Notes: generated by a model not told the origin, from the letters alone. A DNA stretch of 32,000 nucleotides from an archaeon (GCA_024275415.1 JAJRZD010000017.1:1-32000), one strand, 5' to 3'. Numbered from the stretch's first letter, positions 1 to 32,000 are shown. Made by a program: numbers and translations.

Positions 1-2
1 AC

Positions 3-1070
3 CGACTGATGCTGACCTATCAGCTCTCGCAAGAGCTTGGACTACTGGACAAGGTGCAATTGATTGAGCCCACCCTTGCGACACGTGATGATCTGGAGCT
101 ATTTCACTCGCCTGATTTTATTGATGCAGTCATCAAATGCGGGGATGAGTCCTGTGTGGATTACAGACATGGTCTCGGGACGCCTGATAACCCTGTATTC
201 CCGAACATATACGAGGCTGCGGTGCGCTACGTTGGTGCCACATTGGATGGGATGCAGGAAATCATCAAAGGGGCATCGAATGCCTTTGTCATTTCTGGTG
301 GTCTCCATCATGCCCAGCGGACAGAAGCATCAGGGTTCTGCATATTCAACGATGTGGTTCTTGCCATTATGCGCCTTCAGAGAAAACGACCCTGCAAGGT
401 CATGTATGTCGACATAGACGCCCATCATGGTGATGGCGTCCAGAACGCATTCTACCGCTCAAAGGATGTACTCACAGTTTCTATCCATCAAAATGGGCAT
501 AACTTCTTTCCGGGCACCGGCTTTGTGTATGAGGCTGGAGGCGGGGACGGTATTGGGTATTCAGTCAACATTCCAGTCACGGCAGGTGCATCCTCTGAGG
601 AGCTGATTACAGCTCTTGATGAGGTCATCGTGCCCCTCATGGAAACCTTCAACCCTGACCTGTTGGTCACACAGTTAGGGGTCGATGGGCACTTTCTCGA
701 TCCGCTTGCCCAGCTGGCATATTCCACACATGGATTCGAGGTCGCCGTAAAACGGTTCAGAGACCTTTCCTCTGACATATGTGATATCGGATGGCTTGCT
801 GTTGGGGGTGGAGGTTATCACCCTGTGAACGTGGCGAGGCTATGGACGCTGTTCCTTGCCATCATGCTTGATGAGAAAATACCTCAGCAGTATCCAGAGG
901 AATTCACGGATACGTGCGTAGAGCTTGGCTACACTCGGTTCCCAGAAGGTATGCGGGATGACGCTGAGGTAGTCCAGCAATATTATCCACGATCCGTTGT
1001 GAAACTCGACCTTGAACGCACGATACGTCGGGTCAAGGAAACCATCTTCCCCTATCACGGCCTATTCTGA
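3..1070 (+). CDS. Histone deacetylase family / AcuC-like Zn-dependent deacetylase, 5'-partial
   Basis: Motifs SGGLHHA, GFCIFND, DIDAHHGDG, QLGVDGH and GGGGY are all present. The frame is open upstream of the ATG at 9 (cga ctg atg = R-L-M-L-T-Y, matching the RLxLT stretch of AcuC), so the real start lies before the window. Confidence 0.93.
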   Translation, partial: RLMLTYQLSQELGLLDKVQLIEPTLATRDDLELFHSPDFIDAVIKCGDESCVDYRHGLGTPDNPVFPNIYEAAVRYVGATLDGMQEIIKGASNAFVISGGLHHAQRTEASGFCIFNDVVLAIMRLQRKRPCKVMYVDIDAHHGDGVQNAFYRSKDVLTVSIHQNGHNFFPGTGFVYEAGGGDGIGYSVNIPVTAGASSEELITALDEVIVPLMETFNPDLLVTQLGVDGHFLDPLAQLAYSTHGFEVAVKRFRDLSSDICDIGWLAVGGGGYHPVNVARLWTLFLAIMLDEKIPQQYPEEFTDTCVELGYTRFPEGMRDDAEVVQQYYPRSVVKLDLERTIRRVKETIFPYHGLF

Positions 1071-1691
1071 GTGCGTTGCAGTCTGAAGGTCGATCCACCG
1101 TCGCACGATACTTGCCAGTAAATCCGATGCAGCTGCAAGAATGATCGAGTCTGCATCCTCAGAGAGCAGGGATGAGGGGTCAACCCCCGACCGTGCGATT
1201 CGAAGCAAAGGTGTGAAGCAAAGAAGACCCAGCGCCTCGATGACGTCCGAGGAGTCTTTGCCAACAACACGATAGCTTGTTCCAAGCTCATCGACTGGCG
1301 AAACATTACTATCTGCATCGAGGAGGCTCATCAACATACGTGAGTCGCCAAGGATGACGACGTCCGGTTCGGTACAATCCTCGAAAACATAAGCCTCACC
1401 AGAATCGAAGACCAGCGAATGGGCCTGATCCATGTCCTCAGCACGGAAGCAGATTGTGAGATTGAGGAATGACTGCTCAGTCCGATCCATATAATCCTCG
1501 AACTCGGCATCTGACAACTTGTGCAGCTCTTTTGCTTTTTCAATGCTCAAGCTGAGAGCTGCTCGGCTACCATCCACGATAGGTCCGAGGTATTCCATGA
1601 TCATGAATTGATCCCGATTGATATCCCGTACGATATCCTTTAATGATCCGAGAAGAGTTCTCCTCACCTTATTTGCTGGCACTTCAATCAA
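1062..1691 (-). CDS. Hypothetical protein with possible SCP2-like (sterol carrier) domain
   Basis: 209-aa ORF. The central segment 'LVFDSGEAYVFEDCTEPDVVILGDSRMLMSLLDAD...ELG...VVGK' follows the SCP2 pattern (recognised by eye). Its stop overlaps the convergent HDAC stop region. Confidence 0.55.
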   Translation of the reverse strand: MIEVPANKVRRTLLGSLKDIVRDINRDQFMIMEYLGPIVDGSRAALSLSIEKAKELHKLSDAEFEDYMDRTEQSFLNLTICFRAEDMDQAHSLVFDSGEAYVFEDCTEPDVVILGDSRMLMSLLDADSNVSPVDELGTSYRVVGKDSSDVIEALGLLCFTPLLRIARSGVDPSSLLSEDADSIILAAASDLLASIVRRWIDLQTATHSE

Positions 1692-1773
1692 GTGAGCCTC
1701 CTATCAATCCCATATAGAGATGTTGTTATCTCCACAGCAAACAAAGAAAAGCATCCAGTGTGTCGTATGATAG

Positions 1774-2538
1774 GTGGATTCCTTGACGACAGACATTCAC
1801 ACCCAGTTGGGCAATGACAGAATGTCCGTTCACGAAGTGAATGACTCGAACGTCCATGAACAGGTGGATCTACTTGTTGCTAGGATGGACACCTTTGGCA
1901 TACAGAAGGCAATCCTCTGTCCCTCGGATCCTGTCGATGGCACTAAATTATACATGAAGGCCTCAGATATCTATCCAGACCGTCTCTTCTTTGCATGTAC
2001 ACTTTTCCCGCGTCCTATTGATGAGGCACGTTTCTTACTGAACGAGTATGTAGATTCAGGGTGTGTGGCGCTGGTCTTTGACGAGAAGCTCTATCATCCC
2101 CTAGACCCTGCCGTCGATGCATTGGTGAAAGAAGCCGTGAATCAAGATATCGCAGTCTATTTCCGAAGCAGGGAACTCAGAGGAGAAAATCTGGGCTTTG
2201 TTGATAGGTCATCGTTGATCCATCCGGAGGGAAGGTTCGTTATCCTGCACATGGGTGGACTGTTCTCTTTCCCGAATGCGATACCCCTGCTTAAGCGTCA
2301 GAACGTCTGGCTTGAAACATCTTACAACCTCATCAAGTTGGCCGAGTCGCCGATGCGAGTCTATCTGGATGCTCTTGCTCAAGATGCTAGGATAAGAAAA
2401 CTTGTCTTTGGTTCGGGGCATCATACCGAGTATGGTCATCTACAGGCATCACTAAACATGATCGATCTCAACTATGAACAACAGAGAACCATTACCAAGG
2501 AGAATGCCTACTTCATACTGGGAGTGGGCTTCAGCTAG
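1774..2538 (+). CDS. Amidohydrolase_2-type TIM-barrel protein with degenerate metal ligands
   Basis: TDIHTQLG, VILHMGG, NVWLETS and KLVFGSG correspond to the DxHxH, H-MG, NVxxDxS and FGSD motifs of the family. Confidence 0.75.
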   Translation: MDSLTTDIHTQLGNDRMSVHEVNDSNVHEQVDLLVARMDTFGIQKAILCPSDPVDGTKLYMKASDIYPDRLFFACTLFPRPIDEARFLLNEYVDSGCVALVFDEKLYHPLDPAVDALVKEAVNQDIAVYFRSRELRGENLGFVDRSSLIHPEGRFVILHMGGLFSFPNAIPLLKRQNVWLETSYNLIKLAESPMRVYLDALAQDARIRKLVFGSGHHTEYGHLQASLNMIDLNYEQQRTITKENAYFILGVGFS

Positions 2539-2869
2539 ACGCTCTTTCTATGACTTTACTGAGTGTTCGAGCAGAGGGGATGCCAACAATCTGCTGCTTT
2601 CCCACCATAATGGTTGGAAGGGCACATATTCGCATCCTTTCCAAGAGGTCTTGGTTCTTGTCAGACGGAATCTCTACGATTCTGAAGTCATTCCGTGAGA
2701 ACAATGGTTCTATGTCTTTTAGGAGGCTTTCTACATGAATCATAACGTATTTCGAGCAGCTGTCATTGGAGTTCGTGTAGACCTGTATCTCAATACTAGG
2801 ATCCGATTGTGTAAGAGAGAGTGCTTTTTCCTGTTGAGATAGAGGCGGCGAGTCGCACGTTCGTTTCAA
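2531..2869 (-). CDS. Thioredoxin/glutaredoxin-like fold protein lacking CxxC
   Basis: 'IEIQVYT...DSCSKY' and 'ICALPTIMVGKQQIVGIPS' resemble thioredoxin-fold beta1 and the cis-Pro loop. Confidence 0.6.
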   Translation of the reverse strand: MKRTCDSPPLSQQEKALSLTQSDPSIEIQVYTNSNDSCSKYVMIHVESLLKDIEPLFSRNDFRIVEIPSDKNQDLLERMRICALPTIMVGKQQIVGIPSARTLSKVIERASS

Positions 2870-2895
2870 GAGTCGTCCTCCTTGAACTACTGGTG

Positions 2896-3144
2896 TTACT
2901 CTGCATAGGTAGGAGGCTTCAGTCGGATAGCCTCGCTCACACTATCAATCGCACGTATTGGGATGGCTTCCCATGTTGTGCTGCTGCATTGTTCTCCATC
3001 CCGTTCCACGACGACCATGGGCCCTTTCGCCGAGTCAACCCACACCTTTTTCACGCGTCCGATTGGGAACCCCCTGAAATCCGTGACGAGCTTGTCCTTC
3101 AGGAGCCAGTTCATCCTTTCCTGTGTCATTTCGGTTCGAATCAA
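2896..3144 (-). CDS. PRC-barrel domain protein
   Basis: 'LLKDKLVTDFRGFPIGRVKKVWVD...AIPIRAIDSVSEAIRLK' is the typical PRC-barrel pattern. Confidence 0.75.
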   Translation of the reverse strand: MIRTEMTQERMNWLLKDKLVTDFRGFPIGRVKKVWVDSAKGPMVVVERDGEQCSSTTWEAIPIRAIDSVSEAIRLKPPTYAE

Positions 3145-3212
3145 TTTGCTCGGCTTTATTCAAGAGGTTGTGTACAACCCACATCAATCTCCATGTATCA
3201 CTTACTTCATAT

Positions 3213-3734
3213 TCAGAATAGCATGCTTGAGAGCACGAGAAACAGCCCCATCAGCGTTGGAAAGATGTACCATACAATATAATTACCCGTTGGCGCTGCG
3301 AAACGATTCAGCCGAGCCGGAACAAAACTGAAGTACCCTCTCGCGACAGGTTCCCAGACCCACAATCGTATTTTTCGTGAGCAGATAGGTTCGATGATTC
3401 CAAAGTCCATCAATGCACCCATCGTACCGGCGAACAGACTTGCAGAGATACCATCAAGCCTTAGCCAGATACCAATGATGAACAAGGACTGAATCACTAC
3501 TAGCCACATGAACGGAATCCACGTAGCTACTTTCCCAATGAAAAATCCGTTAATTTCAGTATAGCGATAGTAGCCCTGACTTGAAACGAAGTGCTCACCG
3601 AAAGTGCCTATTACCAGAATCGAAAGTACCTGTATCGCGACTATCCATTCATACCACTGCCAGAGGGTACTAGTTGTAAGAAATCCCAGAGTCATGAATA
3701 CCACTGTCAAGAAAAGCCCAGTTCGTAGTGACAT
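3213..3734 (-). CDS. CruF/DUF422-like (carotenoid biosynthesis family) membrane protein
   Basis: Multiple hydrophobic helices with 'GEHFVSSQGYYRY', 'WIPFMW', 'LMDFGIIEP', 'LWVW' and 'PTGNYIVW', which match the family pattern. Confidence 0.65.
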   Translation of the reverse strand: MSLRTGLFLTVVFMTLGFLTTSTLWQWYEWIVAIQVLSILVIGTFGEHFVSSQGYYRYTEINGFFIGKVATWIPFMWLVVIQSLFIIGIWLRLDGISASLFAGTMGALMDFGIIEPICSRKIRLWVWEPVARGYFSFVPARLNRFAAPTGNYIVWYIFPTLMGLFLVLSSMLF

Positions 3735-3740
3735 GATGTA

Positions 3741-4019
3741 CTACCCTCGTTTCTTAGCCTTTGAAATGGCTTTCTTGGCATTCTCCTCGACGAATCGGAA
3801 TACCCGACTATTGCCATGTTTTATTTCGATCAGTTTCACCGTTTCCAAGGTCTTCTGGATTTGGTCAATTATATCCAATACCTTGGAGATTGTTCGTCTG
3901 TCCGCTTTCACCTTCCGGGACAACTCAGCTATCGTCAAGGGTACTCCCGTGGCTAACTCCTGAAGAACATCTTGCAGTACCTTTTGGATTCCTAGACGAT
4001 TCCTAATAGGAAATGACAT
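3741..4019 (-). CDS. Small winged-helix DNA-binding protein
   Basis: 'PLTIAELSRKVKADRRTISKVLDII' is HTH-like, followed by a beta-wing and a basic tail. Confidence 0.7.
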   Translation of the reverse strand: MSFPIRNRLGIQKVLQDVLQELATGVPLTIAELSRKVKADRRTISKVLDIIDQIQKTLETVKLIEIKHGNSRVFRFVEENAKKAISKAKKRG

Positions 4020-4111
4020 GCTAATCAGGTATGATGACCTCTCAACTGTATATATGCATTATTATGTACACTTAATTATCCAATGATTACTATGTATATT
4101 AATTTGTTATC

Positions 4112-4726
4112 CTAGTTTTGCTGGTCGTGCTCCTCATAGCCCCATTCAATGATTGCTTCGTCACCTGTAGGTATCACAGAACCTTTCAGACAATAACCAA
4201 TGCCTCCCATGGCCAGACCGATAAAGTTCATGATGCCTCCAGTGACAACAAACACTCGTGAATCGCTGGCCTGAGACAATGCTATATCGATGTCCTTCGC
4301 ACCCACTATCGATTGGATATAGATGAGGTATATGCCAGGCTCAAGATCGACCCATACTCTCTTCTCGTATAACGCATTGGGTGCTGGCTTATCGGCAATT
4401 GTCATGGTTATGTTTAAGATGACATCTTCGTCCAGAATAGAGCTATTTGAGATCCTGATGGTGACGTAGACTGTGTTATTACCATCTTCCGGATTCGCCA
4501 TCACTGAAACACGTAACCTAGGATAGAATCCCTGTTTGTCCCAAATCTCGAAGTTTGCAGAATCGCCAGGTAGAGCGATGAATCCGGTGTGGTGATAGGG
4601 TGCCATGATCACAATGGCACCACCGAGAAGAAGGATGAATGCGCCCCCAAAATAGAGAAAGGCTTTCTTGCTTAGAAGCGGATTGCCCATATTACTATTC
4701 ACCGCCTTTTGATGTGCGTTGGGCAA
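4112..4726 (-). CDS. Membrane protein with two TM helices flanking an extracytoplasmic domain (start may be 4690)
   Basis: Hydrophobic segments near both termini; NxS/T sequons in between. Confidence 0.7.
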   Translation of the reverse strand: MPNAHQKAVNSNMGNPLLSKKAFLYFGGAFILLLGGAIVIMAPYHHTGFIALPGDSANFEIWDKQGFYPRLRVSVMANPEDGNNTVYVTIRISNSSILDEDVILNITMTIADKPAPNALYEKRVWVDLEPGIYLIYIQSIVGAKDIDIALSQASDSRVFVVTGGIMNFIGLAMGGIGYCLKGSVIPTGDEAIIEWGYEEHDQQN

Positions 4727-4767
4727 ATATAGATGTAACGAATAAAGCCGATATTAAAATGAGGATT

Positions 4768-5294
4768 TTATATAACATGCTTCGATATTTTATGTTGAGC
4801 TGTTGAGAACCATCCCACGACTGCGGTAGATGTCAAACAACGACTCGATGCGCTCACTGGTAACTCCTTACAACACTCTGCATATCTTCTTCGCGGAATG
4901 GTTTCCAACAGTGCAAGCATACTCTCTTGGATAGTGCTGATATTGTGTTTCGCTTCGTTATTGCTATCTGTTGCAAGGATGATCTCATCAGGAACGACAA
5001 AGAACTCCGCTCCTGAGATACGCATACTATTGAACTTGTTATTGAACTTGTCCAGACTTGTCACCTCCGCAAGGAGAAGCCTGGAGTGAGCCCTGGTATG
5101 CGGACAGGACTCGGTTAGCATAGGTCATGACTGCATAGGTGTGACGGTCCACAGATTGTCCGCAGGATCTGTACTGCATTATTGTCGTATTACGTGGTAT
5201 ATGCCCCTTTGCGCTCCCACCTCCTCAAGGTAGAAGGTGACACCCCAAGACGACTTACCATAATTCCGGTTCTGACTACAATACCTGATGACAA
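4768..5294 (-). pseudogene. Probable decayed IS607-family TnpA (MerR-type HTH plus serine recombinase) remnant
   Basis: The minus strand at 5249-5205 encodes LGVSPSTLRRWERKG, then stops at 5192-5190. A second frame gives 'TYANRVLSAYQ' (similar to YARVSSxxQ). The third frame (track ORF 4768-5121) gives 'EVTSLDKF...SGAEFFVV...ESMLALLETIPRRRYA', similar to the TnpA C-terminal half. Alignment by eye only. Confidence 0.55.
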
Positions 5295-5377
5295 GTTTTT
5301 ACTTTCGGCTAGCAACGGTAAGTTTTATAGGTCGAACCCATCGAGGTCGAGTCATATTGCAATAGGAGCAATCGATT

Positions 5378-5773
5378 ATGCCATTCTGGGTAATAGTATT
5401 CATGGTGCCTTTCGCGCTTGTTATTGTGCTCTTCTTTATCATGTGGACTGTGCAGGAGGGCTCACGATGGCAAAAGCACCGCTATCTTGGCGTCTTCGCC
5501 AGATACATCCAAGCCTCAGCAGGCCGAGCTTTCGCAACATTTGCGGTCTTGACTTTTATGACCATACCAACAACTCTCATGTTGCTTCTTGGTATTGGCT
5601 GGGATATTCTTGCAGAAGGTGGTTCGCTCTCAAGCACTGTGCCTGTGGTAAACACATTGTTACTCCTCATGCTACTGCTTTCCGGCATGATTCCTGTCCT
5701 ATGGAGCAGCTTCAGAACTTGGAGACAAGCCCTTAGAAGTGCTGCTGAGGTCAAAGTACGAACCCTCCAGTAA
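5378..5773 (+). CDS. Small hypothetical membrane protein (about 3 TM)
   Basis: 131 aa with three hydrophobic segments; AGGAG 9 nt upstream of the ATG. Confidence 0.7.
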   Translation: MPFWVIVFMVPFALVIVLFFIMWTVQEGSRWQKHRYLGVFARYIQASAGRAFATFAVLTFMTIPTTLMLLLGIGWDILAEGGSLSSTVPVVNTLLLLMLLLSGMIPVLWSSFRTWRQALRSAAEVKVRTLQ

Positions 5774-5868
5774 CAAAGGCAAATCCGATTAGAACCACTG
5801 GAAGAATGGATGCCTGTCATAGGCATCCCATCTTCCCAATTGTCACTTCTTTTAAGAGTTGACCGCAA

Positions 5869-6780
5869 ATGGAAAGCATGAACCTCGGTGATGGACTTCA
5901 TGTGGTTGTAGGCGGTGAATTCCCTTACTGCAATACGCTAGTTCTTCTCTCGAACGAGGTCACTGTCATAGACCCAGGATGCGCACTAGAGAATTTACGT
6001 CAGTTCCTCAAGTCGCACTCGATTGATATCCATGAGATTGACAATGTCGTCCTTTCGCACATCCATCCAGACCACATCACACTTGCTTCTCGCATTCAGC
6101 GACTAGCAAAGGCAAAGGTCATTGCCAACGAGATAACCGCTCCCTGCTTTGATGACAAAGAGGAGATGAAGAGGCTCTTAGGGTTTCATCCTGAACATAA
6201 GGTACGTCCTTTCTGGGAACAGCTTGTCAATGAGAAGATGTACGGCGCCTTGGATGATGCACATGTCGATATCGTCGTAGGGAATCACGAAACGCTCGAT
6301 CTTGGTGGTATGACTGTGAGGACGTTGTACACACCCGGCCACTTGCCTGATCACATGTGTATTGAGTTCCCAACCCTCGGTTATGTCTTCGGAGCTGACA
6401 TCGACTGTACCAGCTTTGGTCCGTTCTACGGCCATCCTAATTCGTCAATCCCTCTATTTAGGGAATCAATTCAGATGCTGAGGGAGAAGGAAGTCAAGGG
6501 ACTTATCAGTGGGCATCTCAAACAACCACTCGTGAAAGACTATCGTAGTGCGCTCCAGTCATATGATTTGCAATTCGACATTCGAGATGATTTCGTGTTG
6601 ATGGCGATTTCTGGGGGGGCTGGAACGATTGACGAGATTGCCATGACTCCCATCATCTATCGCTCCCTATCGAACCTTGTATTCCTTCAGTTCGAGAAAT
6701 GGATGATTGAGCATCATGTGAACTCGCTTGTCGTCCAGAAACGTGTTGCAATCGAGAATGACCGGTTTGTCAGCATATAG
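5869..6780 (+). CDS. Metallo-beta-lactamase fold hydrolase
   Basis: SHIHPDH (HxHxDH), TPGHLPDH, GAD and SGH ligand motifs. Confidence 0.9.
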   Translation: MESMNLGDGLHVVVGGEFPYCNTLVLLSNEVTVIDPGCALENLRQFLKSHSIDIHEIDNVVLSHIHPDHITLASRIQRLAKAKVIANEITAPCFDDKEEMKRLLGFHPEHKVRPFWEQLVNEKMYGALDDAHVDIVVGNHETLDLGGMTVRTLYTPGHLPDHMCIEFPTLGYVFGADIDCTSFGPFYGHPNSSIPLFRESIQMLREKEVKGLISGHLKQPLVKDYRSALQSYDLQFDIRDDFVLMAISGGAGTIDEIAMTPIIYRSLSNLVFLQFEKWMIEHHVNSLVVQKRVAIENDRFVSI

Positions 6781-6894
6781 TCTTTGCAGTGCTAGGTGAA
6801 GAGTCTAGCGAAATCTCATGCATCGCACTGTCCGTGATCTGTTGCTTCCACAGGTTTATTAGAATTAACGATAGCGAATAATTGGGCATTTATT

Positions 6895-8994
6895 TTGCAA
6901 GATAGAATTAAGAGAAGTCCTAATAGGCTGATACACGAAAGAAGTCCCTACTTGTTACAACATGCACATAATCCTGTGGATTGGTACCCTTGGGGCGAAG
7001 AGGCATTCGAGAAGGCAAAAGCGGAAGACAAGCCGATTTTCCTATCGATCGGGTATTCGACATGCCACTGGTGCCATGTCATGGCACATGAGTCGTTCGA
7101 GGATGATGAGGTTGCTCAGGTAATGAATGAGGCATTCATCAATATCAAAGTGGATAGAGAAGAGCGTCCCGATATTGACAAGACATACATGCAGGTTGCC
7201 CATATGATGACCGGTCGTGGTGGATGGCCTCTGACAATTATTATGACCCCTGAAAAGAAGCCATTCTATGCAGATACCTATATCCCCAAGACTAGCAGAT
7301 ATGGGAAGCCTGGCCTTTTGGAGATGATCCCACGGATATCCCACCTGTGGGAAAATGACCAATCCAATATCTCCCAAGTAACAGATAGGGTACTCGATGC
7401 GCTCAAGACATCCGTAAGTGTGGATGGCTCAGGCTTGGATATCTCTATTCTGGACGAGGCTTTCTCAGCTTTTGAGAAACGCTTTGATGACAAAAGAGGT
7501 GGGTTCGGCTCGGCGCCCAAGTTTCCCTCACCTCATAACTTGATGTTCCTTTTACGGCATTGGAAGCGAACCGGGGCTGAGAGGTCTCTTCACATGGTTA
7601 GAAGAACGTTGGACATGATGAGGAAAGGAGGAATCTATGATCAGGTCGGGTTTGGCTTTCACAGATACTCGACTGATGCTTACTGGATGCTTCCCCATTT
7701 TGAGAAGATGCTCTATGACCAAGCAATGCACATAATGGTTTACACAGAGGCATATCAGGTTTCGAAGGAACCCATGTACAGGGATATAGTCTATGAAATC
7801 ATAACCTACCTCAGAAGAGAACTCCTGAGCCCAGAAGGAGGCTTCTATTCGGCTGAGGATGCCGATAGCGAAGGCGAAGAAGGCAAGTTCTACGTATGGA
7901 CCCAAGATGAGCTACGAGAGATTCTCGACAAGAACGAAGCGGATGCTTTCATTGAAACGTTCAACATCCAAGAAGGTGGCAATTATCTGGAAGAAGCAAC
8001 GGGTCTTCGCAGTGGAAACAACATCCCATATCTTGAGAGGACGCTCTCTGACATCGCAGAGGCACTGAATATCAATGAAGACAGCCTGCGGAAAAGAATA
8101 GAGTCCGCAAGAGAGAAGCTTCTGAATGCAAGAGGAAAACGAGTACGCCCACATCTGGACGACAAGATCCTTACTGATTGGAATGCGCTTATGGTAGTTG
8201 CTCTCGCAAAGGCTGCACGGGTTTTTGATGACCGCGAGATCCTTGGTCTTGCCAGCGCTGCACTCGAGTTCATACGAACAACGATGCATGATGAAACCGG
8301 TATGTTGCTTCACAGCTACAGGAACCTGAAAGCTTCGGTTCCAGCCTTCCTCGACGATTATGCCTTCATGTCTTGGGCGTTGTTTGAGATGTACCAGGCC
8401 ACATTCGAAGTTCAGTATTTACAGCAAGCATTGCATTATTCTGAGGTCATGATCTCCGAGTTCTGGGATACGACGGAAGGTGGTTTCTACTTTTCGGGAA
8501 TCCATAGCGAGAAAATACTCACAAGACAGATTGATGCCTACGATGGGGCAATCCCTTCAGGGAACTCTGTCGCCATGTACAATCTCATCCGGATGGGACG
8601 GATGCTGGGAAGGGTTGACCTTGAAGAGCGGGCAATGAAGGTCACAGAGCGTTTCTCAACAATGATTCGAAGAGCACCCACAGGTTTTAGCATGATGCTC
8701 GTCGGCCTTGATTTTGCAATAGAACCAACAAGTGAGGTCATAATCGCAGGACTGCCTGACGAAACCTCTACTACGAAGATGCTCAGGTATCTGTCCACAG
8801 AGTTCTTTCCCAATACCACCGTCATGTTGCGAGGAACCGATGAGCAAAGAAGCGTCCTTTCACGACTCGCGCCCTACACACGGTTCCATGAGCCGATTCG
8901 CAACAGTGCGACAGCTTATGTCTGCATTGAGAAGAACTGCAAGTTACCGACCACAGAGATAAAGCAGATGATTGATATTTTGACCAGTCCATAG
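6895..8994 (+). CDS. Thioredoxin-domain-containing protein, YyaL/SSP411 (DUF255, SPATA20-like) family
   Basis: [66 protein letters not shown] and DDKILTDWN signature segments. Confidence 0.95.
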
Positions 8995-9064
8995 CGCTTT
9001 CCCATAGCCTTATTTTGTTGTCCGAAGGCGGTGCGTAACGTAGGATTCAACATACTCGGAGAAC

Positions 9065-11227
9065 ATGGAACCTATGAAGATGCGTCAGAAAAGAACCCTG
9101 CTTTCGTTGTTGACTCTTTGTACATTCTTGCTATCACTATCGTTGCAGTTACCAGTGCAAATAGCATCATCCTATTTCCCTCCTACAGGTGAAACAGCAC
9201 TGGCGCAAGTAGATCAGTTTCAGGTCTATCATGGAGGAGCAGTGGAAAGTATACGCATCACCGAATACGCGACGCTGGACGCTGCATTGACCGCAATTGA
9301 GAACGGGCAAGCAGACGTATTCGGTCAAAGGCTGAACGCATCGGATTACGAGTTGCTATCGGGGTATCCTAACGCAAAGGCACAATGGGCATACGACAAT
9401 CTCGCTTTCATGGTGACAATGAATACACAGTTCTATCCATTAGAGAACGAGCACCTTCGTAAGGCCATCGCGTTTGCCATTAACAAGACTGCCATCGCAG
9501 AGGATGCAATGAACGGGACTGTGGACAAGCTTGATTTCGTCCTACCGCTGTTCAACGAGTACTCTGTCGAGGACACACTTGGCGGACAATACTATGACGC
9601 CGAGATCCTTCAGGCACAAGATGAGCTTGCTCTTGCAGGAATGCTTGATGTGGATGATGATTCTGTGGTGGAAGCTCCTAACGGGGATGAGGTGATATTC
9701 CCGATATGGTATCCCTATGACATAAACGGATTAAATGAAACAGCTACCATCATATCGGAGGGGTTGTTCGATGTGGGCATCAACAACACACTGGTGCCTA
9801 TGAATTTCACGAATCTACAATACCAGATTGCTAACCACAATTCGACTTACGCCATTGCCCTGTACCAGCAAGAACTGGATCAGTACGGATATGAATGGGT
9901 AGCGACCACTTTCGCCACAGCTAATCGTTTTGTTTTTGGCGACAACATCGCAAACATCAACCACGCACAGCTCAACCAGTTGGCTGACGAGTACAAGGAT
10001 GCAATCTACATGGAAACCGCCGAATCAAAAGGCTATCAGGCTATGATGCTAATCCATGATATCAGCCCAGTCGTACCCCTGTTCTCGTACCGATGGCTTT
10101 CTGTGTACTCAGAAGTCAATTTCGTGAACTGGCCAAACGACACTTACGCAGGCGCGTTCGGGCCTTGGACTCCCGCGTTGGTCACGCCCGCTGGTTCAAC
10201 ATCAGAACTGGTGGTAGCAGTTCTCCCCAGCTACTTTGATGATTTCTTCAATTCTCTGAATCCCTTCTTCGGCGGTAAAGTGATTGGCCCTGACTGGGTA
10301 GAACGATACTACTTCAACCCCTACCTGCTGGTGTACGACTCACCTATTGCTACTGCTCCCGATGGGAAGGCTGTTCCGCGCCATGCCACTTCGTGGGAAA
10401 TGGAATTCCTTGGTGTCGTCCCCGATCTGACCAACAACGAGTCCCGTGCGAACTACTATTGTGACCCCTACGCGAATTGGACTGATGGCATAGGGATGGA
10501 TGCGCAGGATTATCGGTTCACTTTCGATTATTACAAGAACAACTCACTGACAGTATATTCCTCTAACCTTGATGAAGTAAAGGTCACAGGAATATACCTT
10601 GCCGGTGTGGAGTATTCAATCCGCGATATGTTCCTGTATCGGAAGATCGGTGTTCTCCCAATCCTTCCCGAGCACATCTGGACCGGAAAGGACGCGTCAT
10701 CATGGAACCCCTCTGTTGCGGAGGTAGTAGGTTCAGGGCCATTCGTGTTCGCATCGTTCACTTCTGGAACCGAATTAATCTTGCAGGCGAATGCCGACTA
10801 CTATCCCGAGATTGACGTGAACCCGCCGACCCTTCGGTCACTGACTATTACTCCCGAAGACCCAATCCCATCTGAGAGTGCTGTATTCCGTGTGTTCGTC
10901 GATGACCGAAGCAGGATTGCTAATGTGACTCTCTCCTATACATATCGGGTTGGTACTATCAATTTCACAGATTCCACCGTGATGGTAGAGGACGCGTCAG
11001 GCTACCAAGGGACTATTCCTGCAAGGGTTACGGCGAACTCTGTTTACTGGGAAATACATGCCACGGACATCTGGGGAAATAGTGCTAAGCTGGCAAATGG
11101 GACTTATCCTAATGTCGAGGAACCAGTTGACGAGAGCTTTGCCATTGACCCAGTCTTGATTGCATCATCCGGTGTGGGACTAGTCGCCATCGTCGGGATC
11201 TTACTGCGGAAAAGACGCTCCAAGTAG
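9065..11227 (+). CDS. Membrane-anchored surface protein with ABC peptide substrate-binding (SBP family 5)-like domains and a C-terminal Ig-like domain
   Basis: Signal peptide; 'LRKAIAFAINK', 'WTDG...DAQDYRFTF', 'ILPEHIW' and 'VGSGPF' are SBP-5-like; C-terminal TM followed by RKRRSK; many N-glycosylation sequons. Confidence 0.75.
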   Translation: MEPMKMRQKRTLLSLLTLCTFLLSLSLQLPVQIASSYFPPTGETALAQVDQFQVYHGGAVESIRITEYATLDAALTAIENGQADVFGQRLNASDYELLSGYPNAKAQWAYDNLAFMVTMNTQFYPLENEHLRKAIAFAINKTAIAEDAMNGTVDKLDFVLPLFNEYSVEDTLGGQYYDAEILQAQDELALAGMLDVDDDSVVEAPNGDEVIFPIWYPYDINGLNETATIISEGLFDVGINNTLVPMNFTNLQYQIANHNSTYAIALYQQELDQYGYEWVATTFATANRFVFGDNIANINHAQLNQLADEYKDAIYMETAESKGYQAMMLIHDISPVVPLFSYRWLSVYSEVNFVNWPNDTYAGAFGPWTPALVTPAGSTSELVVAVLPSYFDDFFNSLNPFFGGKVIGPDWVERYYFNPYLLVYDSPIATAPDGKAVPRHATSWEMEFLGVVPDLTNNESRANYYCDPYANWTDGIGMDAQDYRFTFDYYKNNSLTVYSSNLDEVKVTGIYLAGVEYSIRDMFLYRKIGVLPILPEHIWTGKDASSWNPSVAEVVGSGPFVFASFTSGTELILQANADYYPEIDVNPPTLRSLTITPEDPIPSESAVFRVFVDDRSRIANVTLSYTYRVGTINFTDSTVMVEDASGYQGTIPARVTANSVYWEIHATDIWGNSAKLANGTYPNVEEPVDESFAIDPVLIASSGVGLVAIVGILLRKRRSK

Positions 11228-11229
11228 CC

Positions 11230-12717
11230 TTATTGTGATGGCTTGGAGCGGATTTTGATAACCGCGAAGATAACAGTCACTCCTACGACAGCAAGTCCTA
11301 AGACAATGGCGGGACCATAGACTATCAATGGGTCATTTGGCCAGATTTGAGCGAGGGCATTCCCAGCCGCCAGCCAGCCATCTGCAACACCCATCAGATG
11401 GGCGGAAATCGTATCAAGCTCAGATGAATATTGCTGCAATGTTCCCGCCATGTCACCCGTCCGATTGTATTCCTGACTCATATTATAGAATGTCTTGGAA
11501 ATGATGCCTTCAAGTCGGTTCAACTCACCCGGATATATCAGCGAAACATTCGATGATAGGGCCTCCATGTGTGGAAGCGCTGATTCAGCCGCGCTCACAA
11601 AGTCAGTCAGGTCTACATCTGGCATGAGCGAAGGCAACACCTTCACAGCCTTTCGATATGAAAGGTACTGGATTGTAAGGGCAGATTCGATACCCAGACC
11701 GATGAACAAGAGAACTGATGACTTGAACAATCGCTCATTATCGATACCATCGAAGATGGAAAGGTACTCTGTCAGCCCACTGACTGCGAGGTCCTCACTC
11801 ATCAGCCTGAAACCCTGTTCACCATATCTCCAGAGATATGCGCTGGAGCTACCAGGGGCATAGACCGAACCGACACCGAGCAGCTTGTCCCTTACCATGG
11901 TACCCAACCGGTCGGAGTAGTCGGAAACCTTCTCGCCAACGGGCTTCAAGAGGTTGCTGATATAATATCGATTAGACCATGCATTGTTGAGTGCAGTGTA
12001 CGTAATCTCTGTATAGTTCCCACGCCCGTCATCAGGGAACCCGAACTGGTCACCAAACGACCCTACACCTGGATCCATGATCGTAGCAGTCCCACGAGTG
12101 TCATTGTAGCCAACGATAACAACACCATGTGCTCCACCTGATGCATCATCTTCTCTTAGAATGTCATAATCTGATGCAGGGAGCCAAACTGGGTCTACGC
12201 TGACGATTAGCGGATATCCAGCATCTATGCTCTGGCGCATCAGATTGAATGCCTCCGCTTCACTACCTAGCAATCCAACATTGATTCCTTGGGATTCCCA
12301 GTATTGCTCATACTGGGTGGCACCTGTCAAATCCTCTGAGAGGAAGATAGTGTAGTTCACTCCATACAAGTCTGCTAGAAAATCAAGGGGCTCCGCTTGA
12401 GTGTAGATAGCTCCCGGATAAGTCAGAATCGTATCGTTGTAGTGAATGTATGCATAAGAGAATCCAATCGTTGACACTGCAAAGATATCATGCAGACTCA
12501 AATCCACACCGATGTGTTGAAGAGCGATGGACGCAGCAGCCCATCCACAGAATCCATTGATCTCTTGCCAGACATATGGCACTTGCTGCAACAATCCTTC
12601 ACCAGATAACACAGGTTCTTGTATGACTGTCATAGGACTAATCTCAGAACCGGTAGGTGTCAGAGGCATAAAAACTAGCATCACTAACATCGCAAAGCCA
12701 ACTATGGTCTTTCTCAT
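11230..12717 (-). CDS. Surface-anchored papain-like (C39-like) cysteine peptidase
   Basis: Start reassigned to the ATG at 12717 (GGAG upstream; MRKTIVGFAML signal peptide). QEINGFCGWAA (Gln/Cys), HGVVIVGY (His) and IMDPG (Asp) motifs; C-terminal TM and basic tail. Confidence 0.8.
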   Translation of the reverse strand: MRKTIVGFAMLVMLVFMPLTPTGSEISPMTVIQEPVLSGEGLLQQVPYVWQEINGFCGWAAASIALQHIGVDLSLHDIFAVSTIGFSYAYIHYNDTILTYPGAIYTQAEPLDFLADLYGVNYTIFLSEDLTGATQYEQYWESQGINVGLLGSEAEAFNLMRQSIDAGYPLIVSVDPVWLPASDYDILREDDASGGAHGVVIVGYNDTRGTATIMDPGVGSFGDQFGFPDDGRGNYTEITYTALNNAWSNRYYISNLLKPVGEKVSDYSDRLGTMVRDKLLGVGSVYAPGSSSAYLWRYGEQGFRLMSEDLAVSGLTEYLSIFDGIDNERLFKSSVLLFIGLGIESALTIQYLSYRKAVKVLPSLMPDVDLTDFVSAAESALPHMEALSSNVSLIYPGELNRLEGIISKTFYNMSQEYNRTGDMAGTLQQYSSELDTISAHLMGVADGWLAAGNALAQIWPNDPLIVYGPAIVLGLAVVGVTVIFAVIKIRSKPSQ

Positions 12718-12997
12718 GGTCAGGTCTCCAGCCCTTCGAGTCAAGCAGTTGAACATAAGGATTGTGAAATCGTGCAAGAATCCTTCATCATATCGCCTTT
12801 CTTTGGCAGATGATAGTATTTGTTTCGGGTGATTGAAACGCTGCAACGTGGTTTCAAATAGTAGCAATATTTGCAACTATCCTTTTAGTCTTAAACAACA
12901 TGTGCTGAGTAGTCATATTGGCAAATGGCTTCAGATTGCCTGATAAAACGGATGATGAGTTTCCTTTTGCCAGTAGAAATGCAGGTGAAATCGAATT

Positions 12998-13987
12998 ATG
13001 GACGTTAAACAGAATATCCTTGAAACAATCGGTAACACACCAATGGTGCGATTGAACCGTTTCTTTTCTGGTGTTGACGCTACAGTTCTGGCGAAACTGG
13101 AGTCTTTCAACCCCGGAGGAAGCATCAAAGATAGGATTGGAATCGCAATGCTGGAAGCTGCCGAGGACCAGAACCTCATCAAGCCTGGTGCCACTATTGT
13201 GGAGCCGACATCCGGGAACACAGGGACTGGGTTGGCATTGGCAGCCATCGTCAAGGGGTACAAGATGGTTGTCACAATTCCAGACAAGATGAGCATGGAG
13301 AAAATCAATCTCTTGAGGGCTCTCGGTGCGGAAGTGCGAGTTACTCCCACAGATGTCGAACCCGATGACCCCACAAGCTACCTGAAGGTCGCAGAGCGCA
13401 TCGTTAAGGAAACACCGGGCGCGTTCATGCCCAACCAGTACTTCAACTCAGCCAATCCTGAGATACACTACAAGACTACAGGGCCGGAAATATGGAAACA
13501 GACCGATGGCAAGGTGGATGTGTTCGTTGCAGGTATAGGTACTGGCGGAACCATTACCGGCATCGGCAGATACCTCAAAGAGATGAACCCAAAGATACGC
13601 ATAGTCGGGGTCGACCCTGAAGGCTCGATGTACCATCATGAGTTCGAAGGAACCGAATGGGAGATCCATACCTATCTGGTCGAGGGTATTGGCGAGGACT
13701 TTATGCCAGACACTTTGGATTTGAGTGTCGTCGATGAGGTCATCACAGTAAGTGATCGAGACGCCTTGGTCACAACAAGGGAATTGGTTCAGAAGGAAGG
13801 TATCCTTGCAGGAGGGTCATCTGGTGCAGCCGTGTTCGCTACCAAGAAGGTCGTCAAGAACTTGGACAAGGACAAGATAGTGGTAGTCCTGCTGCCTGAC
13901 ACGGGACGAAATTACCTGAGCAAGATTTTCGATAACGAGTGGATGGCCTCACAAGGGTTTCTCACCGATAGCGAGTCTGGTGAGTAA
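12998..13987 (+). CDS. PLP-dependent cystathionine beta-synthase / cysteine synthase family enzyme (MccA-like, no heme or CBS domains)
   Basis: SFNPGGSIKDR (PLP lysine), EPTSGNTG, NQYFN, GIGTGGT, GGSSG and PDTGRNYLSK. Confidence 0.92.
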   Translation: MDVKQNILETIGNTPMVRLNRFFSGVDATVLAKLESFNPGGSIKDRIGIAMLEAAEDQNLIKPGATIVEPTSGNTGTGLALAAIVKGYKMVVTIPDKMSMEKINLLRALGAEVRVTPTDVEPDDPTSYLKVAERIVKETPGAFMPNQYFNSANPEIHYKTTGPEIWKQTDGKVDVFVAGIGTGGTITGIGRYLKEMNPKIRIVGVDPEGSMYHHEFEGTEWEIHTYLVEGIGEDFMPDTLDLSVVDEVITVSDRDALVTTRELVQKEGILAGGSSGAAVFATKKVVKNLDKDKIVVVLLPDTGRNYLSKIFDNEWMASQGFLTDSESGE

Positions 13988-13989
13988 GG

Positions 13990-15150
13990 ATGAGGATAGG
14001 AACCAAGGTCATTCACGTGGGTGAGGAGCCCAACCTGAAAGAAGGCGGATATGGTGATGTGGTAGTCCCAATCCACCTCTCAACCACATACGCTCGGAAG
14101 AAACTAGACGTGCCAACCGCTGGATACGAATACTCTCGCACAGGCAACGTCACGAGACATGCACTTGAGAAACGACTTGCTTCGCTTGAGAATGCACGAT
14201 ATGCATTGGCGTTCGCTTCAGGGATGGCTGCAGAAACTACCCTTCTATTATCCTTGCTACAGCAAGGTGATCATGTGGTGGCCTTTGATGACCTGTACGG
14301 AGGCACACGCAGGCTCTTCAACCAGGTTCTCACGTATTTCGGTGTGAGCTTTTCGTATGTTGATGCCAGAAACCCTCAGAATGTCAAGGATGCCATGGAG
14401 AAGAATACAAAGCTGATATGGCTGGAAACCCCGACCAATCCGATGATGCGGCTCTGTGATATCGAAGCAATCGCAAAGATTGCAAAAGAAGAGGATGTCC
14501 TTACAGTGGTCGATAACACATTCATGAGCCCCATCTTCCAGTCACCAATGAATCTCGGAGCAGATATCGTCGTACACAGTACCACTAAGTATCTCGGGGG
14601 ACACAGCGATGTTGTCGGTGGGGCTGTGATAGTTTCTGATGATGATATCCATGAGAGAATAAAATTCAACCAGAACGCAGTGGGAGCTGTACCTTCCCCC
14701 TTTGACTGTTATCTGGTCTTGCGGGGCTCTAAGACCCTCGCAATCAGGATGCGGGAACATGAACGCAACGCCCTGCGGATAGCGACATTCTTAGAGGAAC
14801 ACCCTTCTATCCTCAACGTACACTACCCTGGTCTGCGTAGCCATCCCCAATACGAGCTGGCAAGAAAGCAGATGACAGGGTTTGGAGGTATGCTATCGAT
14901 AGAGCTTGCAGGCGACATCAAGAATGCAAGAAGGTTCCTAGAAGAGCTACAGTTCTTCTTCTTGGCCGAGAGCCTAGGTGGAGTCGAATCCCTTGTAGAA
15001 CATCCTGCAACCATGACTCATGCCAGTATTCCCCTATCGGAGAGGGAATTCCTTGGCATAAGCGACAGTCTTGTAAGACTCTCAGTCGGCATCGAGGATG
15101 TGGATGACCTCATCGAAGATCTTGATCGGGCATTGCAGCTAGCCTTCTAG
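13990..15150 (+). CDS. Cystathionine gamma-lyase/gamma-synthase family PLP enzyme (MccB/MetB-like)
   Basis: YEYSRTGN, FASGMAA, DDLYGGT, WLETPTNP, VDNTF, HSTTKYLGGHSD, AESLGGVESL and RLSVGIED; 2-nt gap after the CBS-like gene. Confidence 0.93.
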   Translation: MRIGTKVIHVGEEPNLKEGGYGDVVVPIHLSTTYARKKLDVPTAGYEYSRTGNVTRHALEKRLASLENARYALAFASGMAAETTLLLSLLQQGDHVVAFDDLYGGTRRLFNQVLTYFGVSFSYVDARNPQNVKDAMEKNTKLIWLETPTNPMMRLCDIEAIAKIAKEEDVLTVVDNTFMSPIFQSPMNLGADIVVHSTTKYLGGHSDVVGGAVIVSDDDIHERIKFNQNAVGAVPSPFDCYLVLRGSKTLAIRMREHERNALRIATFLEEHPSILNVHYPGLRSHPQYELARKQMTGFGGMLSIELAGDIKNARRFLEELQFFFLAESLGGVESLVEHPATMTHASIPLSEREFLGISDSLVRLSVGIEDVDDLIEDLDRALQLAF

Positions 15151-15213
15151 TGACATCTCAGATGGATCGGAGTGCTGCCAGGAAATAAGCAGTCCACAGG
15201 CAGCAGACTCCTT

Positions 15214-17442
15214 TCACTCCTCGTCCTTCCATGTGGCCAGAAGATATGACTCTTGTACACTTGCTGATGCGATGAAACTTGCCGTCCACTCAGGCAGGTC
15301 GGGCTCGGATCCAGACTCCAACATACTCTGCCATTCCTCATCTGTAAGCCGTCCATCGATGCTACGAGTGAACTCGTAGTATGAGAAGGTGCCTCCACGT
15401 GCAATATACAGCTGACCGTCTATAGGAACTATGACGAGAATAATGAACGGGTTGCCAACAGCCTCCTCCAGCACCTCATTGTTGTTTGGATCCGTGTGTA
15501 CTTCTACAACAAGCGACATGAACTTGTCTGCATCGGATGTGAGGTCATCATCAGATGGGTACGATGACACATTCTGTAGAGTTAGGCTGGCGCCCTCGAT
15601 GATCTGCATGTCAGTCGCGTTGAGAGGTTGGTTCGTGAGCTGCTTCACCGATATCGAATAAAGACCAACTAGGAACTCTCGTAACTTGACCAATCTCGCC
15701 TTGGATTCTTGAGCAAGAAGAGACCTAGAGGTCATCCCATCCAACATCATATCGCTTAGAGATATCAAGCGCGAGTACAACTCAGGAATCGGCTCTACAT
15801 AACCCGTGACAGAGGGCGACACGCTGGTAACCCCAACTGTGTATGATTGTTTTGCATAGAGGACAGTATCATGTCGAAGTTCAGTCCATGATGCAAGAGC
15901 AGTGTTCAGCTCCTTGTCGATCCACGCTTGGTTCCTCATGAATGCTGGATATCCCTCTTCAGGAGTCGAAAGGAGCGGCAATAAGGAGTACATCCAAAGG
16001 TAGTACAGGTTCTGCGTCCAATCTGTATCGTCCATATTAGTGATATAATTCATGAGCTTTCCCATCTGCTCAACGTAATTCTTGAACGCCTGCTCCTCTT
16101 CTTGTAGGGTGTATGCTCGCTCAGACCCAAAAGCTGCCATGACATCCAATCCGGAGGGCATCAGCCTTGGCTCAAGAGCAGTCCCGACCTTATCGTAGAC
16201 CAGCTCTCCTAGGATATAACTGTCGGGGATGAAGCGTTGTCCCATCAGACGCAACCCCTTTGTTACGTTACTTATCTCAGTGTCAGCCACGGGTGAGCCT
16301 AGTATCTCGGGGTCTCTCAACACCGCAGCCCTCTGAATGAATTCCTGTATGAGGGCATCTTCCTGTAATGTGATCCAACTTGGTGATGTGCCGAACACCT
16401 CATCGATGACCTGGAGATACTCTGGAGGAGTAAGGTCGTCAGAAGAGCCCACAAAGAATGCTGTGGGCTCATAGATTGCGTCCCACACGTCATAGCCCGA
16501 TATGCCAAGGGGATTGACGATGTTGGAAAGGTCGAGAGAGAGGAGGATTGCCTGCTGCGTGGGCAGTGTACCGTCATCAGAGGACAGTCTGAACTGGATC
16601 CTTCCATACCACATCATAACAAGGAAATACTTGCTGAGGATGTCTGAACGTGTATAATGTCCGCGCGGGATATACTGCGAGAAGTCCTCATTGTAGCCCA
16701 TGAACCAGTCATTGGTCATCTCTGATGCACTTTTGATCAGATTCATGACCCGAAGGACATCATCTTCCACGGCAGGATAGATGGATGTGGTATTGTCAAT
16801 GAGCAATGCAGCCACCGTGAAATATGCGACATTCCTACGAGCTGCCTCTTTCCAATCACCGGCAGGTGCATCCGCGTAGGTGGCAATGGAATCCTCAAGC
16901 ATCGAGAACGTGAGATTCCCCAACAGATCCCAGAAGGAATAGACCTCTGTTTCACGAAGAGCAAGGTCGTAGCATACATGAAAGGCGTGTAGAACCGCAT
17001 CGCTCGTTATAAAGTTCGGGATACCACTTTCCCTGTTAGACTCGAGGATCTCGTAAATCTGATGAAACTCCTCCTGCGGGATGACCACAAACCCGTTCTC
17101 TTCGAGCATCGTCTTTTGATGAGCGTTCAGATATACGAATGCATCTCGGTTTACCACGTTACTCAGATCTGGAGCAATAGTATATTCCAGAGCAATCGGG
17201 TCGAAATTGCTACCATAGGGCGAGTAGGTTCCGAATGAGGTAGTCACAGGGCTGTTGATGGTGATAAGTACACCACCGACTAGTTCTTCATCTGTTGCCA
17301 GATACCGTGGAGAAAAGCTGCCGCCAATGAATCCTAGCATCACCACAATCGTGGACGCCAGGATCGTTGCTGCAATGCCCCCACCAATCATCTTGCGTTT
17401 GGTCTCTGCGTCAACCGCTCTTACAATCTGTGTGATGCTCAT
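15214..17442 (-). CDS. DUF3160-family membrane-anchored/secreted protein
   Basis: 'ITSDAVLHAFH', 'YIPRGHYTRS', 'YFLVMMWYGR', 'GQRFIPDSY', 'LNTALASWTELRHDTVLYAKQSY' and 'GGTFSYYEF' match DUF3160 as I recall it; N-terminal TM. Confidence 0.85.
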   Translation of the reverse strand: MSITQIVRAVDAETKRKMIGGGIAATILASTIVVMLGFIGGSFSPRYLATDEELVGGVLITINSPVTTSFGTYSPYGSNFDPIALEYTIAPDLSNVVNRDAFVYLNAHQKTMLEENGFVVIPQEEFHQIYEILESNRESGIPNFITSDAVLHAFHVCYDLALRETEVYSFWDLLGNLTFSMLEDSIATYADAPAGDWKEAARRNVAYFTVAALLIDNTTSIYPAVEDDVLRVMNLIKSASEMTNDWFMGYNEDFSQYIPRGHYTRSDILSKYFLVMMWYGRIQFRLSSDDGTLPTQQAILLSLDLSNIVNPLGISGYDVWDAIYEPTAFFVGSSDDLTPPEYLQVIDEVFGTSPSWITLQEDALIQEFIQRAAVLRDPEILGSPVADTEISNVTKGLRLMGQRFIPDSYILGELVYDKVGTALEPRLMPSGLDVMAAFGSERAYTLQEEEQAFKNYVEQMGKLMNYITNMDDTDWTQNLYYLWMYSLLPLLSTPEEGYPAFMRNQAWIDKELNTALASWTELRHDTVLYAKQSYTVGVTSVSPSVTGYVEPIPELYSRLISLSDMMLDGMTSRSLLAQESKARLVKLREFLVGLYSISVKQLTNQPLNATDMQIIEGASLTLQNVSSYPSDDDLTSDADKFMSLVVEVHTDPNNNEVLEEAVGNPFIILVIVPIDGQLYIARGGTFSYYEFTRSIDGRLTDEEWQSMLESGSEPDLPEWTASFIASASVQESYLLATWKDEE

Positions 17443-17578
17443 AATGTACTCTGATTATCACAGTAGTATTTGGTTCCATCGTCTAGAACACCTTGTCCAT
17501 GTATTCGAACAGTCATGACCTTTCTGGGAACGAAGATATTATGAGATGCTCCTGTTCACATGTGTAAGGTGGGATTTT

Positions 17579-18031
17579 ATGACTGACAGAGATGGAGAAG
17601 AAATCTTTGACCACGAGTTGAGGGGGAACACCCTGCGGGTCTATTGGTTCATGATCCAAGAAAGCAGACCTGTCGGTGTGAGAGAGGTACAACGGTCTCT
17701 GGGAATGTCAAGCCCCTCCGTGGCATCACACCATCTCAACAAGCTTGTCAATCTCGCACTTGTTGAAAAACAGCCGGATAACAACTACGAGCTTGTGCGG
17801 ATAGTGAAGGTCGGCGTGCTTCGCAATTTCATCGGTTATCGTGGAGTCTTGCTTCCTAGATACGCATTCTTTGCTGTCTTTTTCACAGTTTTCACAGTGG
17901 TCTATGTAATACTCTCGATGACTCTCTGGGTCGGTCCGTTTGACCGGCTCATAGCTTTTGCTCTCGGTGTGATAGGTGCATTATTCGGCTGGTATGAAAC
18001 CTACAGACTTTGGAAATTAAAACTCGTATGA
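17579..18031 (+). CDS. Winged-HTH regulator-like protein with two C-terminal TM helices
   Basis: 'PVGVREVQRSLGMSSPSVASHHLNKLVNLALVEK' HTH, followed by two hydrophobic helices. The start is either 17579 or 17546. Confidence 0.8.
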   Translation: MTDRDGEEIFDHELRGNTLRVYWFMIQESRPVGVREVQRSLGMSSPSVASHHLNKLVNLALVEKQPDNNYELVRIVKVGVLRNFIGYRGVLLPRYAFFAVFFTVFTVVYVILSMTLWVGPFDRLIAFALGVIGALFGWYETYRLWKLKLV

Positions 18032-18052
18032 GTCACAGTGTATTTGTCATAG

Positions 18053-18235
18053 ATGCCGAGGACGGAGAGATTGAATGGTTATCCACATAAGGTGGATGGC
18101 ATTGAACGTTCAGAGAATATACCGAGCTATGACGAACAGATGGAAGAAATGTTCAGGACACATAGTCACTCCGAGTTGTTTGATATGGTCTGGAAACGGA
18201 TTGCAAAGCAAGCCGATGAGTTACGGACGATTTGA
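18053..18235 (+). CDS. Small hypothetical protein
   Basis: 60-aa ORF filling the gap between a + strand gene and a convergent gene; no family recognised. Confidence 0.45.
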   Translation: MPRTERLNGYPHKVDGIERSENIPSYDEQMEEMFRTHSHSELFDMVWKRIAKQADELRTI

Positions 18236-18303
18236 AGGTGCAAGGTCAGATGTCCTTGCCTATGCACTTTCAAGGATTTGCGATTCAAGATTAGCATCGG
18301 TCG

Positions 18304-19572
18304 TCATTTGTCCGCCACTTCATATTGGATTGCCAGCTCATTAGGAACCTCCTCAATGCAGTTTCGCTTCCCGTTCCCGACTTCTCCGGCATGTGCCAGA
18401 GCCCATTTAGCTGCAATAGGGCCAACGACTTCTAAGATCATCGTGGAGATAGCAACGACGCTCAAGATGATGGTTCCAAAGATTGCAGCCTCGCCACCCA
18501 GTGCTACAAACTCGGTTTCGATTATCACACTGAGCCCTAAAGCGACGCCAGCTTGGCTTAGAAGGCATATCCCAAGGTACTTCTTCACAGTTGGTTCGGA
18601 TGCTGTTATCGACCCACCAGCACGAGCTCCTAGTACCTTGCCCAGTGTCCTTCCACCGATGTATAGCGCCGTGAGAAGGATAACTATCCAGCCGATATCG
18701 CCTACGAATATCATCAGGTCCGTCTTTGCACCGGCCAGAACAAAGAACAACATGACGATGGGTGCCATGATCACCTCTAGCAACTGGGGGCCTTGCTGCT
18801 TCTCCTCTGGTACGCCATTGCCAACAATCACTCCGAACGCGATAGCAGCAAGGATGTCGTTGAAAGCAAGATAATCTACAATTCCAATCAAGAGAACTAC
18901 TAGGGCAAGTTCCAGCTCTACAATGACACCTTTCTTCTCTTCACGTTTGACAAACATCGCAAAAACGATACCAAAGATACTTCCTACAATGACCGAGCCT
19001 GCTGTCATTATCAATGGGCTGACAATCACAGTAAGTAGCGTGTTGGTCGCAGGCATCAGCACAAAGAGAGCGTATGCAATGGCTGCGTTGGTCAATACAA
19101 CGGCGATGATGTCATCCATTGCTAACACGAACATGAGTGACTCAGTGACGGGCCCTTTGCATTCATGATCCCATATCACATCCGCTGTTGCTGCTGGCGC
19201 GGTAGCGCTTGCGATGGCCCCCAAAATCAATGCAACATACATCTGTTGCGTCACGATGAAGACGAGGATCGTGACCACCCAGAATGCAGCAGTGGCCTCT
19301 AGGATCACGATTAATAGGATCCTACGAATTCTCCCTCCCAGAACGCTTGTCTTCAGTTCGAGACCTATGTTGTATCCAATCAATCCTAGTGCTAATGAGA
19401 ATATCACGCTCAGGGTGTCCACATCTTCACTACTAATGACACCAAATAAGCGTAAAAGAATCCCAGCCATCATGAACCCGACAACTTGGGGAATGCCTAT
19501 TCTTTTGAACACCTTTGAGGCAATGAATGCCATCACAAGACCGATTCCAATGATAATGGGTATGTTCTCCAC
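18304..19572 (-). CDS. Cation:proton antiporter (Na+/H+ exchanger family)
   Basis: About 12 TM segments; 'IPQVVGFMMAG', 'LIGYNIGLEL', 'ASATAPAAT', 'LAMDD' and 'LLSQAGVALGL'. The GTG at 19572 has GGAG upstream (track start 19626). Confidence 0.88.
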   Translation of the reverse strand: MENIPIIIGIGLVMAFIASKVFKRIGIPQVVGFMMAGILLRLFGVISSEDVDTLSVIFSLALGLIGYNIGLELKTSVLGGRIRRILLIVILEATAAFWVVTILVFIVTQQMYVALILGAIASATAPAATADVIWDHECKGPVTESLMFVLAMDDIIAVVLTNAAIAYALFVLMPATNTLLTVIVSPLIMTAGSVIVGSIFGIVFAMFVKREEKKGVIVELELALVVLLIGIVDYLAFNDILAAIAFGVIVGNGVPEEKQQGPQLLEVIMAPIVMLFFVLAGAKTDLMIFVGDIGWIVILLTALYIGGRTLGKVLGARAGGSITASEPTVKKYLGICLLSQAGVALGLSVIIETEFVALGGEAAIFGTIILSVVAISTMILEVVGPIAAKWALAHAGEVGNGKRNCIEEVPNELAIQYEVADK

Positions 19573-19601
19573 AGTTTGCACTCCATCGTCTGATTGTGTT
19601 C

Positions 19602-19805
19602 CTACAGATAAGCTACAGAGAAACACGAAACAACACGGGCCATCAAACTTGGATTGTATGTCGTTTCTCTTTGGATGGTTCCCTGCCGAGTAATACGCTG
19701 CTTGATTTTGAATAACACTAACGATATTGCCGCAGCAAAGAACATGAGAGTCACTGAAATGACAAACTCCTCAAATAGTTCGAGTAGCTCAAAGAATGCC
19801 ATCAT
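19602..19805 (-). CDS. Small hypothetical single-TM protein
   Basis: 67 aa with one hydrophobic stretch followed by KIKQR; GGTGA upstream. Confidence 0.45.
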   Translation of the reverse strand: MMAFFELLELFEEFVISVTLMFFAAAISLVLFKIKQRITRQGTIQRETTYNPSLMARVVSCFSVAYL

Positions 19806-20163
19806 TGTTCACCCAGGTATTTTACCCGTCTAGCTTGTCTGTAAGCAGTACCTATCCTCTTCACTAAGTATAGTTTATAATCTATTCTATATGATACTAG
19901 TATATTCAAACTTTAATCTATTACAAACGTAATTAATTTGCTAAATAATTTACCTATAACAATTAGAAAATGTTTATTGGATTTCCAACCCGTCAAAAAC
20001 ACATTTGACTTGATGGTGATTTTGCAAGACCCATTTGTTATTGAATGGAGTCTTCTGTGATGTTACATCTGCACATCTACACTGGCGTTCGAGCGGGTTT
20101 CATTTGATATAACCGAATCTTTATTCTGGGAAGCACACCGGAGGTTGTAAAGGTGGAACGCGA

Positions 20164-21246
20164 TTGAATTACCATGTGGTGCTGACACGAAGGTGCAACC
20201 TAAATTGTCTGTATTGTCATGGTGGTGAGGAGGCTGGTCTGTACACTGAGATAAGCTACTCCCTAGATGACCTTGAACAGTTCCTTTCCACCGATCCAGA
20301 TCCGCAACTGATGTTGTATGGAGGCGAGCCCACTCTTCGAGTTGGGATGATTACAAAACTAATGGATCGATTTCCCCAAGTCCGATTCATGTTGCAGACA
20401 AATGCCCTACGATTGGACAGCATCCCACCTGAGTATGTCAGAAGGTTCCATTCGATCCTCGTGTCAATCGATGGTCCCGTGGAAACCACCGACCATTATC
20501 GCTCTAAAGGAGTCTATTCGAGGGTAATTAAGAACGTACGTTGGCTGAGAGAGATTGGGTATGGTGGCGATGTAGTGGCAAGAATGGCAGTATCGCAGGA
20601 AAGTGACATCTACCGTGATGTACGTCATCTTCTAGACCTTAGAAATCCTCACTTTGACCACGTACACTGGCAGCTGAACGTCATATGGGATGCAGAGGGG
20701 AACTGGCATGATTTTGACGGTTGGTTGAGAACGAGCTATTACCCAGGGATACGAAGTCTTGTACATGATTGGGTCGAGTCCATGCGTAACGGGACTGTAG
20801 AAGGCATTGTACCATTCATCCCGCTTACGAGGTCTCTGCTGACCGGAGAGGCATCGTCGTTACACTGTGGTTCTGGTATCGATACTTTTGCGATTCATGT
20901 TGACGGCTCGATTGGTATTTGCCCCATCTCCCCAGATTGGGACTTCTCCATAGTTGGGAACATCCACGACACGAGCCCCTCTGAACTGCGTGATGTCATG
21001 CACGTCGACGAGCCATGTCCTAGCTGTGACGAGTACTGGCTATGCGGCGGACGATGCCTATTTGCCAACAAAGAACGGCTTTGGGGCGATAAAGGCTTTG
21101 AGAAAGTATGTTCCACCGTGAAATTCCTGATACAGGAACTCAAGAAGGCACTCCCTGAGATCGGACAACTTCTGAGGGCAGGAATGATCGATATTACCGA
21201 TTTCGACTATCCCGAATTCAACAACGGCTGTGAGGTCATACCCTAG
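20164..21246 (+). CDS. Radical SAM/SPASM enzyme, AF0577 / TIGR04084-like putative peptide-modifying family
   Basis: CNLNCLYC (CxxxCxxC), YGGEP, LQTN and VSIDG; SPASM-type cysteines (HCGSG, ICP, CPSCDEYWLCGGRC); C-terminal NNGCEVIP. Confidence 0.85.
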   Translation: MNYHVVLTRRCNLNCLYCHGGEEAGLYTEISYSLDDLEQFLSTDPDPQLMLYGGEPTLRVGMITKLMDRFPQVRFMLQTNALRLDSIPPEYVRRFHSILVSIDGPVETTDHYRSKGVYSRVIKNVRWLREIGYGGDVVARMAVSQESDIYRDVRHLLDLRNPHFDHVHWQLNVIWDAEGNWHDFDGWLRTSYYPGIRSLVHDWVESMRNGTVEGIVPFIPLTRSLLTGEASSLHCGSGIDTFAIHVDGSIGICPISPDWDFSIVGNIHDTSPSELRDVMHVDEPCPSCDEYWLCGGRCLFANKERLWGDKGFEKVCSTVKFLIQELKKALPEIGQLLRAGMIDITDFDYPEFNNGCEVIP

Positions 21247-21248
21247 CA

Positions 21249-21758
21249 TCAGTCTTCTTCAATCACATCTTCTTCGAGTAGGTGCTTTTGCATCACGACA
21301 ATCTCCTCTCCCTCTCTTACAGTCCTATCAATGACCTCATAGCCAAGATTCTCATAGAATTTCTGCTGCTCCTCGATAGCATTGTAGACATCGATCTCGA
21401 TATAAGCAGCACCCATATGTTCCAATAGATTCTCTCCGTATTGCACTAGGCGTGTACCAATCTTCCTTTTTCTGTATTGCGACAATACTGCAACACGGCT
21501 TATGACACCGGTGTTGCCCCTCATTTGAACCCGCATACACCCGACCACTGTGTCACCGACAAGTGCGACATATTGTGTTCCCATCTGGATATGCCGTGAG
21601 ATCTTGTCAAGTCCTTCCTGTAGTGCTCCAGGCGTGCGAGATAGTTGCTTCTTGACCTTCGTATAGGCATCCTTGACTATGGATTTGATGACATCCACTT
21701 CTGAGAGGTGTGCTCGACGAATGATTATTTCAGAGTAGTTGTAAATCGGCATTACCAC
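21249..21758 (-). CDS. GNAT family N-acetyltransferase
   Basis: 'ISRVAVLSQYRKRKIGTRLV' acetyl-CoA-binding motif A; 'QKFYENLGYE'. Confidence 0.9.
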   Translation of the reverse strand: MVMPIYNYSEIIIRRAHLSEVDVIKSIVKDAYTKVKKQLSRTPGALQEGLDKISRHIQMGTQYVALVGDTVVGCMRVQMRGNTGVISRVAVLSQYRKRKIGTRLVQYGENLLEHMGAAYIEIDVYNAIEEQQKFYENLGYEVIDRTVREGEEIVVMQKHLLEEDVIEED

Positions 21759-21846
21759 CTATTGGATTGTGTTCACCATGGGATGTACATAATACCATAT
21801 ATGATTTAGGCATGATACACATTTTGACAGAATACAGTACCACGAT

Positions 21847-22341
21847 GTGAAGGCAATGGTGGCCGAGATTCGAGTTCTCCCTATGGGTGCAGAAGACATG
21901 AACTGGGCGGTTGAATTGTGGGAGCGAAGGTGGAATGGTGACACCGTCATCTCAAGGGGCAAAATTCACAGACTATCTGACGTTTCTGGACTTGTGGCAT
22001 TCGTAGACTCGGAGCGCGTCGTACTCTTGACCTACTCCACAACGAACAATGCTCTGGAAATCGTTTCGCTCGATAGTCTCATGGAGGGTGTTGGGATTGG
22101 CACTGCACTAGTGGATTACTGCATCCAACTCGCAATCAAGAAACACATCAAACGGCTCTGGTTGGTGACTACAAATGACAATGTGGATGCCTTGCGATTC
22201 TACCAGCGCAAGGGGTTCATCCTCTACGCTCTACACAAGGACGCGATTAAACGTTCTAGGAAACTGAAACCAACTATCCCACAGGTAGGTATGTATGGGA
22301 TTCCCATCCGTGACGAGATCGAGCTCGAGTACATCCTGTGA
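21847..22341 (+). CDS. GNAT family N-acetyltransferase
   Basis: 'EIVSLDS...GVGIGTALV' and 'LWLVTTNDNVDALRFYQRKGF'. Confidence 0.9.
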   Translation: MKAMVAEIRVLPMGAEDMNWAVELWERRWNGDTVISRGKIHRLSDVSGLVAFVDSERVVLLTYSTTNNALEIVSLDSLMEGVGIGTALVDYCIQLAIKKHIKRLWLVTTNDNVDALRFYQRKGFILYALHKDAIKRSRKLKPTIPQVGMYGIPIRDEIELEYIL

Positions 22342-22424
22342 GTCTGGACGGGAGTCGTTGGTTCCGGCAGTGCTTAGGTTTAATAGACATCGGGGGTTCG
22401 TTTTCGGTATCAGGAGGTCACCTA

Positions 22425-22580
22425 TTGACTGACAAGAACAAAGGCGATGAGAAAGAGGTCGTAGACTCCAAGAAACTCAGCGAACGCGACAAGAAGCAGA
22501 TCCAAGAAGGAGCATGCGTGAACTGTGCATTAATCTCCTTCATTTTTATTGCAATCTCGATACTCGCGATGGTTCTTTAG
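22425..22580 (+). CDS. Small tail-anchored hypothetical protein (51 aa)
   Basis: TTG at 22425 follows GGAGGTCA; charged N-terminus, a CVNC motif, then a C-terminal TM. It is in frame with track ORF 22338-22580. Confidence 0.55.
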   Translation: MTDKNKGDEKEVVDSKKLSERDKKQIQEGACVNCALISFIFIAISILAMVL

Positions 22581-22740
22581 GATATATTTACTACAGCTGC
22601 ACAGAACTTGAACACATATGTAATGGTATATTCTGAAGAACAAGCAGTTAGTGTATTAGGAGTTGATGGCGGTACTAGTACAACAGTGGTCGAGGATTAC
22701 TACTGGTTCTACTTAGCAAGACCGAGTAAAAAAGACAAGA

Positions 22741-22769
22741 GCGGGGTTTCTTGAGAACCCCTTCTTTTT
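22741..22769. terminator. Probable bidirectional terminator between convergent genes
   Basis: GGGGTT(T)-loop-(G)AACCCC stem at 22743-22761, with TTCTTTTT downstream and an A-rich tract upstream. Confidence 0.55.
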
Positions 22770-22775
22770 CTGATA

Positions 22776-24170
22776 CTATTCCTCATCCTCGTCGTCGCCC
22801 AGACGTTTAGGCGCACCGAGTCTCCTGCTTGAATCCACGGAGAGGCGTTTTGGATCGGGGGCAGACAGACTATGTCCTTGCTTGCCTGCTTTGATTCCTT
22901 CGGCTTGCTCGCTTGCCCACGACTCGCCAGGATCTGGTGTCACCTCTGCGATTTCTTCATCCACCTCGTCGGGGCTGTATGTAGCACCCTCTTCCCGGGC
23001 ATGCTCGACAATTCGCTCAAGTCGCTCGGTCTTCAAATAGTAGAGCATGGATATGGTTGCAGCAATGGGGAATGCGATGAGCTTTGCAATGTCCCTGAAC
23101 ACCCAAGTCGCGAGTTGTGCGGACTCGGTTGCAACCCAGCTTCCAAACCAGTCAGCTATGATTGTACTCGACCCGCTCAGGGCAATGATTGAATCCACGA
23201 AGAAGAAGCTGCTTGCTAAGAAGAACGTCAGGAGCGGTCCGAAATCACGAAGGCGGGAACGTGACTCTTCCACTGAGCTGGTTATTGTCGTTCCAATGCC
23301 ACTCAGCGCATATGCGAGGAAGAAGAGGGTCAATATGAGGTCTTGAGCCTCAATGCGTGGAGCTCCAGTCCTTCGCATGATGTTCACAAGGAAGTAACCT
23401 GCATATAGTCCGATGAAGACGACCAGCAGCGAGATGTTAAGTGCTGCTCCTTTTCGTGCGTATTTAAAGAACGCGAACAATGATACCAGAGCGAACAGAC
23501 CCATCATTGCATAAGCAATGACAATAAGCTCATACTGGTTCGTTATGTTTGTCACTGCTGACGAAAAGATACCAGTAACCGCAGTTCCAGCTCCAAGGAT
23601 ATCGTTGGGAATCAATACGAGCGCTGCTAGGGCCTCTGCCCCGATGATGCCAAGACCGATTATCAGGATTATGAAACTGCCAATCCCAATCGCAAATCCG
23701 CCCTTCTTTGGTTCCACTATGGAAGTAAGCCGCAAGCTGGTTCGTGAGGACAGGAATGCCTGAAATGCGATCCAGCCTACCCAACCAAATGCTGCAAAAA
23801 TGTACAGGGCTGCTGAACCAAGTCCGACGCCCAACGCCACTGCAATGGCAAACGAGAGTGCAAGCCATACAGCGCCTTTGAGTTCGGTGACCTTCCCACG
23901 GCCTCTTCTTGTTATCCACAGGTTATCCAGCCCTAACCCCGTAAAGAGCGTGCCCAGTCCAAAGTAGATCGCACCTGTCGCACCAGCGTAGACGAATGTT
24001 GTGGTCAGCACCAACTCGACACTTGAACCAGCTGTAGCAGCTATGATGATCGAGAAGAATATCGATAGAAAAACTGTGACGACGAAGACGATGAGGTAGG
24101 CAACGTATCGCTTCGTCTTGAAAAAGACACCAAGTCCTTCAATCATGTTTGAGAGAATAGGGATTTCCAA
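22776..24170 (-). CDS. Multi-pass hypothetical membrane protein with an acidic cytoplasmic tail
   Basis: About 10 hydrophobic helices; the TTG start is preceded by GGAGGTAA. Confidence 0.8.
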   Translation of the reverse strand: MEIPILSNMIEGLGVFFKTKRYVAYLIVFVVTVFLSIFFSIIIAATAGSSVELVLTTTFVYAGATGAIYFGLGTLFTGLGLDNLWITRRGRGKVTELKGAVWLALSFAIAVALGVGLGSAALYIFAAFGWVGWIAFQAFLSSRTSLRLTSIVEPKKGGFAIGIGSFIILIIGLGIIGAEALAALVLIPNDILGAGTAVTGIFSSAVTNITNQYELIVIAYAMMGLFALVSLFAFFKYARKGAALNISLLVVFIGLYAGYFLVNIMRRTGAPRIEAQDLILTLFFLAYALSGIGTTITSSVEESRSRLRDFGPLLTFFLASSFFFVDSIIALSGSSTIIADWFGSWVATESAQLATWVFRDIAKLIAFPIAATISMLYYLKTERLERIVEHAREEGATYSPDEVDEEIAEVTPDPGESWASEQAEGIKAGKQGHSLSAPDPKRLSVDSSRRLGAPKRLGDDEDEE

Positions 24171-24256
24171 ATGATTACCTCCCTTATGCTATATGCTTGT
24201 GACCTCCGAGAGTTATAAGGTTTGCATCTTCGTCTACATATGACGTTTTCAGAAAC

Positions 24257-24280
24257 TGTTATTTGATAAAATAAATAACA
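24257..24280. repeat. Perfect 8-8-8 inverted repeat TGTTATTT-GATAAAAT-AAATAACA
   Basis: Read directly from the sequence. Confidence 0.8.
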
Positions 24281-24350
24281 TCGGATATTCAAAGACATTT
24301 TGAAAATGAGGTAACTTTAAGAGGGAATCCGCTTCAAAAACTAATGTGGT

Positions 24351-24482
24351 CGGAAACTAACAAGGCCTAGTTTTCGTATTATGACCCATGCATGAGGTCA
24401 TATAAAGAGCGAAGGCTTTAAGGCTTAGTTCCGAGCATAGAAACAAGTGGCCGGATCTCTGTGACAGGGCCTAGTTTTCGTA
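24351..24482. repeat. Direct repeats GGCCTAGTTTTCGTA (24364-24378 and 24468-24482), with a degenerate copy at 24422-24433 and an inverted partial copy at 24351-24361
   Basis: Exact 15-bp duplication 104 bp apart, read directly. Confidence 0.85.
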
Positions 24483-24785
24483 AAAACGCGGACACTTTCG
24501 TTCGCGATGCGGAACATGCCCTCATTACACAAACTCCCCCCCTCCTACCACGATAGCCTTGTCATGGATCCGGTCACACCTTAATTATCGCACAAGAACA
24601 TTTCCCAACCCTCAGATACTGACACTGACCACAAACTCGAGCAGGCGGCCAGCAATATCCCTTTCCTCGAGGAAGCTGAACCCCCACGTCAACGTTTCAT
24701 CACGTGAAAGAAATTCGAGGGTTGGTAAAAATAAATGGAAACAACACATTCAAATGCGGAAAAAGCAGTAATAATTTCTGTCTGA

Positions 24786-24958
24786 GCACTTCGATTTTCG
24801 CTTAGCGTAGCGAAGTGCGGGACACTGAGGCCATCAGTCCGAGGGATTCCCCAAAATCCCTCACTCTCTGTTTTGGGGCGGAGATACACAGTCTTCCTAT
24901 GAGCTCTGCCTCGAGCGGGGCCATTCCTGCGTGCAGGAAGTGGATCCTCTCAAGGGTC
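24786..24958 (+). other. Cluster of consecutive stem-loops upstream of the accessory operon (possible structured leader, ncRNA or origin)
   Basis: GCACTTCG/CGAAGTGC (24786-24818); GGA(CA)CTGA/TCAGTCC (24820-24840); GAGGGATT/AATCCCTC (24841-24862); TTCCTGC-GT-GCAGGAA near 24923-24938; GATCCT/AGGGTC near 24942-24957. Confidence 0.55.
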
Positions 24959-24981
24959 TAGTGGGAAGGAGTTGATTCGAC

Positions 24982-26040
24982 ATGCCAAAACAAAAGAAAG
25001 TAACTGTCGTACACCGGCAGGACGTTCCTGCTGGAAAAATCATCGGACTAGCTCTTGTCGTGATGATCATTGTTGGAGCCGGCGTCGTTGGGATTATATT
25101 TTTGACCACCGGGCAACTGCCTAACTGGCCCGGAGGCACAGGTGGACAGAACACCAACACAACGACCACAACTACTACGACCACGCCGGGTGGTCAAGTG
25201 GCCACATTGACGTGGGAATTCACAGTCCCGGACAACTGGGGTTCAGGACTCGCCTCTGGGGTACATGTCCAGATACGGGGAGAGTCGGGAACACTTGAAG
25301 AAGGCGAAACGTCCTCATCAGGGATATTCACAACTAGCCTCTCATATACTAGCATGGAATACTATGATATTCTTATCGGGAACGGAACAGACGGCTGGGT
25401 GCCGTTCTGGTATCGGAATGTACAAGTCCCGTTATACAACGGGCTAGTCATATCTGGAGCGAAACACAGATCCACACTGTCGGCATATGACTTGGGCACA
25501 TTCTCTTTACAAATCACGTATGGTGCATCAAGGACTAGCATAGCAGATGGAGGCTCATGGAACAAGACCGCCGACGCGGACAAGCAAGAAACCTTCTACT
25601 TCACTGTCCGCAATACTGAAGCGGACAGCGGGTGGATGACATCGGACAACCCAATCTATGATGGTATAGGAGGGTTCGATGACCTACTGAGTAGCGCGGT
25701 GTTAGTTATCGCATTCAACGGGAGCGAGTATCAAGATGTTGAATGGACAAACAATCCATATCCGAGCGATAATGACGGCGCTCGTACAGAGTATTTCATC
25801 GCCCTATCTGATTCGGATGTGACCTACGACTTGGATGAGTATGGTCAGCCAATTTCATCTGGATCTCGTGAAGTGAGTGCGCTACTGGATTTCAGTAATG
25901 TTGCGGGAGCGACTGTGGATATCGTGTTCAGTCTGATTCTTGGTGTAGATGTGGCATGGTTGCAAGACCATACGGGTCTTCCAAGCTCGAGTGTCCAATG
26001 GACACAGCAGACGGACATGCTAATCAACATTGTCAACTAG
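24982..26040 (+). CDS. N-terminally anchored secreted protein with a Thr-rich linker; candidate major structural protein
   Basis: GGAGTTGA SD; basic N-terminus, TM helix, GGTGGQNTNTTTTTTTTTPGG linker, beta-rich acidic ectodomain with sequons; followed by a terminator-like hairpin. Confidence 0.8.
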   Translation: MPKQKKVTVVHRQDVPAGKIIGLALVVMIIVGAGVVGIIFLTTGQLPNWPGGTGGQNTNTTTTTTTTTPGGQVATLTWEFTVPDNWGSGLASGVHVQIRGESGTLEEGETSSSGIFTTSLSYTSMEYYDILIGNGTDGWVPFWYRNVQVPLYNGLVISGAKHRSTLSAYDLGTFSLQITYGASRTSIADGGSWNKTADADKQETFYFTVRNTEADSGWMTSDNPIYDGIGGFDDLLSSAVLVIAFNGSEYQDVEWTNNPYPSDNDGARTEYFIALSDSDVTYDLDEYGQPISSGSREVSALLDFSNVAGATVDIVFSLILGVDVAWLQDHTGLPSSSVQWTQQTDMLINIVN

Positions 26041-26067
26041 CCCTTCTGGGCTAGCCCTTCTCTTTTT
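26037..26067 (+). terminator. Intra-operon hairpin plus T-tract after the first operon gene
   Basis: CTAGCCC-TTCT-GGGCTAG (26037-26054) followed by CCCTTCTCTTTTT; CTAGCCCTTCT also occurs twice as an 11-bp direct repeat. Confidence 0.6.
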
Positions 26068-26080
26068 GGAGTTGATTAAT

Positions 26081-26743
26081 GTGCCAAAATCGAAGAGAAA
26101 GTCTCAAAGTAGAAGTTCACTGACACGAATGAGTGCCTGCGCAGGCATAGGGTCTTTTATGATCTCTCTCGTGATGCTGATGGTTCTGATAGGTCCGAGT
26201 CTCGGACTAACTGTTGTCGACAACACACCAGATGCGCCAACAGACCCTGTTTTTGATATCGCAGTGCGTATCTACGCGAACGGAATCTCGTACACTCCAA
26301 CTGAGTTCGACTCGGCTACGGTGTCTGGCATCATCACCATCTATGCTGACGTAATGCAAGGATCTGACATACCGTCGACTATCTTCATGGATGTGACACC
26401 TGACGGTGCGAACTCGCCGATGCTGTCTGCACCACTGCAACAATCAACATATGACCAGAATTCCTGGTCTGTCGAGTTCGACACGACTACAATTGAGGAT
26501 GGAGTCTACTGGTTCAAGGTCAAGGCAACTGGAACCAATTCGGCTGGAGACCCTGTGATAATACAGCTCGCAACATTTGGACTTTCCATGGATACAGGAC
26601 GAGGGACTGGAACGAGTGATGTGAACGGAGCTGACGTTGATACGACCGGTGTACTGTCGGGAATCCTTGGAATCATGGCTCTCGTCCTGATCTCACTTTT
26701 CATCTCGTTGGTCGTGCTATTCGGATTCGCCAAGATCGGGTGA
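26081..26743 (+). CDS. Membrane protein with N- and C-terminal TM helices and an Ig-like ectodomain
   Basis: Start reassigned to the GTG at 26081 (GGAGTTGA SD). Basic PKSKRK N-terminus, TM, beta-sandwich-like 'WSVEFDTTTIEDGVYWFKVKAT', C-terminal TM. Confidence 0.8.
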   Translation: MPKSKRKSQSRSSLTRMSACAGIGSFMISLVMLMVLIGPSLGLTVVDNTPDAPTDPVFDIAVRIYANGISYTPTEFDSATVSGIITIYADVMQGSDIPSTIFMDVTPDGANSPMLSAPLQQSTYDQNSWSVEFDTTTIEDGVYWFKVKATGTNSAGDPVIIQLATFGLSMDTGRGTGTSDVNGADVDTTGVLSGILGIMALVLISLFISLVVLFGFAKIG

Positions 26744-26789
26744 TACAATGCCGCGACAGGTAGGTCACAGATCAGCTAGGGAGGTTTCA

Positions 26790-27473
26790 ATGACCTCCCG
26801 CGATTTTTCTATCATTATAAACAAAGCCGATGTGATGCTCAGCATCTTCTCATTTGCCATTGCAATGTTCTTTATAACGGGATTTAGGTTATTTCCAGAA
26901 TACGCACAAATAGCGTGGATATTCCTCGGCTACCAACTAGCTGGCTGGGTGGGCATTATTGTCGAGGAACTTCTTTTGAGTTCGCGTACGAAAAATGACG
27001 CGATACGCATCTACAATTCAGAGCCGGACTTGGAGTACTGGTTGAATGTAGTCACGATTGGATTGCTTGTGTTCGTGGGAATCATAGTCGCGCAAGTCAT
27101 AACTTTCAGTCTTGATTTAAGTATCTCAACATTTCAGGATCTCAATGTCATTGACAGGCTCTTTGGTTTTCTAGCTGGCGACTCTGAAGAGGTGTTCTTC
27201 AGGGGTTTGCTCTTGCGCTGGACTCTTCGCGCCCTGCAGGCTGTTGATACGAGCTCCGCATTCCAACTCATAATGGTAATTGTAGCAGTCATCATCAATT
27301 CTACGATATTCGCAGTCATGCATGTGTTTGTATACGGCCAGGATTTCTCGAAGATCTTTGCAGTATTCGTGAGCACGATTCCAATCTGTGCTGGCTACCT
27401 CGCATCAAGAAGCATGACTTCCTCCAGAATCGGTCACATCATACTAAACGCAGGGCTAAGGGTGGTGATATAG
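26790..27473 (+). CDS. CPBP (CAAX/Rce1/Abi-type) intramembrane glutamic metalloprotease
   Basis: EEVFFRG (EExxxR), FAVMH (FxxxH) and HIILN (HxxxN) motifs. The ATG at 26790 follows GGAGG (track start 26748). Confidence 0.88.
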   Translation: MTSRDFSIIINKADVMLSIFSFAIAMFFITGFRLFPEYAQIAWIFLGYQLAGWVGIIVEELLLSSRTKNDAIRIYNSEPDLEYWLNVVTIGLLVFVGIIVAQVITFSLDLSISTFQDLNVIDRLFGFLAGDSEEVFFRGLLLRWTLRALQAVDTSSAFQLIMVIVAVIINSTIFAVMHVFVYGQDFSKIFAVFVSTIPICAGYLASRSMTSSRIGHIILNAGLRVVI

Positions 27474-28801
27474 TGCCAAAAAAGAAATCTAGGTCGCGCA
27501 AGTCGAAACGTAACGACCTGATCCAGTTCAGGACCTATGGTCTATTGATATTGACTGTATTCTTGATTGCTCTTATCGCCGGAACCATCGCGTTCACCAG
27601 GATGAGCACTGTTGACATACCTCTACGTTCGCGATGGCAAGTCGTGGCTGGACTCACACGTGTCGAACACAACGGCATCACATTAACTTCTACTGAAAGC
27701 TATCCTATGACGAATGATAGTTACTTTGGGGCTGCGCTTTCAAAATACAAGCTTCTAGATGGATCTGATTACACATACACCATAACACAACCACTGCCTC
27801 CATTCACGCAATATACCGCCGATATGCCTACCGAATGGTATCCTTACATAGGTTCTCCTAAGATACGGGTTCAAGTGTCAAACCCTGTACATGTGACGCG
27901 GACCCGCTCATTCAGTGGGTGGAGCAACTGGTATCCCGTCGATGATACTGAAGCATATCGCACGTACACTGTCGAGTTGAACGACACTATCATCAAGTAT
28001 GACCATCATGTGTATCTCGTCACAGTCGAGATGACAACCGAGGCAAGAGTGAAATTCATAGGAGGCATTCTGGGCCCACGTGTCGACGGCAACGAGTGGA
28101 TTGGGACATGCGAGGGTTTGCCACGCGTGAAAGAGGCATCGTTACGAGTGTTCTTCGAGTTCTCGCTGCCGACTTAGAGCATCAAAGTCGGCGACATCTG
28201 GCGAGAGAACGGCACAACATATGTCATCGGGGACACTTTCGCAGGAATAATGAGTGCCACAGTTGCACAGGTGGAACTTGGAACAGTCGCGGGATTCCCA
28301 GATGAGCACACATATGGCGGAAAAGTGATTGCAGGAAACACAGTCGGCTATCCCGTCAACATGTGGAACTTGACGACCAACACCTTTCTGCAGAATTTTT
28401 ACGACATTGCGGAGTCAGACAAGGAGTCCCTAGGCCAAATCCAAGATGTGCCTCGCAGTGTGGCAGTAGAGGTGGACGGCACGCTTCTGGCTGGCAGCTT
28501 GGTCGGACTGGAAGGATGGCCAATTCAGTACTGGGCATCTGTGGATCCAATCGACAAATTCCTGAAAACGACTATCAGAATAGATGTTCTCCAGATGCAC
28601 AAGAGCGTTCGGCTCTCTGGGGATCAACCGACCGCAAGCAATCCGCTCGGTGACAATCCGCCTGATGACCCTCCTGGATTATTCGAGTGGCTCGAAATTG
28701 ATCCAGTAGCGGGATTCATGATAGTCATTGCAGTGATTGGCATTCTCATAGCACTCGGGTTCGTGCTGATGATGTTCTCACGATTGATCAGGGGGATATA
28801 A
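27473..28801 (+). CDS. Double-anchored membrane protein interrupted by an in-frame TAG at 28175-28177 (442 aa if read through; otherwise 234-aa and 183-aa pieces)
   Basis: Track ORFs 27473-28177 and 28250-28801 share a frame. The 72 nt between them are open (SIKVGDIWRENGTTYVIGDTFAGI). The N-part carries the only N-terminal TM and the C-part the C-terminal TM. Confidence 0.75.
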
Positions 28802-28833
28802 CAATCGGACGACCAGCGCAGCACATCGAACAA

Positions 28834-29229
28834 ATGGTCTTGAGAACAGACTCTTCAGATGAAGATGTTTTTGCTGAGCTAAAACAGGATATCCTCATAG
28901 CAGTCATTCTACTCATACTGATGGCAATCGCGCATGAGCTTGGGCACTGGCTGGCATTCACGATCTGTCACTGGGAACTGCGCGATTACGGGTTCTATGC
29001 AACAATTCGCATCTCATGGATGGGCCTTGAAACTGTACCAAATAAGAAGATGTCAATCTTTGACCCACTCGTGACACTGGGAGGTCTGTTTGGGACATTG
29101 CCTTTCAGGCATTTGTGGGCGCGTGTGAGGGATTTTTCCAAGTCTGTAATATTCATCAGCATCGCCTATGGACTCGTCGAATCTTCGCTGTATTTCTTAG
29201 GAATGCCAATCGGAGCATTGATGAGGTGA
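28834..29229 (+). CDS. Small M50-like / zincin HExxH membrane metalloprotease
   Basis: AHELGHW lies in a TM helix; downstream 'LVTLGGLFG' resembles the M50 xAGP motif; further TM at the C-terminus. Confidence 0.65.
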   Translation: MVLRTDSSDEDVFAELKQDILIAVILLILMAIAHELGHWLAFTICHWELRDYGFYATIRISWMGLETVPNKKMSIFDPLVTLGGLFGTLPFRHLWARVRDFSKSVIFISIAYGLVESSLYFLGMPIGALMR

Positions 29230-29233
29230 TGGA

Positions 29234-32000
29234 ATGAAAAGAAGTATAATTGTCGGTATCATTGCGTTGTTAATCGTGCAGGGATTCAGTGTCATACCTC
29301 TCGACGAACCGACGCCAACATACCGAGGAATGACCGACGAGGCAACAAAATTCACTAAATTCGAAACAGCAGCGGACGGCGACATAAGTAACCAAAGCAT
29401 CACACAGTTTTCTGAAACGCTGCCAGACGATGTGATGTTGTTTCCAGACCAGAACATTTCAACATGGTTTGATGATGCGAATGCAGAATACACTCATCAA
29501 GGCTCAATTAGTGGAGACTACACGGACACATTCGTGAACGACGGAGTCTATCACTATGTGGCAAACATCGGTGGTAGCAGTATCGAATACACATTCGTGC
29601 TGCCTTCCTCCGTCGCGACATTGCACAAACCGTTGCAAGTAAGATGGAATGGTAAAATCGGAGGCAGCTCTTCCAATCCACACGAAGCCAAAATTTCAAT
29701 TTGGGATTGGTCAACATCATCGTATGACACGCTGCAGGGCTGGACTGTAGTAACAAAGAACACAGAATTCACGTGGACAGATGACATAAGCACGGATTCG
29801 AACTGGTACACGACCGATGTTGATGGCAACATAACTCTAAGAATACGAGTTGACGGGCGAAACAACGATGTGTCTTGGAACTGCATTACATACGTAGATG
29901 AACTCGCCGTTGAATACTATCGTCCTGGCTCATTCGACGAGGACTTCACAGACATATCTGACTGGATCGCATATCAGACAGAAGACCCAGGTGACACCAT
30001 CACTACTGATGGTGATGTCCTCAACATAACAGGGGAATACAAAGGAACCTCGACTGATTATGACTATTATTACACTAATGCCGTATCAATTTCGGATGCA
30101 TCGTCATATTACATAGAATACCGTGCATATAAACCAAAATTCGCGGGTGTTAATGGCCCGTATATCTGCTTCTTCTCTGCTGATGACCTATCTGGCAGTT
30201 ATGGAAAGGCAGTAATGCCGATTTCTGGAAGTGAATACACTACATATAGATACATTCTATCAGATTTTGGCGTGACTGGGGAAATTGAATCGTTTTACAT
30301 CACAGCCTACACAAATACGGCGGGCGAAGAATGGGAAATGAATTTCGACTACATCCGAATTTTCCAATCGAACGAATCCGGATGGGCGCACGATGGAAGC
30401 ACGACAGAATCCATCGGACTGGGAGCCTATGCATCCATTTCCTCGGACGGCGATGTATTGACGTTCACAGAAACAGCGAACGCACAGGCATTTGATTTTT
30501 GGATAGACTACACATCAACGAATGCTAAAATTAGCACATCTGATTATCAGTTCTTAGAATTCAAAATAGACTCTACGACGAGCGGGGACGGAGACACAAG
30601 GACATACTTGCCAAGAGTCTATGAGGACACATCAACTTACGTGAACATCTTTGATTACGTCAATGACACAGGTGTTTTCAGATTCAATTTGAAAGCCGCT
30701 GGTTTGTCATATGTACGAAACATCAGGTTTTATCTCGAAGATGCATCTGACTCGTTCACACTCGATTATATCAAGATCTATTCTATTGCGGGTTTCAAAG
30801 TCACCGAATCATCTACAACAACAAATGATGTGATTCATGTTGACAATGGTATTTTGAAATCATCAATCGATTCTGGTTTTTTTGTCTTGAACCGAGAACC
30901 ATCAACACAATTTGATTCGAGTGTGTATAATGTCGTGAATGTGACAGCATCACAATATTCATCATTAGACTATGTGAAGATTACTTACAGCGATGGTCTT
31001 TTATCTGCACCAATTTACTTCACACGTGGAACAACATTCACAGCTGGAAAAGGACCAAATACGTTAGATTTTTACTTCACCTTGAGGGACAATAGTTCAA
31101 TCTCCGCCATCGAGTTCTGGAGCGACTCAACTCCGCCAAGCGTCCAGGAGAAGTACAGTAATCCTCGGGATCCGACGACCGCTGATAATGTCACAATAGA
31201 GGTGCAATCAAATGATATTGTTGGACTCTATACCTGTACAGCAAGAATTCTTGAACAACCCGATAGTTCGTCATTGTCGGATATATCATTGGCATTAGAA
31301 TACACAGGTTCATCAGGACTGGAATTATGGAGCTATACTATTGGCAGCAATTCACTCAGTGCCGGTAGATATTTGTTCGAGATTGACGCCTTTGATGGTG
31401 CCAACCACGACTACGCATTTCTTTCATTCACTGTCACAGAAGACTATCGTTTGACACGCATCAGGATTCGATCTAATCTCATCGGCGTGGATCAGTACAT
31501 CCCCTTCGAGCAGTTCGATGTGTATCTGAATGGTTCATTGTTATTGGACAACATCTTCGAAGCAGACACGTCGAAAGCGTACAACATAACGGTGAAGGAC
31601 CGCTGGGCCAATACTCTAAACTCTACTGTGTTTGCATGGTCAGCGGACATTGTGATTGACGTTCCTGTGTATTCACTCAAAGTCGTGTCCTGGTACGAGG
31701 ACTTCGTGTACTTCAATCTTACACGTGGGGGTACCGAATATTCAGAGGTAATTACTCCACTCGACACGGTTCCGTTCCTCCTCTTCCAGGGTAATTATAC
31801 ATGGGAAACAGATTACCGGAATGGTTCTGTGATTTCCGGCTCTCTTTCACTGACACGTTCTGACGCGATAGTGATTACTGGGAATACAATCGCGGATTTA
31901 GCAAGCCTTTCGACCTCCATATTGAACATGACGACAACCATCAATGTGACCGTGACCACGACACAGAATCAAGTCATCTCGATATCTATCGACCTCACAA
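29234..32000 (+). CDS. Large secreted adhesin/spike-like glycoprotein, 3'-partial (>922 aa); missing from the ORF track
   Basis: ATG at 29234 follows GAGGTGA. I translated the frame by hand and found no stop to the window end. Signal peptide MKRSIIVGIIALLIVQG, ~140-aa internal repeats, about 17 NxS/T sequons. Confidence 0.9.
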   Translation, partial: MKRSIIVGIIALLIVQGFSVIPLDEPTPTYRGMTDEATKFTKFETAADGDISNQSITQFSETLPDDVMLFPDQNISTWFDDANAEYTHQGSISGDYTDTFVNDGVYHYVANIGGSSIEYTFVLPSSVATLHKPLQVRWNGKIGGSSSNPHEAKISIWDWSTSSYDTLQGWTVVTKNTEFTWTDDISTDSNWYTTDVDGNITLRIRVDGRNNDVSWNCITYVDELAVEYYRPGSFDEDFTDISDWIAYQTEDPGDTITTDGDVLNITGEYKGTSTDYDYYYTNAVSISDASSYYIEYRAYKPKFAGVNGPYICFFSADDLSGSYGKAVMPISGSEYTTYRYILSDFGVTGEIESFYITAYTNTAGEEWEMNFDYIRIFQSNESGWAHDGSTTESIGLGAYASISSDGDVLTFTETANAQAFDFWIDYTSTNAKISTSDYQFLEFKIDSTTSGDGDTRTYLPRVYEDTSTYVNIFDYVNDTGVFRFNLKAAGLSYVRNIRFYLEDASDSFTLDYIKIYSIAGFKVTESSTTTNDVIHVDNGILKSSIDSGFFVLNREPSTQFDSSVYNVVNVTASQYSSLDYVKITYSDGLLSAPIYFTRGTTFTAGKGPNTLDFYFTLRDNSSISAIEFWSDSTPPSVQEKYSNPRDPTTADNVTIEVQSNDIVGLYTCTARILEQPDSSSLSDISLALEYTGSSGLELWSYTIGSNSLSAGRYLFEIDAFDGANHDYAFLSFTVTEDYRLTRIRIRSNLIGVDQYIPFEQFDVYLNGSLLLDNIFEADTSKAYNITVKDRWANTLNSTVFAWSADIVIDVPVYSLKVVSWYEDFVYFNLTRGGTEYSEVITPLDTVPFLLFQGNYTWETDYRNGSVISGSLSLTRSDAIVITGNTIADLASLSTSILNMTTTINVTVTTTQNQVISISIDLT

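Follow-up and report, generated by a model that had tools for sequence, protein, structure and literature searches.

A membrane-protein operon at the left end of a 24.6-kb element integrated into a Thorarchaeota chromosome, a probable envelope module of a temperate mobile element

Several described systems come close to the locus reported here. Wyrdviruses (Medvedeva et al., bioRxiv 10.1101/2021.07.29.453957) infect Asgard archaea and have genomes of 15-26 kb, in which a large adhesin is followed by a conserved block of unknown genes and then by a soluble P-loop ATPase (section 7 therein); they also possess an ~80-aa protein with two hydrophobic helices, and their replication modules differ among members. 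The Pleolipoviridae (e.g. HRPV-1 and the provirus Halfvol1) are temperate, capsid-less and membrane-enveloped. Their operon starts with a membrane protein, followed in order by a spike that bears a signal peptide and is anchored at its C terminus, by small ORFs and by an NTPase; their replication module is variable, and a tyrosine integrase serves for integration. Finally, a 20.8-kb circular 'plasmid' and the 26.3-kb 'Guacar' element from Atabeyarchaeia, likewise Asgard hosts (PMC11529989, Valentin-Alvarado et al. 2024), were left undecided between virus and plasmid by their authors. By the paper's description, elements of this 20-26 kb range encode many transmembrane (TM) proteins and giants of 1200-1400 aa, together with a CAAX-like protease, a tyrosine recombinase and a protein resembling ParB. 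These are the traits in which each system resembles the element described below. In the literature that we searched, a tailed virus and some contigs targeted by CRISPR are all that is named for Thorarchaeota.

The window analysed here is a stretch of 32,000 nucleotides; coordinates on contig C119 continue its numbering, and everything beyond 32000 lies outside it (Table 1). An initial sequence-only reading regarded the operon starting at 24982 either as a candidate enveloped provirus or as a host surface-assembly system. We find that this operon forms the left end of a 24.6-kb element, integrated in a Thorarchaeota (Asgard) chromosome and flanked by a perfect 50-bp direct repeat. The att repeats, an integrase and absence from the relatives searched support the mobile-element half of that proposal, while the enveloped virus specifically is still inferred. 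In our view the operon is probably the particle-building (envelope) module of a temperate element that has entered the 3' part of a gene for a small structured RNA and is most likely a provirus lacking a capsid; we give this reading as a whole, insertion included, a probability of roughly 0.6.

Table 1. Features of the element and its left junction; positions above 32000 are contig coordinates outside the window.
Feature	Length (aa)	Position	Strand	Description or basis
Host structured RNA-like element, left junction		24447-24582	+	Folding and covariation
attL, left copy of exact 50-bp repeat		24513-24562	.	Identical to contig 49157-49206
g1	352	24982-26040	+	Basic N-tail, single TM anchor, poly-Thr linker, all-beta ectodomain
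g2	237	26030-26743	+	Basic N-tail; TM segments at N- and C-terminal ends
g3	241	26748-27473	+	CPBP (Rce1-like) glutamic intramembrane protease, Pfam PF02517
g4	234	27473-28177	+	Very basic N-tail and TM anchor; front half of TAG-cut gene
g5	183	28250-28801	+	C-terminal TM anchor; back half, same frame as g4
g6	131	28834-29229	+	Small membrane protein, HELGH within TM helix; putative metallopeptidase
g7	1182	29234-32782 (window ends 32000)	+	Spike or adhesin
g8	87	32785-33048	+	Two hydrophobic helices (2-TM protein)
g9		33041-33601	+	
g10		33594-34436	+	
g11		about 34433-34921	+	
P-loop ATPase fused to HTH and PD-(D/E)xK-like (nuclease-like) domain		34896-36773	+	
Cargo genes		36940-39285	+	PADLOC PDC-M19A, 3.6e-11
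Regulator pair		40876-41160 (-) and 41255-41488 (+)	-/+	60% and 51% identical in G010
ParB-like protein		42009-43892	+	Profile match
Tyrosine integrase		47932-49176	-	Pfam
attR, right repeat copy		49157-49206	.	Outside window

The boundaries of the element are precise. The integrase is intact and unsplit (44.5 bits against Pfam Phage_integrase, cut-off 27.1) and adjoins the right repeat, its gene start lying inside attR; three TGCCCTCAT copies were noted with it. A split integrase of the SSV type was considered and rejected, because the circular junction carries a stop within att. Beyond the attL repeat, a shared CACACCTT occurs additionally at 24575-24582. The downstream sequence, whose inspection had been suggested, indeed encodes a tyrosine integrase, a P-loop ATPase and a ParB-like protein, and att repeats flank the element. 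No tRNA was found near the element ends. Integration has taken place in an undescribed structured RNA of ~100 nt that shows covariation and for which a search of the att region against Rfam matched no family. At the left junction it folds with a long closing helix (-50.9 kcal/mol, z = -5.2) and carries an extra 29-nt hairpin (24484-24512) that relatives lack, and among 19 sequences, orthologues and paralogues together, compensatory changes occur in eight of the nine helix pairs.

The ORF map bears out a co-oriented, tightly packed operon: g1 to g7 are all on the plus strand, with spacings of at most 73 nt or short overlaps, among them the one-base TAG/GTG overlap at 27473. GGAG/GGTGA-like SD motifs precede g1, g3, g4 and g7, and that of g5 is weak. 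In agreement with the sequence-only reading, TM segments are predicted in all products, and no metabolic domain was detected with Pfam. The operon extends past the window, since after g7 five more genes follow, the last of them encoding the ATPase. The description of the products as glycoproteins needs narrowing. Sequons for N-glycosylation are enriched in g7 only (2.5 per 100 aa versus a genome mean of 0.63) and g1 has its poly-Thr linker, and therefore we infer glycosylation for these two proteins only.

For g1, a candidate abundant envelope protein, just two homologues were found among 5.8 billion proteins, in addition to the counterpart in the related element G010, and its AF2 model (pLDDT 48.5) was too poor for a structure search. 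Homologues of g2 are present in two further relatives, L025 and L034. The ORFs g4 and g5 constitute a single frame interrupted by one TAG at 28175-28177: g5 aligns to residues 248-424 of the 441-aa protein of L025, and the slot is filled by single genes in L025 and L034 (441 and 452 aa) and by a shorter single ORF in G010. Reading the TAG as pyrrolysine was considered and discarded, PylB not being found in the genome. The stop codon speaks against a viral reading of this copy, which therefore may be partly defective.

Two intramembrane proteases had been proposed, one of which stands firmly. The g3 product matches PF02517 with 38.7 bits (cut-off 22.4, E = 1.2e-9) and contains the EExxxR, FxxxH and HxxxN motifs as SEEVFFRG, FAVMH and HIILN; of these residues, all four homologues share the first Glu, the Asn and both His. 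The second candidate, g6, scores 16.4 bits against M50, under the cut-off of 27.2, shows no LDG-type second zinc-ligand motif and has no NCBIfam match. Its HExxH motif is kept in the G010 counterpart only and is missing in L025, and L034 holds in this slot an archaeal signal peptidase I that scores above cut-off.

The giant adhesin of the sequence-only reading was recovered as g7, which has a signal peptide, beta domains rich in sequons, nine repeats of 18 residues and a C-terminal TM anchor. Homologues fall into 16 clusters, all unnamed, and searches of Pfam, PDB and PHROG gave no match. Directly after the spike gene, proteins like g8 (81-96 aa) also occur in L025, L034 and G010, and in G235 a 70-aa 2-TM ORF lies inside the spike-ATPase block. 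In size, topology and position g8 fits the ~80-aa two-helix major capsid protein of the spindle-shaped lineage; an hhalign comparison, made with His1 VP21 alone, gave a probability of 1.7% from a shallow profile of four sequences. In the structure prediction that had been recommended as a check, the ATPase was modelled with moderate confidence (AF2, pLDDT 60) and matches only generic RecA-like, HTH and PD-(D/E)xK-like folds. A PDB sequence search with the ATPase gave no match, and none of 61 ATPase family members matched the pI/Zot-like family (PF05707), for which there is a weak language-model lead only (0.82); leads from ESM Atlas look-ups were all under 0.85.

Scans of the whole element with Pfam, PHROGs and NCBIfam matched only the CPBP, integrase, ParB-like and HTH families, with no capsid, portal, terminase or FtsK-type packaging ATPase. 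At E <= 0.01 no PHROG match was obtained for the ten proteins scanned from g1 to the ATPase. Searches by tblastn with the ATPase and spike found nothing in 50,697 phage and archaeal-virus (INPHARED) records, nor did a distant ATPase in the INPHARED phage set, and scans of IMG/VR with three ATPases and one alignment returned no relative. This lack of PHROG, Pfam virion-family, INPHARED and IMG/VR matches weighs against a virus, as does the missing profile similarity between g8 and the His1 major capsid protein. Likewise, the suggested spacer check brought no hit: 83 repeat-spacer units of this genome showed only chance matches of 11-15 nt to the element, and scans of the genome contigs for CRISPR repeats gave nothing useful.

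The element belongs to a rare family of which we found no formal description. Its DNA was not found in any of 85 other genomes from the host's family, where the ATPase occurs at full length once, and operon and ATPase were not found in the six genomes of the host's genus, in line with the patchy presence expected of a mobile element. The sequence-only reading had named, as findings that would refute it, conservation at the same locus in all relatives with no mobility genes or a match to a known S-layer or pilus system, and neither was observed. In one same-genus genome (G005), the left-flank gene and the att element recur with ordinary genes after them and no mobile-element genes at the site; its right flank is non-syntenic, which confines the comparison to the left side.

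Eight diverged relatives, drawn from several Asgard families, keep the spike and the ATPase, while other parts of each element differ. Four of them (G010, L025, L034 and L026) retain g1, g2, the CPBP protease, g4/5, the spike, a 280-aa protein and the ATPase in unchanged order, with identities of 22-58%; in the other four (G113, G235, G385 and L052) the spike-to-ATPase layout is kept. The closer relatives also retain the 2-TM protein and the remaining genes between spike and ATPase. Variable modules comprise PCNA, HNH, small-ORF arrays and the integrase, each present or absent. In L034 the integrase lies directly 5' of g1, as a circular form would give, and L052 and L053 are assemblies of one 19.4-kb molecule offset by 686 bp. 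Direct repeats of the G010 element were not found in the ranges tried.

The pattern of conservation bears on the rival that survives best, namely an integrative plasmid. Instead of a true virion, its membrane-protein module would build an apparatus for transfer, either conjugation-like or relying on vesicles as plasmid vesicles do, and its ATPase would process DNA like a relaxase or coupling protein. The ParB-like partition protein belongs to the conserved backbone, no capsid protein was recognised, and the comparable 20.8-kb Atabeyarchaeia element, which encodes an integrase and a ParB-like NTPase besides seven TM proteins and a CAAX-like protease, was published as a plasmid (PMC11529989). 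However, conservation of the membrane, spike and ATPase module alongside varying replication and maintenance genes is the pattern of pleolipoviruses and wyrdviruses and not that of a plasmid family, and VirB4, TraG and relaxase families were not found; we consider a plasmid rather unlikely.

Less probable still is a decaying, domesticated remnant that forms no particles and whose surface genes serve the host, for example in surface remodelling or in the exclusion of related elements. CPBP (PF02517) proteins often serve as immunity proteins, the cargo includes a candidate defence gene, and g4/g5 is interrupted in a genome with no pyrrolysine pathway. Decay of this kind is nevertheless hard to reconcile with att repeats that are perfect over 50 bp, an intact integrase and open reading frames in all other module genes; moreover, the element was not found in the close relatives searched, and its insertion is therefore recent. 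A host-encoded, self-processing surface structure of Thorarchaeota (S-layer, pilus or adhesion system), as the membrane or secreted nature of all products with proteases among them might suggest, is effectively excluded, given that the operon lies with an integrase inside att repeats, occurs in 0/6 same-genus and 1/85 family genomes, and has no match to an S-layer or pilin family among its proteins.

If the operon is indeed an envelope module, g1, g2 and g4/g5 would sit in the host membrane with their basic tails in the cytoplasm, later the particle lumen, where DNA could be held. The g7 protein would be exported and glycosylated and, with its C-terminal helix as anchor, would act as an attachment or fusion spike. 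The CPBP protease and a swappable second peptidase (the HExxH protein here, signal peptidase I in a relative) might trim anchors or signal sequences, g8 together with g9 to g11 may form the assembly site, and the ATPase-HTH-nuclease could recognise, move and cut the element DNA. Particles would then leave by budding without lysis, as do pleolipoviruses and spindle-shaped viruses. On a more tentative level, which we regard as possible rather than probable, the element could be the founder, in integrated form, of a so far undescribed family of non-lytic viruses infecting Thorarchaeota and other Asgard archaea. Its lipid envelopes would consist of anchored proteins with basic tails, a small two-helix protein and a glycosylated spike of giant size, with its own sorting-type CPBP protease and swappable signal or metallo-peptidase, a terminase-like ATPase-HTH-nuclease, and integration into a new structured RNA family instead of a tRNA gene. 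A complete, precisely bounded element and its relatives outline a conserved module for membrane-based morphogenesis that brings its own proteases, and the locus makes testable how particles are built and released from Asgard membranes, what role CPBP proteins have on mobile elements, and the new target RNA.

The identity as an enveloped virus rests on gene layout and on the conserved-module pattern. This layout is like that of wyrdviruses and pleolipoviruses and comes with no sequence link to a known virus, and therefore a virus is favoured, not proven. In comparison with wyrdviruses, which were compared by description only, the element shows no detectable sequence similarity to His1-type capsid proteins and no Zot/pI match among 61 ATPase family members; it differs further in the extra HTH and nuclease-like domain of its ATPase, the CPBP protease, the N-anchored basic-tailed proteins and the integrase. 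Pleolipoviruses live in a different host phylum and show no PHROG or tblastn similarity to the element: no homologue of VP3, of the VP4 spike or of the conserved NTPase appeared in the PHROG scan of ten proteins or in tblastn with ATPase and spike. The spike here is two to three times larger, and proteases and the ATPase-nuclease fusion are added. The NCBIfam models nearest to g3 are the myxosortase-type Mrt proteases (PMC11980579; NF040914, NF033192), CPBP proteins likewise found beside proteins ending in a TM helix plus basic tail. All of them score below cut-off, however (24-31 bits versus cut-offs of 75-250 bits; best MrtJ, 30.5 versus 75), no shared C-terminal signature motif is seen in g2, g5, g7 and g10, and the context here is a mobile element instead of a cellular sorting system. 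The Atabeyarchaeia elements, finally, were described as free circles targeted by CRISPR, whereas the element described here is an integrated copy with defined att sites in a Thorarchaeota genome, and the locus provides a reference point from which published Asgard elements left as 'virus or plasmid' may be classified.

The operon that the sequence-only reading had described as co-oriented and tightly packed is indeed made up of seven plus-strand ORFs, which run from 24982 to the end of the window, overlap or are spaced by at most 73 nt, and all encode products with predicted TM segments. GGAG- or GGTGA-type ribosome-binding motifs precede g1, g3, g4 and g7, and the genes 5' of 24170 belong to the normal host complement (cystathionine enzymes, DUF3160, a Na/H exchanger and a radical SAM protein). 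Of the two intramembrane proteases proposed earlier, g3 can be retained as a CPBP/Rce1-like protease (Pfam 38.7 bits vs a cut-off of 22.4) with intact EExxxR, FxxxH and HxxxN motifs, while g6 has only a HELGH motif within a TM helix and a sub-threshold M50 match. The closest named models to g3 are the CTERM-sorting Mrt proteases, with scores far under their cut-offs. The spike or adhesin g7 possesses a signal peptide, a C-terminal TM anchor, nine repeats of 18 residues each and 29 N-x-S/T sequons, i.e. 2.5 per 100 aa vs a genome mean of 0.63. Very basic N-terminal tails precede the TM anchor in g1, g2, g4 and their counterparts in relatives; in that position they would point into the cytoplasm or the lumen of the particle.

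The g4 and g5 ORFs are one reading frame cut by a single TAG. At this position the relatives have single genes of 441 aa (L025) and 452 aa (L034) or a shorter single ORF (G010), and g5 aligns with the back half of the 441-aa protein. PylB was not found in the genome (G000, 93% complete), and in our reading the TAG arose by nonsense mutation or the gene was split recently. The leader before g1 and that of the L034 homologue (L034:6000-6164) have in common the motif CTCACTCTCTGTTT(T)GGGG with a complementary CCCC run ahead of it, so that a hairpin-rich leader may be conserved.

The window comprises the first 32,000 positions of a 107-kb contig, along which the operon continues. The sequence-only reading had pointed downstream for an integrase, an ATPase and att sites, and a tyrosine integrase, a Walker A/B protein and a flanking 50-bp repeat were found there. 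The predicted structure of the ATPase (pLDDT 60) has three parts, and residues K148, D198, E199, E489, D523 and K540 are invariant or nearly so among 61 relatives. By analogy, we infer that the combination of ATPase, DNA-binding domain and nuclease recalls terminase function, with no family assignment. Stand-alone or broken copies of the C-terminal nuclease-like domain alone occur elsewhere in the genome (C4:5-337) and in G012, G046 and G084 (L015-L021); some of these copies contain internal stops. Of the three cargo products, only the first has a match, to PDC-M19A (E = 3.6e-11), a candidate defence family of PADLOC.

Features of the integrated element and its target, in positions of contig C119 unless another contig is named
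Feature	Position	Strand	Size	Remarks
att-target element	24447-24582		~100 nt	contains att core
Insertion in att target	24484-24512		29 nt	own hairpin (CGCGGAC...GUUCGCG)
attL	24513-24562		50 bp	perfect direct repeat
Leader	24840-24981			before g1
g1		+	352 aa	ORF call
g2		+	237 aa	ORF call
g3		+	241 aa	ORF call
g4		+	234 aa	ORF call
TAG between g4 and g5	28175-28177
g5		+	183 aa	ORF call
g6		+	131 aa	ORF call
g7		+	1182 aa	full length on contig; runs off window end
g8	32785-33048	+	87 aa	two-helix protein directly after g7; absent from 90-aa ORF listing
g9		+	186 aa	after g8; 2-TM protein
g10		+	280 aa	after g9; C-anchored
g11		+	about 163 aa	after g10
ATPase	34896-36773	+	625 aa	after g11; Walker A and Walker B motifs
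Cargo block	36940-39285 (L002:12940-15285)		three genes	3' of ATPase
Small regulators				divergent pair, 3' of cargo block
ParB-like protein and HTH protein				between regulator pair and integrase
Tyrosine integrase	47932-49176	-
TGCCCTCAT copies	49101-49169 (L003:5101-5169)			at 49101, 49129 and 49161
attR	49157-49206		50 bp	perfect direct repeat; overlaps integrase start
att-target paralogue	C127:8335-8520	-

A split integrase of the SSV type is ruled out by the stop codon that appears inside att when the joined ends are translated. At the 5' end of the integrase gene and inside att lie three direct copies of TGCCCTCAT (0.18 expected by chance), 28 and 32 nt apart, which may be recombinase-binding or operator/regulator sites. 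Element DNA was not found in 85 other genomes of the family, and a full-length ATPase gene was found in one of these 85 and in none of six genomes of the same genus. Two of the congeners (G005 and G001) share the left-flank gene with G000, and the att sequence comes after it; the next genes in G005 encode a nitroreductase-like protein and a giant protein of the host, and none belongs to the element. On the right flank there is no synteny between the genomes, which prevented an exact empty site from being rebuilt.

Each of the 24 genomes of the family in the first search has several copies of the att core, conserved at 90-98% identity. The core sits within an element of about 100 nt that has one paralogue in G000 and 17 copies in relatives (L054-L073). 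Two paralogous groups make up the nineteen copies; both have the same invariant C-rich core, and the long closing helix covaries, with compensatory changes in eight of nine predicted pairs. The G005 copy and the regenerated attL copy fold with z = -6.45 and z = -5.2, respectively; attR alone folds no better than shuffles. No Rfam family matches this element, which by its sequence and predicted fold appears to be an undescribed structured, RNA-like element of Thorarchaeota. This RNA-like sequence, and not a tRNA gene, is the integration target here. Because the 3' helix strand at attL is complementary to the variable 5' strand of G000 itself, the crossover probably took place in CACACCTT at the 3' end, common to both junctions, rather than in the 50-bp block. 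The G000 copy carries an insertion absent from G005 and G001, which may be intron-like. Partial copies on different contigs, with identical non-host sequence ahead of them (L074, G020:C16:~869; L075, G020:C2:~1041; L078, G006:C581), resemble junctions where other elements have inserted into paralogues of this RNA and suggest that other elements target this RNA family; within 9 kb of these three loci no homologue of the proteins of the G000 element was found.

Relatives of the element itself exist outside the genus. The module of membrane-protein, spike and ATPase genes is carried at 22-30% identity by G010, from another genus, which has an N-anchored 323-aa protein with a 184-aa protein, a CPBP protease, an N- and C-anchored protein, a 1149-aa spike, a 96-aa 2-TM protein, a 114-aa HEGAH protein, a 339-aa protein, the ATPase, the regulator pair (51-60% identity) and an integrase. 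The same gene order is found at 30-58% identity in a 23-kb JGI contig (L025) and an 18-kb Logan contig (L034), and an 18.2-kb contig from a Thorarchaeota MAG (L026) combines the module with about 22 small minus-strand ORFs. The ATPase profile recovered 149 clusters among 1.84 billion representatives and 9 of 400 Asgard genomes, spread over five taxonomic families. In four distant loci (G113, G235, G385 and L052) the ATPase is again preceded by at least one giant anchored protein together with small TM proteins, and G235 also has a CPBP homologue. Genes outside the module vary: L052 has PCNA and ParB, L034 an HNH and a methyltransferase-like gene, and L026 the small-ORF arrays. The position ahead of the spike gene is taken by a HExxH protein in G000 and G010 and by an archaeal signal peptidase I in L034 (67.5 bits vs a cut-off of 51.85), so the elements encode processing enzymes of their own, which are interchangeable. 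The L034 integrase gene immediately precedes the g1 homologue, the order expected of a circular form; L052 and L053 are one 19.4-kb molecule, assembled twice with an offset of 686 bp, and this suggests circularity.

We favour, with a probability of roughly 0.6, a particle-forming, virus-like element, since what the elements keep in common is the membrane/spike/ATPase module, while the genes for replication and maintenance vary. Against a virus, searches of PHROGs, Pfam virion families, INPHARED and IMG/VR and a comparison with the His1 capsid protein gave no sequence or profile link to known virus proteins, no Zot match was found among the 61 ATPase relatives, and no match to the element among the CRISPR spacers of G000. 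The ParB-like gene belongs to the element backbone and also counts against a virus, as does the plasmid label that Valentin-Alvarado et al. gave to a 20.8-kb Atabeyarchaeia element, similar by its published description, while leaving 'Guacar' unclassified (PMC11529989). Both points favour an integrative plasmid that would be transferred in another way, which we nevertheless consider less likely. A domesticated remnant is improbable, and a host system hardly credible.

Our literature search found no paper describing this family of elements. The kind is already known, namely a temperate, capsid-less archaeal element, and several parts of the G000 element are unusual. The virus-like reading draws further on gene layout: in the published wyrdvirus order, the adhesin is followed by a conserved block and then the ATPase (10.1101/2021.07.29.453957), and, by this published description, wyrdviruses resemble the element both in gene order and in a two-helix protein of ~80 aa, the gene order being likewise that of pleolipoviruses.
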